Origin: Escherichia coli
GTDB taxonomy: Bacteria; Pseudomonadota; Gammaproteobacteria; Enterobacterales; Enterobacteriaceae
DNA length: 64,000 bases
Assembly: GCF_050320075.1 (NCBI RefSeq)
Contig: NZ_CP190021.1
Strand: one strand, 5' to 3'
Shown here: positions 1 through 64,000 of the stretch, in pieces
Layout of the letters: each line of letters begins with the position of its first letter
Position numbering within the stretch: the first letter of the stretch is position 1
Program-made: the position numbers and the translations under genes
The notes under the pieces: model-generated
Told to the model about the DNA's origin: nothing
The model's input: the letters and a program-made list of their open reading frames with translations, nothing else
Database searches by the model: none

Positions 1-98
1 TAACGAAGTGTGAACCAGAAACCACCCGCAAAGCAAGCCGTAAATCTGTAAAAACGCAGGAAACTGTCCTGTCTGCCCTGCTGGCGCAGACGGAGGAA

Positions 99-1952
99 GT
101 GAGCGTGCCGCTGGCCTCGCTGATTAAATCACCGCTGAATGTGCGCACGGTGCCGTATTCTGCGGAGTCCGTCAGCGAACTGGCGGAGTCCATTAAGGGC
201 GTCGGACTGCTGCAGAATCTGGTCGTGCATACCCTGCCTGGTGACCGTTACGGTGTCGCCGCAGGTGGTCGCCGACTGGCTGCACTCAACATGCTGGCAG
301 AGCGTGGCATCATTCCGGCTGACTGGCCTGTACGCGTGAAGGTTATTCCGCAGGAGCTGGCGACGGCTGCATCAATGACTGAAAACGGTCATCGTCGGGA
401 TATGCACCCTGCCGAACAGATTGCCGGATTCCGTGCGATGGCGCAGGAAGGCAAAACGCCTGCACAAATCGGTGATTTGCTGGGCTATTCGCCCCGCCAC
501 GTTCAGCGAATGCTGAAACTGGCAGACCTTGCGCCTGTCATCCTCGATGCGCTGGCAGAAGACCGCATCACCACAGAGCACTGTCAGGCGCTGGCGCTGG
601 AGAACGACACCGCGCGTCAGGTGCAGGTGTTTGAAGCCGCCTGCCAGTCGGGATGGGGCGGTAAACCGGAAGTACAGACCATTCGTCGTCTGGTGACCGA
701 AAGTGAAGTGGCGGTGGCAGGTAACAGTAAATTCCGCTTCGTGGGGGCTGATGCTTTCTCACCTGACGAACTGCGTACTGATTTGTTCAGCGATGACGGG
801 GACGGTTATGTCGACCGCGTGGCGCTCGATGCTGCCCTGCTGGAAAAACTCCAGGCTGTCGCTGAACACCTTCGGGAAGCCGAAGGCTGGGAATGGTGCG
901 CCGGACGCATGGAGCCTGTCGGTGAGTGCCGTGAGGATGCCGGAACATACCGCTGTCTGCCGGAGCCGGAAGCGGTGCTGACGGAGGCAGAAGAAGAACG
1001 CCTGAACGAACTGATGACGCGTTACGACGCGCTGGAAAACCAGTGTGAGGAATCCGACCTGCTGGAAGCAGAAATGAAGCTGATGCGCTGCATGGCGAAG
1101 GTCAGGGCGTGGACGCCGGAGATGCGTGCCGGAAGTGGCGTGGTGGTGTCCTGGCGTTATGGAAACGTATGTGTCCAGCGTGGTGTGCAGTTGCGCAGTG
1201 AAGATGACGCGACTGATGACGCTGACCGCACGGAACAGGTGCAGGAGAAAGCGTCAGTGGAGGAAATCAGTCTGCCGTTGCTGACGAAAATGTCTTCCGA
1301 ACGCACGCTGGCAGTCCAGGCAGCACTGATGCAGCAACCGGACAAATCTCTGGCACTGCTGGCATGGACGCTCTGCCTGAATGTGTTTGACAGCGGAGCG
1401 TACAGTAAACCAGCACAAATCAGCCTGGAATGTAAACATTATTCGCTGACCAGCGATGCGCCGTCAGGGAAGGAAGGTGCCGCATTCCTGGCGCTGATGG
1501 CAGAAAAAGCCCGTCTTGCGGCCCTGTTACCGGAGGGATGGTCACGGGACATGACGACGTTCCTGTCACTCAGTCAGGAGGTGCTGTTATCCCTGCTCAG
1601 TTTCTGCACCGCATGCAGCCTTAACGGTGTCCAGACCCGCGAGTGTGGTCGCACGTCACGCAGTCCGCTTGACTCACTGGAGAGCGCCATCGGTTTTCAC
1701 ATGCGCGACTGGTGGCAGCCGACGAAAGCAAACTTCTTCGGACACCTGAAAAAGCCGCAGATTATCGCAGCCCTGAATGATGCCGGACTGTCCGGTGCCG
1801 CACGGGACGCAGAGAAGATGAAGAAAGGCGATGCCGCTGAACATGCAGAGTTCCATATGAAAGACAACCGCTGGGTGCCTGGCTGGATGTGTTCACCACG
1901 TCCACAGACGGATGCCACTGAACGCGCCGATAACCTGGCTGATGCCGCCTGA
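99..1952 (+). CDS. ParB-like nuclease domain protein of the plasmid leading region; the frame is open to the window start, so the 5' end may lie outside the window
   Basis: 617-aa ORF with ParB N-terminal-like motif GGRRLAALNM and HTH-like segment; sits immediately upstream of psiB as in F/IncI leading regions; no stop codon upstream in frame back to position 3. Confidence 0.75.
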   Translation: MSVPLASLIKSPLNVRTVPYSAESVSELAESIKGVGLLQNLVVHTLPGDRYGVAAGGRRLAALNMLAERGIIPADWPVRVKVIPQELATAASMTENGHRRDMHPAEQIAGFRAMAQEGKTPAQIGDLLGYSPRHVQRMLKLADLAPVILDALAEDRITTEHCQALALENDTARQVQVFEAACQSGWGGKPEVQTIRRLVTESEVAVAGNSKFRFVGADAFSPDELRTDLFSDDGDGYVDRVALDAALLEKLQAVAEHLREAEGWEWCAGRMEPVGECREDAGTYRCLPEPEAVLTEAEEERLNELMTRYDALENQCEESDLLEAEMKLMRCMAKVRAWTPEMRAGSGVVVSWRYGNVCVQRGVQLRSEDDATDDADRTEQVQEKASVEEISLPLLTKMSSERTLAVQAALMQQPDKSLALLAWTLCLNVFDSGAYSKPAQISLECKHYSLTSDAPSGKEGAAFLALMAEKARLAALLPEGWSRDMTTFLSLSQEVLLSLLSFCTACSLNGVQTRECGRTSRSPLDSLESAIGFHMRDWWQPTKANFFGHLKKPQIIAALNDAGLSGAARDAEKMKKGDAAEHAEFHMKDNRWVPGWMCSPRPQTDATERADNLADAA

Positions 1953-2003
1953 TGAACAACCACACCGCCCCGCCGGAGACGGGGCGGCAGAGGGAGAAAT
2001 ACG

Positions 2004-2441
2004 ATGATGAATACCGAACTGACACTGAATGCCCTGCAGTCCATGAATGCCCAGGAATATGAAGAAATCCGTGCTGCGGGAAGCGATATGCGCCGTAATC
2101 TCACTCACGAGGTGATGCGTAAAGTGGACGCACCGGCTAACTGGATGATGAACGGAGAGTATGGCAGCGAGTTCGGGGGCTTTTTCCCCGTCCAGGTTCG
2201 TTTCACGCCAGCCCACGAACGTTTCCACCTGGCATTATGTTCGCCGGGAGACGTCTCTCAGCTCTGGATGCTGGTTCTGGTGAATGGTGGTGGACAGCCT
2301 TTCGCCGTCGTTCAGGTGCAACATATCTTCACGCCTGCCGCGATCAGTCACACGCTGGCGCTTGCCGCGACACTGGATGCGCAGGGATACAGTGTTAACG
2401 ACATCATCCATATCCTGATGGCAGAAGGAGGTCAGGCATGA
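2004..2441 (+). CDS. psiB: plasmid SOS inhibition protein PsiB
   Basis: 145-aa product closely matches recalled PsiB sequence ([40 protein letters not shown]); correct size and position. Confidence 0.9.
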
Positions 2442-3157
2442 GCGCACGTTCACGGGCACTGATCCCCCTCAGCGCAGAACAACAGGCCGCCATGCAGGCG
2501 GTGGCTGTCACAGAACAACGTCGTCGTCAGGGACGCACACTTTCAGCATGGCCTTATGCCACCGCTTTCTTTCGCTGCCTGAATGGCAGTCGCCGGATTT
2601 CGCTGACCGATCTCCGCTTTTTTGCCCCTGCGCTGACGAAGGAGGAATTTCATGGCAACCGTCTCCTGTGGCTGGCTGCCGTGGATAAACTGATTGAAAG
2701 TTTTGGGGAAGTCTGTGTTCTTCCCCTGCCATCCGATGCGGGGCACCGTCTGTTCCCGTCCGTGCCTTTTCGTGAAGGTGAGCGTCGTCGTCAGAAAACC
2801 ACGCTGACAGAGCAGAAATACAGCCGCCAGCGGGAACGTGAGGCAGAACGACGGGAACTGGAATACCAGACATGTTTTGCTCAGGCGCAGATTGACCTTG
2901 CGTTTCATACTCCCGCCACGGTCGGAAGCTGGTTGTCCCGCTGGTCTGGTGTTGTTGAGGAGCATGATCTGGAAACGATTTTCTGGGGGTGGTGCGGGCG
3001 TTTTCCATCACTGTCATCATTTGACCGGTTTTTCTGGCAGGAGGAACCACTCTGGCGGCTGATTTTTGAAGCCGGTGAGGCCGGTCGTGGTGCACCGGTA
3101 CAGGTACGTGCACTTGAGCAGTGGATGATCCCGAACAAGCTGGAGAACGTAATATGA
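2438..3157 (+). CDS. psiA: PsiA protein
   Basis: 239 aa, start overlaps psiB stop (coupled), typical psiB-psiA arrangement and size. Confidence 0.8.
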
Positions 3158-3750
3158 TGAAATCAGACGAAAAATACCAGGTTCCCGCGTGGATGCGACC
3201 TCTGTTGCCGTTGCTCTGCAACACCGGGGGGAACGATCCGGAAGAACTGCTGAATGATACAGAAACCACTGCCAGTGCGAATGTTGTCCGTTATGTACTG
3301 ATAGTTGCTGTGCGGTCGCAGGTTGATCTGCTGCAGCTTCTGTACAGGAAAGGGCTGTTGCGCACAGAGATACCAGGTGGCTTTTCACCGGAAGAAGCGC
3401 AGGCACTCCTGGATAATCTGGTGCGCAGCCATATCAGCAAGGCGCTGTCGGGCGAGCGAATGGCAGCCCGTGACAGAAATGCCGATCTGGCCTGGATTGG
3501 ACAGCAACTGGTCGATGACGCCTGGTTTGTCCGTGCCACACTGGAAGCGCATGGGATGAGCGTCGGAAATGAGAGTCCCCCTGCTCCGCCGGAGACAATG
3601 CCGGACATACAGACACGGGAACTGGTGATGTTGATCAAGCGACTGGCATCATCGCTGAAAGCGGTGAAACCGGACAGTTGTGTGGTGCGTGAAGCGCAGG
3701 ACTGGCTGCGCGACAGAAAACTTGTGGATATCACAGATATTCTCCGGTGA
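3154..3750 (+). CDS. hypothetical leading-region protein, translationally coupled to psiA
   Basis: ATGA overlap with psiA stop at 3154-3157; GGAG RBS upstream; 198 aa; no recognisable motif. Confidence 0.55.
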   Translation: MMKSDEKYQVPAWMRPLLPLLCNTGGNDPEELLNDTETTASANVVRYVLIVAVRSQVDLLQLLYRKGLLRTEIPGGFSPEEAQALLDNLVRSHISKALSGERMAARDRNADLAWIGQQLVDDAWFVRATLEAHGMSVGNESPPAPPETMPDIQTRELVMLIKRLASSLKAVKPDSCVVREAQDWLRDRKLVDITDILR

Positions 3751-4211
3751 ACCAGGCATGTATATTTTACGCAGGGACACGCCGATCATGATCGTTTCAT
3801 ATCAGGGGTGGTCTGGAGGTCATGCGGCGTGTCCTCTGCACTCGCCGGAATAAGGAAGTCGCCGGCGGCTCCGCTTTTACCCGGCCATGCGGGGCATGGC
3901 CTTGTGGGGTTTCAGCTCTGTGGCCTCAGCGTCGTGTGCGGGCTGTGCCGTGCCTCCATCTTAGCCGGGCTGGCAGGGATGCAAGGGTACGCTTCGCCGC
4001 TGCGGTCACCCGGTCCCTCCTTCCCGTCTGCCGTGATTTTCCGGTCGTTCGTCCGCTCAGGTTTCGCGGCCTCACCCTGCAACTCCCGTCAGCCGTGTGC
4101 GTCAGGCTGCGGCTTCCCTTGCGCCCCTGCATCCCCGCCTTATCGCCCGGCTTTTATGGAGGCACGGCACCGCCCGGTGTCGCAGAACATGTGACTATGG
4201 AGGATTCGGGA

Positions 4212-4712
4212 ATGTCTGTTGTTGCACCTGCTGTATACGTTGGAACCTGGCACAAATACAACTGTGGAAGCATCGCCGGACGCTGGTTTGACCTGACCAC
4301 GTTTGATGATGAGCGCGACTTTTTCGCCGCCTGCCGTGCTCTTCACCAGGATGAAGCCGATCCTGAACTGATGTTTCAGGATTATGAGGGATTCCCGGGG
4401 AATATGGCCTCTGAATGCCATATCAACTGGGCCTGGGTTGAAGGCTTCCGCCTGGCACGGGATGAAGGCTGCGAAGAGGCTTATCGTCTCTGGGTGGAGG
4501 ATACCGGTGAGACGGATTTTGACACCTTCCGCGATGCCTGGTGGGGCGAGGCTGACAGTGAGGAGGCTTTTGCGGTTGAGTTCGCCAGTGATACCGGCCT
4601 GCTGGCTGACGTGCCGGAGACGGTGGCGCTCTATTTTGACTATGAGGCGTATGCGCGGGATTTATTCCTGGACTCCTTCACCTTTATTGACGGTCATGTG
4701 TTCCGTCGGTGA
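4212..4712 (+). CDS. ardA: antirestriction protein ArdA (166 aa, acidic DNA-mimic family)
   Basis: Start at ATG 4212 after GGAGGA RBS; sequence [36 protein letters not shown] and acidic composition match ArdA; the longer track ORF 3822-4712 is an Arg/Pro-rich artefact of the GC-rich leader. Confidence 0.85.
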
Positions 4713-5078
4713 TTTACTCCCCCGCTCCGGCGGGGGTATGGCCTGCCAGGCCGCCGGAAAACCCTGGCAGGCTTACGCCTGCCTGAAATGCAGGAGGGCC
4801 GCGCCTGCGGCGCTGCCCTTCCTGCCCGTCATGGTGTGAGGCATTTTTCTGTTATGTCGTTTCTGTTGTTCTGATTTCCGGAGGCGGGGACACCTTCGGC
4901 TCCCGGCTGCCTGGCGGCATCCGGTCGTCAGGCCCGACTCCGACAGGCAGCTGCTGGCGCACCCGCCAGTCTCCGCCGAACCCGCTGGCGCGGTTTCGGG
5001 CTGCCGCTACGGTCCGATGTCTGAAAAACCAGGCTTGCAGCGACCGTTCCGGTCGCGCCGCCCCTGTCGCGCCGGAAA

Positions 5079-5395
5079 CGGCGCTCCCTGCACACCTGAC
5101 GGTGTGTAAGGCCACTGCGCCTGATGGCGCAGTCAACCCTTCCGCCGCCACCCCTGCGGCCTGTTTCCCGCTGTGGACTTTCCGGGGGCTGGAGTAACCA
5201 CATCCCGTTTCAGCAGTCCAGGGGAAGATATACCGTCCACAAAATTTTTAGCCATAAACCCGGCAAAAAATTTTGCGTCCGCCCCCGGACAGCTGCCCCG
5301 TGACGTGGTGACGGACGCCCCATCGGAAAGGTCCACTGCGGGGAGAAACCCCGAAGAAGTGGACGGCAGAAGGGGCTTTCGCCCCTCCGGGGAGC
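5079..5395 (-). promoter_or_regulatory. conserved structured non-coding element, copy 1 (candidate single-strand promoter / ssi-type element of the transferred strand)
   Basis: About 320 bp that align at roughly 80 percent identity with 7957-8275; frameshifting indels between copies argue against coding; lies directly upstream of ORF 5441. Confidence 0.5.
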
Positions 5396-5440
5396 AACCG
5401 GTCGGCCCGGCGACCTGATTCAGCAGAAGGAGACGTTTTC

Positions 5441-5875
5441 ATGACAGTCAGCAGCACGATTTCCGTTTTTTGCCGCGACGGGGTGTTCCGTACCGTTTAC
5501 TGCCACCTGCACGGGGAGCCGACCTGGAACGGTCGCATCCTGCATACCCACTATGCCACCGGTCAGCAGGCCGAAGCCCTGGTTGAACACGGTGATATCC
5601 GTTGCCTCGGTCCCCGTTGCGACAAACCCGCCGGGCATACGCTTCAGAACCCGGTGGACGGTGTGACGGCTTATTACGGACGTGACAGTGGTTTCCGGAT
5701 GGACAGTGAGGCGCGTGAGTACCGTTCTTTCAGGGAGGCTATTGCCACTGAAAGCACTGAAGAGGTGCGCTTCCATTATGTGTTCATCGACGGCTACTGG
5801 AAGGTGATGTACCGCACGCCGGAAGGCTGGAAGATGAAAGCGCTCGCGCTGGCACTGCGTCGCTGTCCGAAATGA
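5441..5875 (+). CDS. hypothetical protein (144 aa), first gene downstream of conserved element copy 1
   Basis: ORF with AGGAGA RBS (aagGAGAcgttttcATG); Cys/His-containing, no recognisable family. Confidence 0.6.
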   Translation: MTVSSTISVFCRDGVFRTVYCHLHGEPTWNGRILHTHYATGQQAEALVEHGDIRCLGPRCDKPAGHTLQNPVDGVTAYYGRDSGFRMDSEAREYRSFREAIATESTEEVRFHYVFIDGYWKVMYRTPEGWKMKALALALRRCPK

Positions 5876-5968
5876 AAAAAAGGCAGGGCGATAAACCCTG
5901 CCTCTCTCCGCCGGCGCTTCCCCGCCAGGAAGTCCGGCATCTCAATCACTATCTATGGAGATTATGCC

Positions 5969-6235
5969 ATGAGACCATCAATTATCTTCGCAACCGCCGA
6001 GTATGTAAAGCGTCTGCGTGAAGAGTGCCTGCGGGAGAATAAACCCCTGCACCGCCATACCCGCTTCAGACGTCAGGAGCTGGCACAGGATGAGATTAAC
6101 CCGGACGTCCTGGCGATGAGCGGCCATATCGCCAGACGCTGCAGTGAGCAGAAGCGGGTGCGTATCCCCGCTATGAAAGTCAGCGAATGGGGCCACCTGC
6201 TCCGCGCGCTTGAAATTGAGCGGGTCTGCCACTGA
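5969..6235 (+). CDS. hypothetical small basic protein (88 aa)
   Basis: ORF with GGAG RBS 9 nt upstream; Arg-rich; co-oriented directly after ORF 5441. Confidence 0.45.
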   Translation: MRPSIIFATAEYVKRLREECLRENKPLHRHTRFRRQELAQDEINPDVLAMSGHIARRCSEQKRVRIPAMKVSEWGHLLRALEIERVCH

Positions 6236-6299
6236 TTAACCCTTGCCGTCTGCCTGTGCAGGCGGCAGGATACGTTCAGACATCTCACCAGGAGGAACC

Positions 6300-7238
6300 G
6301 TGAGTCAGAAGAAAACCACCACGACGCCCACGCCGCATGATGCCGCGTTCCGGTCGTTCCTGGCGAATCCCGACGTCGCCAGAGATTTTCTGGAACTGCA
6401 TCTTCCGGCGGAGTACCGGCAGTTGTGCGACCTGTCCACGCTGAAGCTGGAACCCGCCACCTTTGTTGAGCCGGACCTGCATCAGTACGCCAGCGATATC
6501 CTCTGGAGTGTGAAAACCACCGGGGGTGAAGATGGCTATGTTTATACGCTCATCGAGCACCAGAGCACCGAAAATCTGTACATGCCTTTCCGCATGTTAC
6601 GTTACAGTGTGGCGGCGATGCAGAGACATCTGGAGCAGCACAAAACGTTGCCACTGGTGATTCCTGTACTGTTCTATCATGGTGAGCGCAGCCCGTACCC
6701 GTACAGCATGAACTGGCTGGACTGTTTTGAGAATCCGGCACTTGCGGCTAAAATATACACAAAGCCGTTTCCGCTGGTTGATATCACTGTCGTTGATGAC
6801 AATGAAATCATGAACCATCGCCGGATGGCCGCACTGACGCTGCTGATGAAGCATATCCGCCATCGTGACATGATGGAGCTGCTGGACAAACTCCCGCAGG
6901 TCATGGTGGAAATTTCAGACGAGCAGGTGCGTGTTCTGATTCATTACATCGTTAACGCAGGGGACTCTGTATCACCGGAATTTATGCGGGCGCTGGCTGA
7001 GCGTCTGCCGCAGCATGAGGATAAACTGATGACTATCGCAGAACGTCTTGAGCAAAAAGGTCGCCAGGAGGGCAGGATGGAAGGACGCATGGAAGGACGC
7101 ATGGAAGGACGCATGGAAGGAGCGCTTGAAAAAGCCCTGGCTATTGCGTGCCAGCTTCAGAAAATGGGGATGACGCCGGAGCAGATTAAGCAGGCTACCG
7201 GACTTTCCGATGACGAACTGAAGAAAATCACTCACTGA
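6300..7238 (+). CDS. Rpn-family (YhgA-like, PD-(D/E)XK) recombination-promoting nuclease / putative transposase
   Basis: GTG start after AGGAGG RBS; N-terminal HDAAFRSFL..ARDFL and core motifs typical of Rpn/YhgA proteins; C-terminal tail domain after a GRME tandem repeat. Confidence 0.8.
   Translation: MSQKKTTTTPTPHDAAFRSFLANPDVARDFLELHLPAEYRQLCDLSTLKLEPATFVEPDLHQYASDILWSVKTTGGEDGYVYTLIEHQSTENLYMPFRMLRYSVAAMQRHLEQHKTLPLVIPVLFYHGERSPYPYSMNWLDCFENPALAAKIYTKPFPLVDITVVDDNEIMNHRRMAALTLLMKHIRHRDMMELLDKLPQVMVEISDEQVRVLIHYIVNAGDSVSPEFMRALAERLPQHEDKLMTIAERLEQKGRQEGRMEGRMEGRMEGRMEGALEKALAIACQLQKMGMTPEQIKQATGLSDDELKKITH
7071..7118 (+). repeat. in-frame 12-bp tandem repeat x4 (ggacgcatggaa) encoding (GRME)4 in the Rpn linker
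   Basis: Three perfect units plus one imperfect unit read directly from sequence. Confidence 0.9.
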
Positions 7239-7249
7239 GTAAACATCAC

Positions 7250-7276
7250 AGCCCGGCAAAATGCCGGGCTTTTTTG
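7250..7276 (+). terminator. Rho-independent terminator after the Rpn gene
   Basis: Hairpin agcccggc-aaaat-gccgggct followed by a T-run. Confidence 0.7.
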
Positions 7277-7299
7277 TCAGCAGGAGCAGAGCAAATAGC

Positions 7300-7458
7300 A
7301 TGACGATTGCAGAACGTCTTATTCAAAAAGGCGCACTTGAAGTGGCGCGGGAAATAGCCTGCCGGCTGCGGGATATGGGCTGGACGCCGGAACGGATTCA
7401 GGAGGCAACCGGACTTTCCGGTGAAGAACTGAAAAAGCTGTTTCCTGATGAGCAGTAG
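7300..7458 (+). CDS. free-standing Rpn C-terminal tail-like small protein (52 aa)
   Basis: MTIAERLIQKG..GWTPERIQEATGLSGEELKKL parallels the Rpn tail MTIAERLEQKG..GMTPEQIKQATGLSDDELKKI; GGAG RBS upstream. Confidence 0.6.
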   Translation: MTIAERLIQKGALEVAREIACRLRDMGWTPERIQEATGLSGEELKKLFPDEQ

Positions 7459-7488
7459 CCTGGCATTCAGCCAGGCTGTGAATCACGC

Positions 7489-7740
7489 TCACACATCCTC
7501 TGCCGTTTCCCCCAGTTCATTTTCCAGTCGCCTGATGATATCTGCCTTACGCATCCCCTGCATGTGAGGCAGCAGGTCACGGACTGAAAGTGCCTGGGTG
7601 GTCCTCCAGACGGTGACGTCCACCTGTTCCGCATTTTCCCAGGCGTGCCATGTTCTCTGCGTCACGCCAAATTCTCTGGCCGCTTTTTCGCGTGACCAGA
7701 GCATGCTTTTTCGCCAGATTCGCAGTTCCCAGCCGGTCAT
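7489..7740 (-). CDS. small HTH DNA-binding regulator (83 aa)
   Basis: HTH-like segment REKAAREFGVTQRTWHAWE; promoter region carries twin palindromes. Confidence 0.6.
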   Translation of the reverse strand: MTGWELRIWRKSMLWSREKAAREFGVTQRTWHAWENAEQVDVTVWRTTQALSVRDLLPHMQGMRKADIIRRLENELGETAEDV

Positions 7741-7754
7741 AAAACACCTTTGAA

Positions 7755-7775
7755 AAAGTGAAAAAACTTCACTTT
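7755..7775. promoter_or_regulatory. palindromic operator-like site AAAGTGAA-N5-TTCACTTT (copy 1)
   Basis: Perfect 8-5-8 inverted repeat just upstream of the HTH gene start. Confidence 0.6.
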
Positions 7776-7821
7776 ATTTTATCATCACAATTGCCAAATC
7801 AGCGCGATAAATAAGTGTAAA

Positions 7822-7842
7822 AAAGTGAAGAAATTTCACTTT
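7822..7842. promoter_or_regulatory. palindromic operator-like site AAAGTGAA-N5-TTCACTTT (copy 2)
   Basis: Second identical 8-5-8 inverted repeat 67 bp from copy 1. Confidence 0.6.
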
Positions 7843-7956
7843 TTTTGCTTGTAAATGTCGTGCGGTTTTCTCTGTTTTCACCTGTGCGGGAGTGGTGTGC
7901 CAGTGACCACCACATGCCATTGTTGTGCCGTCGTTTTTCTTCAGTCGCGCCGTATG

Positions 7957-8275
7957 CGGCGCTCCCTGCACACCTTACGGTGTGTAAGGCCACTGCGCCT
8001 GATGGCGCAGCTGTCTCTGCCTGTCTGCCGCCGCACTGCGGCCTGTTCTCCGCAGACGGACTTTCCGGGGGTACATACATGACCACATCCCGTTTCAGTC
8101 GTCCAGGGGGGAGATGTACCAGCCACAAAACTTTTTGCCGCAGGCGTCAAAAACTTTTGCGTCTGCCCCCGGACAACTGCCCCGTGACGTGGTGAGCGTC
8201 CCCCGTCGGAAAGGTCCACTGCGGGGAAATCCCCGAAGACCCGGACGGCAGAAGGAGCTTCGCTCCTCCGGGAAA
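7957..8275 (-). promoter_or_regulatory. conserved structured non-coding element, copy 2
   Basis: Homologous to 5079-5395; directly upstream of ORF 8317. Confidence 0.5.
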
Positions 8276-8316
8276 TGACCTGGCTGTCCCGGCAGTCGTG
8301 ACGATGAGGAGACAAT

Positions 8317-9168
8317 GTGATGAATCAGACTTTACCCACTGCTGACCTGAATACTGCCGGCACGACAGATGTTATTCCGTCTGTGGCTATCGACCGCATC
8401 ATCGCGCAGCGTAACGAAGGTATTGCACTGTTCATGCAGGCGATGGAATGCCTGGCGACAGCGCGCAAGATTCTGCTCGATGCGTCAGGTGATATTTTTC
8501 TTTACGGGTTTGAAGACTGCGTGACTGATTCCGTTCGTCGCATAGATAAACCGGAAGAAGCGAAAAGGAATATCACCCGTCTTGCCGACCGGAAAATCTG
8601 GGACCGCCTGATGACAGATACGGGCATGTACACCTTCATGAGTTCATGCCAGCGTGATGAGTGGAACAGCCAGCTGATGAGCGACACCTGTCCTGAAATC
8701 ACCCTGGACAATGTACTGGCAACATTCCGCCATCTGAATGCCTGCAAGATGCAGACATTTGAACAGGGACTGATTGATGTCTACCGGAAATTGTCATGGG
8801 ATTACAGAACCAATAATCCCTGCCGTCTGGGTAAGAAAATCATTATTGAAAACCTGCTGTACCGCTGGAGTAACGGGCGTGTGACGCTGGACTGCAGCGG
8901 ACGGGAGGCACTGGATGACCTGGTACGTCCGTTTTATCTGCTGGAGGGGCGCAACGTTCCTGACTTCAGGAACAGTATCGGGGCGCAGTATGGTGAATTT
9001 CTCGGGAACGGCGACAATGTCGGTAAGCTGTTAGAAGGGGAATATTTTACGGTGCGTGGCTACCAGAAAGGGACCGTACACATTGTCTTTAAGCGTTCTG
9101 ACCTTGTTGAAAAACTGAATGATATTATTGCACGGCATTATCCAGGTGCATTGCCGCCACGAGTCTGA
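8317..9168 (+). CDS. hypothetical protein (283 aa), last + strand gene of the leading region before oriT
   Basis: ORF with AGGAGA RBS; adjacent GTG and ATG candidate starts at 8317 and 8320; no confidently recognised domain. Confidence 0.6.
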   Translation: MMNQTLPTADLNTAGTTDVIPSVAIDRIIAQRNEGIALFMQAMECLATARKILLDASGDIFLYGFEDCVTDSVRRIDKPEEAKRNITRLADRKIWDRLMTDTGMYTFMSSCQRDEWNSQLMSDTCPEITLDNVLATFRHLNACKMQTFEQGLIDVYRKLSWDYRTNNPCRLGKKIIIENLLYRWSNGRVTLDCSGREALDDLVRPFYLLEGRNVPDFRNSIGAQYGEFLGNGDNVGKLLEGEYFTVRGYQKGTVHIVFKRSDLVEKLNDIIARHYPGALPPRV

Positions 9169-9180
9169 TTAAACAGAAAA

Positions 9181-9210
9181 GCCCTGGTATTTATGCCGGG
9201 GCTTTTTTTT
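9181..9210 (+). terminator. Rho-independent terminator after ORF 8317
   Basis: Hairpin gccctgg-tatttat-gccggggc followed by T8. Confidence 0.7.
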
Positions 9211-9253
9211 CTGTAATCATCATAATCTCAGAACACGATGTGACATTGTCACA

Positions 9254-9595
9254 TCAATTGTTGTTCATATCGATGCCATCTTTCCTGCCTGAATCTGTCT
9301 TTTTAGGTGCTGTTTTAGAGGAAGAACGGCGGGATGGTTTTTTCGATTCTGCTTCCCGAATAATGTCACGAAGTGCCTTCTCTCCTACTTCATACCCTGC
9401 ATTTTTGAGCGTGTCACGAACATCTGCCAGTGTATAACCCTTTGTCCTTACCAGGACAATAATGTCATCACGAATGGCATCAAGAAAATCACGCAATGTT
9501 TTCCGTTGAGCGGTGAGATCTGGCAATTCCGATAAAGCAGCTTTTGCCAGCTGGATGTCATCATCTGAGTAAAATTTTTTAGAAGCCATTGGCAC
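9254..9595 (-). CDS. hypothetical protein with Lys/Arg/Ser-rich basic C-terminal tail (113 aa), possible DNA-binding protein, directly beside oriT
   Basis: ORF on the opposite strand to the other leading-region genes; basic tail ESKKPSRRSSSKTAPKKTDSGRK. Confidence 0.5.
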   Translation of the reverse strand: MPMASKKFYSDDDIQLAKAALSELPDLTAQRKTLRDFLDAIRDDIIVLVRTKGYTLADVRDTLKNAGYEVGEKALRDIIREAESKKPSRRSSSKTAPKKTDSGRKDGIDMNNN

Positions 9596-9647
9596 TTTCT
9601 CTCCGTTTCATGTTGAAGTCTGATTTTATCATCAAAAACTGACTCCT

Positions 9648-9776
9648 GGCAGGGCTGCGCCCTGCCTCTGCCGTCTGCATAAGACTATGATGCACAAAAA
9701 TAACAGGCTATAATGGCCTGAAAAACGGGACAGGATGTGCAATTGTATAACCGCGCACGCGCGATTATACAATTGC
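9648..9776. promoter_or_regulatory. oriT: origin of transfer (oriT) with predicted nick site on the - strand
   Basis: Inverted repeat ggcagggc-tgc-gccctgcc (9648-9666); 12-bp inverted-repeat arms gcaattgtataa/ttatacaattgc (9739-9776); minus-strand core CATCCTG/TCCCG resembling IncP/IncI nick regions, placing the nick near 9730/9731. Confidence 0.7.
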
Positions 9777-9821
9777 CTCCTGGTCAGGGCTTCGCCCCGA
9801 CACCCCAGTAAGGAGCTGACC

Positions 9822-10154
9822 GTGAGTGATAAACGTCAAAGAAGTGGTAGTGAAAGACGGCAAAAGACGATCCTGAGAGCGGTCCGGTTCTCACCGGATG
9901 AGGATGAAACTATCTGTAAGAATGCTGAAGATTCCGGACTTACTGTATCTGCTTACATCCGAAATGCAGCACTGAATAAGCGAATTAACTCCCGTACAGA
10001 TGATGCTTTTCTGAAGGAGTTAATGAGACTGGGAAGGATGCAGAAGCATCTGTTTGTTCAGGGAAAAAGAACCGGTGACAAGGAATACGCAGAAGTGCTT
10101 GTTGCCATAACCGAACTTACAAATACATTGCGTAAACAGTTAATGGAAGGTTGA
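9822..10154 (+). CDS. nikA: relaxosome accessory protein NikA (ribbon-helix-helix, 110 aa)
   Basis: GTG start after AAGGAG RBS, next to oriT and upstream of the relaxase; expected size. Confidence 0.8.
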   Translation: MSDKRQRSGSERRQKTILRAVRFSPDEDETICKNAEDSGLTVSAYIRNAALNKRINSRTDDAFLKELMRLGRMQKHLFVQGKRTGDKEYAEVLVAITELTNTLRKQLMEG

Positions 10155-10164
10155 GGATTCTCCG

Positions 10165-12864
10165 GTGAATGCAGTCATTCCGAAAAAGAGAAGGGACGGC
10201 AAGTCTTCGTTCGAAGACCTGGTATCCTACGTCTCTGTCCGGGATGACATGACCGATGAGGAACTGGATTTATCTTCTTCTTCGCAGGCTGAACAACCGC
10301 ACCGAAGCCGTTTCAGTCGCCTTGTTGATTATGCGACACGTCTTCGAAATGAGTCATTCGTGGCGCTGGTTGATGTCATGAAGGACGGCTGCGAATGGGT
10401 CAACTTTTATGGTGTCACCTGCTTTCATAACTGTACTTCTCTTGAAACTGCCGCTGCAGATATGGAGTACATTGCCCGGCAGGCACACTATGCAAAAGAT
10501 GACACTGACCCTGTTTTTCACTACATCCTTTCCTGGCAGTCACATGAAAGCCCGCGTCCGGAACAGATTTATGACAGTGTACGTCATACGCTGAAATCAC
10601 TCGGCCTTGCCGACCATCAGTATGTCTCTGCCGTGCATACTGATACAGATAATCTGCACGTCCATGTGGCTGTTAACCGGGTACACCCTGAAACGGGTTA
10701 TCTGAACCGGTTATCATGGAGTCAGGAAAAACTCAGTCGTGCCTGCCGTGAGCTTGAACTGAAGCATGGTTTTGCTCCGGATAACGGTTGCTGGGTCCAT
10801 GCGCCGGGAAATCGTATCGTTCGCAAAACTGCCGTTGAACGTGATCGCCAGAACGCCTGGACACGCGGAAAAAAACAAACTTTTCGTGAGTATGTTGCGC
10901 AGACAGCGGTCGCTGGTTTACGCAGTGAACCTGTACATGACTGGTTATCCCTGCATCGTCGTCTTGCGGAAGATGGTCTGTACCTGTCTCAGATGGACGG
11001 AAAATTTCTGGTGATGGATGGCTGGGATCGCAACAGGGAAGGTGTACAGCTTGACTCGTTTGGTCCCTCCTGGTGTGCAGAAAAACTCATGAAAAAAATG
11101 GGTGACTACACGCCAGTGCCAAAAGACATTTTCAGCCAGGTGGAAGCACCAGGACGCTATAATCCGGACTTCATTGCAGCTGATGTTCGCCCGGAAAAAA
11201 TCGCTGAAACAGAAAGTCTGCAGCAGTATGCCTGTCGTCATCTTGGAGAACGTCTGCCGGAAATGGCACGGGAAGGACGGCTGGAAAACTGCCTGGCTAT
11301 TCACCGCACACTGGCTGAAGCGGGATTATGGATGCGTGTTCAGCATGGTCACCTGGTTATCTGTGACGGTTATGATCATAACCAGACTCCCGTTCGTGCT
11401 GACAGCGTATGGTCACTGCTGACGCTCGACAATGTGAATCAACTCGATGGTGGCTGGCAGCCTGTACCAACAGATATTTTCCGCCAGGTTACGCCAACAG
11501 AACGCTTCCGTGGTCGTCGTATGGAGAGCTGTCCTGCGACCGATAAAGAATGGCACCGTATGCGTACAGGTACGGGGCCGCAGGGGGCTATCAAACGCGA
11601 ACTGTTTTCTGACAAAGAAAGTCTGTGGGGATACAGCATCAGCCATTGTAGCCCTCAGATTGAAGAAATGATCACACAGGGTGAGTTTACCTGGCAGCGT
11701 TGTCATGAGTTGTTTGCACAACAGGGACTGATGCTACAGAAACAACATCACGGGCTTGTTGTCGTTGATGCTTTTAATCATGAGCAAACGCCGGTGAAAG
11801 CCAGCAGCATTCATCCTGATCTGACACTGGGGCGTGCGGAGCCACAGGCCGGACCTTTTGTGAGTGCTCCAGCAGATTTGTTTGACAGGGTGCAACCTGA
11901 AAATCGCTATAACCCGGAGCTGGCTGTCAGTGACAGGTACGGGGTCAGCAGTAAACGTGACCCAATGCTGCGCCGGCAGCGACGTGAAGCCAGGGCTGAG
12001 GCCCGTGCTGACCTGCGTGCCCGCTATCTGGCATGGCGTGAACAATGGCGTAAACCGGATCTGCGTTATGGGGAACGTTGTCGGGAAATTCATCAGGCAT
12101 GCCGTCTGCGGAAGTCACACATTCGTGCGCAGTACGATGATCCGGCATTACGTAAGCTGCATTATCACATTGCAGAAGTTCAGCGAATGCAGGCATTGAT
12201 CAGGCTGAAAGAAGACATCAGGGATGAGCGACAGAAACTTATTGCTGACGGGAAATGGTATCCACCCTCTTACCGTCAGTGGGTCGAAATTCAGGCTGCT
12301 CAGGGAGACAGGGCTGCTGTATCGCAGTTGAGAGGCTGGGATTATCGCGATCGCCGTAAAGACAAGTCACGCACAACGACGACAGACCGCTGTGTCGTGC
12401 TTTGTGAACCGGGCGGAACGCCGGTATACGGTAATACCGGTGATCTCGAGGCCCGTCTGCAGAAGAACGGGAGTGTTCGTTTCCGTGACCGTCGGACGGG
12501 AGAGTTTGTCTGTACGGATTATGGTGACAGAGTTGTTTTCCGTAATCACCATGACCGCAATGCGCTGGCAGATAAACTGGATTTGATTGCACCGGTATTA
12601 TTCGGGCGTGATCCACGCATGGGGTTTGAACCAGAAGGAAACGACAAACAATTTAACCAGGTCTTTGCTGAAATGGTTGCCTGGCATAATGTGACAGGCC
12701 GTACCGGTCACGAAGACTACAGGATTACGCGACCGGACGTGGATCATCACCGTGAAGGAAGTGAACGCTACTACCGCGATTATATCGCGGCGAACAGCAA
12801 CGATGACGCATCACTGCCTCCGCCGGAGCAGGATAAACGCTGGGAACCGCCTTCTCCAGGTTAA
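10165..12864 (+). CDS. nikB: conjugative relaxase NikB (899 aa)
   Basis: Relaxase histidine triad HTDTDNLHVHVAVN; size and position match the IncI1 relaxase. Confidence 0.9.
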   Translation: MNAVIPKKRRDGKSSFEDLVSYVSVRDDMTDEELDLSSSSQAEQPHRSRFSRLVDYATRLRNESFVALVDVMKDGCEWVNFYGVTCFHNCTSLETAAADMEYIARQAHYAKDDTDPVFHYILSWQSHESPRPEQIYDSVRHTLKSLGLADHQYVSAVHTDTDNLHVHVAVNRVHPETGYLNRLSWSQEKLSRACRELELKHGFAPDNGCWVHAPGNRIVRKTAVERDRQNAWTRGKKQTFREYVAQTAVAGLRSEPVHDWLSLHRRLAEDGLYLSQMDGKFLVMDGWDRNREGVQLDSFGPSWCAEKLMKKMGDYTPVPKDIFSQVEAPGRYNPDFIAADVRPEKIAETESLQQYACRHLGERLPEMAREGRLENCLAIHRTLAEAGLWMRVQHGHLVICDGYDHNQTPVRADSVWSLLTLDNVNQLDGGWQPVPTDIFRQVTPTERFRGRRMESCPATDKEWHRMRTGTGPQGAIKRELFSDKESLWGYSISHCSPQIEEMITQGEFTWQRCHELFAQQGLMLQKQHHGLVVVDAFNHEQTPVKASSIHPDLTLGRAEPQAGPFVSAPADLFDRVQPENRYNPELAVSDRYGVSSKRDPMLRRQRREARAEARADLRARYLAWREQWRKPDLRYGERCREIHQACRLRKSHIRAQYDDPALRKLHYHIAEVQRMQALIRLKEDIRDERQKLIADGKWYPPSYRQWVEIQAAQGDRAAVSQLRGWDYRDRRKDKSRTTTTDRCVVLCEPGGTPVYGNTGDLEARLQKNGSVRFRDRRTGEFVCTDYGDRVVFRNHHDRNALADKLDLIAPVLFGRDPRMGFEPEGNDKQFNQVFAEMVAWHNVTGRTGHEDYRITRPDVDHHREGSERYYRDYIAANSNDDASLPPPEQDKRWEPPSPG

Positions 12865-12870
12865 AAAAAA

Positions 12871-12895
12871 GGCCGCGCCAGAATCCGGCGCGGCC
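12871..12895 (-). terminator. terminator hairpin between convergent nikB and trbC
   Basis: GC-rich hairpin ggccgcgcc-agaatc-cggcgcggcc preceded on the + strand by an A8 run (a T-run on the - strand). Confidence 0.65.
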
Positions 12896-12900
12896 ACTGT

Positions 12901-15192
12901 TCAGTACATTCCGTCCCAGTCCGGACGGTTGGTTTTTTTATGATGAAACCCGTTTACAGGACGCCCTGTCGGGTGGTTATTGTCCTGTGGAAGCGTTAAC
13001 AGGTTTATACCTGCTCTTTCTGCTCTCACTGATATCTGATTTTCCTCTTTTGTTTCAGGTAGTTCTGGTCTGTTCAGCGTGATATAGCGAATTCGTCGCT
13101 CTTCCCGTGTGGTCGTTTTAAGCGTATTCACCGCTGTTTCCCACAAGGCACTTTCACGTGCGTTGATATCTGTGTCGTACTCTTCCAGCATTGCCATAGC
13201 CGCCTGACGTCCTGCAATGCGTTGCTGAAATGTATCCACGATCGTGTGCGGCTCTGTGCGAATTTTTCGTCTTTTTCTGGAGGGTTTTGCAGTCAGGACG
13301 CCAATGATGGCACTGACATTTTCCGGTGACGGTATTCGACGTTGAGTAGTACGGGGAACAAGACGGCGGAGACGGTCCAGGCGTGGCGCATCCACGCTGA
13401 TATACCTGTTTATAACAACGGGATCGCTGCTGCAGCTTTTCTCATCGTCAGGGATGAAGAATGATGCTGATGGTACGGTTTCTCCCCGGAAAATAGAAAA
13501 GAACTCGCCAGGATGAAGTTCAATCAACTCCTGAACATTTATCTTGCTTTCCATCAGGATGCTGATTTGTGGGCTGTCAATCCATGATTCACCAAATATG
13601 CCGTCCTGACGCTGCAGGTTGTTCATTCTCGCCCTGGCTTCTTCACCGGCGGCGCTTTTCAGCGTTCTGGCCGTACTACCCTCGCTGACAATCCTGCCGG
13701 CAAATTTTGTCCCCGTGTTCTGCATCAGTGTTGCAGTATTCGTGGCTGTTGTCTGTCCTTCTATACGTTCCTGGTCCTGTGCCATCAAAATCAGAGCAAA
13801 ATCCAGTGAACGCACCTGAGTGGCTTCCACAGCAATACGGTCCGTATAGTATGCCCCTACTTCATCAAGGAAACACAGATAAGGGAAACGCCCCTTATAT
13901 TTTTTGACTTCCAGTGCATCGGAATCAGTTCCTTCGAGGCGGTAGCCCAAATCACGGGCGAGAATCATACTTTTCTGGGTGATAAACATTCGTCCAAGAG
14001 CAGACGTTGTATGCGCTGATGTATCCAGAGCGGGGATCATTACCATCAGAATCCTGTCGCTGTGAATGCTGTCACGGATATCGATATCACCGGAATCTTC
14101 AGCAAAAATATCCCCGAATGCTTCCGTGAATGTGCTGAAAGTTTCAGAAAACTGCCCGGAGAGATAAGCATGTTGTTTTCTGGGTTCTTCCGTCCAGGCT
14201 GATGGTGTCCTGACCAGCGACAGGTCGAAACCGGGAACGTCCTGAAGGTAGTTACGTAACGGTGCGATAGCTTCTTCCGGCCACTGATCATCGAGGCCAC
14301 GACAGTAAAGTTTGGCCATCCCTTCGAGAGTCATATGTTCACGGAGCATCTGCAGCGACATTGTTTTGCCTTCGCGCACACACCAGAATTTAGTACCAAA
14401 TACCAGTGCCTTATTCATGGCAATGGCCCGGGACTGCCACTCGCCCCCCTGGACGTTCTGGGGCAGCATTGACTGCATTGTCTCCGCTGTGAATGCCTCG
14501 GTGCTGTAACAGAAGGGATTCCAGGTATTTGACTGAGGACGCGTTTTTTCACCACTCAGAATGATTTCACTGCGGGATTTTCCTCCGTTCATGAAGTTAA
14601 TGACTTCCACATCGTCTTCACGTCCAAAGCGTCTGGCCAGATACCAGATCGTTCTTGCCGTATCATTCTGTGCCTTGCCATCGACAAGGGTGAATCCTCT
14701 TGCCCAGCAAAGTGGGTTAATCGCCCAGGCAAAGATGGTTTCCGTTTTACCGCCACCGGTGGTGGCGAAAAACATTATATGGCGGGTCAGATCGTCCATA
14801 CTCAGCCATAACTCCCTGCCAATATCCCTGACGCGTTGATAACCAACATAGAATATGCCGCTGGCCGGTGATTCCAGAATGACCTCATACTGGAACAGGG
14901 TTGGCCAGAAGCTGAAAAGACTTCTTTTAATCATTCTGTCCTGTGACGGGTCAGCACATTCCAGCGTCATGGGCATACGAAGAGGGCAGCGCCATCGCTG
15001 CAGACTAAATACCAGCATTGTTATCAGTGTGAACAACAGACATGCCGGTAATGCAAGTGGCCAGATAAAACTGGCCACAAGACTTGCCACCAGGCAAAAG
15101 CCATAGATATTGAGACTCTGGAGTGCATTCCAGACAGGATTTCCCCAGGCTGTACGATGTAAAAGCTCGGGGTTAACGCGATGTTCACTCAT
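12901..15192 (-). CDS. trbC: TrbC, coupling-protein-like ATPase (DotL/IcmO-like, 763 aa)
   Basis: Walker A FFATTGGGKTE; N-terminal transmembrane segments; size matches IncI1 TrbC. Confidence 0.85.
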   Translation of the reverse strand: MSEHRVNPELLHRTAWGNPVWNALQSLNIYGFCLVASLVASFIWPLALPACLLFTLITMLVFSLQRWRCPLRMPMTLECADPSQDRMIKRSLFSFWPTLFQYEVILESPASGIFYVGYQRVRDIGRELWLSMDDLTRHIMFFATTGGGKTETIFAWAINPLCWARGFTLVDGKAQNDTARTIWYLARRFGREDDVEVINFMNGGKSRSEIILSGEKTRPQSNTWNPFCYSTEAFTAETMQSMLPQNVQGGEWQSRAIAMNKALVFGTKFWCVREGKTMSLQMLREHMTLEGMAKLYCRGLDDQWPEEAIAPLRNYLQDVPGFDLSLVRTPSAWTEEPRKQHAYLSGQFSETFSTFTEAFGDIFAEDSGDIDIRDSIHSDRILMVMIPALDTSAHTTSALGRMFITQKSMILARDLGYRLEGTDSDALEVKKYKGRFPYLCFLDEVGAYYTDRIAVEATQVRSLDFALILMAQDQERIEGQTTATNTATLMQNTGTKFAGRIVSEGSTARTLKSAAGEEARARMNNLQRQDGIFGESWIDSPQISILMESKINVQELIELHPGEFFSIFRGETVPSASFFIPDDEKSCSSDPVVINRYISVDAPRLDRLRRLVPRTTQRRIPSPENVSAIIGVLTAKPSRKRRKIRTEPHTIVDTFQQRIAGRQAAMAMLEEYDTDINARESALWETAVNTLKTTTREERRIRYITLNRPELPETKEENQISVRAERAGINLLTLPQDNNHPTGRPVNGFHHKKTNRPDWDGMY

Positions 15193-16255
15193 GGCCAGAC
15201 TCGCTGTCGGTGGTTTTCAGGAATAAATTAAGCGTGCCAGTTTCCTGCAGAATTCCTGTAGGCAGATGCCAGCCGGTGTCGGACAGCACCCATGGGGTAC
15301 CGGCAAATCCGAACTTACGGAAGGCGACATTGTTAACATCAATCGCAGCTCTGGCTGCTTTCAGGCATGTTTCATCTGCAGGCGTTGTTTCTTCTGATGG
15401 CGTCATCATTCCGTTATCTGCGGAATACAGTCGGTGCCAGCCGGCAGCACGTTTCTGAGCATCTTTTTCACACAGCAGTGGTGCCACACGGTCGGTGGAT
15501 TCCTCTCCACCAATAACTGAAACCGGGTAGATAACGACATTGAAGTCGCTGGCCAGGCGTTTTAAGGCCGGCTCCAGAAGTCTGCAGTTAGGACAGGCAG
15601 GATCGAGAAATGCGAACAGGGTTCGTTCATGACCGGATGACAGGTTGATGGTAAACATGCCCCGATCGGCGTTCCGCTTCAGAACAGTAGCCAGATTATG
15701 TCGCGCAGCTGCGGCTTCCGGATTTTTGCTTGTGATTGTTTTCTCCGGTACCTGGACGTCTTTTTTCGGGGGAACCGGGAGTTGAATGCCTTCATTTAAT
15801 GGCACAGTGTGATTCAGGTGAGGGGGAAGCAGTCGTGGCTCACCTGCTGTCTGTACTGCTTCAGGCGTTGTATCATCCCAGAATACACGATCAACATAGC
15901 GGAACAGAGAGAAGCCAATCGTTGCCATTACGAACAGCACAACGCTGGCGATTATGCCACGGAACAAAGGTGTTCTGCTGAAGCGGCGTTCCATCAGATA
16001 TTCAAGGCGCAGGCAGGAATCAATAGCTGTAAGTATCTGGTCAGCGTTATGCTCCTGTTTATCAATCAGGACGGTTTCTCTGTTACGGGTGCCCATGGCG
16101 TCAAAGGCTATATGAATCAGTTGATTATTTCGTGTTACCAGCCCTGACAGGGCATCCCGTGGAAGGACGGCAATAATTTCTGTCCTGCCATCCGGCCAGA
16201 TTGCCTGCACGGAAATATGTTTTGCAATACGTGTTGCAAAGTACTCGATTGTCAT
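15185..16255 (-). CDS. trbB: TrbB, periplasmic thiol-disulfide oxidoreductase-like protein
   Basis: CPNC thioredoxin-type motif; position between trbC and trbA. Confidence 0.75.
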   Translation of the reverse strand: MTIEYFATRIAKHISVQAIWPDGRTEIIAVLPRDALSGLVTRNNQLIHIAFDAMGTRNRETVLIDKQEHNADQILTAIDSCLRLEYLMERRFSRTPLFRGIIASVVLFVMATIGFSLFRYVDRVFWDDTTPEAVQTAGEPRLLPPHLNHTVPLNEGIQLPVPPKKDVQVPEKTITSKNPEAAAARHNLATVLKRNADRGMFTINLSSGHERTLFAFLDPACPNCRLLEPALKRLASDFNVVIYPVSVIGGEESTDRVAPLLCEKDAQKRAAGWHRLYSADNGMMTPSEETTPADETCLKAARAAIDVNNVAFRKFGFAGTPWVLSDTGWHLPTGILQETGTLNLFLKTTDSESGHE

Positions 16256-16273
16256 TTTCAGTTCTCCGGATAA

Positions 16274-17482
16274 TCAGAATTCGTTGTCTGTAGCAGGTGT
16301 GCGGGGCAGGATGTCGTCGGTGAGGGACCAGTTGGTCAGGATGCGGCGTTTCCGGTCGCGATCTGGTTGTGGTTCATCCCAGATAAGACCGAGACTGAGC
16401 ATATCCCGCCGTAAGCCTTCCACCGCTTCATCAACACAGGGTTCAGGGCAGGGAAGGCCAAAACGCATGGCTTCGGCCTCTGCACGTGCAACGGCCACCA
16501 CGCCAGCGCCTTCAATAAATCCTTTCGTGGTATTGGCGCGGTGTAATGCATAAAACAGCGTCCTGTCCACGCCTTTCAGCCAAATCCAGTTGGGTGGCGT
16601 AAGCCGCAGGTCATGTGCATACAGCCAGACCAGCCCACTGCGGACGTAGCGATGTTGTTTCAGCCATTGCTGTGCTCCGTTGCTTTTAATCACTCTCTGG
16701 AAAGCTGATTTGGCCAGTGAATAAACAGGGGTACAGAATTTCCCACTGTCCCGTTTGCTTTTAATTCTGCATGAGAGGTTCAGTGTATCCATGAGCTTTA
16801 ATGCTGCCTTACGATCATCCAGGAAATACTGAAGACCAAATATGGCAAAGAGCGCTTTTTCATGTGGTGCCATGTCTTTCCAGGACGTTAAAGGTTTACC
16901 CAACTGGGCCATGAAACATCGTCTTGCAGCTGCAACATCGAGCTGCATATTGGTGATGAGAGTATGCTGCTCGACAAATGCTTCCGGGGTGAGAGCAACC
17001 CGCCGTTCAGGTCGTTTGCCACCATGAAAGAGTTTTTCCGGATCACCATCTGCCAGTACAGGGGCGATAGCAGGGGACAACGAAGCAAAGATGTATGGCA
17101 GGCGGGTAATATCTACTGGTCTGCGGGTGAAACGACTTTGTCCCGGATGTTGATACCACTCCCACAAACACCAGAGTGTCACAGGTAAGAGGTACATCCA
17201 CAGAATACCTATGGTCTGCTCCATGACGTTAACCCACTGGCTATAGCTTATGTTGGCGGCGTTGTTACCGGTCATGGCAAGCAGGTTGTATCGTGGTGCT
17301 GCATAGTTATGAAATGGTCCCCAGTCAACCAGTCCCCATAAGGTATGAAGAATCAGGCAGCTGGCGTAAACCACTTCCGGCAAGAATAACCATATAACGA
17401 ATAGCAGCAGGATAAGAAGGACACCAACAGCGCCCCATATCTGCATAGGATCTTCTGCGACAGGCTGTCGATTGTAAGACAT
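16274..17482 (-). CDS. trbA: TrbA inner-membrane protein (DotM/IcmP-like)
   Basis: 402 aa with N-terminal transmembrane helices; synteny. Confidence 0.75.
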   Translation of the reverse strand: MSYNRQPVAEDPMQIWGAVGVLLILLLFVIWLFLPEVVYASCLILHTLWGLVDWGPFHNYAAPRYNLLAMTGNNAANISYSQWVNVMEQTIGILWMYLLPVTLWCLWEWYQHPGQSRFTRRPVDITRLPYIFASLSPAIAPVLADGDPEKLFHGGKRPERRVALTPEAFVEQHTLITNMQLDVAAARRCFMAQLGKPLTSWKDMAPHEKALFAIFGLQYFLDDRKAALKLMDTLNLSCRIKSKRDSGKFCTPVYSLAKSAFQRVIKSNGAQQWLKQHRYVRSGLVWLYAHDLRLTPPNWIWLKGVDRTLFYALHRANTTKGFIEGAGVVAVARAEAEAMRFGLPCPEPCVDEAVEGLRRDMLSLGLIWDEPQPDRDRKRRILTNWSLTDDILPRTPATDNEF

Positions 17483-17770
17483 GACAAAGTCTCCATTTCT
17501 GGAATTTAAATCAAACGGAAAGGTTAAAAATTTATTTGCAGGCGATAAGAGCTAACCAGAGGAATTAGCCGTGTGATAAAAGGATTGTTGCAGATACGAA
17601 AGTCGTTAGAATAGCTGCGGGCGCTTGAGGCTGTATGCCGAAAGCGTTTTGTGGACGGTATACAGCAGAAAGCCCCTGGAGATTTTTTTATCAATCAACC
17701 AAGGGCTCTACTGTAATGCCTAGACAACATTATAGTAGCCCGATAACCGCCGTAAGGCAATGGAGGGGCT

Positions 17771-17926
17771 ATGATGCCACAGCGAACGTTTTTAATGATG
17801 TTAATCGTCATCTGTGTGACGATTCTGTGTTTTGTCTGGATGGTGAGGGATTCGCTTTGCGGACTCCGGCTCCAGCAGGGAAACACAGTGCTTGTGGCAA
17901 CGTTAGCCTACGAAGTTAAACGTTAA
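17771..17926 (+). CDS. pndA: Hok-family type I toxin PndA (51 aa), absent from the ORF track because it is under 60 aa
   Basis: Translation MMPQRTFLMMLIVICVTILCFVWMVRDSLCGLRLQQGNTVLVATLAYEVKR has the Hok/PndA architecture (transmembrane helix plus conserved Cys); GGAGG RBS; an overlapping upstream frame (17635-17919) fits a mok/pndC-like reading frame. Confidence 0.85.
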   Translation: MMPQRTFLMMLIVICVTILCFVWMVRDSLCGLRLQQGNTVLVATLAYEVKR

Positions 17927-17938
17927 CGGGCAACACGG

Positions 17939-17966
17939 CGGCAGGTTTTCTGCCGCCGCTTTGTTG
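17939..17966 (+). terminator. hairpin at the 3' end of the pnd transcript
   Basis: cggcggcag-gttttc-tgccgccg hairpin followed by cttt. Confidence 0.5.
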
Positions 17967-18402
17967 CGAAGGCTGACCTCATTGCGCCCTTTCTTCTTCA
18001 ATGAAGCGTATCCGGTATTGTTTCATTTCCCCTGAAGCCGATTAGCTCCAGCCGAATGCCTTTGCCATCCGGGGCCACGTTCTGCATTTCGCAGATACCA
18101 CGTCGGGTCATGAGTGTGAAGGCTGTCATTGCCAGCATGGCTAACGCATTTTCCTCGCTTCCGCTGCGTTTCTCGAGAGCATCGGCAATTTATTCTATGC
18201 TCCCCACCTGAAAGCAAGAGTCGAATTCTTTACTCCACTTTTCTGACATCGGATTTTCTCTCTGTATTTATGGGTAGTTATCGAACTGAATGTGCCAGTT
18301 TTTTCAGGAGACGGCAAAGTTGAGATGGTTGGTTCTGATTCAAAGCATGAGTTTCCCCGGTGTGACGGGCATGTCGGGCGGATTTTGAGAAACAACAGAT
18401 GT

Positions 18403-18433
18403 AAAAAAACCGACTGGTGAGGTCGGTTTTTTT
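18403..18433. terminator. bidirectional Rho-independent terminator
   Basis: A-run, hairpin aaccgac-tggtgag-gtcggtt, then T7. Confidence 0.7.
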
Positions 18434-18457
18434 ACTGTTCCGTTACAGAGTGGGTGG

Positions 18458-18489
18458 CTCTGGTCGGAAAAGAACTGTCTATAACTGAC
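18458..18489 (+). repeat. 32-bp direct repeat, copy 1 (ctctggtcggaaaagaactgtctataactgac)
   Basis: Matches 18646-18677 at 31 of 32 positions. Confidence 0.9.
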
Positions 18490-18548
18490 CTGTAGATAGT
18501 ACGTCTGGAATTATATTTCTGCAAGTACTGGATAAGTGTATACTCGGC

Positions 18549-18845
18549 ATGTCAGCTCTGAGGCATGTTCTGTCCGGCATATTGTTCAGCGGGAAGAACA
18601 GGTTACAAGTCCTGGCCAAAACATCAGGTGGTGCTGGTTTTGGTGCTCTGGTCGGAGAAGAACTGTCTATAACTGACACTATAGAAACCGTTGTGACAGG
18701 CAGTGTAAGAGCGAACAACGGGGTTCTTTCTCCAGTGATGGAGAAGCGGATGATTAATCTGTTAATCATCGTTCTCAGGGCAGTAGTTGCCGTTGCAAAC
18801 GCGCTGATTGCTGTTCTGGAACTGATCCGGGAACTTATCGACTGA
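18549..18845 (+). CDS. possible small protein with hydrophobic C-terminal helix (98 aa); uncertain
   Basis: ORF ending in a helix-like INLLIIVLRAVVAVANALIAVLELI; weak RBS; overlaps direct repeat copy 2. Confidence 0.3.
   Translation: MSALRHVLSGILFSGKNRLQVLAKTSGGAGFGALVGEELSITDTIETVVTGSVRANNGVLSPVMEKRMINLLIIVLRAVVAVANALIAVLELIRELID
18646..18677 (+). repeat. 32-bp direct repeat, copy 2
   Basis: Matches 18458-18489 at 31 of 32 positions; 188 bp spacing. Confidence 0.9.
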
Positions 18846-18909
18846 TAAGCCTGGAAACGTAACTAAGGGCAGGGAGTTACCGCTTCCTGCCCTTTAACAA
18901 AAAGAGATC

Positions 18910-19086
18910 TCACGTTAAAAATTTGTACCCTTCTTTAACTTCCAGTGCCTGCTCCTTTGACTCAAACATCAGTCTTGTTTTCCCGGGAACGCCCCATGAA
19001 ATGTATTCAACATCTATCCACCATTTTCCATATTCTTTATATGGCCCGGATATTACTTTTTTGACAAAGGCATCTACCAGATTCAT
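18910..19086 (-). CDS. hypothetical small protein (58 aa from the internal ATG)
   Basis: ORF MNLVDAFVKKVISGPYKEYGKWWIDVEY.. in an AT-rich segment; the long track version has an implausible N-terminus. Confidence 0.4.
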   Translation of the reverse strand: MNLVDAFVKKVISGPYKEYGKWWIDVEYISWGVPGKTRLMFESKEQALEVKEGYKFLT

Positions 19087-19471
19087 TGTTTTTTCCTTTT
19101 TGTGTTGAAAATAATTAATGCCAGAGCACAGCGAAAATAATGAATGCGCTGGCTGTGATAATTGCGATTTTCTCCCATATGATATTTTTCTCATGGGGGT
19201 TTCTACGGAGATTATTTCTTCGCATTGAGATACCGGTATTCATGTTTTATCTTGGACTTTTGTTTTGTTGTCTGTCTGGCAGGCTGTTCTGCGCCCGTTT
19301 GTGACAAGGTTAGCTTATGGGGTTAAATGGTCACGGACATCATGCGGACGGTTCCCTGTCACATGCCATCTGGTTTTTTCATTCAAATTGAGAGATATTG
19401 CTAAGTTGAGTCGCTTGCGATAGTGGACTCCTGTTTGTAAGTGAGTGCCATTGTTTATTTCATGAAGAGGA

Positions 19472-19687
19472 TTGATTATGAGCATGCCTCCTGCGATAGC
19501 TAATACTTTCTTGTTTGAAATGATGAAGAGTAAATCAAAAGACGTTACACTTGCTGCGATCTATGCATTAGGTGAAGGCCGGTGTCAGGCGGAGAACATT
19601 ACTCGTGAATTACATAGATTGAGTCAAAGTGATGATATGGAAATAAAAATTGCTGCGATTAAAGCACTTGGTCGAATTTATCGGTAA
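19472..19687 (+). CDS. small HEAT-repeat-like protein (71 aa)
   Basis: Two helix-pair motifs AAIYALGEG and IKIAAIKALGRI resembling HEAT/PBS-lyase repeats; GAGGA RBS. Confidence 0.4.
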   Translation: MIMSMPPAIANTFLFEMMKSKSKDVTLAAIYALGEGRCQAENITRELHRLSQSDDMEIKIAAIKALGRIYR

Positions 19688-19758
19688 CGGCATAAGTTAT
19701 CTGTTGTAATGAACAAAAGCCGGCTCATTTGAACCGGCTGTTATGGAGGGAGCTTATC

Positions 19759-20421
19759 TTAAAATACTTCGGCTACAGGCATGCCTGCAATCTGCTCCCA
19801 CTCCTTACGCTTCTCCTGAATCAGGCGAGGAAAGTCGACAGGGTAATCATATCCTCGACTTGCCATAGCGTGCATGGTGTTTGATGCGGTTTCTGGATGA
19901 GTACACCATGATGGAATAGGAACCATTGGCAGGTTGATGTATTTCGTATGAATTTCCAGTGTTTTGTCGTCTGTTACAGTACGAGTGAAATTATGAATGT
20001 CAAAACCGATAACATCCATAATGTTGCCTGGATAGATACGGACATACAACATTGTGCCATTTTTAAGGTCAATACCGAAATAAGCTCCCTGAGTTAAAGA
20101 TAATCCTTCATACCCCTTCTCTGGAGAGTAGAAGCCTGACTCTTTTATTGTTTGTACAACTTTTCTTATCTTTTCTCTCCTTGTTTTTGCACGTGAATAC
20201 ATCCATATACCTGGCGCAAGTAATAAGAACCAACTACCAAAAGTGACAACATAATCTTCAATGTTGTCACCATAATAACGAGAACTAAATAACATCAGTG
20301 TAGATGTCAGTGCGCAAAATAAAAAGAAAGGTATTCCTAAAAAGAAGTAAGCCTTCCTTAATACATAATATAACAACCACCAAGTTGGAAATCTGTCAGG
20401 TGTCTCTTTTTTATCTTTCAT
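19759..20421 (-). CDS. excA: entry-exclusion inner-membrane protein ExcA-like (220 aa)
   Basis: Membrane protein of expected size in an AT-rich segment between trbA and traY. Confidence 0.65.
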
Positions 20422-20485
20422 ACAATGCCTCCCCTCGTACTATCTATTATTTTAATGCCGATGGGGAGGTTGTGCAATATTTATA

Positions 20486-22717
20486 TTATCCTTTTATTCC
20501 GTCCTTGTCGTCACTTCCTTTATCTTTAAGACGATCTGTTTTCATTCCAGGAGTATGTCGGATATTGCGACTTCCTCCAATAAATATTTCTTTAACAGAA
20601 TTTGCCATGCTGCCAAGAGTGTTGGCTCCCTCACGCCCACCAAGGAAATTAATAACATGATCAGGTAGGTAGGCCTGAAGGGCAAATATGGCAGCTACAG
20701 AGGTTGTACAAATTCTGGCGTATATCAGCAAGAAACCAGCAAGACTGAAAATACCGGTCAGCGAATTGAACTGTACGTTAACCAGGGCAGCGCCAAATAA
20801 TGCATTCAGTATTGTGCCTACGGCGATGATGGCAACAGAAGCAAAGAAAAAACCAAAGACCATGATGGGCGGCCTTATCATACTATCAATTAAGTATATA
20901 TAACCGTAGGCTGCCCGACTTCCTCTATCTTCTGATGTTCCGAGATGTGTTGCAGCCCACAGAGGTCCGGCGGTACATCCTATTAATACACTGACTATCC
21001 AGTTCCCAATGCCTGTCATCCAGAAAATGAATGGTATAAATGGTAGGTAAATTGATAAGGAAAAACCCGCACAAAACAACAGGAACAACAAGAAATATAT
21101 TGGGGGAGCTGCAGCATCCAGCAGAGCAACTAATCCTTTAGGTAATCCAGAGAATAAATTGGCAACCTTTCCGAAAATAGAGTTATCACCTACTGTCGCG
21201 AGAACTCTAACTGTTGTATATCCACTCCAGAGAATCTCTGTTGTTCCTAATGTATAATCACCAATATTTTTCATCTTTATCAATGGATTGACCTGATCGC
21301 TTGTTGTTCCTGTGCCACTTATCTCTGTTGCTATCCAGTTGGTTCGATAGACAAAGAAGCTCATCATTTCAGATAAGGCAGACTTAGGATCTTGCGCATT
21401 GGCCATTCGTTGCTCATTGGCTGATGTAACAGTGCCCAGAGGTGGTGTATAGGTGGTGTTCTGTAATTGAGTCTTGTAGGCACTCATGACTGCACTGAAT
21501 AAGTCAGTATCACCAACTTCTCCCAGTGATGACATTGAAGTTACAGCTGGAGCTCTGTCAGCCAGCTCGGCCAGACGCTGGTTAGCAGTGGCAAAGGTCT
21601 GATACCATGCGCCAAGCGTTACCCACCCGTAGGTTGTGAGATAAGATTTAAGAGCCTCTTTTCTGGATTGCTCTCCGTTATCAGTGGGTAGCGATTTTTG
21701 TACAGCACGTTCATACTCGTCGGCTGCTCTCTGAATCCGTGTCTCGATATCCGGCAATGTTCCGTTGCCAGAATTTCTTTTTTCCAGAAATGTTGTCACA
21801 AACTCACTGGCAGCGTTGTCCATGTCGCTAATCATATTATCCATGGCTGCACGTTGTGCTGAGATAACACCGCTGTATTCGTTTTTACTGAAGGGATTAA
21901 AGAATTTTCCAATCGTCGATTGATCTGTTGTTCCGTTTCCTTCTACTGACAGGCTGGCTGAACCACAGATACCGCTGCCATTGGATACCGTGACAGTGTA
22001 ATTACCACTGGCGGTTTTAGCTGATTCTGTCATCAGTGAAGTCGAGGATTTGGCCGTCTGATTAAAATCATTTAGTCCTGCGTTAACCGCATACTTACAC
22101 AGTTCCATTTCAAAAATGCCACGCGCTGCTGTTTGTGTGGATGCCTGAACTGGCTGTACAGTCATTGAATAACCATTTGCGATATTATCAGCGGCAAGTT
22201 GCACCATCACATTGGCGGACCCAACCCCCATTATCGATGCGCCCCATAACATAATGAGCTGAGCGATACTCCAGCCATTTCCGGTTGGAACGATCATCAG
22301 AAAACCTGCAACGACACTCAGTGTGCCGACGATATCGCGTCCGGTGCTGAATACCTGTCCCTGATGCCCCGAACGCACAACATGACGGATACCAATGAAC
22401 ATAAACCAGACAACGGCAAGTACGGCGATGATACTGTTGAACGCCCCGAACATGCTTCCGATCAGAGTGGGGGCGCTGGTTGACAGTGGATTGGTGACTA
22501 CATCACCGAATATCGTGACCAGCGCCTGGCGAGACAGATCGTCAGGATTGGTTGCGGCAGACACAATATCCTGATAGGTCACTGAAGCCATTGCCGGCAG
22601 TGAGGATATAGCAAGGCCTGCACAGAGTGCGCGAAGTAAAATTTTCACAGTAACTCCGGAATAGAATTGCGTATGGGCAAAGGCCACACAGGATTTAATT
22701 AAGGGGGATGGCGACAT
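20486..22717 (-). CDS. traY: TraY polytopic inner-membrane protein (DotA-like) of the type IVB secretion system
   Basis: 743 aa with many transmembrane segments; synteny and size. Confidence 0.8.
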   Translation of the reverse strand: MSPSPLIKSCVAFAHTQFYSGVTVKILLRALCAGLAISSLPAMASVTYQDIVSAATNPDDLSRQALVTIFGDVVTNPLSTSAPTLIGSMFGAFNSIIAVLAVVWFMFIGIRHVVRSGHQGQVFSTGRDIVGTLSVVAGFLMIVPTGNGWSIAQLIMLWGASIMGVGSANVMVQLAADNIANGYSMTVQPVQASTQTAARGIFEMELCKYAVNAGLNDFNQTAKSSTSLMTESAKTASGNYTVTVSNGSGICGSASLSVEGNGTTDQSTIGKFFNPFSKNEYSGVISAQRAAMDNMISDMDNAASEFVTTFLEKRNSGNGTLPDIETRIQRAADEYERAVQKSLPTDNGEQSRKEALKSYLTTYGWVTLGAWYQTFATANQRLAELADRAPAVTSMSSLGEVGDTDLFSAVMSAYKTQLQNTTYTPPLGTVTSANEQRMANAQDPKSALSEMMSFFVYRTNWIATEISGTGTTSDQVNPLIKMKNIGDYTLGTTEILWSGYTTVRVLATVGDNSIFGKVANLFSGLPKGLVALLDAAAPPIYFLLFLLFCAGFSLSIYLPFIPFIFWMTGIGNWIVSVLIGCTAGPLWAATHLGTSEDRGSRAAYGYIYLIDSMIRPPIMVFGFFFASVAIIAVGTILNALFGAALVNVQFNSLTGIFSLAGFLLIYARICTTSVAAIFALQAYLPDHVINFLGGREGANTLGSMANSVKEIFIGGSRNIRHTPGMKTDRLKDKGSDDKDGIKG

Positions 22718-22744
22718 GCCAGTGGTACTGGCATCTGGACGTGA

Positions 22745-23329
22745 TCAGTATTGTTTACTGGTTACGGCAATTAACGTGGCATTGCGCCAGCCATTGCGGT
22801 CGTTCAGAAAATCACGGAAAGTCCCCTGCTCGGGTTCGCTGACTTTTCGTTCATGCAACTGCCAGAGGCGGTATGTAACAATCAGTGCTCTGGAAGCACA
22901 AAGAGCGACGCCTGACAGTATCAGCACAAGAGTGCTGATGGCGCGTACCAGAGTCGTAAGAGGTAATGAAGAGGCGGCAAAGAGCATACCACTGAGAAAC
23001 AAAGCGATGGCCAGCAGACTCCAGCAACAGAATCGCCATACTGTTCTGCGCCGGCGGAAACGACGATCCAGATCGTCTACTGACATATGGCTGGCCTGCA
23101 GAGCTTCTTCCCACGTGAGGTGGAGTTGCGCCTTTTTATTATTTACCTGACGAAATCTGTCCAGTCTGCGTTTTTGTTGTTCCAGCATATGCTGTACAGA
23201 ATTCGTTATCAGGCGAGTCTCCATCAGAGGAACAAAAATGTTAATAATCCCCCGGGTGGCTATGCGGGTTATGGATGGTGATTTTTTGACGTTTTTCGTC
23301 TGGTCTGAATTTTCCGGTAACTTATTCAT
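22745..23329 (-). CDS. traX: TraX membrane protein
   Basis: 194 aa, transmembrane segments, synteny. Confidence 0.65.
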   Translation of the reverse strand: MNKLPENSDQTKNVKKSPSITRIATRGIINIFVPLMETRLITNSVQHMLEQQKRRLDRFRQVNNKKAQLHLTWEEALQASHMSVDDLDRRFRRRRTVWRFCCWSLLAIALFLSGMLFAASSLPLTTLVRAISTLVLILSGVALCASRALIVTYRLWQLHERKVSEPEQGTFRDFLNDRNGWRNATLIAVTSKQY

Positions 23330-23357
23330 TTTTTCAGTCCTGTTCTGACGTCAGCTT

Positions 23358-24560
23358 TCAACGTGCGTTTGCCTGATTGATTGTTTTCTCAAGGCTACCG
23401 AGTTGTTTTTCATAATACTGGCGGGCGGTCAGAGCCAGTTGCTGTCCAGAGATGACATTACCCTGGCGGATCTGTTCTTTCAGGTCGTTCAGTTGCCAGT
23501 TCATTTGCGCAGTGATTCTTACCAGTTCACGGAGCAGGTTATCTCCCTGCATTTCCTGTAAATCCACCAGGTATGCTGTGTTGGCGTAGCGCCGGCCAGC
23601 CTCAAAAGCTTCAAACTCACGGGTACTCATATATCCCCGTGCTTTTGCTTCTGGTGAAGCCACCTGGTCGAAGTAAGCGGCCGCTGAGTCTGACTGCAGT
23701 GTTTCAGCCAGTGCTTTACGTGTGCTTTCATTAGGCGTGCTGTCAGCAATCAGCGTCAGTTGGGGATTCGACGCAGAATCAATGATGCCGTTGTATTCGT
23801 TCTGGAGTCCGACGTAGGTTCGCCCACTCTGGGTATTCACTTCTCCTTTACCCAGAGCACGACCGGCAGAGGGGCGGGAAGTGTTTTTCATGTAAGCCGT
23901 CGCTGCATCTATTTGCTTCTGATCCCATGTCAGTGCTGCAGGTGTGTCCGCTGTACCTGCGCCGTGGTAAATCGAGCGTACCTGACTGTCTCCACCTGGT
24001 ATTTCGCCCACAGAAGGACAAACGGCGGTTCCTCCAAAACGTGCATATTCTGCTTCTGTACAGTAACTGGCGTGTATGGCCGCGCCATCATAAGCTTCCC
24101 GCACGGGAGAGTTTGCTGCGCTGGCCAGACGGTCGCGGATGCTACGGTTGCTCACACCGCCACCTTTACTGAGTTTTGAGGCTGCGGATGCTGAGGCACT
24201 TTTGCTTTCTGTTGCAATCCCTGATGCGGATTCACTGCAGATGGAGTCTGGCACGGTGAAGCTTTTCCGTGCCTCCTCGAGGCGCTGAGTTTCATTACTG
24301 AAAATCATCTGCTGACGTGTCGCCTGTCCGTTCTGGGCAATGACACTTGCCAGCTTTTCAGAGTTCTGATTGATAGCGGTACCCGTGGCTGTCTGGGTAC
24401 TCAGTATGTTGCCAAGGACATCTTTGATGGCTTCCATTCTGGGGATGACCTGCTCTTCAACAGGCCGGCTGGCGACGACGGTGACTGAATAAGCATGAGC
24501 CTGGCATGCCGTTCCACTCAGGGTGGCTATAAGGGCTGCGAGTAATGTTTTTCTTTGCAT
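23358..24560 (-). CDS. traW: TraW lipoprotein
   Basis: 400 aa with signal peptide and lipobox-like LSGTAC; synteny. Confidence 0.75.
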   Translation of the reverse strand: MQRKTLLAALIATLSGTACQAHAYSVTVVASRPVEEQVIPRMEAIKDVLGNILSTQTATGTAINQNSEKLASVIAQNGQATRQQMIFSNETQRLEEARKSFTVPDSICSESASGIATESKSASASAASKLSKGGGVSNRSIRDRLASAANSPVREAYDGAAIHASYCTEAEYARFGGTAVCPSVGEIPGGDSQVRSIYHGAGTADTPAALTWDQKQIDAATAYMKNTSRPSAGRALGKGEVNTQSGRTYVGLQNEYNGIIDSASNPQLTLIADSTPNESTRKALAETLQSDSAAAYFDQVASPEAKARGYMSTREFEAFEAGRRYANTAYLVDLQEMQGDNLLRELVRITAQMNWQLNDLKEQIRQGNVISGQQLALTARQYYEKQLGSLEKTINQANAR

Positions 24561-25141
24561 TTTATTGTCTCCTGCTCGGGATGGAGCACAAGGTCAGGAA
24601 GGCTGTCGTATTTTCTGTTTTCAGGTAGTGGGGCCAGTGGGAAACACTGAAATCGCCTGGTGATATAACCTTTCCTGTTCCGGTTATCGATGATGCTGAA
24701 AGAACGACGTCTGACGCGCCGTAAGGTGGAAGGGTCAGTATCCATAACAGGCCAGTCACCGGCACTCAGTGCCGGCGTTCCGGGAACGGATGGCCATAAC
24801 CAGGTATCATCGGACATCAGCGAAGCCAGCGGTGAAGGGAGTATCCACTGGATGACATGCTGAACGTCGAATGGTGCTTCATCCGGGACAGAAACCTGCC
24901 ATATTGCCGTTGTTATCAGCTCATCTGTGCTGGACGGCAACAACAACCGCATGCCTGTAACCTTTCCCTGTGTTCTGGCATCCGAGGCGTATATCACTCT
25001 GGGATTGGGGGCCGGATGTAACCTGAAGACACGTGACGGCAGAGTGAATGAGAAACTGTCACCTTTTACCTCAAGTTTTTTAAGAAATACCTGCCCTCTG
25101 GCAGGTCTCCGGCAGCGTGGGGTGATATGAATTGTACACAT
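24527..25141 (-). CDS. traV: TraV
   Basis: 204 aa, overlapping coupling with traW and traU. Confidence 0.65.
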   Translation of the reverse strand: MCTIHITPRCRRPARGQVFLKKLEVKGDSFSFTLPSRVFRLHPAPNPRVIYASDARTQGKVTGMRLLLPSSTDELITTAIWQVSVPDEAPFDVQHVIQWILPSPLASLMSDDTWLWPSVPGTPALSAGDWPVMDTDPSTLRRVRRRSFSIIDNRNRKGYITRRFQCFPLAPLPENRKYDSLPDLVLHPEQETIKCKEKHYSQPL

Positions 25142-28100
25142 CAGAGATTGTATCCCTGTTTTCGGATGAGCTCCGAGGCCAGTTCTTCAATAACATTGTC
25201 ACTGTTATGTTGGCCCGCCCGGTGCTCAATTAATGACGTTGCAGAACCTCTGGGGAAGTTTTCGGCCAGAATCTTACGTGCCCGAACTGAACCTAACTTA
25301 TTTGTCAGTGTTTTACGCAGGGCACTGTCTTTTGGCGATGAGTTCAGCGCCCATAGCTCCAGTGGACCGACGGTAAATTTGAGTATTCTCGCAAGCGTGC
25401 CACTTTTTACCCTGAATACTCCCAGAACAGGAACACCACTACCATCTGGTGCCGGGCCTTCCGGCATTTTCAGGAAGCGTTTCAGCATAAATTCAGGAAC
25501 GTTGAAGTTATCCCTCAGTACGGGGATATCTTCGGGTTTGTAGCGCAGTAACCAGAGAGTATTTGCTGACTTAAGAACGCTTTCCGGGTAGTCCCTCAGA
25601 TACTGCGTACTCAGAACCGTGCGGATAGCAAACTTGCGTTGCTCACGCTCCTGGGTATCCAGATTTTCCCAGATGAAGTCAATGCCCCGGGCGTTATGCA
25701 GTTCATCATAAACTTTTGTCTTAACCTCCTGATCAAGTTGGTTAATACGTTTAAGAGCGATTTCATGGTATTCCCGTGGAAGCTGCTTTAACACTTCATC
25801 CCTGTATTGTGGCAGGGTGAAGTCACCACCGGCGATCTGACCTGCAAGCAGGTACATGATGCCGGTTTTAAGCCTGCCTGCAGGCGTTTTGTCACCGGCA
25901 ACATTATTCAGATCGACAGCGATGACCCGGGTTTCCGGGTTGATCATAAACCGGGTATACCCGGATATCATGGGGTAGTCGTTATGTCCCTGCTCCAGGG
26001 CGCGGCGGATGTAGTCCAGCAGAAGCTCGTTTGAACCATCACGCTGAACAGTACCGAAAACATCCCTGAGACTGGTATGGCCCAGCATCGAGGACACTTC
26101 GGGAAGCTGGGGCATTGCCTGATAATGTGCCCGCTGAGCCGCCATGATATACCCGGCATTGTGGAGCATATCCCGGACTTCGAACCAGGTTGATCTGGCC
26201 CACCAGGTTGCATCATGTTTTTCATACAGTCCCGAGTCCTGCAGTGCTGAATCCACCAGTTCTTCCGTTGAGGCGCGATAAAGTCGCGGATTATTTTCAC
26301 CGTACTCTTTAAAAGCCAGCTCGATAAGCTGGTTGATAATTTGTCGGGTGTCTCCGGGGTTACAGGGTTGACCGGTACCGGTATCGACACAGAGAGCACA
26401 CAGCACCGATGACATGAAATTCTTTTCCGGCGTAATAGGCTTTTTAGCGCCGTACATCACGTCAAAAAGGTTACGGGTGTATTCCGGATCATTGCTCAGA
26501 ATAATACCGACAGCTTCGTCTTTTCTTTCCGGAGGAAGACTGTCGCGAATAAGCTGAACCAGTCCCTGAGCACTGTATCCCTTATCGATATAGGCAATGA
26601 AGGGCAGGTTTTTCTGAGCAGATGATATCTGTATTTCCGACAATGTATTAATCAGAACTGATTTACCCAGTCCCGGATCGCCTGGTGCGAGTTCTGTATG
26701 TTTATTTTGTTGGGATGACGCCAGACCAACCTCAATTGCGGAACCGTCTTCTGTATGTAACATCAGATTCCCTTTGCCTCGCCAGACAGAGCCTGCCCTG
26801 TTAAGCGGGAAAAGCGAGATGGCATGTGACAACGGGGGATACAGGGGAACCGGGCCGGAGCCTCCGGATGCCGCGAGAATGGTATTCACCCAGGCGCGTC
26901 GGGGATCGCCAAATGTTGTCGTGGTGCCACATACGCCCCAGCCTTCAATGGCTGATTTCAGAATGGCCTGGTTTCGTGTGCATATTTCACGTGTTTTTCC
27001 CCACGTGGAGGCCATGATGGTCATTATGCAGACAGGTTCTTTTTCATCCGTTGCCGCCAGGGCCATAACGGATTCATACATTGGACGAACGGCAGAAATG
27101 AAACTGCTGTAAGTCAGAAGCGTTTTCTTCAGATTAAGAGCCTTCATCCCGCCGGGCATCAGATCCATTCTGATGCGCCAGGGGACTGCGCGTGGGACGG
27201 CACGGACCAGTTCGTTAAACGTCTGCAGATTTTGCGGAGGTAAAGTAATCGATACCATTCCGTGCCAGAGTCCGCCCGCCTGAACCAGGTTGCCCTGTGT
27301 GGTCACCTGAGTGTTGAATAACTGCAAATGCAATGAAGGAGCATGTAGTACGGATTCATCGTCAGTCCAGCGATATCCCGCTGGCTGGGCATCTTCAGGC
27401 AGGTGGGGTTGCCAGTTACGCGGTGTGCTGTGCCGTTCTGTCTGACGACGTATTTCACGCCCGACCTCGTGTATATCCAGTAGCCGGAGAATCAGGCCAT
27501 CAGATGAATGTCTCAGTGCCTGTTCCACATTATCAAGAAAAGCTTCGTGGCGGATTTTCAGTGCAGATAAGGTCCACTGCCAGGGGGACTGGGCAAAGCG
27601 TGCTTTCGGTACCCGTTCAGCCAGTCTTCTGACAAGCTCATCATGGGCGGTACGATCGCTGTTGCTGATAAGGTCGGGTCCACTCCAGATCGCCAGCCAG
27701 CAACGCTCCCGGACCAGCCATGGGGACAGTGTTGTGACTTTCTCATCGACCACATCCTGTAACTGGATACCTGTATTAGCCAGTGAGCGCTTTTGTGGGG
27801 CGACCATGTCTTCGATTTCTTCTTTCCCCATGTCAGGATCACGCTCAAAAACGAAGCTGATTTTATGACCGCTGTTTTTATATGCCGTATTCAGGCTGTC
27901 ACTCATGCTGGTGATCAGCGATTCCAGTGAACCTGGGCCAGTCTGGTCGGATGCTTCATCCATTTCCCTGAAAGCACCGCTGACTTCAAAGACAGAGAGA
28001 TATTCTCCACGCTTTGTGGCTGCAATATAGGGCGAATTCAGCCATGGGCGACGTTCACGATCCTGTCTGTCCAGACCTATTACAGTACGTAAATCGCAAT

Positions 28101-28185
28101 ACTCAACAAAACTGCTTGCGACAGAGAAACGGGATAGCGTGTTCAGACAGTCTTCGATAGTGAAGATTAAACGGTTTATGTTCAT
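25141..28185 (-). CDS. traU: TraU, VirB4/DotO-like conjugative ATPase (1014 aa from the internal ATG at 28185)
   Basis: Walker A GDPGLGKS; length from the MNINRL start equals the recalled 1014 aa of IncI1 TraU. Confidence 0.9.
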   Translation of the reverse strand: MNINRLIFTIEDCLNTLSRFSVASSFVEYCDLRTVIGLDRQDRERRPWLNSPYIAATKRGEYLSVFEVSGAFREMDEASDQTGPGSLESLITSMSDSLNTAYKNSGHKISFVFERDPDMGKEEIEDMVAPQKRSLANTGIQLQDVVDEKVTTLSPWLVRERCWLAIWSGPDLISNSDRTAHDELVRRLAERVPKARFAQSPWQWTLSALKIRHEAFLDNVEQALRHSSDGLILRLLDIHEVGREIRRQTERHSTPRNWQPHLPEDAQPAGYRWTDDESVLHAPSLHLQLFNTQVTTQGNLVQAGGLWHGMVSITLPPQNLQTFNELVRAVPRAVPWRIRMDLMPGGMKALNLKKTLLTYSSFISAVRPMYESVMALAATDEKEPVCIMTIMASTWGKTREICTRNQAILKSAIEGWGVCGTTTTFGDPRRAWVNTILAASGGSGPVPLYPPLSHAISLFPLNRAGSVWRGKGNLMLHTEDGSAIEVGLASSQQNKHTELAPGDPGLGKSVLINTLSEIQISSAQKNLPFIAYIDKGYSAQGLVQLIRDSLPPERKDEAVGIILSNDPEYTRNLFDVMYGAKKPITPEKNFMSSVLCALCVDTGTGQPCNPGDTRQIINQLIELAFKEYGENNPRLYRASTEELVDSALQDSGLYEKHDATWWARSTWFEVRDMLHNAGYIMAAQRAHYQAMPQLPEVSSMLGHTSLRDVFGTVQRDGSNELLLDYIRRALEQGHNDYPMISGYTRFMINPETRVIAVDLNNVAGDKTPAGRLKTGIMYLLAGQIAGGDFTLPQYRDEVLKQLPREYHEIALKRINQLDQEVKTKVYDELHNARGIDFIWENLDTQEREQRKFAIRTVLSTQYLRDYPESVLKSANTLWLLRYKPEDIPVLRDNFNVPEFMLKRFLKMPEGPAPDGSGVPVLGVFRVKSGTLARILKFTVGPLELWALNSSPKDSALRKTLTNKLGSVRARKILAENFPRGSATSLIEHRAGQHNSDNVIEELASELIRKQGYNL

Positions 28186-28274
28186 AGGTGAGGGAACTCC
28201 GGACTTACAGGAGGGAGGTTTGTGCAGTTTGATTTTTTTAATGCCACCCCGCGCTGGAGTGGCATGAAGAAAAA

Positions 28275-29075
28275 TCAATCAACGTATTCTTTTTTGATGA
28301 ATGAATCTGGTGTCAGAATCAGGGCAATCCCGTTCATTTTTTCACGCAGGGGCGAACGACCGGAAGGTGGATAGCGACGAAAAACGTCAGCGAAATCGGC
28401 CGGGCGGAAACTGCGGAATTTATCCTCAACCGCCAGTCTGTTTTGCATCAGTGCAGAGAGCGCTTCCCGTCCCCGCCGGACCCGGAACTTATCATTACTG
28501 AAAACTTCCTGTAATGAACGACGGTTAAGGGCCACGACCGTGGATGGATGAAGGTCGGGTAGCCACACCATAACGCCCTGTGCTGCGGCATAACCATTCA
28601 GTGAATGCCAGGCGTGGCAGAAAGCACATAAGCTGTAAGGCGGGCCGTCTTCATGAAACAGTTCCTGCTCTTTCTCTGACAACGACTCTGTACTGGTGAT
28701 TTCAGCTTTCTGTACATGGCGGAGTGAAAGACGTCTGGCAGACAGACGGGCCTGCTCAAGCGCCCGTTCAGCGGCTTTTACTGCCGTGTTGTACTTTTCC
28801 TTTTCGCCGGTTGCGACTGGTTCACCACGCTTTTTTAACTTATCCAGATGTTCTGTGGCCTTATTAAGACGAACTCGTGTGTCACTGATTGTGTCGGTAA
28901 GCTGTCTGAGTGGCCATGAGTCATCCAGTCTGAAACGGTGCCTGACGTTTTGCCGGCAGCAGATACATCGACCGGGCGTTGTTAATTCCGGTTCCGGTAA
29001 CAGTGGCTCCTGTGTATGAACCACATCAATTTCTGGAAAGGGATACAACCACAAGTCTTTAATGCTGTGTTGCAT
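28275..29075 (-). CDS. traT: TraT
   Basis: 266 aa, synteny. Confidence 0.65.
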   Translation of the reverse strand: MQHSIKDLWLYPFPEIDVVHTQEPLLPEPELTTPGRCICCRQNVRHRFRLDDSWPLRQLTDTISDTRVRLNKATEHLDKLKKRGEPVATGEKEKYNTAVKAAERALEQARLSARRLSLRHVQKAEITSTESLSEKEQELFHEDGPPYSLCAFCHAWHSLNGYAAAQGVMVWLPDLHPSTVVALNRRSLQEVFSNDKFRVRRGREALSALMQNRLAVEDKFRSFRPADFADVFRRYPPSGRSPLREKMNGIALILTPDSFIKKEYVD

Positions 29076-29247
29076 GAGCAGGCTCCGTACTGGTGTAACG
29101 TTTCACGGCTTCCAGAATGATGTTTGCGATTTCATCGGAACAGCATTCTGCAAAAATGAATTCCTGATCGTCCCGACTGTCGTGGGCAATCACATTGCCG
29201 TTTTCTGTTCGTCGTAACGTTATGTGCTCCGGGCTCCAGGCAGACAT
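29059..29247 (-). CDS. traS: TraS small protein
   Basis: 62 aa, coupled to traT. Confidence 0.5.
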   Translation of the reverse strand: MSAWSPEHITLRRTENGNVIAHDSRDDQEFIFAECCSDEIANIILEAVKRYTSTEPAHATQH

Positions 29248-29310
29248 ATGTGCCTCCTTGTATTGCCGAACAGGAAGGGCACCGGATAAATGCCAGTGCC
29301 CTGGACAGGA

Positions 29311-29715
29311 TTAGCCAATGGAAATTGAGGAAATCCCCAACTGTTTCTGGCTGCGACTCATCATTTCAGGTCCGGCGGCAAGTAGCGCCCCAATGACGAT
29401 AGATAGAATGCAACCAGCCAGTCCCATCCCCCCTTGTTTCCCAACTTTTTTCAGCCCAATCAGGCCCCCGAGAAACGCAATTACGCCGATGAACTGCGCA
29501 ATAGTCAGTGATGATGACTGTGCTGTTTTGGCACCTTGTTCGACATTGCGAACCATATCGGCAAGATCTCCATCGGCAAGAACGGCTTTGGGCAGCAACA
29601 TCATGGGAATGAGCAGCAGGAACTTAGTCAGTTTGCTCCGGCATGACATTACAAACAGTTGTGCGTGGATAAATGCGGCGTACAGACGGGCCGCTACGAC
29701 ACGAATACGTGACAT
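29311..29715 (-). CDS. traR: TraR membrane protein
   Basis: 134 aa, transmembrane helices. Confidence 0.65.
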   Translation of the reverse strand: MSRIRVVAARLYAAFIHAQLFVMSCRSKLTKFLLLIPMMLLPKAVLADGDLADMVRNVEQGAKTAQSSSLTIAQFIGVIAFLGGLIGLKKVGKQGGMGLAGCILSIVIGALLAAGPEMMSRSQKQLGISSISIG

Positions 29716-29765
29716 AGTTTCTCCTTAAATGGATATATCAGTGGTTTATATGAAGGTGAAAAAAA

Positions 29766-30293
29766 TCAGAAGACGATTCCAATGCTTGCCAGCAGGGCAT
29801 TGAGGACACGATCGATAAAGACCAGCAGGACGCCGGCAATAAATTTGACGTTTCCCTTACTGACGGATTCACTGGCACTCAGTGCGGTATGTCCATCGAG
29901 TCCGGCCTTGCGCCAGATGGATATCCCGTTCATTACAAATCCAACACCGGCCAGCTTGGCCAGCGACAGAACTGCATTTGCTGCGCCAGCAGCAGCGCCA
30001 AACGTCTGAGGTTGTACATATGCAATCGGGCCAAATGAGTCAGCCCTGAATCCCATTTGTACGCCTCCGGCGTTAATCATTGCCGGGAGTGATACGAGCA
30101 TGCAGCTGGTTAACATCCCCGCAATAAATTTTCCGGGAGACATTTTTACCGGACCGGCTGAACGGGCGCGGGCAAACAGGGTAATCATGCTGATCACCCC
30201 GATGAATTCTCCCCAGGTAAACAGGAAATCCATTCCGGCACTGAAAATACTGCTGGCAAAGTTCTCAATGGCGGTCAGGGCATCCATGTTCAT
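29766..30293 (-). CDS. traQ: TraQ membrane protein
   Basis: 175 aa, hydrophobic. Confidence 0.7.
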   Translation of the reverse strand: MNMDALTAIENFASSIFSAGMDFLFTWGEFIGVISMITLFARARSAGPVKMSPGKFIAGMLTSCMLVSLPAMINAGGVQMGFRADSFGPIAYVQPQTFGAAAGAANAVLSLAKLAGVGFVMNGISIWRKAGLDGHTALSASESVSKGNVKFIAGVLLVFIDRVLNALLASIGIVF

Positions 30294-30997
30294 CAGCGTA
30301 ACGTCCCTGCACTGGTGATGATGGTCCGGGTAGTCGGATCAATCCGCTGGATCACCACATTGCCCAGCGTCTGACCTTCTCTGACAGCCCAGGTACTACC
30401 CTGCCAGCGAATCCAGGCCATACCAGTTTCCATCGACATGATTTTCATTCCGTTAAGTACAGACGACGTTTTTTTCTTTGCTGGATGCGGTGTGGAAGAG
30501 GATTCAGTGACGCTTTTCTGTGTCATTATTCCGTTCAGGCGGCTCCGGATATCATCCAGCTGACGGCGTGTTTCCTGTGCGTATTCTTCATCCTTTTTTA
30601 TAGCTTCGCCCAGCTTGTTAATGCTGTCGTGAAGCATATTCAGTGTTGCCTGAATTTTTTCATCGCGGTTATCCAGCTCTGTTTTTACATCCCGGGCAAG
30701 CTGGCTCATATCTTCTCCTGTCCGGACAGTCATAGTCTCAGTGGACTGAACGGAAGGTGATGATTCTTGTGTGGTTTGCCAGGTCTGTACGCCAGCATCC
30801 GCATCATTAAACGGAGGCATGCCTGTTTCCGATGGCGCTCTCAGGAACAGATACCATATGGCTGCGAGCAACACGACTGCACATAGCCCCCATGTTGCTA
30901 CAGATATCCCCCAGACGGAACGTTTCCAGAAGGGGGCGGGTTTCTCTTCGGGTTCACCGAAGCTGCCGGTTTCATCTATTTCTGTTTCAGGTTTCAT
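30293..30997 (-). CDS. traP: TraP
   Basis: 234 aa, one transmembrane helix plus coiled-coil region. Confidence 0.7.
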   Translation of the reverse strand: MKPETEIDETGSFGEPEEKPAPFWKRSVWGISVATWGLCAVVLLAAIWYLFLRAPSETGMPPFNDADAGVQTWQTTQESSPSVQSTETMTVRTGEDMSQLARDVKTELDNRDEKIQATLNMLHDSINKLGEAIKKDEEYAQETRRQLDDIRSRLNGIMTQKSVTESSSTPHPAKKKTSSVLNGMKIMSMETGMAWIRWQGSTWAVREGQTLGNVVIQRIDPTTRTIITSAGTLR

Positions 30998-32286
30998 TAT
31001 GGTGTCTCCGGTTGTTCATCATACCGACGTTGCATCACAGCTTTTCTTTGCTCCATGGCTGTCTGCATTCGTGCCTGCGAGCGTTGTTCCGCCTGTGATG
31101 TACGATTAACTGAAGGGGAAATGCCACTGGAAAGGGAAGATGACCTGGCGTCGTTTGTCATTACCGGGTCAACAAACAGAATTGATACGACTTCATGCTG
31201 ATACACTTCTACCTGTTTATAGGGCTCACTTTCTGCCTGGCGGGTTAATATCTGACTTCCTCTTTCCGCCATACCACCGGCAATAACGCCCGCAACAGCT
31301 TCACCACTGGGCATTCCCACGCGTCCGGTAACCGTGCCATAGTTACCCTGAATAACCTGCGTGTTGGCATCTTTATAAAGTGTGCCAATACTGCCCACAC
31401 CTCCTAACACTGACGGCAGAATGATATGTTTAAACCAGCGTGTATTCACATTGCTGGCCACGGATGACATCAGGTTGTCTTCCCGTTGAGCATATGCATT
31501 GACCTTAAGGTCCATGCCGTTCCAGCTCATCCGGTCGAAATGGATCTCCACGCCGTTACCCACCAGTTTGACTCCCGGACTGAACAGCGTTGCCCCTGCC
31601 CAGGGGCCAGCGGGAATGGTTGCGATAACCTTGGATGACGGGTTATCAGAATCCACTGCAGTATCAATATATGCCGGTATACGGGTCAGGGCAGGTATCA
31701 GTTGTATCCCTTTTTCTGCTACAGGCGTGGACAGGCTGGCATTCTGTAATGCGAATTGCTGCGTACCATTCTGCCCTGTTGTTTCTGCCGGAGATTTATT
31801 CCACATAGTCGTTGCTATGGTTGGTGTACTACCGGCAGGATGCTGATCTTTTATTCTTACAATCAGCTTTTGCAGCCGTTCCATACGCTTTTCACTGGCT
31901 GCTCGATCCTCCTGTGGTGTGCCGGAAGCCTGGCGATAAGCATAGTTTTCCGGTTTTGCTGCAGGCTGTTGTTGCTTTTCCGGAGTGTCCGGAATATCAA
32001 GCCCCTGCGGAAGACTGGCAATGAACGTCTGATTATTGCGGGCTGCCGCCGCAGCCCCTCGTTCATTATCCGCTCTTAACAGTTCACGATAGTGAGGCGT
32101 TTCGGTAACGCTGCGCGTACCGCCACTTGCAGCACTGTTTATGTTCACGGCTGACTGCATATCGCTGTTACTCCCTGATACTTTGGAAAACGCGATATAG
32201 CTGCCGCCAAATAAGATGATGCTGCTCAGCCCAAGCAGGGCAGCCAGTTTCTTTCCGGATTTACCGGCATCCTGTTCAGCACTCAT
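30997..32286 (-). CDS. traO: TraO (DotG-like core component)
   Basis: 429 aa, synteny and size. Confidence 0.75.
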   Translation of the reverse strand: MSAEQDAGKSGKKLAALLGLSSIILFGGSYIAFSKVSGSNSDMQSAVNINSAASGGTRSVTETPHYRELLRADNERGAAAAARNNQTFIASLPQGLDIPDTPEKQQQPAAKPENYAYRQASGTPQEDRAASEKRMERLQKLIVRIKDQHPAGSTPTIATTMWNKSPAETTGQNGTQQFALQNASLSTPVAEKGIQLIPALTRIPAYIDTAVDSDNPSSKVIATIPAGPWAGATLFSPGVKLVGNGVEIHFDRMSWNGMDLKVNAYAQREDNLMSSVASNVNTRWFKHIILPSVLGGVGSIGTLYKDANTQVIQGNYGTVTGRVGMPSGEAVAGVIAGGMAERGSQILTRQAESEPYKQVEVYQHEVVSILFVDPVMTNDARSSSLSSGISPSVNRTSQAEQRSQARMQTAMEQRKAVMQRRYDEQPETP

Positions 32287-32288
32287 GA

Positions 32289-33272
32289 TTACTCCAGTTC
32301 TGGTGTCACGTGAACGGACTGGCCATTCACAGAGAAAGTCAGTAGTGGGGTGACGGGAAGCTTCCAGAGATGAGTTCCGTCGGCAGAGGACAAGGTCTGT
32401 TCAAATTCATCGCGCAATATCGCCCGGGAACGAACCAGAAGGTCATCGCCGTGTTGCCAGATCGTTGTATCCGGGACATTACCTGTGAATTTCAGCCTCT
32501 TAACTGAAGGGTCCCGGGGAGGAATACCATCCAGAAATGCCTGTAATGTTGCATCATGCAGGGCGATTTTATCCGTCGGGATGGAGACAACCGGGCTGGT
32601 TGGTCCCTGCCGTGGTATTCGCAGATCCAGACGACTGTCCATTTCCTGACTGGATGACGGCGTATCTGTTTCGCCACTGGTTACGTTCAGGATGACCGGT
32701 ACCGACAGACCTTTCAGGTAGACAGAAATGTTTCCGGATGCCCATGGCCGCAATGGTGTGATTGTCACCATGTTCTCGTTGTACTGCACATCAAAGAGTT
32801 TTGGTGCCGCGTTATAAGGAGGATCGGATTGTGGCCATGGTGAACCGTTGATATCGGTAAATGTCACTACGCTCAGGTTGTTCATGGCTGTGCGAACAAG
32901 AGGAAGGCTGGCACCGGGGGACAGATTAACTGTCAGAGAGCTGATACGGGGTACAACACTGGTGATGGGCGCATTGATGGCCCGCTCGTTATCCGCCATG
33001 AGACTGCGTAGTGAGCGAATCTCATCGGCGGAGAGCTCAGAATCAAGTCTTGCCGCATCCTGTACCAGCGGGCTGGCCTGCCCGGGGGCAGGCAGCTCAC
33101 CTTTTACCAGTGTTGCCGGAACACCTCCGGTGTTTTGGGAGGCGTTCTGAACGTGATCGCTGGCAGAATTTGTCGTTTGTGGTGTGCGTGCGTTCTGCCA
33201 TCCTGCGTTATCGGCAGACGTGGCGGCGCTGCACACCAGGAGCAGTGTGCTCAGTAAATAACGTGATTGCAT
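32289..33272 (-). CDS. traN: TraN periplasmic/outer-membrane component
   Basis: 327 aa with signal peptide. Confidence 0.75.
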   Translation of the reverse strand: MQSRYLLSTLLLVCSAATSADNAGWQNARTPQTTNSASDHVQNASQNTGGVPATLVKGELPAPGQASPLVQDAARLDSELSADEIRSLRSLMADNERAINAPITSVVPRISSLTVNLSPGASLPLVRTAMNNLSVVTFTDINGSPWPQSDPPYNAAPKLFDVQYNENMVTITPLRPWASGNISVYLKGLSVPVILNVTSGETDTPSSSQEMDSRLDLRIPRQGPTSPVVSIPTDKIALHDATLQAFLDGIPPRDPSVKRLKFTGNVPDTTIWQHGDDLLVRSRAILRDEFEQTLSSADGTHLWKLPVTPLLTFSVNGQSVHVTPELE

Positions 33273-33282
33273 ATTACTTATC

Positions 33283-33975
33283 TCAGGAGTTCGGTCCGGC
33301 GTTACGGGAGATCATCTGCCGGATTTCCATACCGGATGGTTTCAGTCTGGGGTCAACACGCTGGATGGTGATTTCGAAAACAAAAGACTGTTCTGGCTTG
33401 CTGGTTGTCTGGCCGACCAGACGCATACGGACAGGATACTGAAATGTCCAGAACCATACGCCGTCGGACATTTGTCCCTGTCGTACCAGAACGCCAGCGC
33501 CTGTCGTGGCGGTCAGATTCATCTTCTCTTTCTTGATCGTCTCCAGAATGTTAGATGCCTGTAATGCATTCACATATCCGGCAAAACCTTCGTCAGAAAA
33601 ACGCGGAGACAGGGAGGAAATCTGTGAACGATAGTGCACAAAATCCAGGTTGAATGCGGTCGCCAGTGCCTGGCTGCCAAAGGCCATTGCGTCATTCTGA
33701 CTCCATGCTGGCTGATTTGTTGGTGCCAGCCTGACCAGACGACCATTGTCTGTAGCGAAATATTCGCGCTCCACATTCGTTGAGTGCCAGTACTGAATGG
33801 CGTTGCCAGTAATACTGATAAGAAGACATGTGCCCGTACATAAAAGCGCTTTTATCAGCGCAGGGACATTATTTGCCCGCTGTTCTGACTGCTTCATAGC
33901 CCTGATTGTGCTCTTCAGTATTTCCGGGTCAGGTGCCGGATGTGATGGCGAGGATAGCTCGGTATTTTCGGTCAT
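33283..33975 (-). CDS. traM: TraM
   Basis: 230 aa, transmembrane helix, synteny. Confidence 0.7.
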   Translation of the reverse strand: MTENTELSSPSHPAPDPEILKSTIRAMKQSEQRANNVPALIKALLCTGTCLLISITGNAIQYWHSTNVEREYFATDNGRLVRLAPTNQPAWSQNDAMAFGSQALATAFNLDFVHYRSQISSLSPRFSDEGFAGYVNALQASNILETIKKEKMNLTATTGAGVLVRQGQMSDGVWFWTFQYPVRMRLVGQTTSKPEQSFVFEITIQRVDPRLKPSGMEIRQMISRNAGPNS

Positions 33976-34319
33976 AGGTTGTAGTCCTTCCAGGGATCAA
34001 TATTCCCCGGCAGCTTTTCATTCACCTTGTCCACGACCGCGTCGCAGACCTGGTTTTCCAGCTGCGACAGAATGTCGTCAAGGCTGGGGAACTGGGGGAG
34101 GTTTATGCTGATTTTTTTGATTCGTGACAGACAGGACTGCAGGGATGAGGAAACATCGTTTTCACGTTGTGACCATGCATCCGCAGCTGCACGTGCTCGC
34201 TCATATCCTGTATTACTACCGGCCTGTGCCGCGCTACCCGCACGACAGGTTGCAGCACTTGCCGTGGATGAAATCAGGATAAGGCCGAGCACGGCAACCA
34301 GAGACTTATGCATGTTCAT
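33972..34319 (-). CDS. traL: TraL periplasmic protein
   Basis: 115 aa with signal peptide, coupled to traM. Confidence 0.65.
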   Translation of the reverse strand: MNMHKSLVAVLGLILISSTASAATCRAGSAAQAGSNTGYERARAAADAWSQRENDVSSSLQSCLSRIKKISINLPQFPSLDDILSQLENQVCDAVVDKVNEKLPGNIDPWKDYNL

Positions 34320-34336
34320 ATGGCTTCCTTACCGGC

Positions 34337-37300
34337 TCATCGGCCGGGGCTGTGGGAGAGATCCTGATGCAGAGTTTTTTCCTGCCTGTCCTCCGGCTTT
34401 TGGCTGTTGGACCACTGCTGCCATGACTGCTCGAAGCCCAGGTTCCGGTACAACGCATCAGGTTGTTTTTCCGGCGTGTAGACAGCAGCAAAAAGCGGTT
34501 CTTCCCGGGTTTTCAGATGAAACTGCATAAGCTCCGGTGCGGGGCGATTCGTGCTGTCAGCATCGTGGTTTACCGCTTCACCATAACCTGCAAAGCGTAA
34601 ACCTTTGTCGGTCAGCGCATTGATAACCAACTGACTGTTGTCGGCCGATGGGGTGGCCAGTGCCGGATACAATGTGCCGTTCAGCCGGACCACACCCTGC
34701 AGATGTTCATCGGCACTCTGGACAAGTAGCAGGTTGAGTTCACGCGTATCCTTATCCACTGATCCCAGAACAGGTGTCAGCTTGTCAGGGGCTGCGCTGG
34801 TTATTTCTGTTACCTGATTTGCGTTCTGTGGCGCGGAGACCGGATGTCGGTCTTCACCGATAAACAGATGTGAGCCGACGTTTTCTGGCATACGTAACGC
34901 TTTCATCTCTTCGGGCCACCCCTGGCTGATTTGCGCAGCCACTTTCATAAAGGTTTCGACCGGAATCGCCTGAATACGCTGACCTTTATCCGGATTATCA
35001 TGTGATACCGAGATCCCGTTGGTAACTGACTCCATGGACCACTTATTCCGGAAACGTGCTTTTTGCTCACCAGGGAGAATGAATTGTTCGCGGTTCTGAA
35101 GTGTCAGTGTCACCACGTCACCTTTCTGATGGTTTTTGACCAGACTTTCCAGTTGTTCCCCCCAGTAGAGTTTGCTGCCACTGCGGTTTTTAAGCTCAAC
35201 AAAGAAACTCTCTCCTTTGCCGGGTGCATATTCAGCACGACCAAAATTGTGCAGTACGGCAGTCACGCTCTCTCCCGGGCGAAGTTTTCCTGGTGGTTCT
35301 TCACCTTGTGCCGCATCTGCCGTTTTGCCAGGTTCAGCCGGTGATGATGCAGGGACGGTGCTGACGGTTGATGCTTCAGGGGCAACTGGGGACGCCGGGG
35401 ATTGTGTGGCTTCTTTTTCCTGAACGGGGTCAGGGACAACCGGTTGTTCAGGGGTATTCCGGTTAAGTTCCGGCGTTGGCTGATGGGTGACAACAGCATC
35501 CTTACCGACAGCCATTTCCTTACGTAATGTATCGAGCTCCAGACGCTGATCAGCGTGTTTCATGCGCACATTGATGTTGTGCTCGATAATCAACCGCATC
35601 GCTTTTTGCTTAAAGGCATCACTGCCTGTCAGCTCAATGACGCCACCATAGAAATTAGTGGCCACAGCAAGTGCGGCCAGAACACTGCGATCGTCATTGC
35701 TGGCACCGTCGACCATTTCCAGCCGGTTTACCCGGTCAATGAAGGCTGGTTTGCCATCCAGCTTGTACAGGACGGTTCTGTCTGCTCGTTTTTCACCCTT
35801 CAGTGATTTTATGATTTCGTCCAGATTAAGCGATATCGGTGCATCAGGACGTTCCGGGGCGTAGACAATACTGTCAGGTGTCGGTGTGGTCGTCGTGGTT
35901 TCCGGTGAGGGCGTGGGATCACTGTTCTCATGTGCCTGTGAATCCGTTTTTTTACGCGTAAAAAAGCCACGCGCTTTGTCGAGAAACGATGAAGTATTAT
36001 CAGAAGGTGATGTGCTCTGAACAGGTTGCTGTGGATTGGGTTCATCCCGGACAGCCGGTTCTGCAGTATCTGTTGTGGCCTGAAGTTCTGACTCATCTGC
36101 CTGAACGTGGTCTGTGTCCGGTTGCGACGGCATATCACTGTTTTCCTGCAGATGCTCAGGATTTTCATTGTTCATCAGCTCCTGATATGCGCTGTAGTTT
36201 TCGTATTCTTCGGGGCCATCTGACTCAGGAAGGAACGGCTCTGGCTGAAGGGGAATGTCTTCAGTTACATGGCTGACCGCCTCTTCCCGGGGAGTATCCG
36301 GGGATATTCCGGTGCTTTGTTTGTCATCAGGCTCCGTCATCACGGTCATTTCCTCTTTGACTGCATCAGGGGAAGGTGATGGCTCGGCTGATTCATTCAT
36401 GGTTTCAGATGAGGGACTGTCTTCAGGGGATGCGGGGGCGGCAGCAGGGGCCGGTATTTCAGGTGAAGTGCCGGATTCCTGTTGTGACTCGTTTTTTTCC
36501 GGTTGTGACAGTTCGGCTTCAAATTCACGCCAGTCTTTATCTGTGGCCACCGAGACAACTTTTTCCGGAGGTTCCGCCGGATGAGCGGGTTCATCAGGGG
36601 CAGATGCCGTTGTACTTTCCGGGGACGCCGGTGATTCTGCAGGGGAGTCCTGAACTACAGAGCTTTCCGTTTGCGCCTGAACGTTATCAGCGTGCCGCTC
36701 ATCTTTGCCGTTATTTTCAGTGGCGTGACTGGTAAATGACTGTGTTTCGTCAGCAATGTTACTGCTGGAAGCAGCTGGTTGTTCCTGCTGCGTGGCGGAC
36801 GGCAGAGAAGGTCCCTGGTCATGGCTGTGCCCTGTATCGGGTGATGTTTCAGGATATTCTGTCGGAGTCATGGTTTTTTCCTCAGTGTGGACCGGTGTAA
36901 AAACGAGGTTGCCGATCACCAGTGCCTCGCGGATTTCCGGGGTGTTACTGTTGGGGGTGGAAACCCCGATGTGTTCTAACTGGGCGTTGATGACATGCTG
37001 AAAAGCGGCCCGTCCCCGGCTTGCGTCCAGGTCATTGAAATCGGTCAGCCCCTGCGCTTTTTCGGCATCGGTGAACGCAGGAAAGATGACCGTTCCTCCT
37101 GTCAGTTCTGCGGCTTTTGTTGCACTGACGATACCTTTGTTAACCCGGATTGCATGATCGTTGTCGGCACAGAAGATAAAGGGGCTTTGCGTCCACTTTT
37201 GCCGGGCATTTTCGGCAACGGCAATCATGTTGCCTCCATCCACCGTCATCAGTACCGGAAGGCCCGTGGCTTCGTGCAGGGAGGCCGCAGTGGCATAGCC

Positions 37301-38140
37301 CTCGGCAAACAGTACCGGCTGACCGTTGCGCGGTGTGCCCAGCGCAAACCAGTTACCGGTTTTCTCTGAATCTTTCAGGATGCGGGCATCCTTCCCCCCG
37401 GTGACCGGAATACGCTGGTAAGAGCGTATCGCGCCGTTACGGTTACTGAAGGGAATAACCAGTTCATTTTTGTTGTTTACCCGCACCCCCGGTGCAGCCT
37501 GAATGCCTTTCCGGGTCAGGTATTCATGTGCTGTGGCCTGCGGCCATTTGTTGACATAGCGGCGGGCATACGCGGCCTGTCGGTTGTACTGTGCTTTCAG
37601 TTCCCGCTCCGCGTCCTCCCTGCGTTGCATTGAATGCGCTTTCAGGTGGAGTCTTGCGCGGGGATCTGTCTGTTCTCCGCCGGAGAAGGTCCAGGTGATC
37701 GGCGAATCATCCGCGCTGCGATAATCCCTGTACCAGCCGGCAGGTCTGCCGTCCAGGAATCCGCGATATGCGCCACTTTTTTGTCCTTTTTTGTCATCGG
37801 CAGTCGGGACACGGTGGATTTTCCCGTCCATGACCGGCAGTTCTTTCAGAACCAGTCCGGCATTCTCCAGAACCTGGGCAAACTCGGTGACCGGATCACT
37901 GCCGTTCATGGAGACGTCCTGTGGCCGGGGCAGCCAGCGGTCCAGCCTGGACAGGTCCGCCCCCGGGCGGGCGAACCAGAGTTTGTGCTCCTTGTCCCAG
38001 ATGACGGGCGTGTGCCCGTTCATCGGGGGATGTGCTTTTTTGAGATCTTCTATTTCATCTGCAGGCACGGCAAGCCAGGTGCGGTAGCGGGATACAGACG
38101 GCATGAGTGCTTCTCCTGAAAAAAGACGGAAAAAAACCAC
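34337..38140 (-). CDS. sog: Sog DNA primase (SogL, 1267 aa) with Toprim primase domain and long acidic Pro/Ser/Thr/Glu-rich linker
   Basis: Primase motifs (LFAEGYATAASL, DGGNM, CADNDHA); about 450 aa of low-complexity acidic sequence; position between traL and traK. Confidence 0.9.
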   Translation of the reverse strand: MVFFRLFSGEALMPSVSRYRTWLAVPADEIEDLKKAHPPMNGHTPVIWDKEHKLWFARPGADLSRLDRWLPRPQDVSMNGSDPVTEFAQVLENAGLVLKELPVMDGKIHRVPTADDKKGQKSGAYRGFLDGRPAGWYRDYRSADDSPITWTFSGGEQTDPRARLHLKAHSMQRREDAERELKAQYNRQAAYARRYVNKWPQATAHEYLTRKGIQAAPGVRVNNKNELVIPFSNRNGAIRSYQRIPVTGGKDARILKDSEKTGNWFALGTPRNGQPVLFAEGYATAASLHEATGLPVLMTVDGGNMIAVAENARQKWTQSPFIFCADNDHAIRVNKGIVSATKAAELTGGTVIFPAFTDAEKAQGLTDFNDLDASRGRAAFQHVINAQLEHIGVSTPNSNTPEIREALVIGNLVFTPVHTEEKTMTPTEYPETSPDTGHSHDQGPSLPSATQQEQPAASSSNIADETQSFTSHATENNGKDERHADNVQAQTESSVVQDSPAESPASPESTTASAPDEPAHPAEPPEKVVSVATDKDWREFEAELSQPEKNESQQESGTSPEIPAPAAAPASPEDSPSSETMNESAEPSPSPDAVKEEMTVMTEPDDKQSTGISPDTPREEAVSHVTEDIPLQPEPFLPESDGPEEYENYSAYQELMNNENPEHLQENSDMPSQPDTDHVQADESELQATTDTAEPAVRDEPNPQQPVQSTSPSDNTSSFLDKARGFFTRKKTDSQAHENSDPTPSPETTTTTPTPDSIVYAPERPDAPISLNLDEIIKSLKGEKRADRTVLYKLDGKPAFIDRVNRLEMVDGASNDDRSVLAALAVATNFYGGVIELTGSDAFKQKAMRLIIEHNINVRMKHADQRLELDTLRKEMAVGKDAVVTHQPTPELNRNTPEQPVVPDPVQEKEATQSPASPVAPEASTVSTVPASSPAEPGKTADAAQGEEPPGKLRPGESVTAVLHNFGRAEYAPGKGESFFVELKNRSGSKLYWGEQLESLVKNHQKGDVVTLTLQNREQFILPGEQKARFRNKWSMESVTNGISVSHDNPDKGQRIQAIPVETFMKVAAQISQGWPEEMKALRMPENVGSHLFIGEDRHPVSAPQNANQVTEITSAAPDKLTPVLGSVDKDTRELNLLLVQSADEHLQGVVRLNGTLYPALATPSADNSQLVINALTDKGLRFAGYGEAVNHDADSTNRPAPELMQFHLKTREEPLFAAVYTPEKQPDALYRNLGFEQSWQQWSNSQKPEDRQEKTLHQDLSHSPGR

Positions 38141-38193
38141 CGCCGGAAGCCGGGGGTGGCTGGGGGGATAGAAAATCGGGGGAGAAATGTTTG

Positions 38194-38745
38194 TCAGGGT
38201 TTCCAGTCTGTACCCTTATTCCAGCGATCCTGCCAGTGTTCAAGATATTGTGCGGCTACATCCGGCATATTCTTGAGCACAACGACATTCTCTGAATTCT
38301 TGCGTGCAGCAGCACGAGAGAAGTTATAGGAGCCAGTTTCAACCGTGTTTCCGTCAACAATGATGACTTTGTCGTGATGGATGGGGAAGGCATCTACAGT
38401 CCGGAGAGGAATGTCCAGCAGGTTGATATATTTCATCGCTTCCTGACTTGCCCGGTTCGTATTCCCCTTGTCATCAACAACAATACGGACGTCCACTCCG
38501 CGTTTTTTCGCTTTTGCCAGCGCATGCATTACATCCGGGTCGGTGAAGGAATATGCCATCATCCTGATGGAGCTTTCCGCACTGTTGATTGTGTCAAGCA
38601 CCAGAGCGGATGCGCTTCCTTCAGGAGAAAAGCCGACCTTCACGGATGGCGTGTCGATCATTGCAAACGATGGTGTCGTGAACAGTAACGGGCATGCCAG
38701 TAGCGATACCCGGAGCAGAGTAACGATAGTTTTTTTACCTGACAT
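38194..38745 (-). CDS. nuc: phospholipase-D-family endonuclease (Nuc-like), secreted
   Basis: Start at internal ATG 38745 giving signal peptide MSGKKTIVTLLRVSLLACPLLFTTPSFA; HKD motif HHDKVIIVDG..GSYNFS. Confidence 0.8.
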   Translation of the reverse strand: MSGKKTIVTLLRVSLLACPLLFTTPSFAMIDTPSVKVGFSPEGSASALVLDTINSAESSIRMMAYSFTDPDVMHALAKAKKRGVDVRIVVDDKGNTNRASQEAMKYINLLDIPLRTVDAFPIHHDKVIIVDGNTVETGSYNFSRAAARKNSENVVVLKNMPDVAAQYLEHWQDRWNKGTDWKP

Positions 38746-38759
38746 AAAGACTCCAGAAT

Positions 38760-39050
38760 TTAATCGAGGCCAGTCCAGTCTCGTGGTGATTCCGTATGGT
38801 GGCGATACCACCATGGACGACCGGAGGCGATGGCCCCTCTCAGAATGCTGAAAATGCGTGTACAGATAGTCCTGACAGTCCAGCCTGAACGGTCGAGAAT
38901 AACGAAAAATAAAATGATGCCGGTGCAAATCCAGAAGGTTGTTTTGGAGGGAAAGGGGCATATAAACAGATAAATCATGGTGAACGGCAGAGGTACGCCC
39001 TGGATGTTGACTGGCGGTGTTGCATATCGCCAGAAACCTTCTCTTTTCAT
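38760..39050 (-). CDS. traK: TraK small membrane protein (IcmT-like, 96 aa)
   Basis: 96 aa with transmembrane helix, ATGA-type overlap with traJ stop; alternate frame to the spurious N-extension of nuc. Confidence 0.6.
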   Translation of the reverse strand: MKREGFWRYATPPVNIQGVPLPFTMIYLFICPFPSKTTFWICTGIILFFVILDRSGWTVRTICTRIFSILRGAIASGRPWWYRHHTESPRDWTGLD

Positions 39051-40195
39051 GACCGTAACTCCCCTGGCGGGATAAAAAGAATCGCTTCTCTTCGGTCAAC
39101 TTCATTCCGGATATACATTTCCAGAATCTGGTCCCGGATACGGCGCTTCTCCTGCCGGATTATGGCATCAATGTGATGCCCCCACTCTGCATGCGGCATT
39201 CCGGAAAGATTGTCGCGAAGCTCATCGTTAATGACGATATATTCCCGGACGGCTTTACGACCACCGTCATTTGTTCTGACCAGAACCTGAACCAGAATGA
39301 ACTGCAACAGTGACAGGACAGCCCAGGCCATCGAATCCCTGATGACAGGGGGAAACAGCCCAAGAAGACGTGCCAGCGTTTCACCAGGAGATTTCGTATG
39401 CATGGTGCTCAGGCAGTAATGCCCGGTGTTGCCTGCCTGTACCGCTGCGTCGGCGGTTTCGTTATCCCTGATCTCACCAACACCGATAATTTCGGGATTA
39501 CGTCGTACAGCAGAACGCAGTCCGGCAGCAAAACTGACCACATCACGCCCGATTTCTGCCTGATGCGGTGGGAGCAGATCGTTTTCATTTCCCAGGATAT
39601 ATTCCACCGGGTCTTCATATGTCACGATTTTGGCGTCGGGGAAATTGTCCATAATGTAACGGTACAGTGCTGAACACAGCGTTGATTTTCCTGACCCGGT
39701 TTCACCACATACAAATCCCAGACCGCTTTTGCAGACCATTGCTTCAAGCAGGTCTGGTTCAATGTTCATGGAGAGAATGTCCGGTATTTCTGTCGGGATG
39801 ACACGCATGGTTATTGAGATTGCTTTCTCCTCCGCACCAGATGTGCCCTGAATGAGGTGAGAGCGTAACCGGATGCGTTCTCCGCGTTTAAGACCATAGC
39901 GCCCGGATGCATCCCCGTTAATCTGTATCGTCCTGTCAACCGGATTGCCTGCCAGAACGCGGGGAATGACTTCCCGACCGAACAGTTCATCAATCAGGGA
40001 GGACATGAGTGTGGTTGGTAACGTTGCACTGGAACAACGCACCCGTCGGCCAAAGCGACTGACAGATACAGGTGACCCGCCGGTCAGATCCACATCACTG
40101 ACTTTATGTGCGGCACACCAGACAAAGAAATGCCGTAGTTCATCTGCAGTGAAACGCTGAAACGGAAAAAGACCAAACTCATCAGGAATATTCAT
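39047..40195 (-). CDS. traJ: TraJ, VirB11/DotB-like secretion ATPase (382 aa)
   Basis: Walker A GETGSGKST; size matches. Confidence 0.9.
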   Translation of the reverse strand: MNIPDEFGLFPFQRFTADELRHFFVWCAAHKVSDVDLTGGSPVSVSRFGRRVRCSSATLPTTLMSSLIDELFGREVIPRVLAGNPVDRTIQINGDASGRYGLKRGERIRLRSHLIQGTSGAEEKAISITMRVIPTEIPDILSMNIEPDLLEAMVCKSGLGFVCGETGSGKSTLCSALYRYIMDNFPDAKIVTYEDPVEYILGNENDLLPPHQAEIGRDVVSFAAGLRSAVRRNPEIIGVGEIRDNETADAAVQAGNTGHYCLSTMHTKSPGETLARLLGLFPPVIRDSMAWAVLSLLQFILVQVLVRTNDGGRKAVREYIVINDELRDNLSGMPHAEWGHHIDAIIRQEKRRIRDQILEMYIRNEVDRREAILFIPPGELRS

Positions 40196-41010
40196 CGGGA
40201 GCCTCCTTCAGTGCCTATAAGCGGACGCCAGTGAGATTTCTGAAGATTGAATTCCGCATGATTTTTAAGGCGACGAACACGATCTCCAGTGACCAGTTTT
40301 TTCCCGTCACCTGTAACGGTTTGCATTTGATCAGAAACATCCGGACGGGTGATCATGCCCTGACGCCAGAGAAGTGAGTACAGCATCATGCCCCGGTAAT
40401 CACGGGTGAGGGTTTTCTGGTTGGCTTCAAGCGTCAGGTCGGCGTTTTGTCTTCCTTCCTGCCATCCCTGCCGTAATGCGGTTTCCCACACTTTTCGTTG
40501 CACGCTGTCTTCTGGAACGACGCTGCCTTCTGTACCCGGAGTGGCTGTTGTTGAAAGCCCCCGGAGAAGCCAGTCACGCCAGCCCGGTGGATTGCTGACA
40601 AAGCGTTCAGGGCGAATGATGGTCCAGACCCGGGAAGAGGTCCGGATTTGATCTGGCGTGATATGAGCTACGTCCTGTGCTTCATCAATAACCGGTGGTA
40701 GCCAGCCTTCCGGGCTAATCAGTGGCCGGAAATCGTATAAGGCATTAAGTGTGCTTTCCCGGGCGTTGAGCGCCTGAATCAGCTCCCATGAACGCTGAGC
40801 CTTGCCACCACGAAATCCAAGCGTTTTACCTGCGTCTGTCAGCATTTTCCAGCGTGTTTCTGACAGACTATCCGGCTTTTCACTTCGTGGTTTAAGCCAT
40901 GCATTAATGTCAGGTGGTGGCGTATTGACACCACCTGGCGAGATGGTAGGGGAAGAAGAACAACCAGTAAGCAGTATTACTGGCAAAAGGAGAGAGGTGA
41001 GTGCTTTCAT
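40192..41010 (-). CDS. traI: TraI lipoprotein (DotC-like)
   Basis: Lipoprotein signal LLTGCSS; 272 aa. Confidence 0.8.
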   Translation of the reverse strand: MKALTSLLLPVILLTGCSSSPTISPGGVNTPPPDINAWLKPRSEKPDSLSETRWKMLTDAGKTLGFRGGKAQRSWELIQALNARESTLNALYDFRPLISPEGWLPPVIDEAQDVAHITPDQIRTSSRVWTIIRPERFVSNPPGWRDWLLRGLSTTATPGTEGSVVPEDSVQRKVWETALRQGWQEGRQNADLTLEANQKTLTRDYRGMMLYSLLWRQGMITRPDVSDQMQTVTGDGKKLVTGDRVRRLKNHAEFNLQKSHWRPLIGTEGGSR

Positions 41011-41465
41011 TTTTTCCGGTTCTCCGGCTGCATGAAGCTGACCTGTAACAAGCCCGGATATTGATGGATTGTTGCTCTCCAGGCTGTCTGGGCTTCAATA
41101 AGTCTCAACGTATTGGAAAACGTCATATCCCGGACGTGAAGGTTGACTGGTAACGGCAGGCGGACACCATTGTAGTTAAACTGCATCCCCCTGACTCTGG
41201 CCAGTTCGTTCAGTAATTCAATTGCATCACCTTCCCAGTCAAAGGAAAGGCGATCGCTGTTAGCTGTCAGAAGATGAGACCCCGTTGAAACCGGAAGTTG
41301 GCCGGAAAATACACCTTTGTCCCATAATGTGTACTGAGTGTGCCGGGTAACCGCCACATCAGAGGCAGCACCGTAGTTACGCGGAACAGGAGTATGCTGA
41401 GAAGGGGAGTTGCAGCCAGCCAGAAAAAGGGCGGCAAGACACCCCGCAGGTATAATACGGTTCAT
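41007..41465 (-). CDS. traH: TraH lipoprotein (DotD-like)
   Basis: Lipoprotein signal FLAGCNS; 152 aa. Confidence 0.8.
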   Translation of the reverse strand: MNRIIPAGCLAALFLAGCNSPSQHTPVPRNYGAASDVAVTRHTQYTLWDKGVFSGQLPVSTGSHLLTANSDRLSFDWEGDAIELLNELARVRGMQFNYNGVRLPLPVNLHVRDMTFSNTLRLIEAQTAWRATIHQYPGLLQVSFMQPENRKK

Positions 41466-41671
41466 AATAATTCCTGAGCAGTTAAATCAGAATGGGATAT
41501 ACCGGTGCTCCGGTACAGACAGGATGATGTTTGTTTCCGGCTATACTTGCGTTACCGGAAATAAATGCCAGTGTGGCCAGGTAAATAGCCTCATAGTTTA
41601 CTGAAGGTGATTATTCCTGATACTGGCTGGTTGATGTGTCGTCAGACATAAAACGAATATGAGCGTAATCT

Positions 41672-41798
41672 TTAACGCTCCGCGCCGAATCGATCCATGA
41701 TGGATGACTCGACGATTTATGAATCGAACGTACCGGCGCTTGTCCCTGAAACAGTTCCCGGCCCTCGTCCGGATAACCTGCAATTCAGACAGGCACAT
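41672..41798 (-). promoter_or_regulatory. bipartite conserved leader element, copy A, upstream of traH
   Basis: Box 1 ttaacgctccgcgccgaatcgatccatgatgg and box 2 ctgcaattcagacaggcacat recur at 62169-62292 and 63231-63361. Confidence 0.5.
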
Positions 41799-41859
41799 GT
41801 GCCCGTACACTCTTGTATCTTACTGAGTATATCAGAATTTATGTAAATTCAAATATCCT

Positions 41860-42444
41860 CTATGCCTCTTTGTTGTATTTTCCGTCAAGTATGAGCCGGG
41901 TACCATCGTAATGCATGATCAGGGCATCAAGGTACGCCGGTTTGAATTTCTTGCCGAGCCTATCTCTGGCCAGAAATGATAAACAATGATTATGTGTCAT
42001 TATTACTATGTTCCTTTTATGAGATTCTCTTGCGATTGATTCAAGCGTCTTATAAAGATCATTATTGCAGTCTGATAAACTGTCCATAACGACGGGTTCT
42101 TTACCGGAGAAGAATTTTGCAGTTTGTATGGTTCTTACCGCATTGCTGGAGTAAATATCATATTCACTGAAGATTGTTGCGAACTTAATACCTTCCTGCT
42201 GTGCTTTCTCTGTACCGGTAATAGTGATTCCGCTTTTATCCGAATAGCATGGCATATCTGAACGGTCGCAACGTTCTCCATGGCGGAAAAGGAAAATAAC
42301 GGTGTTATCAGCATTAATTTCTTTTGCCTGTTCCAGGGTGATATCGGGAAGCGAGCTTTTTGCTTTTGTCACTGCCGCTACCAGGAAAACAGAAAATAAA
42401 AGAATGAATGCTGTTTTTGAATAAGAAGAACGTGGTTTCATCAT
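41860..42444 (-). CDS. traG: histidine phosphatase (phosphoglycerate-mutase-like) family protein with signal peptide, at the traG position
   Basis: RHGER catalytic motif (LFRHGERCD); N-terminal signal peptide; symbol is positional only. Confidence 0.55.
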   Translation of the reverse strand: MMKPRSSYSKTAFILLFSVFLVAAVTKAKSSLPDITLEQAKEINADNTVIFLFRHGERCDRSDMPCYSDKSGITITGTEKAQQEGIKFATIFSEYDIYSSNAVRTIQTAKFFSGKEPVVMDSLSDCNNDLYKTLESIARESHKRNIVIMTHNHCLSFLARDRLGKKFKPAYLDALIMHYDGTRLILDGKYNKEA

Positions 42445-42503
42445 GTTATTTAAACTGAATATAAAAATACCCCCGGGTTTAGTGCCGGGGGCGGGGACAG
42501 TAA

Positions 42504-43706
42504 TCAGAAAGTGAACTGAAGTTGTGCCATTGCACCGTAATCGTGGTCAGTTCCTACCAGGCCGGAAACATCGATATGTACGACGTCAAATGGAGAGATA
42601 CCAACGCCAGCGGTGAAGGCGCTTCCGGAGTTTGATGCCATGTTCTGACGATAACCGGCACGCAATTGCGCCCATTTCCATGCGTTAAATTCAGCACCAA
42701 CACTTGCAAACTGACGTTTGCTGTCAGAAGTGAAGCCACTGGCAGGAGTCAGATCAATGTCAAGAGCAGTGGTAAACAGGTCATTATGCCAGGATACACC
42801 GGCGGTTGCCTGCGGACGAACTTTGAAGGTTTCTTTAAAGCCATTGACGACTTTAGTATCAATACTGCGTGGAATGATGTTCTGGGCAACAAGACCGACA
42901 GTCCAGTTGTCATTCAGGTCTGTATAAGCACCAATATCGGCGTTGAATCCGTTTTTCGTGTTGTGGTACTTGTCACCGTCAAAATCGTCTTTGTCGTAAT
43001 CACGAACCGTTACGTTGTAGTTAAACAGGTCCACACGCTGATATTTTGGTGTGACGCCAAGAGACCATTTTTGTCCGGCCGTTTCCAGTTCTTTGGCAAA
43101 TGAAATTCCGACGTCGGTAATTACAGCTGCACGCCCGAATGCGCGTGAGGTCAGGGCATTCTTATCGACGTCGGTAATTGTTCCATTGGCAACTTTGTCC
43201 AGATAATCCAGGTCTGCATCGTTTACTTTTCCGTTTACGCTGACAGTTCCGTAAGACTTGACCATAAGGGCAAACGGCAGAGTGTCATTTGCCATGGCTG
43301 CTACAGCTGATACACCTACCTGAGCATCTGCATTGATATTGCGGAATTCCTGCAGACGATGTTTAAGATTTGCCGCTGCCTGTTGTACGCCATGCTGGTT
43401 ATCTACAGCACTGTCAAACAAATCCCAGTCATCTTTAACATCATCAGCTTTATTTGATACATCATCAGGATCAGCAACTTGTGCCCCAACAGACGGCAGA
43501 AGAAGGCTGAAATCATCATTGCTGTTGTGCTTTGTCAGTAAAGCCGGGTTTGCCAGAGGTGCCACACCATAATGGGAAGATGCTACCCCGGTACCACCCA
43601 TTGCATCGTTACGCGCTTCAAAATATGACGTCGCTGCTGCAGCGTTAAAGGAAAATAATACAGCAGATGCAATGATGGTGCGGGTAATATGATTTTTCTT
43701 CATCAT
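42504..43706 (-). CDS. traF: TraF outer-membrane beta-barrel-like protein
   Basis: Signal peptide, alternating beta-strand pattern, C-terminal aromatic LQFTF; 400 aa. Confidence 0.7.
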   Translation of the reverse strand: MMKKNHITRTIIASAVLFSFNAAAATSYFEARNDAMGGTGVASSHYGVAPLANPALLTKHNSNDDFSLLLPSVGAQVADPDDVSNKADDVKDDWDLFDSAVDNQHGVQQAAANLKHRLQEFRNINADAQVGVSAVAAMANDTLPFALMVKSYGTVSVNGKVNDADLDYLDKVANGTITDVDKNALTSRAFGRAAVITDVGISFAKELETAGQKWSLGVTPKYQRVDLFNYNVTVRDYDKDDFDGDKYHNTKNGFNADIGAYTDLNDNWTVGLVAQNIIPRSIDTKVVNGFKETFKVRPQATAGVSWHNDLFTTALDIDLTPASGFTSDSKRQFASVGAEFNAWKWAQLRAGYRQNMASNSGSAFTAGVGISPFDVVHIDVSGLVGTDHDYGAMAQLQFTF

Positions 43707-43790
43707 TTAATTTCCTGTTTATCAGAATTTAGACAAAACAACGCTATGACACGGATGTGCCGTAATTTTTACTTTGGTACTATCTGGTAT

Positions 43791-44615
43791 TTACCAGGGT
43801 AATAAAGACGTATTAAATAAGCTAACAGGTAGTATTTGCCCTGTAATAAGGTTCCCGGCAAGGCCAGGTCTCAACGTGACGCGTCGCAAAGACATTGTTG
43901 TATTCTGCCTGGTTGTATATTCAGTTAACCATTTTCTTTTTTCATCGTTCAGAAGTGTTGGTGATAATGATAGTGCCGGATATATTACAGAGCCATTTAT
44001 TTCTTTTTTCTGTCTCAATATTACCCCGCAATATTCTCTTTTCGTATTTCCTGCGAAGGGGAAACTATGCCAGAAAATAACTTCAGTGTTGCTGCTATCA
44101 CTAATAAGCATTCTGAAATTATCAGCAGTATCTGGCCATTCACCGGACAACGCTATCGGATAGTTTTCATGGCCATTCAGCCAGTCCGGATTGAGATTAA
44201 AACATTCAGCAAGATGTTCGAGAGCGTCAGCTGAAAGATAGTCTGCAAGTCTGGCCGGGTCCTGTATAACCGTGGAGCGGATATTCCATGGCGACAGCAA
44301 TGTTGCCAGTAATGGCGCATTTATATCATGCGACAGCATGATGTATTCAATTCTGCTTATTATGTTTCCTGTGGTGTTATCCGCAGGCATAAACATATTA
44401 TGAAGAGCATCCTCAAGCAGGATTCGGGTTAAATCAGCGGTGGATATGGCTAATTGTTCGCTCATTATCCCCAGAACTTCTCTTACCCCTTGGGGGTAAC
44501 GGACCTGCAGAGGTGTCGGGTTTATCTGACGACCGTTGATGAGTTTTTCGCCGATTGCTTTTTTGTCCAGCGAGAGCATCATTCGGGCCGCAATACCGGT
44601 CGTATTCAGTCTCAT
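43791..44615 (-). CDS. traE: TraE
   Basis: 274 aa; last tra gene before rci; synteny only. Confidence 0.6.
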   Translation of the reverse strand: MRLNTTGIAARMMLSLDKKAIGEKLINGRQINPTPLQVRYPQGVREVLGIMSEQLAISTADLTRILLEDALHNMFMPADNTTGNIISRIEYIMLSHDINAPLLATLLSPWNIRSTVIQDPARLADYLSADALEHLAECFNLNPDWLNGHENYPIALSGEWPDTADNFRMLISDSSNTEVIFWHSFPFAGNTKREYCGVILRQKKEINGSVIYPALSLSPTLLNDEKRKWLTEYTTRQNTTMSLRRVTLRPGLAGNLITGQILPVSLFNTSLLPW

Positions 44616-44765
44616 TGTTCCTCCGACTGAAAAAGTCTTTTCAGCTCATGTGGTTATTGTATCTTCGGTGTTTTTTCTGGTGAAACGAATAATTTCGATC
44701 ATGCAGATCGAATGTGTTTGGCGAGTTGTTGCAACTCGCCTTTCTGTATGTGTTTTGAATGATGT

Positions 44766-45920
44766 TTACAGCGGGGTGCTGCCCGGGTTCAGAGGGCAAA
44801 TCATAATGTAGTCAGGGTCGTTAACAGGTAACGCTCCGGGAGATGGGACACGTTCGCCTTTCTGTGCTGCAATGGCCAGTGTACGCAACAAAACCTCACT
44901 GGCGCGGTGAACTGCTTCCTCTTTCGTTGTGGCAGTGACGTGAAGGTTATCAAAATCACCGATCTCAATACGATGCGCTTTCTGCCCATTTTCTTCATCG
45001 ATGGTCGTGATATGGGCAGGATACGGCACAAACCATGCTGCTACTTTTTGTGTCTGCCGCCGGCGGGCATCAAGCTTACTGACCAGTTGCCATGCACGAA
45101 GATGAGTATACCGTTTCAGCATATTCATGGAACGATGTCCTGATATTGCAGCAATCTCCATTACATTCAGGCTACCCAGTTCGAAGAAGCGGCTTATTGC
45201 TTCATGCCGTAGATCGTGAAAATGCAGGTCCTCGATGCGAAGTCGTTGTGTGGCTATTCTCCAGGCATTTTTAAAGCCGGATGCGGTGTAATCAAAAACA
45301 TTGCCGTGGAGATTAACGGGCATCATCTGAAGAAAGTTACGGGCACGTCTGGACAGAGGAACATCCCGTGAGTGACCGTTTTTGGTTTCAGGTAAATGAG
45401 CCACACCGTGGCGCAAATCAATGTGCTCCCAACGTAAGGCCAGTATTTCGCCCTGCCGCATGGCTGTCTCAAGGGCAAGATGGAAAATGACATACAACAT
45501 CAGATTTTTTTCGCGGAAATAGCGAGAAAGGCGACGTTCTTCTGAAGACGTTAGCCGGCGATCTCGTCCCGAGGATACTTTCGGCTTGCGAACCAGTTCA
45601 ACCGGGTTAGTACGACAGGTTCCCCATTCAACACGAGCAATATTGAACAGAGATGACAGAAGGGCGAGTTCAAGACGTACAGTATTACCTGTAATGGGTT
45701 TACCCGTTCGGGGGTTGATTTCTGCTAAACGAACGTCTCTGTATGTAGCAATATCAACGGTTGTTATTTCGTCCATATTCCGAAGGGCAATGGGATATCG
45801 CTTGATAACATTGCTCCGGTAAAACTCCTGTTGATGCCCTTTCTTGTGAACAGAAACTGTTTTCAGGTACTTATCCAGTGCGCGTGACAGGGACATTTTA
45901 CGGATGCGTGGAGACGGCAT
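44766..45920 (-). CDS. rci: shufflon-specific tyrosine recombinase Rci (384 aa)
   Basis: Start [19 protein letters not shown]; tyrosine recombinase motifs (R..HDLRH..Y); directly adjacent to the 19-bp shufflon repeats. Confidence 0.92.
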
Positions 45921-45971
45921 GCTAACCTCAAAAGAGGCAAAAAATAATGCCAACAATCATTCTCTGCAAGC

Positions 45972-45990
45972 GTGCCAATCCGGTACCTGG
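45972..45990 (+). repeat. shufflon sfx repeat 1
   Basis: gtgccaatccggtacctgg. Confidence 0.9.
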
Positions 45991-46446
45991 GGCGCTCCTA
46001 AAATTCAATTCACAACGCAGACCTACAACATAGCTAAAAACACTCGTAATTTAAGGCTCGGGGTCCATGCATATTGCTCATGGACTTACCTGAATGGCTC
46101 ACCCTTTGGTGGTTTTCAACAGGTATATTCCGACCAAAACAACGTTTGGTATGTGAGTAATTATGCTTGGGGAAATTATGAGTCTGGTGGGACCATATCA
46201 GTCACATGCCTCAATCTTCCTGGTGCTGGAGCTTAATTAAAGGGGCAACAGTAGGCATCGACATGTTCCTCATCAACACCATCACCAATACCGTACATGC
46301 GTGTTCCAGTCATAATGTATCCAGTCGGACATTGAATCGGCTTGTAATAGATCGAACCACCACTCTTACCGCCGATAAAGTGATTCATTGCTACGGATGA
46401 TTTGTACCAATTACATGCTGAGTAATTAATTTTATTACCCCCTGAC

Positions 46447-46465
46447 CACCGACCGGATTGGCACG
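46447..46465 (-). repeat. shufflon sfx repeat 2
   Basis: reverse complement gtgccaatccggtcggtgg. Confidence 0.9.
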
Positions 46466-46472
46466 TAGGCCA

Positions 46473-46491
46473 GTGCCAATCCGGTACTTGG
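46473..46491 (+). repeat. shufflon sfx repeat 3
   Basis: gtgccaatccggtacttgg. Confidence 0.9.
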
Positions 46492-46801
46492 CGTAAAAGC
46501 AATTCTGGTAGTACGGTGATAACTGGTCGTATAGCAAATGGTCAGCAAATACCGCTGCCAACAGGATTTTCTGCCAGTCAGTGCTCATGGAGTGTGAGCA
46601 ATGCAGAAAACCCTCAAGGTTGGAAGCCGAATTACTTTGCAGGATCAGTTGCAACTTATGATGCAAATCGAATTGTTAAATGTGGTTTTTATGATGAATA
46701 CAATTTCCATAAAGGGACATTTAGAGCTGATTTAACCGGAAAATGTAGTTATGTCGTCGCGTGTCAGAACTGAGATTAAATTGCTGGCGCTGCTGGCCTA
46801 C

Positions 46802-46820
46802 GTGCCAATCCGGTACCTGG
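46802..46820 (+). repeat. shufflon sfx repeat 4
   Basis: gtgccaatccggtacctgg. Confidence 0.9.
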
Positions 46821-47307
46821 AGAAAGGTAGGATCTGGTGAGCTTCAAATTGCTACAGCACAGGCCACAGGTTGGCGCTTTCCTGGAGCAACAGCTACTTG
46901 TCCAACTGGAAAACGTGTTACAGGTGGCGGCGGAATATGCACCTCACGAACTGGTTACATATGGCTTACCAGGTCATTCCCATCAGCCAATAACTCATGG
47001 TCGGCTGCGTGCGATACAACCGAAGATCAGAATGGTTCAATAACTGTATATGCCATTTGCCAATAAGCTATTTCAAGCAAGTAATCTTCATAAAGTAGGA
47101 CGAATACTGTGTGTAGTTTTTGGCTTGCCAAGTCATCTCGCCGTTAGAGTCAGGCATGTCAATAGGAACGACTTCTGTTTCTGCCATTTCACGCCCGTCA
47201 ATACGATAGGTGTTAATACACAGTTTAAACCTCCCTAAGACCTGTGTGTTTTTGGGATATAACGTAAATGTTTTTATATTCGTCCATATCGACGCTGATG
47301 ATGATTT

Positions 47308-47326
47308 CCAGGTACCGGATTGGCAC
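47308..47326 (-). repeat. shufflon sfx repeat 5
   Basis: reverse complement gtgccaatccggtacctgg. Confidence 0.9.
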
Positions 47327-47334
47327 GTAGGCCA

Positions 47335-47353
47335 GTGCCAATCCGGTACGTGG
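47335..47353 (+). repeat. shufflon sfx repeat 6
   Basis: gtgccaatccggtacgtgg. Confidence 0.9.
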
Positions 47354-47685
47354 AAGACTTCTGGTTCGCTCAATGGTTCTTACACAAACTTAGGTTCACA
47401 TAGAGGTTCATTCTCAGGGCGGAATTCAGGGGGCAGTACATTGTTTATTTATGCATCTGGAGGTAATGGAGGATCTGCCGGAGGTGCATGTGCAAATACA
47501 TCCCGACTGCAGGGATATGTTGGTGGGACGCTAATTAGCGTGAATGCCAGCAATAACCCTGCATATGGAAAAACAGCCTTTATCAGCTTTGCTGTACCTG
47601 CAGGTACTTCCTATCAGATAACATCCTATCCAACAGAAAATACATCATGTGGTGCCGGGGTATTTTCAGTATTTGGATATCAAAC

Positions 47686-48990
47686 TTAATTGAGCGTTAC
47701 ACACGACGCAATACAACCTGTCTTATGCTCGTATTTGTACCATTTGCGTGAACCTGCTGGGCTCTCAACTACCTGGCAGTAGTGGGCATCCTCTGCGTTG
47801 CCCATTCTGGCAATGGCACAGAAGTCGAATTGCCCCAGATAACCTGTGGTGGAAAGCTGAGTAACTTTGAGTTTTCCACCTATTGTCCCCCACGTACCGG
47901 ATTGGCACGAAAGTATTGCCCCTGTATTATCGCGGCCTACAAGGCCGTTAGGCGAACATGATGCGCCAGCAACGGCAGTTCTTTCCAGTTGTAAGTATTC
48001 ACCAGTATAAAGGCGACCATCAGCCCGAACAGTACCGCCTTTCACCTGACCGCCGGTATAGATGCCCTTGTTGTTTACACTTCGAACCCATGATCCATCG
48101 GACATATAAAATCCGCCACCGTGAGTTTCATTGAGCCAGCCTTTACTGTTACGAGTAATTAACCAACCATTATTACTTCTGATATCACCGCCAGCGGTGA
48201 CATTTACGTCAAAGTTTCCGCTATTGCCTTTTACCTGACCGCTGAAAGTGCCATTTACACCATTCACATTGCCGCTGAAATTACCTGTCTGGGCATTTAC
48301 TGCCCCAACGTTATTCAGGTTATTTGATCCCATATCAATGGCCGTGTGCATTTTGTTTAAGTCAGGGCGACCATTGACCTGGAATCTGTAAAGACGATCA
48401 GTGTCCTCAGCTGCACCACTAAGTTCATCTGTCGATAACAATACGGCAATATGCCCGTTACCGCTTTTGGCACCATAATTACTTAAAGCTACTGACCAGG
48501 AACGTAATGCACCTGTGGCTGTTTTGCCGTCCTGGATATATCCACCAAGACCAGTGGTAATATCCTTAGCCATCTGGATAAGTGCTTTCACTGGATAAGG
48601 TGTGCCACCACTGGATACAACCATTGCCTGTAGTAATTCCGGGTTTTGGGCGTTTCGAACCACATATGCCTGTAACCGCTGCCCCTCGCTGTTTGTCTCA
48701 GTAAACCCGCTGGACAAAAAGCCGGTATTTTTCAGCATGGTTGTCGTGATAACGGCAGGAGTTGTTGTGGTACTACTGCCCTGGAGAGTCGTGTAGTTTT
48801 TCCCTATATAAGAGCGGGCCGCACTGGTCCAGTTGCTGACAAGACGTGCTTCAGTTTGCCATCCTTTTGTTTGAATATAGTCCTGCCATATGCCCGCTCC
48901 CCAGGCAATCAGGAGCATAACAATCAGTAAAGCCGCGCCAGTTTCCAGCGATGCCCAGCCTCGGTCATATTTTTTCATCAGATTACCCAT
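47686..48990 (-). CDS. pilV: PilV thin-pilus adhesin / minor pilin with shufflon-selected C-terminus
   Basis: Type IV pilin-like N-terminus; CQSGTW junction encoded by sfx repeat 7. Confidence 0.9.
47889..47907 (-). repeat. shufflon sfx repeat 7, inside pilV at the constant/variable junction
   Basis: reverse complement gtgccaatccggtacgtgg. Confidence 0.9.
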
Positions 48991-49661
48991 AGTGGTTGAT
49001 AAAGATTATCCAGCAGCAAAAGGACATGGCCAAAACATAGCCATGGACCCAGAGGGCCTTCTTTATGCCCTTTTATGCACCATGTTGAATGCCATAAGAC
49101 AAATCCTCCTGTGCCCAGCAACACACACCATATGGCGTTATATAACCCTGACCATGCGGTAATACCTGCAATAAGCCACAGGTCTCCAGTGCCAATATTA
49201 AGACGATGGCGGTTAACTAATTTATGAAGGCAGAATAAGACAATTGCAGCAGTGGCAAATTCTGTTGTACGGAACCACCATATATCAGTCGTGATTTGTG
49301 ATAGCATTCCTGCAATTAAAAAACGTCGGGTGAATGTTCCTGGTAATAAACCTGTCAGTGCATCCGTTACCGCCATTTGCAGTATGAACGAAAGAATAAG
49401 GACAGCATGAATACGGTAGAGCAGTGGTGATGATGATAAAATAATTAACGCCACAGCTATACTGTATAGCCATATTCCTGACAGAACAGCAGGGTGTGTC
49501 TTATACCAGAGATGTCCCGTATCAGATAAAAAATAACGAACTCTGAATAGCAGAGTTCGTCCAATAATGGAAAATGTGAACATCAATGGCAGTATATAAA
49601 CAGGGGATAGACTTATGCCTACGATTGTCTGCATTGCCTGCCTCCCTGTCCGGGAAGACAT
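48978..49661 (-). CDS. pilU: PilU prepilin peptidase (A24 family)
   Basis: Polytopic membrane protein with prepilin-peptidase-like core; synteny. Confidence 0.8.
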
Positions 49662-50179
49662 ATCCCTTTCATGTCACGATAAATTCTCCATATTTTATTG
49701 GCATATTGCTCTCTTGTTTCATGTCTGTCCTTACGGAATCCGGCATTGTATGACCCAAGGCAATTCCAGCTGACGCCACATATCTGAAAATGTCTTGCCA
49801 GTATCCAGCTTCCTATATGGATATTAAGGCATGGTTTGGTAATTAAATCCTCAGACTTTTTTATTACGCCCATATTTATCAGCTTTGGAATATGGGTTGA
49901 GTTTATTTGCATCAACCCATAATCCGTGCTACTGGCTTTACCTGTTTTTTTGTCCTTATTTATATTAATTGCGCCCGGCCTCAACGAAGATTCCCCGGCA
50001 GAAATAGCCTTCAATAATAATGGTTCAATTTGATAGCGCGCGCCGGCAGCGGCAAAGCAATTGTCCCACTTGTTGGTCCAGATCTGTTTGGGAGCTACGT
50101 ATGAAGCTCGGGCGGGTGGAATAAGAGAAAAAAGCAGGATTAATGAAATAAGTCTGAGGGGTACTGTACCCCCTGACAT
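49619..50179 (-). CDS. pilT: PilT lytic transglycosylase
   Basis: SLT-domain motifs AGESSL and GLMQIN; signal peptide. Confidence 0.8.
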   Translation of the reverse strand: MSGGTVPLRLISLILLFSLIPPARASYVAPKQIWTNKWDNCFAAAGARYQIEPLLLKAISAGESSLRPGAININKDKKTGKASSTDYGLMQINSTHIPKLINMGVIKKSEDLITKPCLNIHIGSWILARHFQICGVSWNCLGSYNAGFRKDRHETREQYANKIWRIYRDMKGICLPGQGGRQCRQS

Positions 50180-50188
50180 TAAAACTCC

Positions 50189-50803
50189 TTAACCATTGAT
50201 GGTGAAGATAAGTTTGTTTGTACCAGTGCTGCCATTATCTGCCTTGCATTGCGTACTGGCTTCTTCAGTAGTGACTTTTCCATCACTGTGAGCAGTACTG
50301 TTCAGGGTAATGCCGTTAGTTAAACCAGTTTTACTGATTCGTGTGGCAATCTGGATACAGGCATCCTGTGGGACTTTATCATAGGTAACGGTAAAACCGT
50401 TGTTGAACCCTGATGTTGAAGCCGGGGCAACAGTTACAGCACCGCCCCATGCGTTATAGAGCGTTGCTGTACCAGATGTTTTGTCGCCCTGTACGGTCAT
50501 CCCAGAGGGAATGACACCCATCTGAATGAGGGCACCTGTCATTTTGGCACTGCTGGTAAATGTATATCCATCGCTACCTTTTAGCAGGCTCTGGGCACTT
50601 GTGATAATTGTTTGTATATTTGCGGTTTCAGTTGCCACATTGGCTCTTGTACGCAACGCATACAAACTACCCAGAACAACGACTATAACAAAAAGAACAA
50701 CGAGCGCTATTGTTCCCTGCTCCAAAATTGCCCATCCTTTATCATGAGGCTCATTCTTCTTATTATTTCCAGTTAAAGTGGTATTAATATTTTCTACTAA
50801 CAT
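50189..50803 (-). CDS. pilS: PilS type IV prepilin (major thin-pilus subunit)
   Basis: Long leader followed by hydrophobic pilin helix GWAILEQGTIALVVLFVIVVVLG. Confidence 0.8.
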   Translation of the reverse strand: MLVENINTTLTGNNKKNEPHDKGWAILEQGTIALVVLFVIVVVLGSLYALRTRANVATETANIQTIITSAQSLLKGSDGYTFTSSAKMTGALIQMGVIPSGMTVQGDKTSGTATLYNAWGGAVTVAPASTSGFNNGFTVTYDKVPQDACIQIATRISKTGLTNGITLNSTAHSDGKVTTEEASTQCKADNGSTGTNKLIFTING

Positions 50804-50820
50804 AAATATCCTCGTTTTGT

Positions 50821-51918
50821 TTAAAAGTTACCCATGCTGTTGTCACTAATAGACTGAATATCCATAATGGCAAAAACCAGTAACATGAGAGACATGACAA
50901 GAAATATCAGCATAATTAAACGAATCACGTTTGCCCGTTTCTTTACACGTTGAAGTGTTTGACTAAGCCATCGTTGACCATAATTGCTGATTAGCTCTGT
51001 TGCGCCATCTCCCTGTAATAAAGACAGGAAGTTGGCTGCTTCCCTGGATGGGAACTGATAACCGCACTGACGCAAAGCCAGTCCAAGATGATCCCCCTGG
51101 CGGACGCGGTAAATAATGCTGTCAAGACGTGTGCTTAACCATGGTGATGCAAACTCCTGAAGAATGTTTAGCGAGTTGAGCGTCGTCATTTTGGCTTTCA
51201 GAAGTGCAGCCATATTCAGGAGAAATGTTGCTCCCTGTATATCCTGATAAATACTCCATGGCATTATCTTGTCGGCAAAAGTACGAACACTGTCAGGGCT
51301 TTTCCAGTTTGGAAGAGACCATGATATTAAACCTGTGATCACTGCAAAAAGAACGGCACATATAGCGCCGTAATTATCGACAAAAACAGATAATCCATAA
51401 AGAAAACCAAGAGCACCACTCCATGAATCGGGGGAGCTTATTTTGCTCAGTTCAGGTATTAGCTCTGTATTCAGAACATATAATGTCCCCGTCATCATGA
51501 TTAACAATCCCACCGGATAAATAGCCATTTGCCATATAGCCTGATGGATTTGTTCTTTTGCATCTGTAAGAGTGGTGGCGAATTGCAGTGCATCCACAAT
51601 TGAACCACTTCTTATCCCGGCGCTGATTACTGCGGCCTCTTCCTGAGGAACCCATAAACTAAGAGTATATTCCAGAGAGTTTTCGCCACTGTTTTCACGA
51701 AGAGACTCAATGCAGTCTGTGGCCAGTTCAGCAAAGGGATGCCATTTTCGTCCAAAGTCTGTCCAGGCATCCCGCATCTGTTCCAGTGCGGTCTTTAATG
51801 GCTGTTTATTTTCCAGCAGAAAACGCAGGGCTTCGTAAAACTGCACCCTGTAGGGGGCGCTGAACGTTTTTCTGACAATGAAACGCCTCAGCCGTTGACT
51901 GAAATTCATTTCACGCAT
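50821..51918 (-). CDS. pilR: PilR inner-membrane platform protein (GspF/PilC-like)
   Basis: 365 aa polytopic membrane protein; synteny. Confidence 0.8.
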   Translation of the reverse strand: MREMNFSQRLRRFIVRKTFSAPYRVQFYEALRFLLENKQPLKTALEQMRDAWTDFGRKWHPFAELATDCIESLRENSGENSLEYTLSLWVPQEEAAVISAGIRSGSIVDALQFATTLTDAKEQIHQAIWQMAIYPVGLLIMMTGTLYVLNTELIPELSKISSPDSWSGALGFLYGLSVFVDNYGAICAVLFAVITGLISWSLPNWKSPDSVRTFADKIMPWSIYQDIQGATFLLNMAALLKAKMTTLNSLNILQEFASPWLSTRLDSIIYRVRQGDHLGLALRQCGYQFPSREAANFLSLLQGDGATELISNYGQRWLSQTLQRVKKRANVIRLIMLIFLVMSLMLLVFAIMDIQSISDNSMGNF

Positions 51919-51930
51919 GTTGTTCTCCTG

Positions 51931-53484
51931 TTAGACATCATCGATGCTGAGGCGCTCGTCTTCGTCCAGAGGGATGATTCTGTCGGCTTCAAGAGGGTCT
52001 ACCAGACCTTCATTGATACGGCGAAGAAGATGCTCTACACGACTGATGCCTTTCATGTTTTCCAGCCAGTATTTACGTGCTGCAACTTTGCCGCGTGTTT
52101 TCAGAATCTGAAATAAGCGGTTATCAGGTTCTATCACCTCAGCAATTACAGTCCTGCCGGTGAGGCCTTTACCTATTTCACCGCGCTTTCTGCCGTTAAT
52201 GATTACGTCGTGATTACATTCAGAGCATCCGTGATGATTTCGGAACCAGATATTATCTGTACTGCAGAGTGAATCTTTATTGCAGTGCCGCTCAAGGTAA
52301 TCACGCTCGTCGTCGCTAAGTTCAGGTGCTCGCTTTTCCCATGGAATACGGCAGGAGGGACACAGAGTTGGTACAAGGCGCTGGCTGATCATCCCAATCA
52401 GTAATTGCGCATCGCAAATAAGATCGGCATTCATACCCATCGTAATCATTCGCTCCGGTATACCCAGAGCTGAGTTTGTATGTAATGTCGTCAGAACTAT
52501 GTGCCCGGTCTGTGCCGCGTAGGTGGTTGACATCATCGAGATAAGATCGCGCATTTCCCCTTCCATGATGGCATCAGGGTCAAGTCGCATTGCCGATGAA
52601 ATAGCCCGACTCCATGCCAGTTTGACGGCATCTTCGTCGGATTTGTCGCAGATAATCGGAGTCTGTGTTGCTCCCAGTATCTGTCCTTCCAGCGGATCTT
52701 CGATTGTTAGCAGGTGTCGCCCCTGATTATCGTCAAGATATACACGGCAGGCGCTGCGTAACGTTGTCGATTTACCGGAACCGGTTGGACCTGACAGGAC
52801 TATTTTTCCTTCCGGGCGGCGCAGCATTATGTTCAGCAACCGGATTTGTTCCGGGATAAAGCCCAGTTGTTTAAACGTGGGAACTTTATCTCCGTCATCG
52901 GGTATCAGGCGCATAACTGCAATCAGACCGTCTCCCGTAGGTCTGTGACTGTAGCGTGCACCAAATATTCCTATTTTTCGCATTAATTGTGGGGACAGGC
53001 GCGCATCCTGCTCCCTTTGAGGGAAGAAACTGGTTTCAGTGACATCAGCCATTGACAGAATGGCTGTTGCGCAAAGTGAATAGCCCAGTGCTGGTTGATC
53101 TTCATCTACAGTCTGCAGTTCACCGAATATTCTCATGCGAACTTTGAAAATAGACTCTGAAATTAAGAAATGAATATCTGAAGCACCAAGTTTTCTGGCA
53201 GTTTCAAAATAAGATAGAACTTTCTTCTCACTTTCACTGACATCAGCAAGGTCTTTCAGATGAATAATTCGTTCTTTCGGGCCTCTGTTTTTCTCATCCT
53301 GACCTGCCTCCTGTAACTCCGACAACGAGACTACTTTTGGGTTGATATCCGGATATAATTTTAGCAGCTCCTGGAGATTACTTTGTACGTCAGGCCTTGT
53401 CCGCTGGTTTGTTTCTATAAGAATTTCATGGGTGTCTCCCCTGGATATAAAAAGGAGAGCATCCTTCAGATTATATTTATCCAT
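51931..53484 (-). CDS. pilQ: PilQ secretion NTPase (GspE/PilB-like)
   Basis: Walker A GPTGSGKSTT; C-terminal Cys-rich region; 517 aa. Confidence 0.9.
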   Translation of the reverse strand: MDKYNLKDALLFISRGDTHEILIETNQRTRPDVQSNLQELLKLYPDINPKVVSLSELQEAGQDEKNRGPKERIIHLKDLADVSESEKKVLSYFETARKLGASDIHFLISESIFKVRMRIFGELQTVDEDQPALGYSLCATAILSMADVTETSFFPQREQDARLSPQLMRKIGIFGARYSHRPTGDGLIAVMRLIPDDGDKVPTFKQLGFIPEQIRLLNIMLRRPEGKIVLSGPTGSGKSTTLRSACRVYLDDNQGRHLLTIEDPLEGQILGATQTPIICDKSDEDAVKLAWSRAISSAMRLDPDAIMEGEMRDLISMMSTTYAAQTGHIVLTTLHTNSALGIPERMITMGMNADLICDAQLLIGMISQRLVPTLCPSCRIPWEKRAPELSDDERDYLERHCNKDSLCSTDNIWFRNHHGCSECNHDVIINGRKRGEIGKGLTGRTVIAEVIEPDNRLFQILKTRGKVAARKYWLENMKGISRVEHLLRRINEGLVDPLEADRIIPLDEDERLSIDDV

Positions 53485-53494
53485 ATCACGTTAC

Positions 53495-53947
53495 TCAGAA
53501 AGTAAGGGTGGTGCCATCACTTAACGTGACGCCAGACAATGAGATCGACTTCACTGTGACGGATGTGCCTGGAAGCTGGCTGCCAGTGGTGACGCTTGTC
53601 TGACGTCCATCAGCCATGCGAAGAACGGCATTAAGACGTTTATCTTTGCCGTTTATTTCCATAATAACGGGCAATTCCTTTCTGTTTTTAGATGTCGGCT
53701 GCTCTGAAACTGATGGCAAAGAGGCAGTCACACCAGAGAAACCTGAAACAGTTTCAGATGATGAAGTAACATCTGATTCTTCGAGTTGTTTCTGTAGCTG
53801 TGCGCCCTGAACTTTTGCCTGTAAAAGAATATTCCGGTTTTGTTGTGCTTCAAGTTCTCCTATTGTGACAAGAGGTTGTGTTGTTGCAAATGAAAAACCG
53901 GAGAAGAAAAATATGGATGGAATAATGAGTAATTTACCTGGACGCAT
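53495..53947 (-). CDS. pilP: PilP
   Basis: 150 aa with signal peptide, synteny. Confidence 0.65.
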   Translation of the reverse strand: MRPGKLLIIPSIFFFSGFSFATTQPLVTIGELEAQQNRNILLQAKVQGAQLQKQLEESDVTSSSETVSGFSGVTASLPSVSEQPTSKNRKELPVIMEINGKDKRLNAVLRMADGRQTSVTTGSQLPGTSVTVKSISLSGVTLSDGTTLTF

Positions 53948-55229
53948 AAATATGACCTTCTGAGGAATAACTGAAAGTACCGCCGTTTAATTCAAAATGG
54001 ATATTGCTCAGACGAACGCCGGTATCCTGAAATAAAGGGAACAACTCATCAGGATTTACAGGCGTTGATAAACTGAACTGATATTCTTTCCATTTCTGAA
54101 CAGGGGCTGGTTCACCATCGTTACCTGGTAATGGTTCCGGTATGGCTATTTCATTAATGGCCGGCGTTAACTGTTTTTTCTGAAACCACGTGAACACCCG
54201 CATCAGTTGTTCTGAGGGGGTAGGGACTGCCTCATCCCTGCGGGGCAGGGAAGGCAGTGGCCGGGTTACAGAAGCCAGGCGTGCACCATCTTTAAGGTTA
54301 AAGTCAGGAATAACATTAAAGATTTCTTTGCTTCTTGCCAGAAAGCCTTCAATAGTTCCTCCTGGCTGTCGTTCGTAAATCAGTGTGAATGTCTCGGGAG
54401 TACATGTTCCACCGGTAAGTTTCCAGCCTTCTAGCGCGACCGGTGATGGTTTTCGAAGGTCCGCGCAGGCTTTCAGAAAATCACTGATTACAGGTTGTGA
54501 TGCCCATGGATGCGGGAGTTCTGGCGGTGGATCGGGCTTTTTAAACTGCAATCTTGCCCGTGCAGCTATCTCCTCGGGCGTCGGTACGACATCCGGCTCT
54601 GGCTGAGTCATCCAGAATACAGTGCCTGCGCTGGCTGCTACTAAAAAAAGTACGGCAGGCAGTGTGAATTTGCTGCGATTGCCGACAGTAAGTTTGCAAC
54701 GGCGGAGATCTGCTGATGATAACCGGGTAATAATACTTTCCCAGTTATCAGGATGTTCCAGAGGAGATACGACCTGCCATTTTTCGGGGGGCTCTTCGTT
54801 CATCGTCAGAAAAAGACTGACCTTTTGAGCAACATCAGCATCATTTCCTGACAGATCAGCCATAACGGCAGGCTGGCCATTAATGGAGGCAAGGAATAAA
54901 AGCTCCTTATCGCTGTACCGGAAGACGCCGTATCCATTTCTCACCCATGAGCAGAAAGCCAGAGCAAGGGAAAAATAATGATTGCGCTCCGGCCTGGCCA
55001 GTATTCCTGTGCCGGTAATGCGGCTGATCTTCCCACGGGAACTTCTGCTGCCTACAGTCACTTTCAGAGAGGTAAGCCGTCTGGATTTTACATGGGGCTT
55101 GTGTTTCTGATGAGAAGGGACTCGCTGTTTTTTTACGACAGGACTCCATTTAAGACAGGCTGCCCACACGCGATGATTTACTTTAGGATCTGCGAGAAGT
55201 ACAACCGGGTTGATATCTTCATCAGCCAT
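53934..55229 (-). CDS. pilO: PilO
   Basis: 431 aa, synteny. Confidence 0.7.
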   Translation of the reverse strand: MADEDINPVVLLADPKVNHRVWAACLKWSPVVKKQRVPSHQKHKPHVKSRRLTSLKVTVGSRSSRGKISRITGTGILARPERNHYFSLALAFCSWVRNGYGVFRYSDKELLFLASINGQPAVMADLSGNDADVAQKVSLFLTMNEEPPEKWQVVSPLEHPDNWESIITRLSSADLRRCKLTVGNRSKFTLPAVLFLVAASAGTVFWMTQPEPDVVPTPEEIAARARLQFKKPDPPPELPHPWASQPVISDFLKACADLRKPSPVALEGWKLTGGTCTPETFTLIYERQPGGTIEGFLARSKEIFNVIPDFNLKDGARLASVTRPLPSLPRRDEAVPTPSEQLMRVFTWFQKKQLTPAINEIAIPEPLPGNDGEPAPVQKWKEYQFSLSTPVNPDELFPLFQDTGVRLSNIHFELNGGTFSYSSEGHIYASR

Positions 55230-56904
55230 TGTTGCCTCCTGACGGGAAAGTCGGGGTAATGATGATTACAAGCGTGCTGCGTTCATTTTTCCCGGTTTGT
55301 GAACCACCAAATAATGGATTTGCTGGCGTAAACGTACCGGCTTTACTTGTCGTCGTATTGTTCTGATCGAAACCAGTAACGACAAGTGATTGCCCTTCTT
55401 TCAGATTGACCTTCTGGCTCAGTGAACGCAGTTTGGTATACGGCATTTCGATGTAACTGTTTCCGTCTTTTGACGTAAAGCTACGGATTGTTGGGGGATC
55501 TGACAGATTAAAATTCATCTGCAACTGGAGATTGCCCGTTTTCTGAATTAAAGGCAGCAGGGTCATATTGAATCCGGTGGTGATCATGCCCGGCGTTAAT
55601 GTTGTTGTTGCTCCTACATCCGTAGTCGTTGTTGTTGCTGACTGGGCGACGTAAACCGTCTGATCTGCCATCTGGATAGGTACCGGCGTCAGGTTTGTGA
55701 CAGTGCTTTCTTGTGAAGTCACAACACTGACATCGCCCTGTTCACTCAGCGCTTTAATCAGAAGACTGGAACCGCTGAATTTGGCGGCATTCCCTGTTGC
55801 CGTATCCAGAATTGATACGCCTGCAGATGTAGCGCCTGTAAAATCTCCGCTTGCATTGTTCAACGTTGCTCCGGCGGAATGTAGCGATTTATAAACAAGG
55901 TTCCAGTCCAGACCGAACTGTTCGTTTCTGGTATTGCTGACGCTCAGAACCTGTACGTTCAGGGCTACCTGGCGGTTCATAATACTGTTTTGTTCGTCCA
56001 CATATCGTGCGACGGCTTCCTGGACAGCTGGAGTATCAGTGACAGTCAGCGTTGAGCTCGATGCAGATAACCAGTAACGGCCTTTTTCTGGTGTCAGCAT
56101 TGCTTCAATAGTTTTCCGGATGTCTTCATACAGATCGTATTCCTGACCAACGGTTGTGCTCTGAGAGGACGTTGCATCACCGGATGCTGAGTTATCCTGG
56201 CCTCCTGTTGCCCCCATTGTGCTTGTTGAGCCAGAGCTGACACTGGAACTGCTGCTGGTTTTGGTGTTCAGCATATGAAGTGGATACGTTCTGGTTTCAG
56301 TCAGATAGAATACAATCCGACCATTATCCATGCGCCAGTACAGACCACTCCGGCTGGCCATCAGATCCAGAAGACCATTGATATCTCCCTGCCACATGAG
56401 GTTATTCAGCGTTAATGGCTGAGTGGAGGTAGTCATTGTTGTGCTGCCCAGGCTGCTTAACGGTAGACGCCCATTTTCATCTGGTGCTGGTAGTGTTCCT
56501 GTCATCTGGCGGGTAGCGCCTCCTTCAAGAGTTGAATTGGCTGCGTCAGGCGTGATGATCACAGGGATGCCGCATACGGCAGTAATACGTTGCCCCAGTT
56601 CCTGCAGAGTGATCTCTCCTTTTCTTGCCTGCGTGATGTAGCAGGCCGGAGCTGTTTGTTTTTTCTCTCTTGATACCTGAGCGACCGGAACAGGGTTTAT
56701 CCATTGATTATCGAGCCAGGTAAGAGCCTGCGATTTACGGGCCGAAAGGGCTGATACCTTTTCCCGTGCATGTGCTGAGTCTTCCTGTGCTTTTTTCTGC
56801 ATTTTGTTGATTTCGCTGAAAGTACATCCGGAGATGGAAAGAGCGACGGCGATCATGCAGGGGAGCACCGCCAGCTTCATTGAACGCTGGTGTGATTTTT
56901 TCAT
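55222..56904 (-). CDS. pilN: PilN secretin-family outer-membrane lipoprotein
   Basis: Lipoprotein signal SISGCT; secretin-like C-terminal domain; 560 aa. Confidence 0.85.
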   Translation of the reverse strand: MKKSHQRSMKLAVLPCMIAVALSISGCTFSEINKMQKKAQEDSAHAREKVSALSARKSQALTWLDNQWINPVPVAQVSREKKQTAPACYITQARKGEITLQELGQRITAVCGIPVIITPDAANSTLEGGATRQMTGTLPAPDENGRLPLSSLGSTTMTTSTQPLTLNNLMWQGDINGLLDLMASRSGLYWRMDNGRIVFYLTETRTYPLHMLNTKTSSSSSVSSGSTSTMGATGGQDNSASGDATSSQSTTVGQEYDLYEDIRKTIEAMLTPEKGRYWLSASSSTLTVTDTPAVQEAVARYVDEQNSIMNRQVALNVQVLSVSNTRNEQFGLDWNLVYKSLHSAGATLNNASGDFTGATSAGVSILDTATGNAAKFSGSSLLIKALSEQGDVSVVTSQESTVTNLTPVPIQMADQTVYVAQSATTTTTDVGATTTLTPGMITTGFNMTLLPLIQKTGNLQLQMNFNLSDPPTIRSFTSKDGNSYIEMPYTKLRSLSQKVNLKEGQSLVVTGFDQNNTTTSKAGTFTPANPLFGGSQTGKNERSTLVIIITPTFPSGGNNG

Positions 56905-56917
56905 GAATATATCCAGA

Positions 56918-57355
56918 TTAGTTAACGTAGACGACAGAACCAGCAGTAATGCCTGCCGGGGGTGTCAGACCGGTTGCAGTTCCTGATAGCCAGGTGAGTT
57001 GCCCGTTTTGGAAGATCCCTATTAGTGCAGAACCACGACTTTTTGAACGCAAAGTTTCAACAAGACCTGGTTGTTCAGGCATCCATACCCACAGACGCCC
57101 CTGTTGTAACTGATGTTTAATTCGGGAGTCCGGAGTGACAGGGAGAGCCAGTTTATCTGAGGAAATTACTCCGTCCTGCTGGCCTGATACGTATCTGATA
57201 TCATTGATTCTGTTAGCAATCATCAGTATCTGACTTGCCCATACAGACGCACTTGCATATTGCTGGGCGTTTGTGGTTTCAGACATCTTCTGATTCTGGT
57301 AGCTACCAGTGATAATCAGAATGGTCAGGCCGACGGCCATGACCAGCCATCCCAT
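56918..57355 (-). CDS. pilM: PilM
   Basis: 145 aa with N-terminal transmembrane helix; synteny. Confidence 0.65.
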   Translation of the reverse strand: MGWLVMAVGLTILIITGSYQNQKMSETTNAQQYASASVWASQILMIANRINDIRYVSGQQDGVISSDKLALPVTPDSRIKHQLQQGRLWVWMPEQPGLVETLRSKSRGSALIGIFQNGQLTWLSGTATGLTPPAGITAGSVVYVN

Positions 57356-58422
57356 TAGCGACCATCCCTTGTATCAGAAACTGTAATGATGCACTGCATG
57401 CGAGAAGCCTGTGCGTATAAAGGTTTTTGCGCAGTCCGATATAACTCAAATACCTGCTCCATGGCTGATTCAAATGATCCCCGGAACATTAAAGGCGCAT
57501 CCAGACGGTAATCGGTTACAGAAAGTGGCCATATGACCATCCAGTGCGTTGATGCCATGCTTTCGCATTTTGTTTCTTCTGCCCACTTGATAATGTTCTC
57601 TCTTAATGTGGTGCCTGCCGGCGCACGCCACTCTTTACCCTGAGATACCGGTTTAACAGGCGTTCCGGTCATGAGCGGGATAGACTTGACTGTGGAGCCG
57701 GTTGGAGTCGGGGTGGCGGCGGGGGTTGACGAAGATACGCTGTTTCCTCTGAATGGATTTCGTGGTTTGTTCTGGCTATTTGCTGTTGTTGGAGATTCAG
57801 GGGAAGTGGATGTGGTTACCATGGCTGCTGGCGAGATAGTGGTTGCCGTGTCCTGTGCCGGTGCAGCAGCTGATGTTGTGACGGTCAACGTTTTATTATC
57901 CCAGTCCAGATGGCCCCATAGGTGTTGTTCTTCCAGCAACCGATTCAGAGAACGGGTCCACTGATCATTGGCAGACCATGAAACCAGTTTGGTATTCAGC
58001 TTGGGCGTGGCTGCATTCTCTTGTCTGAATTTCCATCCTTCCGGTAGTAATGTTTTTATCCACTGACTGACGGTCCGGTTACGGGCCGTCGGCGATAGTG
58101 TTACAGGGGCGCTACCAGGCTTGCCTGTAATGATTAACCGGGAGAAATTCTGACTTATTGTTGGTGAAGGTAACGGTCGGGATTCGCTGACTGGATGTGC
58201 TGTTTTTACTGTCTCTGGCACGCTGACTCTCGGGGGGGGAGTTATTTTAGGTGGAGAAAGACGTTGTTGCGTAAGTGCCAGAACGCCAGCACTCTCACTG
58301 ATTTGTCCGTCAACAAAAACCAGAGCAGGCGTATCTGATGGTGCCACGTTATTGCTGCCGGAAATTCCGGCACAGCCGGACAATAATGACGGCAGTATAA
58401 GTGTCAGATAGTTTTTTTTCAT
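57355..58422 (-). CDS. pilL: PilL lipoprotein
   Basis: Lipoprotein signal LLSGCAG; 355 aa. Confidence 0.8.
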   Translation of the reverse strand: MKKNYLTLILPSLLSGCAGISGSNNVAPSDTPALVFVDGQISESAGVLALTQQRLSPPKITPPPRVSVPETVKTAHPVSESRPLPSPTISQNFSRLIITGKPGSAPVTLSPTARNRTVSQWIKTLLPEGWKFRQENAATPKLNTKLVSWSANDQWTRSLNRLLEEQHLWGHLDWDNKTLTVTTSAAAPAQDTATTISPAAMVTTSTSPESPTTANSQNKPRNPFRGNSVSSSTPAATPTPTGSTVKSIPLMTGTPVKPVSQGKEWRAPAGTTLRENIIKWAEETKCESMASTHWMVIWPLSVTDYRLDAPLMFRGSFESAMEQVFELYRTAQKPLYAQASRMQCIITVSDTRDGR

Positions 58423-58455
58423 AACGGAGACTCCGTGTTCGTATATACGTGTTTG

Positions 58456-59046
58456 TTAATTGGTGTGAGGCGGCTGGAGAGGACGAATGACGACTGTCAT
58501 TCCGTCCGAATGCAAATGCGGGAGAGACCACTGAAATAAGAGATATACAAAAGGAATTGATAATCTTTCATACAGACTTGTTTTCCGTGGGCATGTAATA
58601 ACAGAGAAATTCAAACCATAAGATTCCAGTCTCTTTATAAGTTTATTTATTCTTGCAGGAGTAAAGAGATGTGAATGCATAACAATGGTTTCATCATTAT
58701 TAATTGCTTTTGATATCAGAGAAAGTAACACATCCCAGTGTTTCCTCATTGACTCCGGGCAACGTGTATCGGCATAGGGGCTAAGATGTATGCTTGATTC
58801 TTTACTGCCATTTTTTTTCGCAAAGAATGTGAAGTTGTATTTAGATACAGACCTTACGATAAGAAGCACGCATCTGAAAAGTAGTGGGGAAAAGCAGATA
58901 ATAACCACTATACAGAAATATAATATATAAGATAGTGATATGTGGTCAGTGTATAGATAACGGAAGTATTGCCACGGGGTAGTGATGTACAGGCAAAACG
59001 TACACCAAAGTAACCATAGATATAATGGTACGTTATTATTTTTCAT
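58456..59046 (-). CDS. pilK: PilK-like membrane protein; paralogous to the product of 60113-60739
   Basis: N-terminal transmembrane helices; C-terminal region similar to ORF 60113-60739; AT-rich; symbol positional. Confidence 0.55.
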   Translation of the reverse strand: MKNNNVPLYLWLLWCTFCLYITTPWQYFRYLYTDHISLSYILYFCIVVIICFSPLLFRCVLLIVRSVSKYNFTFFAKKNGSKESSIHLSPYADTRCPESMRKHWDVLLSLISKAINNDETIVMHSHLFTPARINKLIKRLESYGLNFSVITCPRKTSLYERLSIPFVYLLFQWSLPHLHSDGMTVVIRPLQPPHTN

Positions 59047-59095
59047 GTTAGTTGATGCCGGCGACTAAGATAACAGAGTAAGGGGGATTAACTGT

Positions 59096-59548
59096 TTAAT
59101 TCTTTGGAACGAAAAAATGCAGTTCCTGAACATCACACACCATTATTTCCACAGGCTTACCATTTTTATCCAGTAAATTTGAATTGGTTTCAAAAGATTT
59201 GCAGTTGTTTTTACTTTTAAATGAATCAAGGTACAGGGTGTTAATGTCAGATTCGTCATCTGTTGTTTCTCTTGAAATAATACTGTTTTTTATCACCACA
59301 TTTTCATGTATCTCATTTGGCATTTTGTACTGTTGCAAATATTGTTGGCGGCGGATGCGTGCCTGTTCACTGCTTTCTATGAACACCACCGTGATGATTG
59401 CCCCGTACATGATAATCAGGAAAACCCAGAAATCTTTTGGTATCTTCCAAAAAAGTGCGGACAGTTTGTTATCTGATGAAATTAAAATCGGAAAAAGGAT
59501 TGCAAAGACAATCAAAATCGCGATGGTTAATTTAAATAAAAACGACAT
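59096..59548 (-). CDS. pilJ: PilJ-like small membrane protein
   Basis: 150 aa, two transmembrane helices, AT-rich; symbol positional. Confidence 0.5.
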   Translation of the reverse strand: MSFLFKLTIAILIVFAILFPILISSDNKLSALFWKIPKDFWVFLIIMYGAIITVVFIESSEQARIRRQQYLQQYKMPNEIHENVVIKNSIISRETTDDESDINTLYLDSFKSKNNCKSFETNSNLLDKNGKPVEIMVCDVQELHFFVPKN

Positions 59549-59590
59549 GGTCCCCTCCTGTTTTGACGAGGTCTTTTGTTTTTGTTGTTT

Positions 59591-59845
59591 TTACGACAGC
59601 CAGTCCTGCAGGTGCTGATGGCGGGAGCGGCTACCCTTGCGCCAGCGGCAGTGGCTACCGGGTGCACGTTCCAGGCGGAACAGAAATCGGTTGTTGCATA
59701 GTACCACCACAAGGCAGTTATCCGGCGTGCAGAAGCGTCGGGCAAGCTCATCGGGATCTGTCTGTGTTTTCGTTGAAAACAGCTTGCGTTTGCAGTGCGT
59801 GTCGACGACCAGTACCTGTAGTCGTCCGGGATGTTGCTGTGGCAT
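59591..59845 (-). CDS. pilI: PilI-like small protein (84 aa from ATG 59845)
   Basis: ORF of expected size at the head of the pil operon; symbol positional. Confidence 0.45.
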   Translation of the reverse strand: MPQQHPGRLQVLVVDTHCKRKLFSTKTQTDPDELARRFCTPDNCLVVVLCNNRFLFRLERAPGSHCRWRKGSRSRHQHLQDWLS

Positions 59846-60112
59846 CAAAGACTCCTTTCGGAACGGGAAAAGAAGCAGCTGTACCGTCGTAACTGCACGT
59901 ACCGGTTGCGAAAAAACGGCACAAGCGAGTAGTGACAGAAAGAATCCCGGGAACGGCAGAAAGGGTGGTACAGGCTGCGAAGACGGGTCACGGGGTGTGT
60001 CGGGAATTAACGCACGTGAGGCGTAATGAGAGCGAAGCTCTTTTTGCCAGGGTCATCTACGTTGATTTTCATGTATGTTTTCCTGTCGGAAATCGTGGTG
60101 CTCTTATAACTG

Positions 60113-60739
60113 TTATTCCCTGTTTCCAGAATCGTTTTTCAGGGTCAGAATGACAATACCACAGCGGGGATTTATGTGAGGCACTTTCCACTGAGATAAG
60201 ATTCTGCTGACGATGAGGATGCGGAACATGACGCTATTCATGGCGGATTCCCTTCGTTCCGCTGTTACATCCAGCCCTTTTCGGCGCAGAGAGCAAATCA
60301 GCTTTTGTGTCCTGGCTTCAGTCAGAAGATGGGATTTCATGTAGATACGTTTCTTCTGGCGTAATAAGGGGGGCAGCTTTTCGAGTAATTGCTTGAAGTG
60401 TTTTTTTATCGCCTTCTTTGAGGAAGTATCTGCGAGTGCGCTCAGGAAAACACATACTGTGTGATTGTCAGACATGTCTTTGGTTTTAAAACTATTTTTC
60501 CTAAATATTATTCTAAGCAGAATGAAAAACGGACGGACTAACAGCGGGAGAGCTATCATCCCCAATATCTCTACTAGCGTCCATATGTTCATCTGGTACA
60601 AGCCATCCTTGCAGAGCAAAATCGCTATAATGCACCAGACGCTATATATAGCTAATGGAATACGATATTGGAGTTTCATGTATTGCTCTTCCTCAGTGTA
60701 ATGTGATAGTCGTCTGCTCCTGTGTTGCACCCCAGACAT
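60113..60739 (-). CDS. traD: TraD-like membrane protein, paralog of PilK
   Basis: Transmembrane N-terminus; C-terminal similarity to the 58456-59046 product; start may be the internal Met; symbol positional. Confidence 0.5.
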   Translation of the reverse strand: MSGVQHRSRRLSHYTEEEQYMKLQYRIPLAIYSVWCIIAILLCKDGLYQMNIWTLVEILGMIALPLLVRPFFILLRIIFRKNSFKTKDMSDNHTVCVFLSALADTSSKKAIKKHFKQLLEKLPPLLRQKKRIYMKSHLLTEARTQKLICSLRRKGLDVTAERRESAMNSVMFRILIVSRILSQWKVPHINPRCGIVILTLKNDSGNRE

Positions 60740-61376
60740 CTTCTGGCAGGCTGGGCAGCCCGATAAATAAGGTGTGAAAGAGGGTTTCTCTGCGTTCGAT
60801 CCCGAATTGATGTTCGTATCCTCTCACCACCTGAAATCCTTCGTCGGAGAATATTAACTCTGCCGCTTCCAGAAGCTGCATAGTTTTGCGGTGTAGTGGA
60901 GTGATCAGCTGCAACGTAACTGGTGCCCTCATATCGCCTGTCGGTAGAAAACACTCTTCGGTGCGACTTAGTTGTAGCAGATGACGTTTCCCGGAACAGG
61001 CCCGTTCAATGGATTCATTGAACACCCTCTCAGGCCATGGGCAGACATATGTGCGCCAGCCTGCTTTCTGTAATTTACCCAGTGCAGCCCGAAAACGAAA
61101 CAACGGACATTCCCCGACAGTGGCAGAGCTGAGAAAGAGCGTATTCAGCGTTCCGATGATGGGAATATTGCGATCTTTTTCGGTCAATGCTTTTAACGCC
61201 ATGATTTCGCCAGGGAGACTACGGAACTCAGGATGTCTGCTGGCACCAGAAAGCCATTCAAGCAGGTAATGCCGTAATCCGGTTTCACTGGTTATATTGT
61301 GGTTTTCCTGTGCCGTTTTCAGGGCATTCAGTGCACACCAGAGCAACTGGCGCACGGGATGTTCTGTCGTGGTCAT
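60693..61376 (-). CDS. traC: TraC-like putative transfer regulator
   Basis: 227-aa ORF between the NusG-like gene and traD; symbol positional. Confidence 0.55.
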   Translation of the reverse strand: MTTTEHPVRQLLWCALNALKTAQENHNITSETGLRHYLLEWLSGASRHPEFRSLPGEIMALKALTEKDRNIPIIGTLNTLFLSSATVGECPLFRFRAALGKLQKAGWRTYVCPWPERVFNESIERACSGKRHLLQLSRTEECFLPTGDMRAPVTLQLITPLHRKTMQLLEAAELIFSDEGFQVVRGYEHQFGIERRETLFHTLFIGLPSLPEDVWGATQEQTTITLH

Positions 61377-61629
61377 GCGAATGTCCTACTGTGAGATGAA
61401 AAGAAGACCGGTATCCGTTCTCTCCGCCACACGTGATGGCACGGGCCGGCCTTTGATAAAACGAATCAATACTCTGGGGTGAAGCCTTTTATTTCTTTCG
61501 CCATTAAGAAATACACGGTTCCATCAAAAGACAGGGGGAGTCCATGGTGGGGATGGCTTCGTGCAGGCTTCACTCCGGAATATTCTCTTGAATTGAAAAA
61601 AGCCCGGCCCGAAGGCCGGGAAATACTGG

Positions 61630-62184
61630 CTATGGGATGTTTACAAGGCGCTCCATAAAGCCGTGATGTTCGGCATTTGATACCAGTTCCAGGAGCAGGG
61701 ATATCCTCGACTCAGGCTGGAGAGTATTTTCCATTCTGAGGAGATACTGATATTGTGCTTTTGTCAGCCATATGCTGGAAGCCGCATTCAGCTCTTCCCT
61801 GGCTCCCGGATTTAGCACAGGGTCCGGGTAAATCTTCATTAATCCATCAACAATATCTTTATTGACGGGTTTTATTTCACCGCCAAACTTCACGAAATCA
61901 ATGAAGGCGCTATGTCGACGTAATGCTGATACTGGGTGAATGTCAAAATTAGCCAGAATAAAAAAGTACCCTGGAAAAATAGCGAATATTCTTTCACGGT
62001 AACAGCACCTGGAGTCTGCCCGTCTTATCTTTCTTGTTATTAATGGAGTCCATGGTACGACGTTTTGCTCATTCAGCCATGAGAATAAAGATTCTCTGTT
62101 TTTGCCGGCTGTATTATATTGCGCAAGATACCAGTTCCGGTTATTCAGGTGTTCTATATTCACGAAGTTCAACGCTCCGCGCAA
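61630..62184 (-). CDS. traB: NusG/RfaH-family specialised transcription antiterminator (TraB/ActX-like)
   Basis: NusG N-terminal-like NWYLAQYN..PGYFFILANFD..FVKFGGE; the track start is a TTG, and a GTG at 62163 with a GGAG RBS is a more likely start. Confidence 0.75.
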   Translation of the reverse strand: MRGALNFVNIEHLNNRNWYLAQYNTAGKNRESLFSWLNEQNVVPWTPLITRKIRRADSRCCYRERIFAIFPGYFFILANFDIHPVSALRRHSAFIDFVKFGGEIKPVNKDIVDGLMKIYPDPVLNPGAREELNAASSIWLTKAQYQYLLRMENTLQPESRISLLLELVSNAEHHGFMERLVNIP

Positions 62185-62292
62185 AACCGATCCATGATGG
62201 ACGATTTTGCGATGTCAGGCGAATATGCTAAATCATATGTCTGAAGCAGTGTCCAGCCCATATCTGGATAAACTGCAGTTCTGACAGGCATA
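62169..62292 (-). promoter_or_regulatory. bipartite conserved leader element, copy B, at the traB start
   Basis: Box 1 tcaacgctccgcgcaaaaccgatccatgatgg, box 2 ctgcagttctgacaggcatat. Confidence 0.5.
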
Positions 62293-62604
62293 TAACCAGC
62301 AGACTCTAGTACGTTCTGTATCGGTGATTTGGCGAACTCACAGATAAAGAACGGCTAAGCACTAATATCAGCAATACAGTGGCACAGTATTGTGATACGC
62401 GAAATAAAACATCAGCACGTCAGTTCAGAGTAAGGTCGCCATATATCGGGCATGAGCCAGATACAAATAACTGGGACACCGTCTGAAGTGATTTGCTTTA
62501 TTAAAGTAACTTGTGCTTGGTGTTTATGTTTATCAATTTGGGATCGCCTGTAAAGTGCAAAATGCAATTTCCATGAAAGTGTCCCCTTTAATGGGGACAC
62601 CTGT

Positions 62605-62892
62605 TCACATTTTTTCGTTTTCTTTAGCTGTATTGCTAATCATGAAAACGAAAGTTCGCATCAGCACAGCAGAGCGAAGTGCATCATATCCTTCCAGATT
62701 TAAATTCTTCAGGCTTCGCTTCAGGTAGGTTCGTACCGTTTCGGGAGAAAGCCGACAGTTCTGAGCAATGGCGTCGTAAGGAACACCCATTGCGTAAAAA
62801 ACGCAGACTTTAAGCTGGTTTGTTGATAGCTCGGGAAACATGCCTTCCAACAGAGTGATGGCCGGGAGTTTCTGTATCAGTTGAGGTGACAT
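62605..62892 (-). CDS. traA: LuxR/FixJ-type HTH transcriptional regulator (TraA-like)
   Basis: C-terminal HTH pattern LSTNQLKVCVFYAMGVPYDAIAQNCRLSPETVRTYLKRSLKNL; ATG 62892 with GGAG RBS preferred over the TTG at 62913. Confidence 0.6.
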   Translation of the reverse strand: MSPQLIQKLPAITLLEGMFPELSTNQLKVCVFYAMGVPYDAIAQNCRLSPETVRTYLKRSLKNLNLEGYDALRSAVLMRTFVFMISNTAKENEKM

Positions 62893-63230
62893 AGCAAAGG
62901 TCTCCGATGACAACTAAAAACGCTATCACCGAGTTCCTACGCTCATTGGTGATAGCCCAGACGGGGGTAGGAATACCGGCGTCATCGGAAACCGGCCAGG
63001 CTAATGCCTGCCCCGCCTGAGCTACCATAGATGACGACAAGAAATACAAGTTCCTGTCTTTATGGTATGGCAAAAAACGACGCCAAATGAAGAAATTAAC
63101 TTCTGCGCCGACGATGACTACGCGGGTTCCTACGCCCGATCACAGTTTTGCCTGTGACCAGTAAAGGGTACTTAGTATAACGCACCGAGTCAACTAACAG
63201 CTTAAAAAACATACAAAAAAGCGTCAAAAC

Positions 63231-63361
63231 TTAACGCTCCGCGCCGAAGCGATCCAGGCATGATGCTTCTGCTTTGTGGCGTTCGAACATGCTGGTCCAT
63301 ATGCACGAAACGGTGTCTGACCCTCGTCCAGACAATCCGCAGTTCTGACGAACATATGAAC
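63231..63361 (-). promoter_or_regulatory. bipartite conserved leader element, copy C, upstream of traA
   Basis: Box 1 ttaacgctccgcgccgaagcgatcca, box 2 ccgcagttctgacgaacatat. Confidence 0.5.
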
Positions 63362-63884
63362 AAATATGCTCTTGTAGAGGCTGTTGTTACACAATTGGCG
63401 GGTTGTGTAACAAATGGTTTTATCATCTAAGAATCATTCTATTTACGATCGAATGATCTACAAAATGATTTTTTAAAGGTTATTTAGATCGTTTAATTGC
63501 ATTAAAACAGAATATTATTCTGTTAGGTAGATCGGTTGTAAGATAAATGATCGTGAGTAGGATAAAAGTCGATCTTTTAATCCAAAAGAAAGATCTAAAG
63601 CAGAAAAATCTGCTTTTAAAAATAGATTTTATTTTTTTGACGCAGGTCAAGATTAACTTATTAGAGGTATCAGTGAGGAGGCACTGGAAGAGAAGAGATC
63701 GTTGTAATGCTTTTCAAATTAACGTAAAGCGGGTATATTTCGGCTGTTATTAGCTGTGCAGAGGGTGGCACTCTGTGGAGCAAAGCGGCGAAAGCCGGAC
63801 GGCAGAATGCGCCATAAGGCATTCAGGAGAGATGGCATGTACGGGCAGTAAGTCAGAAGACTGAAGATGTTCCGGAAGCCATAA

Positions 63885-63950
63885 AAGGAAAACCCCCACT
63901 ATCTTTCTTACGAACTTGGCGGAACGACGAAAGATAGTGGGGGCCTCACA
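63885..63950 (-). ncRNA. candidate antisense Inc RNA of an IncI/IncB-type replicon, complementary to the repZ-leader stem-loop I; rep genes would lie beyond the window end
   Basis: + strand stem cccccactatcttt / aaagatagtggggg (63893-63943) with a 23-nt loop containing TTGGCG, the recalled target-loop motif of ColIb-P9-type copy control. Confidence 0.4.
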
Positions 63951-64000
63951 GAATACGGGTAAAGTATAATGAAACCGTACCAGAGATTCAACCCTGTGCA

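Follow-up and report, generated by a model that had tools for sequence, protein, structure and literature searches.

The rpn genes encode RpnL nuclease toxins together with RpnS antitoxins, the latter translated from a start inside the same gene (Zhong et al. 2023, PNAS 120:e2307382120; PMC10400941). In the same work, the first helix of the tail was described as the dimer interface, and repeats of four residues, which vary in number, were found to set antitoxin specificity; in RpnC, one extra repeat abolished neutralization. The internal start of RpnA was mapped to M244, and internal transcription start sites were reported for the rpn genes of Escherichia coli K-12. Free-standing copies of the tail located downstream, termed RpnSs, are known from both chromosomes and plasmids; such a copy may be lost, or may become joined to the N-terminal domain. 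Expression in E. coli K-12 is known for one of these, the YpaA copy after rpnE (Zhong et al., PMC10400941). The same authors drew a comparison with the TAEL repeats in HsdS of EcoR124I/EcoR124II, which are likewise in-frame four-residue repeats in a helix whose copy number changes specificity. However, the repeat in EcoR124I/EcoR124II spaces DNA recognition domains, whereas the one considered here sets the pairing of toxin and antitoxin proteins.

The closest described system is RpnP2 of the E. coli ECOR13 plasmid, which was tested for toxicity, antitoxin action and phage defense. In experiments on this allele, RpnL was toxic, induced SOS and was neutralized by its cognate RpnS, and plaquing was reduced; furthermore, the RpnP2-S protein was detected, and protection was mostly lost in an active-site mutant (gBlock AO730; D14A, D66A, E86A, Q88K). 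The published RpnP2 construct, which was non-toxic and protective, ended 101 bp past the rpn stop codon (PMC10400941). The leading region of plasmids is nowhere mentioned in that study.

In this study, an rpn locus within a 64,000-nucleotide stretch of E. coli DNA (the window) was compared with these systems. There is a strong probability that the locus is an RpnL/RpnS 'gene-within-a-gene' toxin–antitoxin antiphage module, an allele of the plasmid gene rpnP2, and that the short open reading frame (ORF) downstream is most likely not the antitoxin of the neighboring RpnL. The features of the locus are as follows.

4990..5430, - strand: ssi/Frpo-like long hairpin, a candidate single-strand promoter, directly upstream of the + strand genes orf144, orf88, rpn and the small ORF
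5441..5875, + strand: orf144, first gene of the cluster, matching PHROG 1987 (unknown function) at E=5e-21
5969..6235, + strand: orf88, second gene of the cluster, taken from the ORF list
6300..7238, + strand: rpnL, the full-length Rpn nuclease and predicted toxin, GTG 6300 to stop 7238, 312 aa
6727..6754, + strand: promoter-like site within rpn (TTGAGA-16-TAAAAT, 10/12, by consensus scan only), a candidate for a short RpnS transcript
7017..7238, + strand: internal translation start read from the sequence (GAGGA at 7017-7021, 7-nt spacer, ATG 7029) and the predicted RpnS (69 aa, Met244-His312)
7059..7121, + strand: repeat array GRQE + (GRME)x4 in helix 1 of the tail, by Tandem Repeats Finder
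7250..7278, + strand: hairpin and T-run resembling an intrinsic terminator, between rpn and the small ORF, from a scan, RNA folding and leader alignment
7300..7458, + strand: free-standing RpnS-like gene of the RpnSs type (the small ORF), ATG 7300 to stop 7458, 52 aa, zero repeats
7489..7740, - strand: ygeA-type XRE/HTH gene, convergent with the small ORF and a constant neighbor in all related plasmids
7870..8310, - strand: second ssi/Frpo-like element, at the end of the rpn cluster and upstream of the DUF4942 gene (8317-9168)

The locus occupies the same plasmid position as RpnP2. Positions 6000-6299 match the 300 bp at the upstream end of gBlock AO591, the RpnP2 construct, at every base, and three mismatches in 399 nt were found between the window and the RpnP2 gBlock. 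These 300 bp, which were taken as the native promoter region in the RpnP2 study, contain the 3' part of orf88 and the spacer to rpn. At one related locus (L017) all four RpnP2 primers match, and identity to positions 6100-6800 of the window is 97-100%. The two alleles share the four active-site residues and the nuclease core, an internal GAGGA-ATG before the tail, a first tail helix with a four-residue repeat and the downstream neighbors, namely a GF-type small ORF, ygeA and DUF4942. They differ in the repeat units, which are GIQQ/GVQQ in RpnP2 and GRQE/GRME here, and in the C-terminal ~130 residues, which here form another module: residues 1-180 of Rpn are 99% identical to the RpnP2-type allele, whereas residues 181-312 are about 50% identical. 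In the same manner, DNA identity in the C-terminal module falls to 54-63% between allele classes, whereas the flank carrying the small ORF stays at 97-100%. Because the C-terminal module differs, phage specificity and antitoxin cross-reactivity may differ from those of RpnP2. The first-pass annotation of this DNA, which regarded an Rpn/tail pair in a plasmid leading region as uncharacterized, was therefore correct about the setting but not about the novelty, RpnP2 of the ECOR13 plasmid being the same locus.

The full-length protein belongs to the Rpn family, as had been proposed. Pfam PF04754 (Transposase_31/YhgA-like) covers residues 11-207 (E=2.4e-78), and the NCBIfam family profile TIGR01784 gives 180 bits (cut-off 52.1). 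The RpnA equivalog profile gives 318 bits, which is below its cut-off of 583, so that the protein is not an RpnA orthologue; its C-terminal tail nevertheless aligns with positions 244-291 of that profile, and the Rpn proteins encoded at sister loci are annotated with PF27070 (HTH_Rpn_C). The catalytic residues on which the earlier nuclease assignment depended are present: D14, D66, E86 and Q88, the positions altered in the RpnP2 active-site mutant, are all retained, and assignment as a PD-(D/E)XK-type nuclease of the Rpn family is supported by the sequence. A search of PDB sequences with full-length Rpn as the query returned no relevant structure, whereas the tail alone has one. The PADLOC-DB v2 models matched neither Rpn nor the small ORF, so that this library offers no independent defense call. 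The possibility that Rpn acts as a transposase or insertion sequence was also considered, and the single fixed position in every sampled plasmid speaks against it; rpn genes have been reported to lack terminal repeats and target duplications (Zhong et al., PMC10400941).

Antitoxic small tail proteins were part of the earlier proposal, and such proteins are indeed published; however, the published antitoxins start inside rpn, and the start at 7029 had been overlooked. Met244 is the point at which the homology of Rpn with both the small ORF and RpnA-S begins, and the internal ATG is the likely source of the predicted cognate antitoxin. RpnA/RpnA-S of E. coli K-12 (PDB 7TH0) shares with this locus the internal start at M244 and a three-helix bundle with a long first helix; it differs in being chromosomal and in that its K-12 allele carries no repeat units. 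By analogy with the published alleles, the full-length product would be a PD-(D/E)XK-type DNA endonuclease that is toxic alone, and the 69-aa RpnS, translated in the rpn frame, would have the same three-helix tail as RpnL. RpnS would then bind the RpnL tail through the long first helix and hold back nuclease activity, which would begin only once phage infection, or some other trigger, freed the nuclease from RpnS. Toxicity, neutralization by RpnS, dependence on repeat number and phage defense are carried over from published sister alleles, which this allele is expected to resemble; for toxicity, neutralization and phage range, this is an extrapolation, because the tail is only 51% identical to that of RpnP2.

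The in-frame (GRME)4 repeat of 12 bp units, noted in the first-pass annotation, occupies residues 258-273 (nt 7071-7118) and is preceded by one diverged unit, GRQE, at 7059-7070. Tandem Repeats Finder reported a period of 12 with 3.8 copies and 100% matches at 7077-7121, which is far above chance. Each unit consists of one hydrophobic residue and three charged residues or glycines, as in the published RpnS repeats. Slippage had been expected to alter the length of a linker before the tail. The in-frame change of copy number is borne out by related plasmids, the Rpn proteins of which carry 0-5 units in all and 0-4 of the GRME type, but the array lies within helix 1 of the tail and starts at RpnS residue 11 counted from Met244 (published range 8-20). 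Slippage by 12 bp would consequently lengthen or shorten the helix of toxin and antitoxin together and could create a new specificity class while toxin–antitoxin pairing is kept.

The small ORF is genuinely coding, is under selection and represents a lineage of its own. Its proposed origin as a diverged copy of the Rpn tail was upheld by BLASTP against Rpn residues 244-310, which gave 33 identities in 67 positions (49%, E=3e-15) with a single gap of 20 residues lying exactly over the repeat. The RpnA-S structure 7TH0 was matched at E=0.015 by sequence and at 1.4e-7 by profile. An AF2 model of the small ORF contains three helices (pLDDT 79), and its top Foldseek match is again 7TH0 (TM 0.77/0.86, rmsd 1.0 Å, 48% identity). 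Positions 244-288 of the NCBIfam RpnA profile match the small ORF, and the Pfam domain HTH_Rpn_C is recorded on its homologues; a scan of the small ORF against Pfam-A, in a set that did not include PF27070, gave only sub-threshold HTH-like matches. The ORF is intact in 38 of 39 loci at ~10% synonymous divergence, and its pN/pS is 0.27 in frame compared with 0.81 and 2.22 in two shifted frames; the corresponding values are 0.08 for Rpn residues 1-180, 0.11 for the GR tail and 0.12 for ygeA. Across loci it carries a separate array of 0-6 repeat units, with every change in frame, and its units are of the form GFxE as opposed to GRME in Rpn. Of 5426 complete E. coli genomes, 1340 (about a quarter) contain its DNA, and 2614 of the 2644 places were on plasmids, the other 30 being on chromosomes.

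The downstream ORF is classed as a free-standing RpnS paralogue of the RpnSs type with an independently slipping repeat array, although its relation to its neighbor differs from that of the described cases. YpaA (RpnE-Ss) and RpnC-Ss are likewise separate small genes copied from the tail, just 3' of rpnE and rpnC, and have four-residue repeats in variable number. Each clusters with its own upstream tail, which points to recent local duplication, whereas the small ORF here does not; it is 49% identical to the neighboring tail and constant across two classes of Rpn tail, remaining unchanged beside tails of the GR and GIQQ types. Clustering with the upstream rpn tail was seen only at locus L016, where the free copy is nearly identical to the tail of its neighbor. 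Furthermore, the tail type of the small ORF was never found fused to a nuclease here: a search of 5.8 billion proteins for a full-length Rpn with a GF/ALEVAREIA tail gave none (all of the top 120 among 321 matches were no longer than 89 aa), and in 1.84 billion representatives the matches with the Rpn N-terminal part were only partial GR-type Rpn fragments. At two loci (L014 and L031), Rpn is accompanied by both the small ORF and a free window-type tail copy, and each free copy there has the same hairpin and leader. Recombination at the conserved start block ATGACnATnGCAGAACGTCTT has probably stacked and fused whole tail cassettes here, each made up of hairpin, leader and tail ORF.

In the alignment of leaders, every tail copy that stands alone follows the same hairpin and leader. 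In the window, the hairpin at 7250-7270 has nine pairs, seven of them G-C, and is followed by the T-run. The ribosome-binding site ascribed to the small ORF exists as AGGAG at 7282-7286, but is only partly convincing because its spacing of 13 nt to the ATG is long; RNA folding also suggests that the start codon is possibly paired in a small stem. The sole promoter match for the small ORF, at 7274-7301, was rejected because transcription would begin after the ATG. With a strong terminator on its 5' side, the long Shine–Dalgarno spacing and a start codon perhaps held in a stem, the small ORF may be poorly expressed.

The gene order, which is that of IncI1-type plasmids, is ssb, psiB, psiA, ardA, the rpn cluster, DUF4942, mobC, nikA and nikB. 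The rpn cluster thus lies between oriT/nikAB and ssb/psiB, co-oriented with these and 3' of the ssi/Frpo-type hairpin, and orf144 is syntenic in all plasmids examined. Folded as DNA, the element at 4990-5430 reached -128.7 kcal/mol (z=-6.9 versus shuffles), and it is 82% identical to the second copy at about 7870-8310; its template (transferred) strand would be the - strand. A scan of positions 4000-10000 with Rfam gave no match at E<=0.1. The 34-nt core of the element occurs twice in the window and exactly three times in pESBL-EA11, the syntenic plasmid on which the RNA-seq of PMC12672017 was done, before ssb, the rpn cluster and DUF4942, a number that agrees with the three class-1 ssDNA promoters (ssi1-3) reported in PMC12672017. 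Because the cluster sits behind such a leading-region single-strand promoter element, the rpn module might be expressed at plasmid entry. A toxic nuclease module behind a leading-region single-strand promoter is mentioned neither in the Rpn paper nor in the leading-region papers.

The question that remains to be weighed is the relation of the small ORF to its neighbor. The first-pass annotation took the two as a conventional two-gene pair, with the 52-aa ORF as the antitoxin of the full-length Rpn. The ORF is homologous to the RpnS antitoxins and has the RpnA-S fold, it always adjoins rpn under purifying selection, the YpaA copy is expressed in E. coli K-12, and at L016 the free copy nearly matches the neighboring tail. 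However, an RpnS that matches perfectly would already come from the start inside rpn. In the window, the Rpn tail has five units and the small ORF none; the two counts agree at only 2 of 37 loci, 17 combinations occur among the GR-type loci and an identical small-ORF allele adjoins Rpn genes with 1, 4 or 5 units (L032-L037), whereas a mismatch of one repeat abolished neutralization in the published case. A negative correlation between the two counts in the first 14 loci (rho -0.68) was gone when all 28 GR-type loci were used (rho -0.21, p 0.29). A change in Rpn tail class is not accompanied by a change in the small ORF, which is also intact beside a frameshifted rpn (L013). In addition, given its end point, the published RpnP2 construct included only about 13 codons of the small ORF and was functional all the same. 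With repeat counts that are mismatched, a sequence that stays constant while the Rpn tail class is swapped and its absence from a working RpnP2 construct, the small ORF is probably not the antitoxin that partners the RpnL next to it, and the two-gene pair as a whole is improbable. The rule of equal repeat number, shown for RpnC with one added unit, may nevertheless fail for a paralogue with differing units (GFxE versus GRME), and the conserved tail ends (MTIAERL.QKG and GLS..ELKK) might still let the small ORF bind RpnL or RpnS.

Two other accounts detach the small ORF from its neighbor. It could be a functionless relic of tail duplication, kept because it lies between selected genes; its position behind a terminator, the long Shine–Dalgarno spacing, the possible stem at the start codon, its dispensability for RpnP2 function and a pN/pS above those of the Rpn core, ygeA and the GR tail are what such a relic might show. 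This is highly improbable, since the ORF has stayed intact despite synonymous divergence, all changes in its repeats are in frame and the synonymous excess is specific to its frame. Alternatively, it could be an orphan anti-Rpn factor made early after conjugation from the upstream single-strand promoter. It would then either serve as a decoy antitoxin against the Rpn of recipients or competing plasmids, or tune activation by titrating RpnS. The cluster lies directly behind one of three ssi-type elements, which precede zygotically induced operons in the syntenic pESBL, and leading regions are enriched in orphan antitoxins (PMC11541004). The ORF is also conserved independently of the neighboring tail, has a fast-changing repeat array of its own and is as close to chromosomal RpnA-S (48%) as to the tail beside it (49%). 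Against this, the protein searches yielded no full-length Rpn with this tail type and, among the representatives, only partial GR-type fragments with an Rpn N-terminal part, chromosomal places were few in the E. coli genome search, and the terminator parts the small ORF from the upstream genes; this account, too, is highly improbable. A further and still unlikely proposal makes the GF-type small ORF a stand-alone Rpn-tail protein that evolves on its own as a third component and would be expressed, after conjugative entry, from an ssi-driven early operon. It would either neutralize Rpn nucleases of foreign origin or titrate RpnS and thereby adjust the threshold at which the plasmid nuclease fires, its private repeats forming a second specificity dial in plasmid–plasmid or plasmid–host conflict. 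The preferred reading remains that of an rpnP2 allele with its internally encoded RpnS and a small ORF that is probably non-cognate. Purifying selection shows that the small ORF does something, and what it does is not explained by this reading.

The chief value of the analysis is corrective: although the feature exists as noted, the system was already described in 2023, as were its repeats and the free-standing copies. The small ORF is widespread, under selection and apparently non-cognate. On a single nuclease core, plasmids of the IncI1 type bear two or more exchangeable C-terminal modules, and they also have stacked tail cassettes; together these would provide a natural allelic series for the effect of tail and repeat number on antitoxin specificity and phage range.

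The rpn gene and the short tail-like reading frame downstream of it (the small ORF) form a system of a known kind; the feature is real and was described accurately in the first-pass annotation, most of whose interpretation has already been published. Full-length Rpn (RpnL) is a toxic DNA endonuclease, and RpnS, translated from an internal in-frame start mapped to M244 in RpnA, is its antitoxin (Zhong et al., 2023, PNAS; PMC10400941). RpnA-S is a dimeric three-helix bundle. In RpnS proteins, a hypervariable stretch of four-residue repeats starts within the first helix, 8-20 residues past the methionine; one repeat added to either partner abolishes neutralisation, and addition to both restores it (PMC10400941). 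RpnS also occurs as a separate downstream gene (RpnSs) on chromosomes and plasmids, an expressed example being YpaA, after rpnE, and the plasmid-encoded RpnP2 of ECOR13 protects against T-even phages (PMC10400941).

Features of the rpn locus in the window
4990-5430 (element of about 330 nt, at about 5000-5420): ssi/Frpo-like element 1, before orf144-orf88-rpn-small ORF; long single-stranded DNA hairpin, z = -6.9
6300-7238, + strand: rpn, GTG to stop, ORF of 312 aa
6727-6754, + strand: promoter-like site in rpn, consensus match only
7017-7021, + strand: GAGGA, 7 nt before ATG 7029 (Met244), the predicted internal start of RpnS
7071-7118, + strand: (GRME)x4, residues 258-273, a diverged GRQE unit just before
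7250-7270, + strand: terminator-like hairpin, with a T-run, between rpn and the small ORF
7300-7458, + strand: small ORF, ATG to stop, 52 aa
7870-8310 (element at about 7880-8300): ssi/Frpo-like element 2, before DUF4942; 82% identical to element 1

The Rpn/YhgA-like identity of the product is given by Pfam Transposase_31 over residues 11-207 (E = 2.4e-78) and NCBIfam TIGR01784 (180 bits, where the cut-off is 52). The nuclease catalytic residues, on which the first-pass annotation had made its reading depend, are all kept: D14, D66, E86 and Q88, which are substituted in the active-site mutant gBlock of RpnP2 (D14A, D66A, E86A, Q88K; Zhong et al., preprint table). That annotation had overlooked the internal start, from which an RpnS of 69 aa is predicted. 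Met244 marks the beginning of homology with the small ORF, RpnA-S (7TH0) and the RpnA profile (positions 244-288); the mapped start of RpnA falls at residue 244 as well.

The RpnP2 gBlock from the preprint's oligonucleotide table (399 nt visible) shows three differences from window 6000-6398, all within the gene, and the 300 bp upstream of rpn are identical. All four RpnP2-specific primers match in the related plasmid locus L017 (CP098934.1). Window DNA and L017 share 97-100% identity over 6100-6800, only 54-63% over about 6850-7300, and 99-100% again from 7400; their Rpn proteins are 99% identical over residues 1-180, 50% over 181-243 and 51% over the tail (244-312). Judged by sequence, RpnP2 is the window locus and the window gene a sister allele of the published example, the identity profile indicating a characterised nuclease core with a different C-terminal module. 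The view that an Rpn/tail pair in a plasmid leading region was uncharacterised is therefore superseded, since RpnP2, the same locus, was published in 2023.

The 12-bp repeat unit (3.8 copies, 100% identical, 7077-7121; Tandem Repeats Finder) was compared, as the first-pass annotation had proposed, across 39 loci, made up of the window itself, an exact match, 17 loci sampled at regular intervals from the ranked output of a plasmid search, and 20 found on contigs that encode one of four small-ORF alleles. Copy number varies in frame, with 0, 1, 2, 3, 4 or 5 units in window-type tails (KG[RQEG][RMEG]n) and 3, 4, 5 or 9 GIQQ-like units in RpnP2-type tails. One identical small-ORF allele adjoins rpn genes of 1, 4 or 5 units (L032-L037), so that the array evolves very rapidly and every change preserves the frame. 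In-frame slippage (0-5 copies among relatives) was thus correctly foreseen, but the repeat, rather than being a linker that precedes the tail, belongs to the antitoxin-toxin interface helix, starting at residue 11 of the predicted RpnS. A Salmonella enterica small-ORF variant (P0001, 79 aa) carries, further along, a different in-frame tandem repeat, REIACRL x3 (21 bp); repeats other than the four-residue array therefore slip as well.

The small ORF is indeed a diverged copy of the Rpn tail, with 33/67 identities to residues 244-310 (E = 3e-15) and a sole gap of 20 residues exactly over the repeat. It matches 7TH0 (E = 0.015 by sequence, 1.4e-7 by profile), which is also the top Foldseek match (TM 0.77/0.86, rmsd 1.0 A, 48% identity) of its AlphaFold2 model (pLDDT 79; helices 3-25, 30-37 and 41-47). 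Several homologues are recorded under the newer Pfam family PF27070 (HTH_Rpn_C), and some recent RefSeq records name it 'RpnC/YadD family protein'; it is an RpnS-type protein. Its evolution is that of a coding gene: 38/39 loci keep the GF-type ORF intact, and its non-repeat codons give pS 0.10, pN 0.028 and pN/pS 0.27, compared with 0.81 and 2.22 in its two shifted frames, 0.08 for Rpn residues 1-180, 0.12 for ygeA and 0.11 for the window-type tail. Its DNA occurs in 1340/5426 complete E. coli genomes, 2614 of the 2644 places being on plasmids. The ribosome-binding site ascribed to it exists (AGGAG, 7282-7286), but at a long spacing of 13 nt from the ATG. Right after the terminator hairpin, the predicted RNA fold has a short stem (window 7274-7306) between UGUCAGCA (7274-7281) and the region of the start codon, and this stem might limit translation of the small ORF.

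Whether the small ORF is the antitoxin of the adjacent Rpn, as originally supposed, can be judged from its own array, which has 0 to 6 units (GFDE/GFKE/GFKQ/GFEK), the window carrying the zero-repeat form. The repeat counts of the two neighbours agree in only 2/37 loci, and window-type loci show 17 different combinations without correlation (rho -0.21, p 0.29); an apparent negative correlation had come from incomplete parsing. Furthermore, the small ORF, on a conserved flank, is essentially one gene beside both Rpn tail classes. The published RpnP2 construct ended 101 bp past the rpn stop (primer AO619 falls within the small ORF, at about codons 7-13) and, without the full small ORF, was non-toxic, produced abundant RpnP2-S and protected against phage (Zhong et al., 2023). 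At L013 (NZ_CP024231.1, 241-1472), rpn is frameshifted within the tail and carries no gene annotation; a complete small ORF with six repeats, the largest downstream array seen, follows it. No full-length Rpn with its tail type was found in the protein collections: the best 120 of 321 protein matches were all <=89 aa, and among 41 matches to 50%-identity representatives the Rpn fragments were only partial and window-type. Given this repeat mismatch, its constancy across tail classes, the function of RpnP2 without it, L013 and the lack of a full-length Rpn of its type, the small ORF is probably not the cognate antitoxin of the neighbouring RpnL.

All tails, intragenic or free, begin with ATGACnATnGCAGAACGTCTT, and each free-standing tail is preceded by a CCCGGCAAAATGCCGGG hairpin and the leader CAGCAGGAGCAGAGCAAAyAGy. 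Two loci, in which hairpin and leader are common to each free copy, contain three tails in series:

L014 (NZ_CP080261.1), 1-1464: window-type N-terminal part with GIQQx9 tail, free window-type tail, GF-type ORF
L031, 378-1795: RpnP2-type gene, the same free window-type tail, GF-type ORF

These arrangements indicate cassette stacking and fusion through recombination at the conserved 21-nt start block. Deletion between the start blocks of L014 would give the window architecture, in agreement with Zhong et al. (2023), who state that an RpnSs gene can disappear or become joined to the N-terminal domain. A GF-type ORF fused to a nuclease was never seen.

The 1.9-kb region matches 2040/72,556 PLSDB plasmids, of which 1903 are conjugative; they are mostly from Escherichia and Salmonella, of IncI1, IncI-gamma/K1 or B/O type and MOBP/MPF_I. 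The proposed leading-region location is borne out by the gene order (ssb, DUF905, ParB-like, psiB, psiA, ardA, orf144, orf88, rpn, small ORF, ygeA, DUF4942, mobC, nikA, nikB), with genes oriented towards oriT. The XRE-type HTH gene ygeA (R64-style name; 7489-7740, - strand) occurs at all loci sampled, evolves under purifying selection (pN/pS 0.12) and is convergent with the small ORF, the two stops being only 30 nt apart; antisense transcription from ygeA may extend across the small ORF up to the 7250-7270 hairpin. Compared with window 6000-6299, the upstream module differs in L008, L010, L018, L024-L027 and pESBL-EA11 (66517-66906). The alleles concerned carry an extra 129-aa ORF (ccgAII, or mis-named CbiX), with a 4-nt overlap between its stop and the start of rpn; their sequence 5' of rpn bears no relation to that of the window (27-37% identity), and the native promoter region of rpn therefore varies between plasmids.

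The two window elements look like ssi/Frpo class-1 single-strand promoters. In the syntenic plasmid pESBL-EA11, the element core occurs at exactly three sites: before ssb, the orf144-rpn cluster and DUF4942. A 2025 study of pESBL describes six operons of the leading region that are induced zygotically; a hairpin with a mapped start site precedes every one of them, and three of these hairpins are ssi1-3 (PMC12672017). By analogy with these core copies and operon hairpins, the rpn cluster very likely lies behind an ssi1-3-type promoter. The DUF4942 protein (8317-9168), behind the second element, matches a DNA methyltransferase PHROG (phrog_6263, E = 5e-17) and may be an early-expressed methylase-like protein. 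Neither the Rpn paper (PMC10400941) nor the leading-region papers link Rpn to the leading region.

The interest that remains lies in a conserved, apparently non-cognate free-standing tail gene, in the modular swap of C-terminal cassettes on a single nuclease core, and in the placement of a toxic nuclease module in a presumably early-expressed leading-region cluster.

Follow-up and report, generated by a model that had tools for sequence, protein, structure and literature searches.

Two perfect palindromes upstream of ygeA, a small minus-strand regulator gene in the leading region of an IncI1-type plasmid, are very probably YgeA operators that would give autorepression, with the proximal site occluding the promoter and the distal site playing an auxiliary part. 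The palindromes are unique on the plasmid and are conserved, as a motif that accompanies the gene, over distant homologues. The whole stretch of DNA analyzed, 64 kb in length, is referred to as the window. The features discussed are as follows.

7489..7740, minus strand: ygeA, encoding an 83-aa XRE/Cro-C1-type helix-turn-helix (HTH) protein (ORF, Pfam HTH_31, RefSeq annotation)
7745..7750, minus strand: Shine-Dalgarno sequence AAGGTG, a good match, 4 nt before the ATG (read from the sequence)
7755..7775, no strand: predicted proximal operator (O-prox), perfect 8-5-8 palindrome with its centre 25 bp before the ATG
7776..7784, minus strand: predicted extended -10 element TGaTAAAAT of the ygeA promoter, adjoining the proximal site (read from the sequence)
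7822..7842, no strand: predicted distal operator (O-dist), perfect 8-5-8 palindrome, 11-5-11 over 7819-7845
7944..8272, plus strand: ssi/Frpo-type single-strand promoter element before the DUF4942 gene, with its structure in the transferred (minus) strand
8317..9168, plus strand: DUF4942 gene, a putative oriT-proximal early gene, divergent from ygeA

The initial annotation had placed twin perfect 8-5-8 palindromes at 7755-7775 and 7822-7842, and both were found there. The proximal palindrome is AAAGTGAA-AAAAC-TTCACTTT (full 21 bp, AAAGTGAAAAAACTTCACTTT), and the distal palindrome is AAAGTGAA-GAAAT-TTCACTTT (full 21 bp, AAAGTGAAGAAATTTCACTTT), the latter extending to an 11-5-11 arrangement (7819-7829 / 7835-7845). 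A pattern search of the window with 0 mismatches returned only these two matches in 64 kb, and the same two sites and no more were obtained when up to 3 mismatches were allowed, while no perfect match occurred in 100 dinucleotide-preserving shuffles of the window. The palindrome pair is far beyond chance. The two sites lie 14 and 81 bp upstream of the ygeA ATG (7740), with a centre-to-centre spacing of 67 bp. Reading of the interval 7300-8500 bore out their AT-rich position directly upstream of the minus-strand HTH ORF. The proximal palindrome covers the predicted ygeA transcription start, and the centre of the distal one lies approximately 63 bp upstream of it.

The product of 7489-7740 is labelled 'helix-turn-helix transcriptional regulator' in RefSeq and is called YgeA in some sources; this name is unrelated to the YgeA of plasmid F in the literature. 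Monocistronic and opposed in orientation to the early leading-region genes, ygeA has no co-oriented neighbour gene, and the ORF list shows it divergent from the DUF4942 ORF, as had been claimed. A conserved -10 element is the feature from which the ygeA promoter is predicted, with a start near 7769 (approximately 7768-7770) on the minus strand. No good -35 hexamer was found upstream of this -10 in the window, and the promoter was not called by the consensus promoter scan, which demands a -35. Other candidate features of the region were also considered. The RefSeq 'hypothetical protein' at 7774-7971 (minus strand), which overlaps the distal site and is the one ORF upstream of ygeA on its strand, was regarded as spurious, as its counterpart in the lineage L006 has stops and L011 gave no match. 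A plus-strand sigma-70 promoter candidate toward DUF4942 (GTGAAA-16-TATCAT, 7758-7785) was rejected, its -10 overlapping the reverse complement of the ygeA extended -10; this candidate recurs in the IncI1-type L006 and is absent from L002, L003, and L015. Additionally, a 57-aa ORF (7319-7492) lies antisense to ORF 7261-7458, whose counterparts in homologous loci weakly match the Rpn C-terminal domain.

By profile and by predicted fold, YgeA appears to belong to the XRE / Cro-C1 HTH family. Pfam HTH_31 was matched with E=1.2e-4, and HTH_3 was also matched. Across the aligned homologues, HTH_31 was found in 11 of 12 at E<=0.1 and in 7 of 12 at E<=0.001, so that the HTH_31/HTH_3 match is weak but consistent. 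Searches of NCBIfam and PADLOC gave sub-threshold matches only, including MqsA/HipB scores of 13-14 bits against cut-offs of 62-79 in NCBIfam. The KorA/TrfB family was not matched by YgeA in Pfam or NCBIfam, nor was the Pfam family DUF1870 matched by YgeA or its aligned homologues. In PHROGs, YgeA falls in phrog_6962 (unknown function). An AlphaFold model of the protein, built on 12 homologues, had a pLDDT of 88 and consisted of five helices (3-12, 17-24, 28-35, 42-60, and 65-76) with no strand, and its top fold matches were all XRE-type HTH proteins. The best profile match in the PDB was Aca2 (7ezy, E=2.5e-4, residues 1-67). Aca2 entries also headed the Foldseek list at 28-29% identity, with a weak E of approximately 0.1, followed lower down by HipB antitoxins, SinR, and C.Esp1396I. 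The conserved promoter palindromes suggest that YgeA binds a dyad-symmetric operator as a dimer.

Homologues of ygeA are widespread among plasmids. A tblastn search against plasmids returned approximately 2,000 records at >=80% identity to YgeA and roughly 1,700 more distant ones. We compared 16 lineages with proteins 30-100% identical to YgeA, 15 of plasmid type and one from a Yersinia phage. The plasmids were IncI1-type and other MOBP/MPF_I plasmids, and the hosts were all Enterobacterales. Four lineages were IncI1-type (the window, L006, L011, and L099), and the other 11 represented Enterobacter, Citrobacter, Salmonella, Lelliottia, Leclercia, Pantoea, Pectobacterium, Yersinia ruckeri, Hafnia, and Providencia, with L119 being an unannotated contig.

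A 21-bp palindrome with the core AAGTG-N9-CACTT precedes the ygeA homologue in all 16 lineages. Its centre is 22-31 bp from the ATG in the 15 plasmid lineages; in the phage, this distance is 42 bp. The absence of the palindromes from homologous loci would have spoken against an operator function, and the same palindrome type was present in every lineage at a similar distance from the ATG. A -10-like hexamer adjoins the proximal palindrome in the plasmid lineages, mostly TAAAAT and otherwise TAGAAT, TTAAAT, TTAAAA, or TAGTAT. A second copy of the palindrome was found in 13 of the 16 lineages, 55-67 bp further upstream in 12 of them. In L018 (Yersinia ruckeri pYR4) the second copy is intact, and an intervening RelE-NadS toxin-antitoxin cassette puts it 813 bp from the proximal one. 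A recognisable distal site was absent in L009, L013, L017, and the phage; given these lineages, the twin arrangement is not obligatory. The spacings across lineages (55, 56, 57, 64, and 67 bp) are not strictly phased, and strict helical phasing of the two sites was set aside, as the spacings are only roughly one turn apart and allow no firm claim.

The base identities of the motif and their relation to the protein point to recognition by YgeA itself. Positions G4, T5, and G6 were invariant in 36 of 36 half-sites (18 sites from 12 lineages), and the half-site consensus, including the Hafnia and phage sites, was (A/T)AAGTG(C/A/T)(A/C), followed by N5 and the mirror half. The operator subtype tracks the protein clade: GTG[A/T]A operators occur with the recognition helix T(Q/L)RTWHAWE, GTGCA operators (GTGTA in one half-site) with ..(W/Y)K(V/D/E/A)YE, and GTG[A/T/C]C operators with ..YK(R/C)YE. 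Between the window and L006/L011, two lineages at 84% identity, the operators were 81-86% and the ygeA leader 93% identical, in contrast to 56-57% for the DNA between the operators and 47-49% for the 100 bp upstream. Changes in one arm were often not matched in the other, as in the L006 site with arms AAAGTGAA / TACACTTT, in which the change at position 7 is uncompensated; such mismatches were A.A or T.T at position 7 in L006, L011, and L013, and A.C in L010 and L016. Since the flanks are unconserved, the subtype follows the clade, and the arms are uncompensated, the palindromes are best read as protein sites and not as hairpins. These comparisons (footprinting over 16 lineages, conserved operators against diverged flanks, and clade tracking) argue for the proposal that the palindromes are paired dimer operators for autoregulation.

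The genomic niche of the gene is also shared. In 10 annotated loci (L002, L003, L006, L009, L010, L011, L015, L016, L017, and L018), the homologue lies among leading-region genes on the opposite strand, a few kb from MobA/NikA-relaxase genes where these were reached. The flanking genes vary by locus (DUF4942, DUF5983/DUF932, N6-methylases, an anti-restriction gene, a TrfB-like gene, and Rpn). The L013 homologue lies beside an Rpn gene in a context that is less clear. Among more distant paralogues, that of L004 (an IncFII/MPF_I Klebsiella plasmid) has a diverged twin palindrome of the same build (ATGTGCAGAATCTGCATAT + AGCGCAGATTCTGCGTGTT), and the motif was not found at the locus of the pOXA-48 paralogue. 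The pOXA-48-type homologue, which is without the motif, lies directly upstream of an annotated restriction endonuclease gene. A scan of 100,044 species genomes for the twin motif used a pattern that was too loose, and most of the 120 loci returned were unrelated MAG contigs, several of which carry regularly spaced tandem matches; only L047, L055, L099, and L119 had a ygeA homologue beside the motif.

The search for further copies of the half-site elsewhere on the plasmid, as the initial annotation had proposed, was run on the window, on the complete 93-kb IncI plasmid pTF2, and on the homologue loci, and returned no further operator. With a weight matrix of the family, the two window sites scored approximately 30 bits (proximal site, 30 bits), while the maximum in the rest of the window was 7.7 bits, within the range of shuffled maxima. 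On pTF2 no other site was found, the maximum being 14.1 bits with similar values in shuffles. The homologue loci, roughly 4-14 kb each, contained no extra operator other than the displaced L018/pYR4 site. As no other operator was found on the plasmid, we infer that YgeA is a pure autoregulator, as far as can be judged from the sequence.

In the proposed mechanism, a YgeA dimer would read GTGxA-N5-TxCAC through two major grooves, with half-site centres 10 bp apart and AAA/TTT flanks. The extended -10 TGaTAAAAT (7784-7776) would drive ygeA from a start near 7769, and a dimer on the proximal site would cover the DNA from the edge of the -10 to approximately +15, blocking RNA polymerase and giving negative autoregulation. 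The distal site is centred near -63, or near -54 in lineages with short spacing, beyond the -35 position, and would be auxiliary. It may serve cooperative binding or looping, occlude the A/T-rich upstream region, or weakly activate the promoter at low YgeA.

The last of these options, extended to a dual switch of the C-protein or lambda-CI kind, would have the distal site activate a weak ygeA promoter at low YgeA and the proximal site repress it at high YgeA, and it would give a delayed, sharp pulse of YgeA after duplex formation. The lineages inspected have no usable -35 hexamer, and the distal site is placed beyond the -35 position, in the zone from which class I activators work. The spacings group at 55-57 and 64-67 bp, a difference of about one helical turn, and restriction-modification controller proteins are among the weaker fold matches of YgeA. 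Known C-protein systems, however, have two adjacent operators bound as a tetramer, whereas the YgeA sites are 55-67 bp apart and, in L018, 813 bp; moreover, four lineages manage without a distal site, and the extended -10 (TGn) of the IncI1 lineages needs no activator. We therefore regard such a switch as unlikely. That the palindromes act instead as nucleic-acid structures, either as terminators or insulators for early-sense read-through antisense to ygeA or as hairpins of the entering strand, seems very improbable. Sites in L002 (2), L003 (1), and L015 (2) are terminator-like on the early-gene strand, against 0.1 expected; in the window, seven T's come after the distal site, which also forms a hairpin in the centroid fold of the single-stranded DNA, and the RNA folds have energies of -9.9 kcal/mol (distal) and -6.8 kcal/mol (proximal). 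The window stems, however, have only 2 G-C pairs and fail the terminator scan, and the run of T's that follows the proximal site is the -10 box as read on the opposite strand. In addition, it is the base identity of AAGTG/CACTT that is kept and not the pairing, and a structural role would leave the fixed distance to the ygeA ATG and the -10 box unexplained.

A third reading, barely credible, has the sites bound not by YgeA but by a host factor, for example CRP, or by a different plasmid regulator, with their adjacency to ygeA incidental. The GTGA...TCAC sequence does look like a pair of CRP half-sites, but the gap is 7 bp here, compared with the 6 bp between GTGA and TCAC in the CRP consensus, and most homologue lineages carry GTGCA/TGCAC or GTGxC/GxCAC. 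CRP or another host factor was rejected on this spacing and on the motif variation between lineages. The motif also travels with the ygeA family across backbones with unrelated neighbours and into a phage, and its subtype tracks the YgeA clade though the hosts are all Enterobacterales; for another plasmid regulator, more copies on the plasmid would be expected, and none were found. Autorepression by YgeA at the two palindromes is thus the reading carried forward here.

The window corresponds to the leading region of an IncI1-type plasmid, and its 1 kb at 7400-8400 was 95-100% identical to approximately 1,950 plasmid records, mostly conjugative plasmids of Escherichia, Salmonella, and Shigella. 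Before ygeA come ssb, a ParB-like gene, psiB, psiA, and ardA, followed on the plus strand by a 144-aa ORF, an 88-aa ORF, an Rpn-family nuclease gene, and a short ORF; after ygeA come the DUF4942 gene (plus), a 113-aa MobC-like gene (minus), nikA, and nikB (annotated match). Within the ygeA-DUF4942 spacer, the GC-rich part (7944-8272) shares 81% identity with 5066-5391, an element that precedes the 144-aa ORF. Each IncI1 plasmid has three such elements, and their core matches sequence next to ssb in other E. coli plasmids at approximately 78% identity. The minus strand of 7944-8272 forms a long imperfect hairpin (-136.6 kcal/mol, z = -9.5), and a search of 7000-9800 against Rfam gave nothing near the gathering score. 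Three ssi/Frpo class 1 single-strand promoters have been described in the IncI1 plasmids ColIb-P9 and pESBL (PMC12672017), and the copies of the 7944-8272 type match these three elements. The ygeA gene is therefore counter-oriented between two operons, each with an ssi/Frpo-type element in front.

The transferred strand is probably the minus strand in window coordinates, since the leading region lies on the oriT side away from nikAB and the 5' end enters first. Leading-region genes for anti-defence, ssb, and related functions are oriented for transcription from the transferred strand (PMC11541004), and a minus-strand template for the plus-strand genes agrees with this rule. The template of ygeA would then be the non-transferred plus strand, and it follows that the gene would not be transcribed before synthesis of the complementary strand, in line with the earlier proposal that YgeA would be made only after second-strand synthesis. 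The counter-orientation of ygeA was kept in every leading-region lineage with neighbour genes inspected. After transfer, ygeA, whose mRNA-sense strand would be the transferred one, would be silent until its segment becomes duplex, which synthesis primed at a site on its left, such as the 5066-5391 element, may bring about. Upon duplex formation, ygeA would fire in the absence of repressor, overshoot briefly, and then settle at a self-limited level.

The further proposal that YgeA shuts off early expression found no support in the sequence. No operator was found at the early promoters, and the early genes have ssi/Frpo elements in front; the role is unsupported because operators at target promoters are missing, unlike the case of ArdK and Reg576. 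Promoters of the ssi/Frpo type are reported to be inactive as duplex, with shut-off automatic on conversion (PMC12672017; bioRxiv 10.64898/2026.01.09.698686). In the literature searched, the shut-off of IncF/IncI early genes was likewise credited to duplex conversion, with no leading-region repressor described there, and no paper was found on the YgeA protein or its sites.

Comparison with known systems places YgeA near several groups of autorepressors. Its closest solved relative, by profile and fold, is Aca2 of phage ZF40 (PDB 7ezy, 7vjo, 7vjq, and 7b5j), with which it shares the N-terminal motif MT.YEL...RK......AA.E.G.S.R.W..WE. Aca2, a dimer, represses its own promoter through a pair of similar inverted repeats whose half-site cores are separated by 10 bp, and it damps the burst of expression that follows DNA entry (PMC6765145). 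It is a protein of approximately 115-125 aa with a C-terminal alpha/beta dimerisation domain (PMC8434428), whereas YgeA has 83 residues, is all-helical, and is without this domain. The operator cores also differ (AAGTG-N9-CACTT for YgeA and TTCG-N6/8-CGAA for Aca2; PMC6765145), and ygeA is monocistronic and counter-oriented, while aca2 is the last gene of an acr-aca operon. YgeA therefore falls outside the Aca2 group on three counts: the C-terminal domain and the acr operon are absent, and the operator differs.

ArdK (IncW R388 / IncN pKM101) and Reg576 (Bacillus p576) are autoregulated leading-region repressors with a transient overshoot after transfer (PMC9723621; PMC6294495). ArdK is a KorA-family HTH protein acting on direct repeats at the -35 box of five promoters, and Reg576 is a ribbon-helix-helix protein acting on four promoters, whereas YgeA has the XRE fold and palindromes at its own promoter only. 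Both ArdK and Reg576 control anti-restriction and ssb-type genes through operators at each target, and YgeA is without such operators. With a different fold and a single target, YgeA is not of the KorA/ArdK type. HipB, MqsA, SinR, and the Cro/CI-type repressors resemble YgeA in their HTH_31/HTH_3 fold and in having palindromes, often as multiple operators, over their own promoters, which they bind as dimers. In contrast to the Cro/CI and antitoxin types, YgeA has no partner toxin, divergent cro/cI-type partner, immA-like protease, or co-transcribed gene, and it is not a type II XRE antitoxin, as there is no co-transcribed toxin gene. Unlike the phage and antitoxin XRE repressors, it has a conserved place between two single-strand-promoter operons of conjugative plasmids. 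The C proteins, which serve as timers after entry into a new host, are likewise small proteins of the XRE HTH type, and their genes are preceded by two palindromic operators. However, the YgeA operators are 55-67 bp apart, compared with the adjacent OL/OR C-boxes, and the window has no co-transcribed endonuclease gene; with sites so far apart and no same-strand downstream gene, YgeA is not a restriction-modification C protein. By analogy, the YgeA module would work like the Aca2, HipB, and Cro-type autorepressors.

A regulator that is conserved and yet has only itself as target hints that part of the picture is lacking. As ygeA keeps its place between early operons while its neighbours vary, we speculate that the role of YgeA is tied to position or to a host target. 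One such reading, which we consider distinctly unlikely, treats YgeA with its operators as a 'duplex-state' module, conserved in MOBP/MPF_I leading regions, related to Aca2 and acting beyond self-control. Here, ygeA would be a gene deliberately placed on the non-transferred strand between two single-strand-promoter operons, with its product appearing once the segment is duplex, and YgeA might act as a roadblock or insulator against read-through into the oriT-proximal operon, on a host target, or through Aca2-style RNA binding. If true, this would add a protein layer to the 'automatic' shut-off of early genes.

Leading regions are under intense study because of their anti-defence genes driven by single-strand promoters. 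For ygeA, an uncharacterised and very widespread gene, this study adds a family assignment, a predicted operator consensus, a predicted promoter, and a conserved genomic grammar consisting of counter-orientation, a place between early operons, and a position next to an ssi/Frpo element. The mechanism is ordinary, and the notable points are the counter-orientation in a single-strand-promoter region and the distant kinship with Aca2. If YgeA is only an autoregulator, the result amounts to routine annotation; even so, the ygeA operator and promoter would be a ready reporter for the moment at which a leading-region segment turns double-stranded. Should YgeA also control another target, it would fill the place of a missing regulator in plasmid establishment.

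The DNA around ygeA in the window contained two copies of an element of about 330 nt, two reading frames of 65 aa each and a short hairpin, in the following order:

5066-5391, element of about 330 nt, copy 1, before a 144-aa ORF
6243-7238, Rpn-family gene
7261-7458, + strand, 65-aa ORF after the Rpn-family gene
7459-7478, G+C-rich 7-bp hairpin (GCCTGGC-ATTCA-GCCAGGC) without a T-run
7774-7971, - strand, 65-aa 'hypothetical protein' of the RefSeq annotation (WP_001161115.1)
7944-8272, element of about 330 nt, copy 2, before the DUF4942 gene

The two copies of the element were 81% identical, IncI1 plasmids carried three copies each, and the core was similar to DNA that flanks ssb in other plasmids of E. 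coli. Additionally, the transferred strand of the element had a fold z of -9.5. Of the three ssi/Frpo class-1 single-strand promoters, the window very probably holds two, in the form of these copies. The annotated ORF WP_001161115.1 overlaps the distal YgeA operator and one arm of an ssi element, and is probably a spurious call rather than a real gene, because the homologous stretch of locus L006 has stop codons and locus L011 gave no match to it.

The other 65-aa ORF is a repeat of the C-terminal part of the Rpn protein (...TIAERL.QKG...GMTPEQIKQATGLSDDELKK.. vs ..TIAERLIQKG...GWTPERIQEATGLSGEELKK..) and, in homologous loci, matched HTH_Rpn_C weakly; a tandem MEGR x4 repeat was found within the Rpn protein itself. 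The hairpin, which lies between the convergent ends of this ORF and ygeA, may end transcripts from both directions or may be a site of RNA processing.

The operators and homologues in other loci were located as follows:

L018 (Yersinia ruckeri pYR4), 2656-2676 and 3469-3489, YgeA-type operators
L005 (pOXA-48-type IncL plasmid), 4001-4829, region of a distant YgeA homologue
L142 (Klebsiella phage LASTA) and L143 (Erwinia phage Pavtok), 2501 onward, phage homologues (phrog_6962)
L111, 5378-5517, and L049, 1424-1499 (Firmicutes contigs), near-same palindrome AAGTGAA-N5-TTCACTT, three copies
L008 (one Salmonella contig), 777-1001, IS66-family element and ygeA start

In pYR4, a RelE/ParE-NadS toxin-antitoxin cassette, with its own twin palindromes (TATTCGTAC-N3-GTACGAATA), separates the two operators and accounts for their distance of 813 bp; the distal operator is still nearly perfect. 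The pOXA-48-type homologue shared 32% identity with YgeA and, over its N-terminal 60 residues, 47% with the Enterobacter homologue; the AAGTG..CACTT motif was absent from this locus. Its gene runs into the 5' end of the next one, which is annotated as encoding a restriction endonuclease, an arrangement like that of controller proteins. The genes of the phage homologues are flanked by those of the large and the small terminase and lie on the strand opposite to them; a short distance upstream, LASTA has a single degenerate site of 15 bits (CATGTGCATTTATTTCACTTT).

The Firmicutes palindromes separate a Cro-like from a divergent CI-like HTH gene, and in L111 an ImmA-like protease gene follows, so that the arrangement resembles the immunity switch of a phage or ICE. 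Since the recognition helices of these HTH proteins differ from that of YgeA, the likeness of the motif may be convergent.

In the Salmonella contig, the IS66-family element directly precedes ygeA and extends over the start of the gene, and the operator region is lost. This single contig suggests that the ygeA-operator module is dispensable for plasmid maintenance.

Follow-up and report, generated by a model that had tools for sequence, protein, structure and literature searches.

What is the function of the gene that an incoming IncI plasmid offers first, in readable orientation, to its new host? This question is raised by ygfB, a gene lying a few hundred base pairs from oriT in a 64,000-nucleotide stretch of the Escherichia coli contig NZ_CP190021.1 (hereafter the window). 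By its sequence, the window can be assigned to the leading region of an IncI-type (IncI1/I-gamma) conjugative plasmid. Positions 7957-9168 show 100% nucleotide identity to many IncI1/I-gamma plasmids from E. coli and Salmonella and match 2036 PLSDB records, 1902 of which are conjugative. In the first 13 kb of the window, a ParB-like gene is followed by psiB, psiA, a 209-aa ORF, ardA, a 144-aa ORF and an Rpn nuclease gene, and then by a small HTH gene (-), ygfB (+), a mobC-like gene (-), nikA, nikB and trbC (-) (Table 1). The gene order of pESBL-EA11 is the same as that of the window, and pND11_107 carries ssb - DUF905 - ParB - psiB - psiA - ArdA - ... - Rpn - HTH - DUF4942 - MobC - nikA - nikB - trbC over the same stretch. 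The product is named YgfB in R64 and YdiA elsewhere.

Table 1 Features of the ygfB locus and its surroundings (window coordinates).
Feature	Position	Strand	Description
ParB-like gene	99-1952		First gene of the first 13 kb
Sister copy of the ssDNA promoter element	5066-5391	-	Upstream of the 144-aa ORF
144-aa ORF	5441-5875		Downstream of the sister promoter element
HTH regulator gene	7489-7740	-	83 aa; divergent from ygfB; RefSeq 'helix-turn-helix transcriptional regulator'
Palindromes AAAGTGAA-N5/6-TTCACTTT	7753-7778 and 7819-7845		Candidate operators
Class 1 ssDNA promoter element (ssi/Frpo-type), oriT-proximal copy	7944-8272	-	Predicted to drive transcription rightwards into ygfB
Ribosome-binding site GAGGAG	8306-8311	+	8 nt upstream of ATG 8320; direct reading of the sequence
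ygfB (DUF4942 gene)	8320-9168	+	282 aa; RefSeq WP_001077023.1 'DUF4942 domain-containing protein'
Intrinsic terminator of ygfB	9173-9214	+	GC-rich hairpin + T8
mobC-like gene yggA	9254-9595	-	Between ygfB and oriT, on the opposite strand
oriT inverted repeat	9739-9776		18-nt arms; directly upstream of nikA; nikA and nikB annotated immediately downstream

An earlier note on this DNA had listed the gene as an ORF that could not be placed in any family, starting at 8317 (8317-9168, + strand, 283 aa). The ORF is real. YgfB matches Pfam PF13708 (DUF4942) with an i-Evalue of 3.2e-50 over residues 91-276 and model positions 5-189 of 190, a full-length match to the sole Pfam domain of the protein, and an exhaustive profile search returned 3209 representative clusters at E ≤ 1e-3, mostly stand-alone proteins of 260-290 aa, which is far beyond chance (a word-indexed search for relatives gave 514 clusters). 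The start at 8317 is an alternative GTG codon; RefSeq begins the protein at ATG 8320, homologues align from the methionine of this codon onwards, and the GAGGAG motif in front of it suits it well as a ribosome-binding site. At the family level the protein is thus readily placed as a clear DUF4942/YgfB member. It is a typical one, 99-100% identical to RefSeq proteins, that shares the full-length domain, size, stand-alone architecture and oriT-adjacent position and orientation of the family without any difference. At the functional level the note's caution stands: full-text literature searches on DUF4942, ygfB and ydiA retrieved no functional study, and no experiment on the activity of any DUF4942 protein was found in the searched literature.

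The strong terminator and the distance of about 600 bp to oriT described in the note both agree with our calculations. The hairpin behind ygfB, followed by its T run, folds with a dG of -23.4 kcal/mol (z = -5.97; equalled by none of 200 shuffles), and 571 bp separate the stop codon from the oriT repeat. ygfB is not the last gene before oriT, as had been proposed, since yggA intervenes, which the literature regards as the gene that opens the leading region of R64 (PMC6112013). Counted from oriT, ygfB is the second ORF but the first in T-strand orientation. Flanked by a single-strand promoter upstream and a strong terminator downstream, ygfB thus forms a monocistronic unit on the T-strand-transcribable strand, readable from the incoming T-strand and the oriT-closest unit of that orientation. 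It belongs to the first ORFs after oriT, is T-strand-transcribable and lies downstream of a Frpo-type promoter, and so matches what Samuel et al. 2024 describe as a leading-region 'anti-defence island' gene; this membership is positional and no proof of anti-defence activity.

The promoter was identified through a repeated element. In line with the 'copy 2' of a conserved upstream element in the earlier note, the element in front of ygfB shares 81.5% identity over 335 nt with its sister copy, and plasmids of this type have a third copy (~80% identity) in front of ssb, to the left of where the window begins. No homology to these copies was detected in the region upstream of ardA. The window copies are 74-80% identical to two sites of the F leading region. 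One precedes F ssb and the other the ygeA/yubP genes, where Frpo2 and Frpo1, respectively, have been described (PMC9849209). In pESBL, the copies number exactly three, with one each in front of ssb, the 144-aa ORF and the DUF4942 gene.

Folded as ssDNA, the minus-strand sequence of positions 7930-8320 reaches -110 kcal/mol compared to -72 ± 4.8 kcal/mol for shuffled sequences (z = -8.0). The main imperfect hairpin on this transferred strand comprises 61 pairs between 8057 and 8218, around an apex at 8140-8145. With ygfB encoded on the plus strand, the minus strand is the template, and the element is co-oriented with the gene and upstream of it. A linear scan of both strands of the element revealed no canonical -35/-10 hexamers and no pair reaching 8 of 12 matches, and a standard scan was also negative; the promoter assignment therefore rests on homology and published mapping. 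Rfam gave no family match in positions 3500-10500.

The published mapping comes from pESBL. According to Wen et al. 2025 (PMC12672017), RNA-seq of fresh pESBL transconjugants revealed six strongly induced leading-region operons with a hairpin before each, and 5'RACE gave the transcription starts of all six. In the same study, three of the hairpins form class 1, which corresponds to the ColIb-P9 ssi1-3 sites, is homologous to Frpo and gives the highest transcription, while the klcA and ardA hairpins form class 2 and the M.EcoGIX hairpin class 3; transcription is described as starting from ssDNA in the recipient and as being off after conversion to double strand (PMC12672017). Because the three class 1 elements match the three homologous copies, there is little doubt that the element before ygfB corresponds to one of ssi1-3, and from this we infer that ygfB would be one of the six zygotically induced units. 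The promoter function is carried over from pESBL by near-identity, as the pESBL element before the DUF4942 gene is 98.7% identical to the window's copy and the encoded protein is identical at 279 of 282 positions. In F, the oriT-proximal class 1 promoter Frpo1 likewise drives the first leading-region genes, ygeA/ygeB (yubP, DUF932). The two promoters are homologous, whereas the genes downstream are unrelated and the F leading region has no DUF4942 gene. Loss of Frpo1 or of its first gene ygeA lowers conjugation efficiency of F (PMC9849209).

A second layer of control is suggested by the divergent 83-aa HTH gene. Samuel et al. 2024 list it as family 22 (2333 members, position 2, opposite strand, aca6-like). 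The intergenic region contains two palindromes as candidate operators, the first of which is overlapped by sigma-70-like hexamers at 7758-7785 (+). The regulator thus probably controls one or more double-stranded-phase promoters of the locus, and ygfB is probably under dual control by the single-strand promoter and by the HTH protein with its candidate operators. The tight pairing of ygfB with an HTH gene and palindromic candidate operators would also fit a selfish or addiction-type module that the divergent regulator holds in check, or else a dispensable passenger that plays no role in establishment. Some leading-region genes of the I-complex are toxic when overexpressed, and there are no phenotype reports for ygfB. 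We regard this explanation as improbable, given that the first T-strand position of the gene is conserved in thousands of conjugative plasmids and that an ssDNA promoter of its own speaks for an early function under selection.

DUF4942 is widespread among mobile elements. Homologues occur in at least 5000 plasmid records in PLSDB, 92% of them conjugative, and in 64 phage records. Samuel et al. 2024 catalogue DUF4942 as an uncharacterised leading-region family (Suppl. Table 1, family 24; 2171 members) with a median position of 1 on strand +1, which is the T-strand orientation. On pOXA-48-type IncL plasmids, the homologue is likewise part of the leading region and co-oriented towards the relaxase at a distance of 6 kb, surrounded by ssb, klcA-type, DUF1380, JAB/RadC, DUF3085 and Hha genes. 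No hairpin was found upstream of this homologue (z = -1.25) in what is the only non-IncI plasmid examined for promoter linkage. IncHI2 plasmids couple the DUF4942 gene to a coiled-coil protein, and a Burkholderia island combines it with DUF932, YqaJ, HTH and H-NS. In Methylobacterium, a fused form sits within a long one-directional array of small genes whose members include DUF5983, DUF3150, AAA/DUF2201, PAPS reductase and RusA. Halomonas phage QHHSV-1 encodes a stand-alone copy after three methylase genes, and the fused form of Pseudomonas phage MR15 is found amid several other annotated methylase genes, both in methylase-rich early regions of the phages. For three distant homologues, most of the metagenomic neighbourhoods carried too little flanking sequence to be of use. 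In the other cases above, the context shared by the DUF4942 genes is the entry or early module of mobile elements.

This distribution also bears on a possible donor-side role of YgfB as an accessory factor of the relaxosome or of transfer, as might be expected of a gene less than 600 bp from oriT, beside a mobC-like gene and near nikAB. ygfB is, however, transcribed away from the relaxosome genes and from behind an ssDNA-only promoter, its homologues are also present in phages and in places that have no oriT, and the pOXA-48 homologue is well separated from the relaxase, among ssb and klcA-type genes. Furthermore, a TraDIS study of the I-complex plasmid pMS7163B lists no such gene among those required for conjugation between laboratory E. 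coli strains (PMC10286972), although carriage of ygfB by that plasmid is unconfirmed. Taken together, a relaxosome function is very unlikely. The absence from the TraDIS list is what would be expected of a counter-defence gene, and as evidence for dispensability it is limited.

The structure of YgfB was modelled using AlphaFold2 (AF2) with 22 homologues (pLDDT 83.8, pTM 0.69). In this confident model, the first ~20 residues are disordered, two long helices belong to a helical domain (~21-158), and an alpha/beta domain follows at ~173-273. A Foldseek search of AFDB50 gave 387 matches at E ≤ 1e-3 with TM values of up to 0.91, and the best 50 of these were all DUF4942/YgfB/YdiA-type proteins or named after fused relatives. 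Among solved structures, the structure search found no relative of the fold, and single-sequence and profile searches of PDB sequences reached only E = 0.24 at best. Across 42 sequences of down to 26% identity, nine residues are invariant (D90, W94, G150, L158, P167, D200, L201, H254 and N267) and seven more are nearly so (R31, S159, W160, N165, R203, D215 and R217). YgfB is near-neutral overall, with a pI of 6.0, whereas the pI of its basic C-terminal half is 9.0.

Several databases suggest an enzymatic identity for YgfB. UniProt and AFDB name close homologues 'Methyltransferase' or 'Restriction methylase', and PHROG 6263 (548 positions) is labelled 'DNA methyltransferase'. We rejected YgfB as a METHYLTRANSFERASE, and with it an assignment to the amino-DNA methyltransferases (N6A/N4C), as it has neither the SAM-binding motif I nor the catalytic motif IV, (D/N/S)PP(Y/F/W), no methyltransferase Pfam match and no Rossmann-fold match. 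Moreover, the match of YgfB to PHROG 6263 is confined to positions 26-286. The idea that YgfB itself methylates DNA is thereby effectively refuted; the 'methyltransferase' names originate in relatives that carry a catalytic domain joined to DUF4942 and are wrong for the stand-alone protein. The label 'Lar family restriction alleviation' on one phage homologue was similarly discarded, as there is no Lar domain behind it.

The fused relatives are nevertheless informative. In proteins of 455-560 aa, an N-terminal DUF4942 is followed by a C-terminal domain with VLEPSAGxGA and MNPPF motifs, whereas spr_91 of Bacillus phage SPR shows the reversed order with an N-terminal methylase (Pfam Dam match) and a C-terminal DUF4942. 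In PHROG scans, the SPR and proteobacterial phage enzymes appear to carry a related methylase module, which also matches giant phage proteins of 1300-3900 aa. The DUF4942 parts of these fusions, which are encoded by phages and integrative elements (PHROG 6263 with, for example, Pseudomonas phages phiPSA1 and MR15 gp23c; PHROG 32703 with spr_91), are homologous to YgfB and carry the same invariant residues; D90, W94, G150, P167, D200, H254 and N267 are unchanged in both stand-alone and fused forms. Both forms are also found in early or anti-restriction regions of mobile elements. They differ in that the fusions carry a gamma-class N6-adenine methyltransferase domain (EPSAGxG, NPPF/Y), which plasmid YgfB lacks, so that it cannot methylate.

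The AF2 model of a 467-aa fusion shows two confident domains connected by a low-pLDDT linker, with a pTM of 0.53; the DUF4942 module is therefore modelled as tethered rather than integrated. The fused partner is predicted to be a minimal gamma-class N6-adenine DNA methylase that itself lacks a recognition domain and is held on a flexible tether. DNA methylases of this kind require a recognition domain, either in cis or via HsdS. As the fusion carries nothing else beside the catalytic domain, DUF4942 would supply substrate binding or targeting, and the tethered arrangement, together with the predominance of stand-alone forms, argues that DUF4942 also works alone.

These fusions would also fit a role as a methyltransferase helper in trans. 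YgfB would recruit or activate an M.EcoGIX-type methylase or host Dam/HsdM on the incoming strand, resulting in restriction alleviation by enhanced modification, comparable to Ral/Lar. DUF4942 is repeatedly fused to, or found beside, DNA adenine methylases, and the same IncI leading region encodes an M.EcoGIX-type enzyme. M.EcoGIX, the single-strand-specific adenine methylase of pESBL, belongs to the same plasmid type as YgfB, is produced in the recipient from the entering strand, on which it also acts there (PMC7736820), and protects against restriction. The two proteins share neither sequence nor fold. M.EcoGIX is a catalytic beta-class enzyme with a DPPY motif, whereas the fusion partners of DUF4942 are gamma-class, and it is transcribed from a class 3 promoter ~13 kb further from oriT than YgfB. 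Its homologue is the only such methylase on the plasmid, and no NPPF, NPPY or DPPY ORF was found near ygfB in the window. Furthermore, M.EcoGIX activity has been reconstituted with Pol I and without YgfB. The leading region of pOXA-48 contains no amino-methylase motif within ~15 kb of the DUF4942 homologue, and hence the link of DUF4942 to methylation is not universal. We therefore consider a helper function unlikely.

YgfB does not resemble any known anti-restriction protein either. Searches of NCBIfam and PADLOC produced no meaningful match, and ArdA, ArdB/KlcA, ArdC and Ocr-type proteins were rejected as relatives in the absence of any NCBIfam, PHROG-function, PADLOC or structural match. 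Like ArdA and KlcA (ArdB), YgfB is encoded in the leading region, is expressed early and would presumably serve restriction evasion, but it shows no sequence or structural likeness to them. A DNA mimic is ruled out by its pI, which is not acidic, compared to 4.1 for the window's ArdA. The suggestion of the earlier note that the gene may encode an anti-defence or establishment factor fits its context, namely the T-strand orientation, the class 1 promoter, the median position 1 and the methylase fusions of the family, and finds no backing in a match to known anti-restriction families.

YgfB might instead be a protein-directed inhibitor or host-reprogramming factor that neutralises a host defence or DNA-processing protein, with DNA binding not involved. 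PsiB and ArdA are such inhibitors among the leading-region genes under ssDNA promoters, and both the strong conservation of residues across distant hosts and a fold that has no solved relative would be in keeping with a function of this type. The methylase fusions could then merely join two independent anti-restriction tools. Against this explanation stand the non-acidic pI, the lack of any match to PADLOC models or known anti-restriction families, and the spread of the family from a Bacillus phage to Proteobacteria, which would demand a very conserved target. It is, in our view, another unlikely explanation.

The reading that we favour, tentatively and with slightly less than even confidence, is that the recipient would produce YgfB as a non-catalytic protein with a DNA-binding or targeting role, which would aid the incoming DNA in escaping restriction or in establishment. 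The T-strand enters the recipient 5' first, starting from oriT, and, going by the published work on pESBL, the ssi hairpin would form on the single strand upon entry, allowing host RNA polymerase to initiate there and to transcribe rightwards across ygfB as far as its terminator. The result would be a strong burst of ygfB expression, which would be transient because synthesis of the complementary strand destroys the hairpin. In the double-stranded phase, the divergent HTH protein would probably repress conventional promoters via the two palindromic operators. The protein itself would act as an autonomous two-domain module, helical in its N-terminal half and basic, with an alpha/beta fold, in its C-terminal half. 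The fusions would be read most economically if DUF4942 provided nucleic-acid binding or targeting. Stand-alone YgfB, as the first-made protein in the recipient, might then bind the incoming DNA, or a DNA-processing complex or intermediate, and so help the DNA to survive restriction and to become established.

DNA binding by YgfB is suggested by domain logic and charge. The conserved residues D90, D200, D215, R217, H254 and N267 would also suit an enzyme or a conserved protein partner, and such conserved polar residues are unexpected for a variable sequence-recognition domain. Given this Asp/His/Asn/Arg constellation, an enzymatic activity of YgfB is possible. In addition, 'polyvalent' fusions of mobile elements can join independent effectors of one conflict and not parts of one machine. 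It is conceivable, if doubtful, that DUF4942 represents a novel type of counter-defence effector whose fold is unrepresented among solved structures, made within minutes of entry and acting without methylating DNA. Restriction or another nuclease-based defence might then be kept from engaging because the effector caps or coats the entering strand or the ss/ds junction, or because it redirects a host enzyme. Phages would have joined this module to promiscuous adenine methylases on repeated occasions.

Gene, family, position and promoter of ygfB are all already on record, so that the entity is known and its detection in the scan adds nothing beyond what is catalogued. What is added here is the correction of the 'methyltransferase' label, the absence of a solved relative for the predicted fold, the predicted type of the partner methylase and the probable dual control of the locus. 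IncI1, IncL/M and many other resistance plasmids carry a DUF4942 gene. On IncI plasmids it is the first gene readable by the recipient, located behind the promoter class reported to be the strongest, and establishment presumably requires, within its first minutes, a protein encoded at such a position. Once found, the activity of YgfB would fill one of the largest gaps in the 'anti-defence island' picture of leading regions, and it could expose a new route of restriction evasion as well as a possible target against plasmid spread.

The DUF4942 gene ygfB is preceded by a divergent gene for an 83-aa helix-turn-helix (HTH) protein, followed by two AAAGTGAA-N5/6-TTCACTTT palindromes at a spacing of 67 bp. 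The first palindrome overlaps sigma-70-like hexamers at 7758-7785. This arrangement looks like an Aca-style repressor-operator pair, a candidate for controlling the DUF4942 gene in the double-stranded plasmid. The minus-strand 'hypothetical protein' that RefSeq places here has the look of an annotation artefact, since it overlaps both candidate operators and runs into the beginning of the ssi element. Past the terminator of the DUF4942 gene, and before the stop codon of yggA, the mobC-like gene that converges on it, there is a palindrome (GATGTGACATTGTCACATC) whose arms are 8 bp long; it may serve for protein binding or as the yggA terminator.

Coordinates of features in the window and of DUF4942 homologues in other replicons
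Feature	Position	Strand	Details
Single-strand promoter, sister copy (predicted)	5066-5391		predicted to drive 144-aa ORF
144-aa ORF	5441-5875		behind sister promoter copy; pI 8.3
65-aa ORF	7261-7458		directly after Rpn gene
HTH gene	7489-7740	minus	divergent; 83 aa
Palindrome pair AAAGTGAA-N5/6-TTCACTTT	7753-7778 and 7819-7845		after HTH gene
RefSeq 'hypothetical protein'	7774-7971	minus	65 aa
Palindrome GATGTGACATTGTCACATC	9237-9255		8-bp arms
Locus of the DUF4942/coiled-coil gene overlap (L017)	6798-8003		IncHI2 plasmid NZ_CP027411.1
DUF4942 homologue (L019)	9001-9795		near rhuM in the SPI-3 region of Salmonella Infantis

Within the Rpn nuclease gene, a 12-nt unit (ATGGAAGGACGC) forms a perfect tandem repeat of 3.8 copies (7077-7121), translated as MEGR repeats and possibly variable through slippage. 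The 65-aa ORF directly behind this gene is a diverged copy of the Rpn C-terminal end: it is joined to the Rpn gene by two repeats (7029-7060/7300-7331 and 7117-7225/7328-7436) and gave weak Rpn matches in NCBIfam.

An NCBIfam search with the 144-aa ORF behind the sister copy of the ssi element returned no matches. In a relative among the I-complex plasmids, a gene located 3' of ardA and designated '810' is toxic upon overexpression (PMC10286972); it may or may not correspond to this ORF. Upstream of ardA itself, a GC-rich stretch (3760-4245) occupies the position of the 'class 2' single-strand promoter (ardA, klcA) of the near-identical IncI plasmid pESBL; the likeness is positional, and the stretch showed no homology to the ssi copies.

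On IncHI2 plasmids, the gene for a 401-aa coiled-coil (SMC-like) protein begins inside a distant DUF4942 gene, which suggests a two-gene unit, unlike the IncI arrangement. Another DUF4942 homologue, with 35% identity to the query, adjoins rhuM in SPI-3 of Salmonella; its annotation as two ORFs apparently reflects a split gene. This homologue probably explains the name 'C-terminal region of SugR' in the leading-region family table of Samuel et al.

Follow-up and report, generated by a model that had tools for sequence, protein, structure and literature searches.

YggA, a predicted StbA/TraK-type DNA-binding protein encoded beside oriT of IncI1 plasmids, as a candidate repressor of its own gene and of nikAB

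Background

What is the role of a small gene with a basic, histone-like tail that lies directly beside the transfer origin of an IncI1 plasmid and reads away from it? The question was raised by a first-pass annotation of a stretch of Escherichia coli DNA of 64,000 nucleotides (referred to here as the window), the plasmid of which is an IncI1-type resistance plasmid. An open reading frame of 113 aa, counted from a GTG at 9595, is indeed present at 9254-9595 on the minus strand, and its product was suggested to be either an additional relaxosome or oriT-binding accessory protein or a nucleoid-associated “stealth” protein. The frame corresponds to the gene named yggA in R64-type annotations. The gene had been catalogued before; yggA itself is known but unstudied, and work exists on a homologue. 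Among the plasmids that carry ESBL and carbapenemase genes, IncI1 and the related I-complex and IncL/M plasmids hold a major place, and they also mobilise small plasmids bearing an oriT.

We provide here an analysis of the gene, of its product and family, of the DNA that separates it from the divergent nikA-nikB genes, and of the published phenotypes of yggA and its relatives. The elements added to previous knowledge are the predicted StbA-type helix-turn-helix (HTH) of YggA and of its IncM relative Orf35, the partner-less architecture of the corresponding loci in MPF-I plasmids, and a candidate operator.

Results and discussion

General features and conservation of yggA

The segment 9100-9900 shows 100% identity to many IncI1/Iγ plasmids, with 2,199 plasmid records matched, and the match to ColIb-P9 is exact over 9560-9740. 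yggA is found in about 2,000 plasmids and has also been reported as part of the IncK2 core genome. The coding sequence is slightly shorter than in the first-pass annotation, which had taken the GTG as start: in the RefSeq entry WP_000157095.1, yggA begins at the ATG at 9589 and encodes 111 aa, and the homologue of IncB/O/K/Z plasmids (locus L007, 74% identical) keeps this ATG and has no upstream GTG.

9254-9589, minus strand: yggA coding sequence, 111 aa from the conserved ATG (113 aa from the alternative GTG at 9595), a single-gene unit
9178-9212, no strand assigned: terminator-like A-tract, GC hairpin and T-tract, bidirectional, for yggA and the convergent DUF4942 gene (RNA fold z = -6.5)

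Compared with the IncB/O/K/Z homologue, residues 1-82 display a pN of 0.14 for a pS of 0.82, the synonymous sites being saturated, and in the same comparison the codons of the C-terminal tail evolve almost neutrally (dN/dS of 0.6-0.9). Judged by these sequence comparisons, yggA is a real gene, with strong purifying selection acting on residues 1-82. An Rfam scan of the yggA region retrieved no RNA.

Anatomy of oriT and strand of transfer

The transfer origin and the genes on its other side are organised as follows, the nick site and the NikA repeat being assigned from the conserved MOBP motif, the oriT coordinates of pESBL and the parallels with RP4.

9726-9739, minus strand: nick region CACATCCTG/TCCCG, MOBP motif; the slash marks the predicted nick, between 9731 and 9730
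9739-9776, no strand assigned: 18-nt inverted repeat of the oriT core, NikA-type
9783-9802, no strand assigned: second oriT inverted repeat, GTCAGGGC-TTC-GCCCCGAC, conserved in all MOBP12/13-type loci
9822-10154, plus strand: nikA, 110 aa, ribbon-helix-helix relaxosome accessory protein (Pfam NikA-like, 1.3e-21), in the operon presumed to be repressed by YggA
10165-12864, plus strand: nikB, MOBP relaxase

The 18-nt repeat is, we presume, the NikA-binding repeat of R64-type oriT. It lies 8 bp from the predicted nick, which corresponds to the spacing rule described between nick and repeat in the oriT of RP4, and the two origins are also similar in overall architecture, nick motif and inverted repeat. 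The MOBP nick motif is conserved in all the related loci. In pESBL, the minimal oriT was mapped to an interval equivalent to about 9726-9808, with its left edge at the nick region, so that the start of yggA is 137 bp from the minimal oriT and 150 bp from the 18-nt repeat. The distance of about 50 bp between gene and oriT repeats given in the first-pass annotation has to be corrected to these 137-150 bp, since the inverted repeat found at 53 bp (9648-9666, 53-59 bp from the yggA start) lies outside the minimal oriT, as an element of its own. Taken with its flank, this element forms a direct repeat with the second oriT inverted repeat and its flank (9637-9662 and 9771-9797), a near-copy of the oriT termination repeat being present in the segment between nic and yggA.

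The nick motif is carried by the minus strand, which is thus the transferred strand, and the recipient receives yggA before any other gene, following the logic applied by Guynet (2011). As the sense strand of yggA is this transferred strand, the gene can only be expressed after synthesis of the complementary strand, as had been reasoned in the first-pass annotation. The same annotation set yggA against the rest of the leading region by its orientation; this holds for most of the leading-region genes, but yggA is not the sole exception, an HTH gene at 7489-7740 and two small annotated ORFs being also on the minus strand.

Domain organisation of YggA and its misleading database name

YggA is composed of a conserved helical domain and a basic tail.

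9344-9577, minus strand: conserved helical domain, residues about 5-82, homologue of the N-terminal tri-helical HTH of StbA
9257-9343, minus strand: Lys/Arg/Ser-rich tail, residues 83-111, delimited by pLDDT (about 43-55), composition, dN/dS and alignment

The AlphaFold2 model is all-helical and of modest confidence (pLDDT 63-67), with helices at residues 9-20, 32-48, 54-63 and 70-82, the last of which is presumed to be the recognition helix. The tail, ESKKPSRRSSSKTAPKKTDSGRKDGIDMNNN, is disordered and was rightly described from the outset as Lys/Arg/Ser-rich: it has a net charge of +6, with 31% K/R and 83% K/R/S/T/P/A/G/Q/N, contains APKK-type motifs and brings the protein to its end in …GRKDGIDMNNN. 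Such a tail, short, basic and of low complexity, comes after the domain in the whole family, with a net charge averaging +3.7 in the core group; its sequence varies and its composition is kept.

Scans of YggA with Pfam, NCBIfam and PADLOC returned sub-threshold noise alone, and a Pfam scan of 74 relatives revealed no consistent family. The PGAP label of yggA, [quoted passage not shown], is an error: YggA has no similarity to molybdenum-cofactor families in Pfam or NCBIfam, and its transfer-origin context is unrelated to such a function. The label evidently results from a collision with MobC, the mobilisation name used for relatives in IncL/M plasmids and pTF-FC2. The identification as the MobC accessory protein sensu PF05713, a ribbon-helix-helix protein, was rejected as well, the model being all-helical and neither PF05713 nor ribbon-helix-helix profiles giving a match to YggA at E<=1 or to any of the 74 family members. 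The PF05713 proteins (ColE1 MbeC, pC221 MobC) and the molybdopterin Mob proteins have in common with yggA a name only. This mis-annotation is systematic, affecting well over a thousand plasmid records.

YggA as a distant member of the StbA/TraK superfamily

A profile built from close YggA homologues was searched against 1.8 billion representatives and retrieved 110 clusters, whose members are small proteins of about 90-150 aa and from which 74 sequences were taken to form the family alignment. The best match of the 74-member profile among PDB sequences is StbA of plasmid R388 (7pc1_A, E 7.4e-5), the second being the RpoN-box HTH of sigma-54. An hhalign comparison of the YggA family with an alignment of the StbA family gave a probability of 91.6% (E 8.3e-7) and placed YggA residues 11-90 on StbA residues 3-77, covering the entire DNA-binding domain of StbA. 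The core YggA group compared with StbA alone gives a weak match (hmmsearch E 0.04-3; hhalign 66%), and a bridge group of sequences is strongly related to both sides (hhalign 99.6% and E 6e-25 with the core group, 95.4% and E 1.7e-8 with StbA). Because the core-only match is weak, the link to StbA is a transitive one, which depends on the bridge sequences and on a model of modest confidence. Sequence identity between YggA and StbA is about 18-21%, and TraK of RP4 matches the YggA family profile marginally (17 bits; hhalign 35%). A Foldseek search with the YggA model returned no match; HTH folds are common. As a word-indexed search with a 58-aa StbA fragment gave two proteins, tblastn and the full-length protein were used instead.

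Altogether, YggA is very probably a DNA-binding protein of the StbA/TraK type, its N-terminal tri-helical HTH being homologous to residues 1-75 of StbA. In both proteins the recognition helix is followed by a basic or disordered stretch. StbA differs in its larger size (about 140 aa), in its LGDKYL…RPIF motif, in its stbABC operon including a ParA-like ATPase, in its binding to arrays of 9-bp direct repeats and in its requirement for plasmid stability. Neither this motif nor the GF.V/F…PD.EDL type of motif of TraK was found in the alignment of the core YggA group. Since this core group has neither the ATPase nor the C-terminal motif, YggA is best described, from its sequence relationships, as an orphan, shortened and distant member of the StbA/TraK superfamily. 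PSI-BLAST comparisons had previously placed TraK in the StbA family. Published surveys reported this family in MOB F11, P11, P6 and P13/14 plasmids, mostly MPF-T, with IncI1 absent, and we found no paper that ties YggA to StbA or TraK in the published literature.

A conserved locus without an ATPase partner

The genomic context was surveyed in IncB/O/K/Z plasmids, the IncL/M plasmid R1215, an Edwardsiella plasmid and seven metagenomic contigs. All family members with available upstream DNA are divergent from genes for a NikA-like ribbon-helix-helix protein and a MOBP relaxase, as yggA is divergent from nikA-nikB across oriT. yggA is the first gene 3' of nic and reads away from oriT, a layout also present in R388-like, IncI2 and IncP-1 plasmids. 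In R388, stbA holds this position and is divergent from the gene of a relaxase accessory protein; in the IncP-1 plasmids RP4/RK2, traK lies beside oriT and is divergent from the ribbon-helix-helix gene traJ.

The downstream side distinguishes yggA from these genes. In RP4, traK is followed by traL (ATPase) and traM, and TraK, a relaxosome auxiliary, ends in GGFTFDATPKKEDLL. A ParA/CbiA-type ATPase gene follows the family member in two of the three bridge loci for which downstream sequence is available (L010 and L017, but not L015), which reproduces the stbA-stbB and traK-traL layouts, and many bridge proteins end in GF.VRPD.EDL, resembling the GGFTFDATPKKEDLL terminus of TraK. Downstream of yggA, no StbB/TraL-type ATPase gene is present; the terminator and the convergent DUF4942 gene are found instead, and close relatives of yggA likewise have a convergent DUF4942 or DUF932 gene downstream.

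The yggA-nikA intergenic region

Predicted promoter elements and a putative operator were located between the two divergent units.

9623-9652, minus strand: predicted yggA promoter from a consensus scan, with -35 CTGCCA (9652-9647), an 18-nt spacer and an extended -10 TGATAAAAT (-10 at 9628-9623)
9648-9666, no strand assigned: perfect 8-bp inverted repeat GGCAGGGC-N3-GCCCTGCC over the yggA -35, candidate operator
9647-9696, no strand assigned: most conserved intergenic block, between the divergent promoters, holding the inverted repeat, GGCAG repeats and TGTGCATCAT
9709-9714, plus strand: candidate -10 of nikAB (TATAAT), about 16 nt before the nick, conserved in L007 and in a second related locus, L009

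The predicted yggA promoter sits 30-60 bp upstream of the gene and its layout is kept in L007 (CTGACA…TAGAAT) and L009 (CTGCCA…TATTAT). The inverted repeat has its sole exact match in the window at this place; on the minus strand, one more GGCAG comes before it. An inverted repeat covers the -35 in three lineages, one of which has compensatory changes: L009 contains at the same place a covarying version, GGCAGTGT-GGG-ACACTGCC, with three compensatory changes and the same -35. Variants of the intergenic region at intermediate divergence were too few for a covariation test. In IncL/M plasmids, GGCAGGCAG is found directly upstream of the orf35 promoter.

Between IncI1 and IncB/O/K/Z plasmids, the block 9647-9696 is 92% identical, compared with 68% for the whole intergenic region, 77% for the nick region and 66% for the NikA repeat. 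This parallels the conservation of the proteins, YggA being 74% identical and NikA 43% between the same plasmids. The block abuts the TATAAT at 9709-9714, which may represent the -10 of nikAB, with transcription running through nic as from traJp of RP4, where the traJ transcript was reported to start 24 nt before nic; the sequence holds no good -35 for this candidate promoter.

The putative operator would differ from the sites of StbA. No StbA-like array of short direct repeats (stbDR-like, in an 11-bp register) was found near yggA, and TGCATCAT, the core of the StbA binding repeat, occurs there as a single copy (9687-9694), its seven matches in the window, versus 3.9 expected, being not significant. 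Motifs of the GGCAG type look enriched relative to dinucleotide shuffles, but no regulon can be concluded from them because almost all one-mismatch matches are intragenic and the shuffles ignore codon bias.

Published phenotypes of yggA and its relatives

In the Tn-seq study of pESBL (IncI1), yggA was assigned probabilities of 0.99 for being non-essential, 0.00 for a role in maintenance and 0.01 for a role in transfer, while oriT, nikA and nikB were required (0.72-1.00). Insertions in pMS7163B_00750, the positional homologue of yggA, were also neutral (logFC +0.47). Gene “950” of pMS7163B, in which a Cm insertion abolishes conjugation, was considered as a homologue of yggA and discarded on account of its location at 83356-83577, far from nikA.

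The closest studied homologue is the Orf35 protein that pCTX-M3, an IncM plasmid, encodes (“MobC” in IncL/M plasmids, e.g. R1215 and pOXA-48-like), which is related to YggA at the ortholog level. The IncL/M homologues are 38-44% identical to YggA over the N-terminal 76 residues (tblastn) and related clusters were retrieved by the profile search with E down to 1e-19. The authors of the pCTX-M3 study reported 32/53% to R64 YggA and found no DNA-binding motif. Orf35 shares with YggA its size class, its basic tail, its position as first gene of the leading region, divergent from nikA across oriT, and its dispensability for self-transfer. Replacement of orf35 by a cat cassette increased the mRNA of nikA, nikB and traH 40-, 23- and 80-fold and mobilisation more than 100-fold, and self-transfer without orf35 was intact. 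Complementation of orf35::cat was weak, for which reason the cassette could account for part of its phenotype through a cis effect, and polarity artefacts of cassettes have been documented in an I-complex plasmid at precisely this region; constructs simply without orf35 were 100-1000-fold better mobilisers. The IncI data published on yggA cover neutral self-transfer, the repressor phenotype having been measured for Orf35 only.

StbA of R388 negatively regulates conjugation and its own expression: it attaches to direct repeats located between nic and stbA, represses the promoter of its gene and others in the leading region, lowers conjugation 50-fold and is needed for plasmid positioning. TraK of RP4 represses traJp and traKp and has a binding region of about 200 bp close to oriT. 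TraK, which controls both divergent promoters from the nic-proximal leading side, can serve as a model for YggA.

YggA as a putative repressor of the divergent promoters

On balance, we consider it probable, with due reserve, that YggA binds the conserved block and represses the back-to-back promoters of yggA and nikAB, its basic tail strengthening the contacts with DNA. YggA would be a small sequence-specific HTH protein acting alone, with no StbB/TraL partner and no C-terminal motif. It would bind 9647-9696, between nic and yggA, a segment overlapping the -35 of yggA and located just upstream of the promoter proposed for nikAB, and the tail would add non-specific DNA contacts. Both divergent promoters would then be repressed, which would amount to autoregulation combined with a negative control of nikA and nikB. 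As yggA is unreadable from the incoming strand, a fresh transconjugant would start unrepressed, with a burst of expression, and would later shut down.

This repressor model explains the fixed position and orientation of the gene, the neutral self-transfer, the orf35 data and the conserved block. In particular, the neutral yggA insertions fit a repressor whose loss leaves self-transfer unlimited. The block 9647-9696 could alternatively owe its conservation to promoter elements, to a host-factor site or to a single-strand hairpin related to the oriT repeats. The pay-off of repression is also less obvious in IncI1 than in IncM plasmids: pCTX-M3 has nikAB fused to its tra (type IV secretion) operon, so that repression controls the whole transfer apparatus, whereas in IncI1 nikAB is a separate two-gene operon.

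A wider generalisation, which we regard as doubtful, is that YggA is a StbB-independent, stripped-down StbA that would act in MPF-I plasmids (IncI1, B/O/K/Z and L/M) as the master brake on the supply of relaxosomes. It would coat the segment from nic to yggA and gate both the transcription of nikAB and the access to oriT, its coding on the transferred strand acting as a delay timer.

Alternative functions

In comparison with the repressor, a TraK-like architectural accessory of the relaxosome, wrapping oriT-proximal DNA and stimulating nicking or transfer, is improbable. TraK, from the same superfamily, is a relaxosome auxiliary that forms a nucleoprotein complex on the DNA beside nic, YggA occupies the same position and its basic tail would suit DNA wrapping. 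However, the yggA insertions are neutral in both pESBL and pMS7163B, where pESBL requires oriT, nikA and nikB; orf35 is not needed by pCTX-M3, where mobilisation rises upon its loss; the minimal oriT leaves out the whole segment between nic and yggA; and the match of TraK to the family profile is marginal. The idea of an oriT-linked DNA-binding protein put forward in the first-pass annotation is therefore retained in part: DNA binding next to oriT agrees with the StbA/TraK homology and the fixed locus, but a required relaxosome component is unlikely given the Tn-seq neutrality and the negative regulation by Orf35, and YggA is more likely a regulator.

A positioning or segregation adaptor similar to StbA, tethering the plasmid to the nucleoid and setting the balance between vertical stability and transfer, is more improbable still. 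StbA fulfils this role in R388 through its HTH domain and a non-conserved C-terminal region, and the combination of a StbA-type domain and a variable tail is also that of YggA. Against such a role stand the null probability of yggA being essential for maintenance of pESBL, the par system that IncI plasmids have of their own, and the lack at this locus of a StbB partner and of a stbS-like array of ten direct repeats.

It is very improbable that YggA is a nucleoid-associated “stealth” or DNA-coating protein silencing plasmid or host genes non-specifically. The Lys/Arg/Ser-rich, disordered tail and its APKK-type motifs speak for this proposal of the first-pass annotation; a stealth protein is nevertheless unlikely, as YggA matches no family model of H-NS, HU/IHF, Hha or other nucleoid proteins, strong purifying selection maintains a specific tri-helical HTH while the tail, a family-wide extension after the recognition helix, drifts, and a constant location next to oriT in distant plasmids speaks for a local role. 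Equally remote is an establishment factor of the recipient, perhaps delivered by the type IVB system with the positively charged, disordered C-terminus as export signal, for although yggA enters first and yet cannot be transcribed from the incoming single strand, two Tn-seq screens with transconjugants as read-out revealed no establishment defect, the orientation away from oriT is the norm of the family (stbA, traK) and nothing points to translocation.

Conclusions

The assignment of YggA and its relatives extends the StbA/TraK family to MPF-I plasmids, in which it was previously unlisted, and shows that an HTH protein of this type can persist without an ATPase partner. It also supplies Orf35 with the DNA-binding domain that the authors of the pCTX-M3 study had missed. 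If the master-brake generalisation were true, each transconjugant would experience a burst of relaxase before shut-off, and IncI1 plasmids deleted for yggA would become hyper-mobilisers of the many small Col plasmids that carry only nikA/oriT. Should YggA repress nikAB, it would set the relaxase supply available for the mobilisation of small plasmids, for which the IncM plasmids provide a precedent, removal of the homologue having made donors 100-1000-fold more efficient.

Sequence elements around oriT and the yggA promoter

Two copies of a direct repeat, each some 26 bp long and harboring an 8-bp inverted repeat, flank the oriT core:

9637-9662, left copy of the direct repeat
9771-9797, right copy of the direct repeat

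The right copy, which reads GGGGTGTCGGGGCGAAGCCCTGACCAGG on the minus strand, is kept in all of the MOBP12/13-type oriT examined. The left copy is located at the yggA promoter, beyond the mapped minimal oriT, and may represent an operator, a decoy mimicking the termination repeat, or a hairpin formed in single-stranded DNA where the 5' end leads. The conserved block separating nic from yggA also harbors, at 9687-9694 on the minus strand, the octamer TGCATCAT, the core of the binding repeat of R388 StbA (C/TTGCATCAT), and GCATCAT is again present at the promoter of orf35, the yggA homologue of IncL/M plasmids (locus L002, about 4945-4952). Because the octamer is not enriched across the window (7 matches vs 3.9 expected), its occurrence in this block is probably due to chance.

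The 3' end, tail and database name of yggA

Downstream of yggA, the following element separates it from the convergent DUF4942 gene:

9178-9212, A8-hairpin-T-run element

Its sequence resembles a bidirectional terminator. The stop codon of yggA is overlapped by a second hairpin, also perfect (9237-9255), and the combined fold of the two elements reaches a z of -6.5. Several natural variants of yggA (homologues P0019, P0020, P0045 and P0053) display frameshifted or replaced tails together with an intact N-terminal domain, a pattern which fits with a weak constraint on the tail sequence. The product name spread by PGAP for this gene (9254-9589) in more than 1,000 plasmid records, [quoted passage not shown], is supported by no HMM and seems to result from a clash between Mob names referring to mobilisation and those referring to the molybdenum cofactor.

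Other genes and RNA elements

Two other genes were noted, the second being encoded, like yggA, on the minus strand of the leading region:

6243-7238, plus strand, Rpn-family (Transposase_31) recombination-promoting nuclease ORF
7489-7740, minus strand, small XRE-type HTH gene

The Rpn-family ORF contains five copies of a tandem peptide repeat, (Q/M)EGR, close to its C-terminus, and its opposite strand forms a mirror-image repetitive ORF. The HTH gene is followed by some 570 bp of non-coding sequence (7750-8316), upstream of the DUF4942 gene; the corresponding neighbourhood of L009, a distant relative, contains an HTH/Gp49 (HigB-like) pair. Elsewhere in the window, four RNA elements matched Rfam at the gathering score:

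17619-17776, sok antitoxin RNA (pnd system)
18401-18488, minus strand, AgrB-like antisense RNA, adjoining a DinQ-like toxin gene
62945-63032, minus strand, C4 antisense RNA
63885-64000, repZ regulatory pseudoknot, interrupted by the window end

C-terminal motif of the distant relatives

The distant StbA/TraK-like bridge members (loci L010, L015, L016, L017 and relatives), which link the core YggA group to StbA, often terminate in GF.V(R)PD.EDL, a short acidic motif which the C-terminus of RP4 TraK resembles (see also locus L018, 2501-2899). A ParA-like ATPase is encoded 3' of the bridge gene in L010 and L017 and is absent after that of L015, and the YggA group devoid of this ATPase is also devoid of the motif. 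GF.V(R)PD.EDL may constitute the ATPase-contact peptide.
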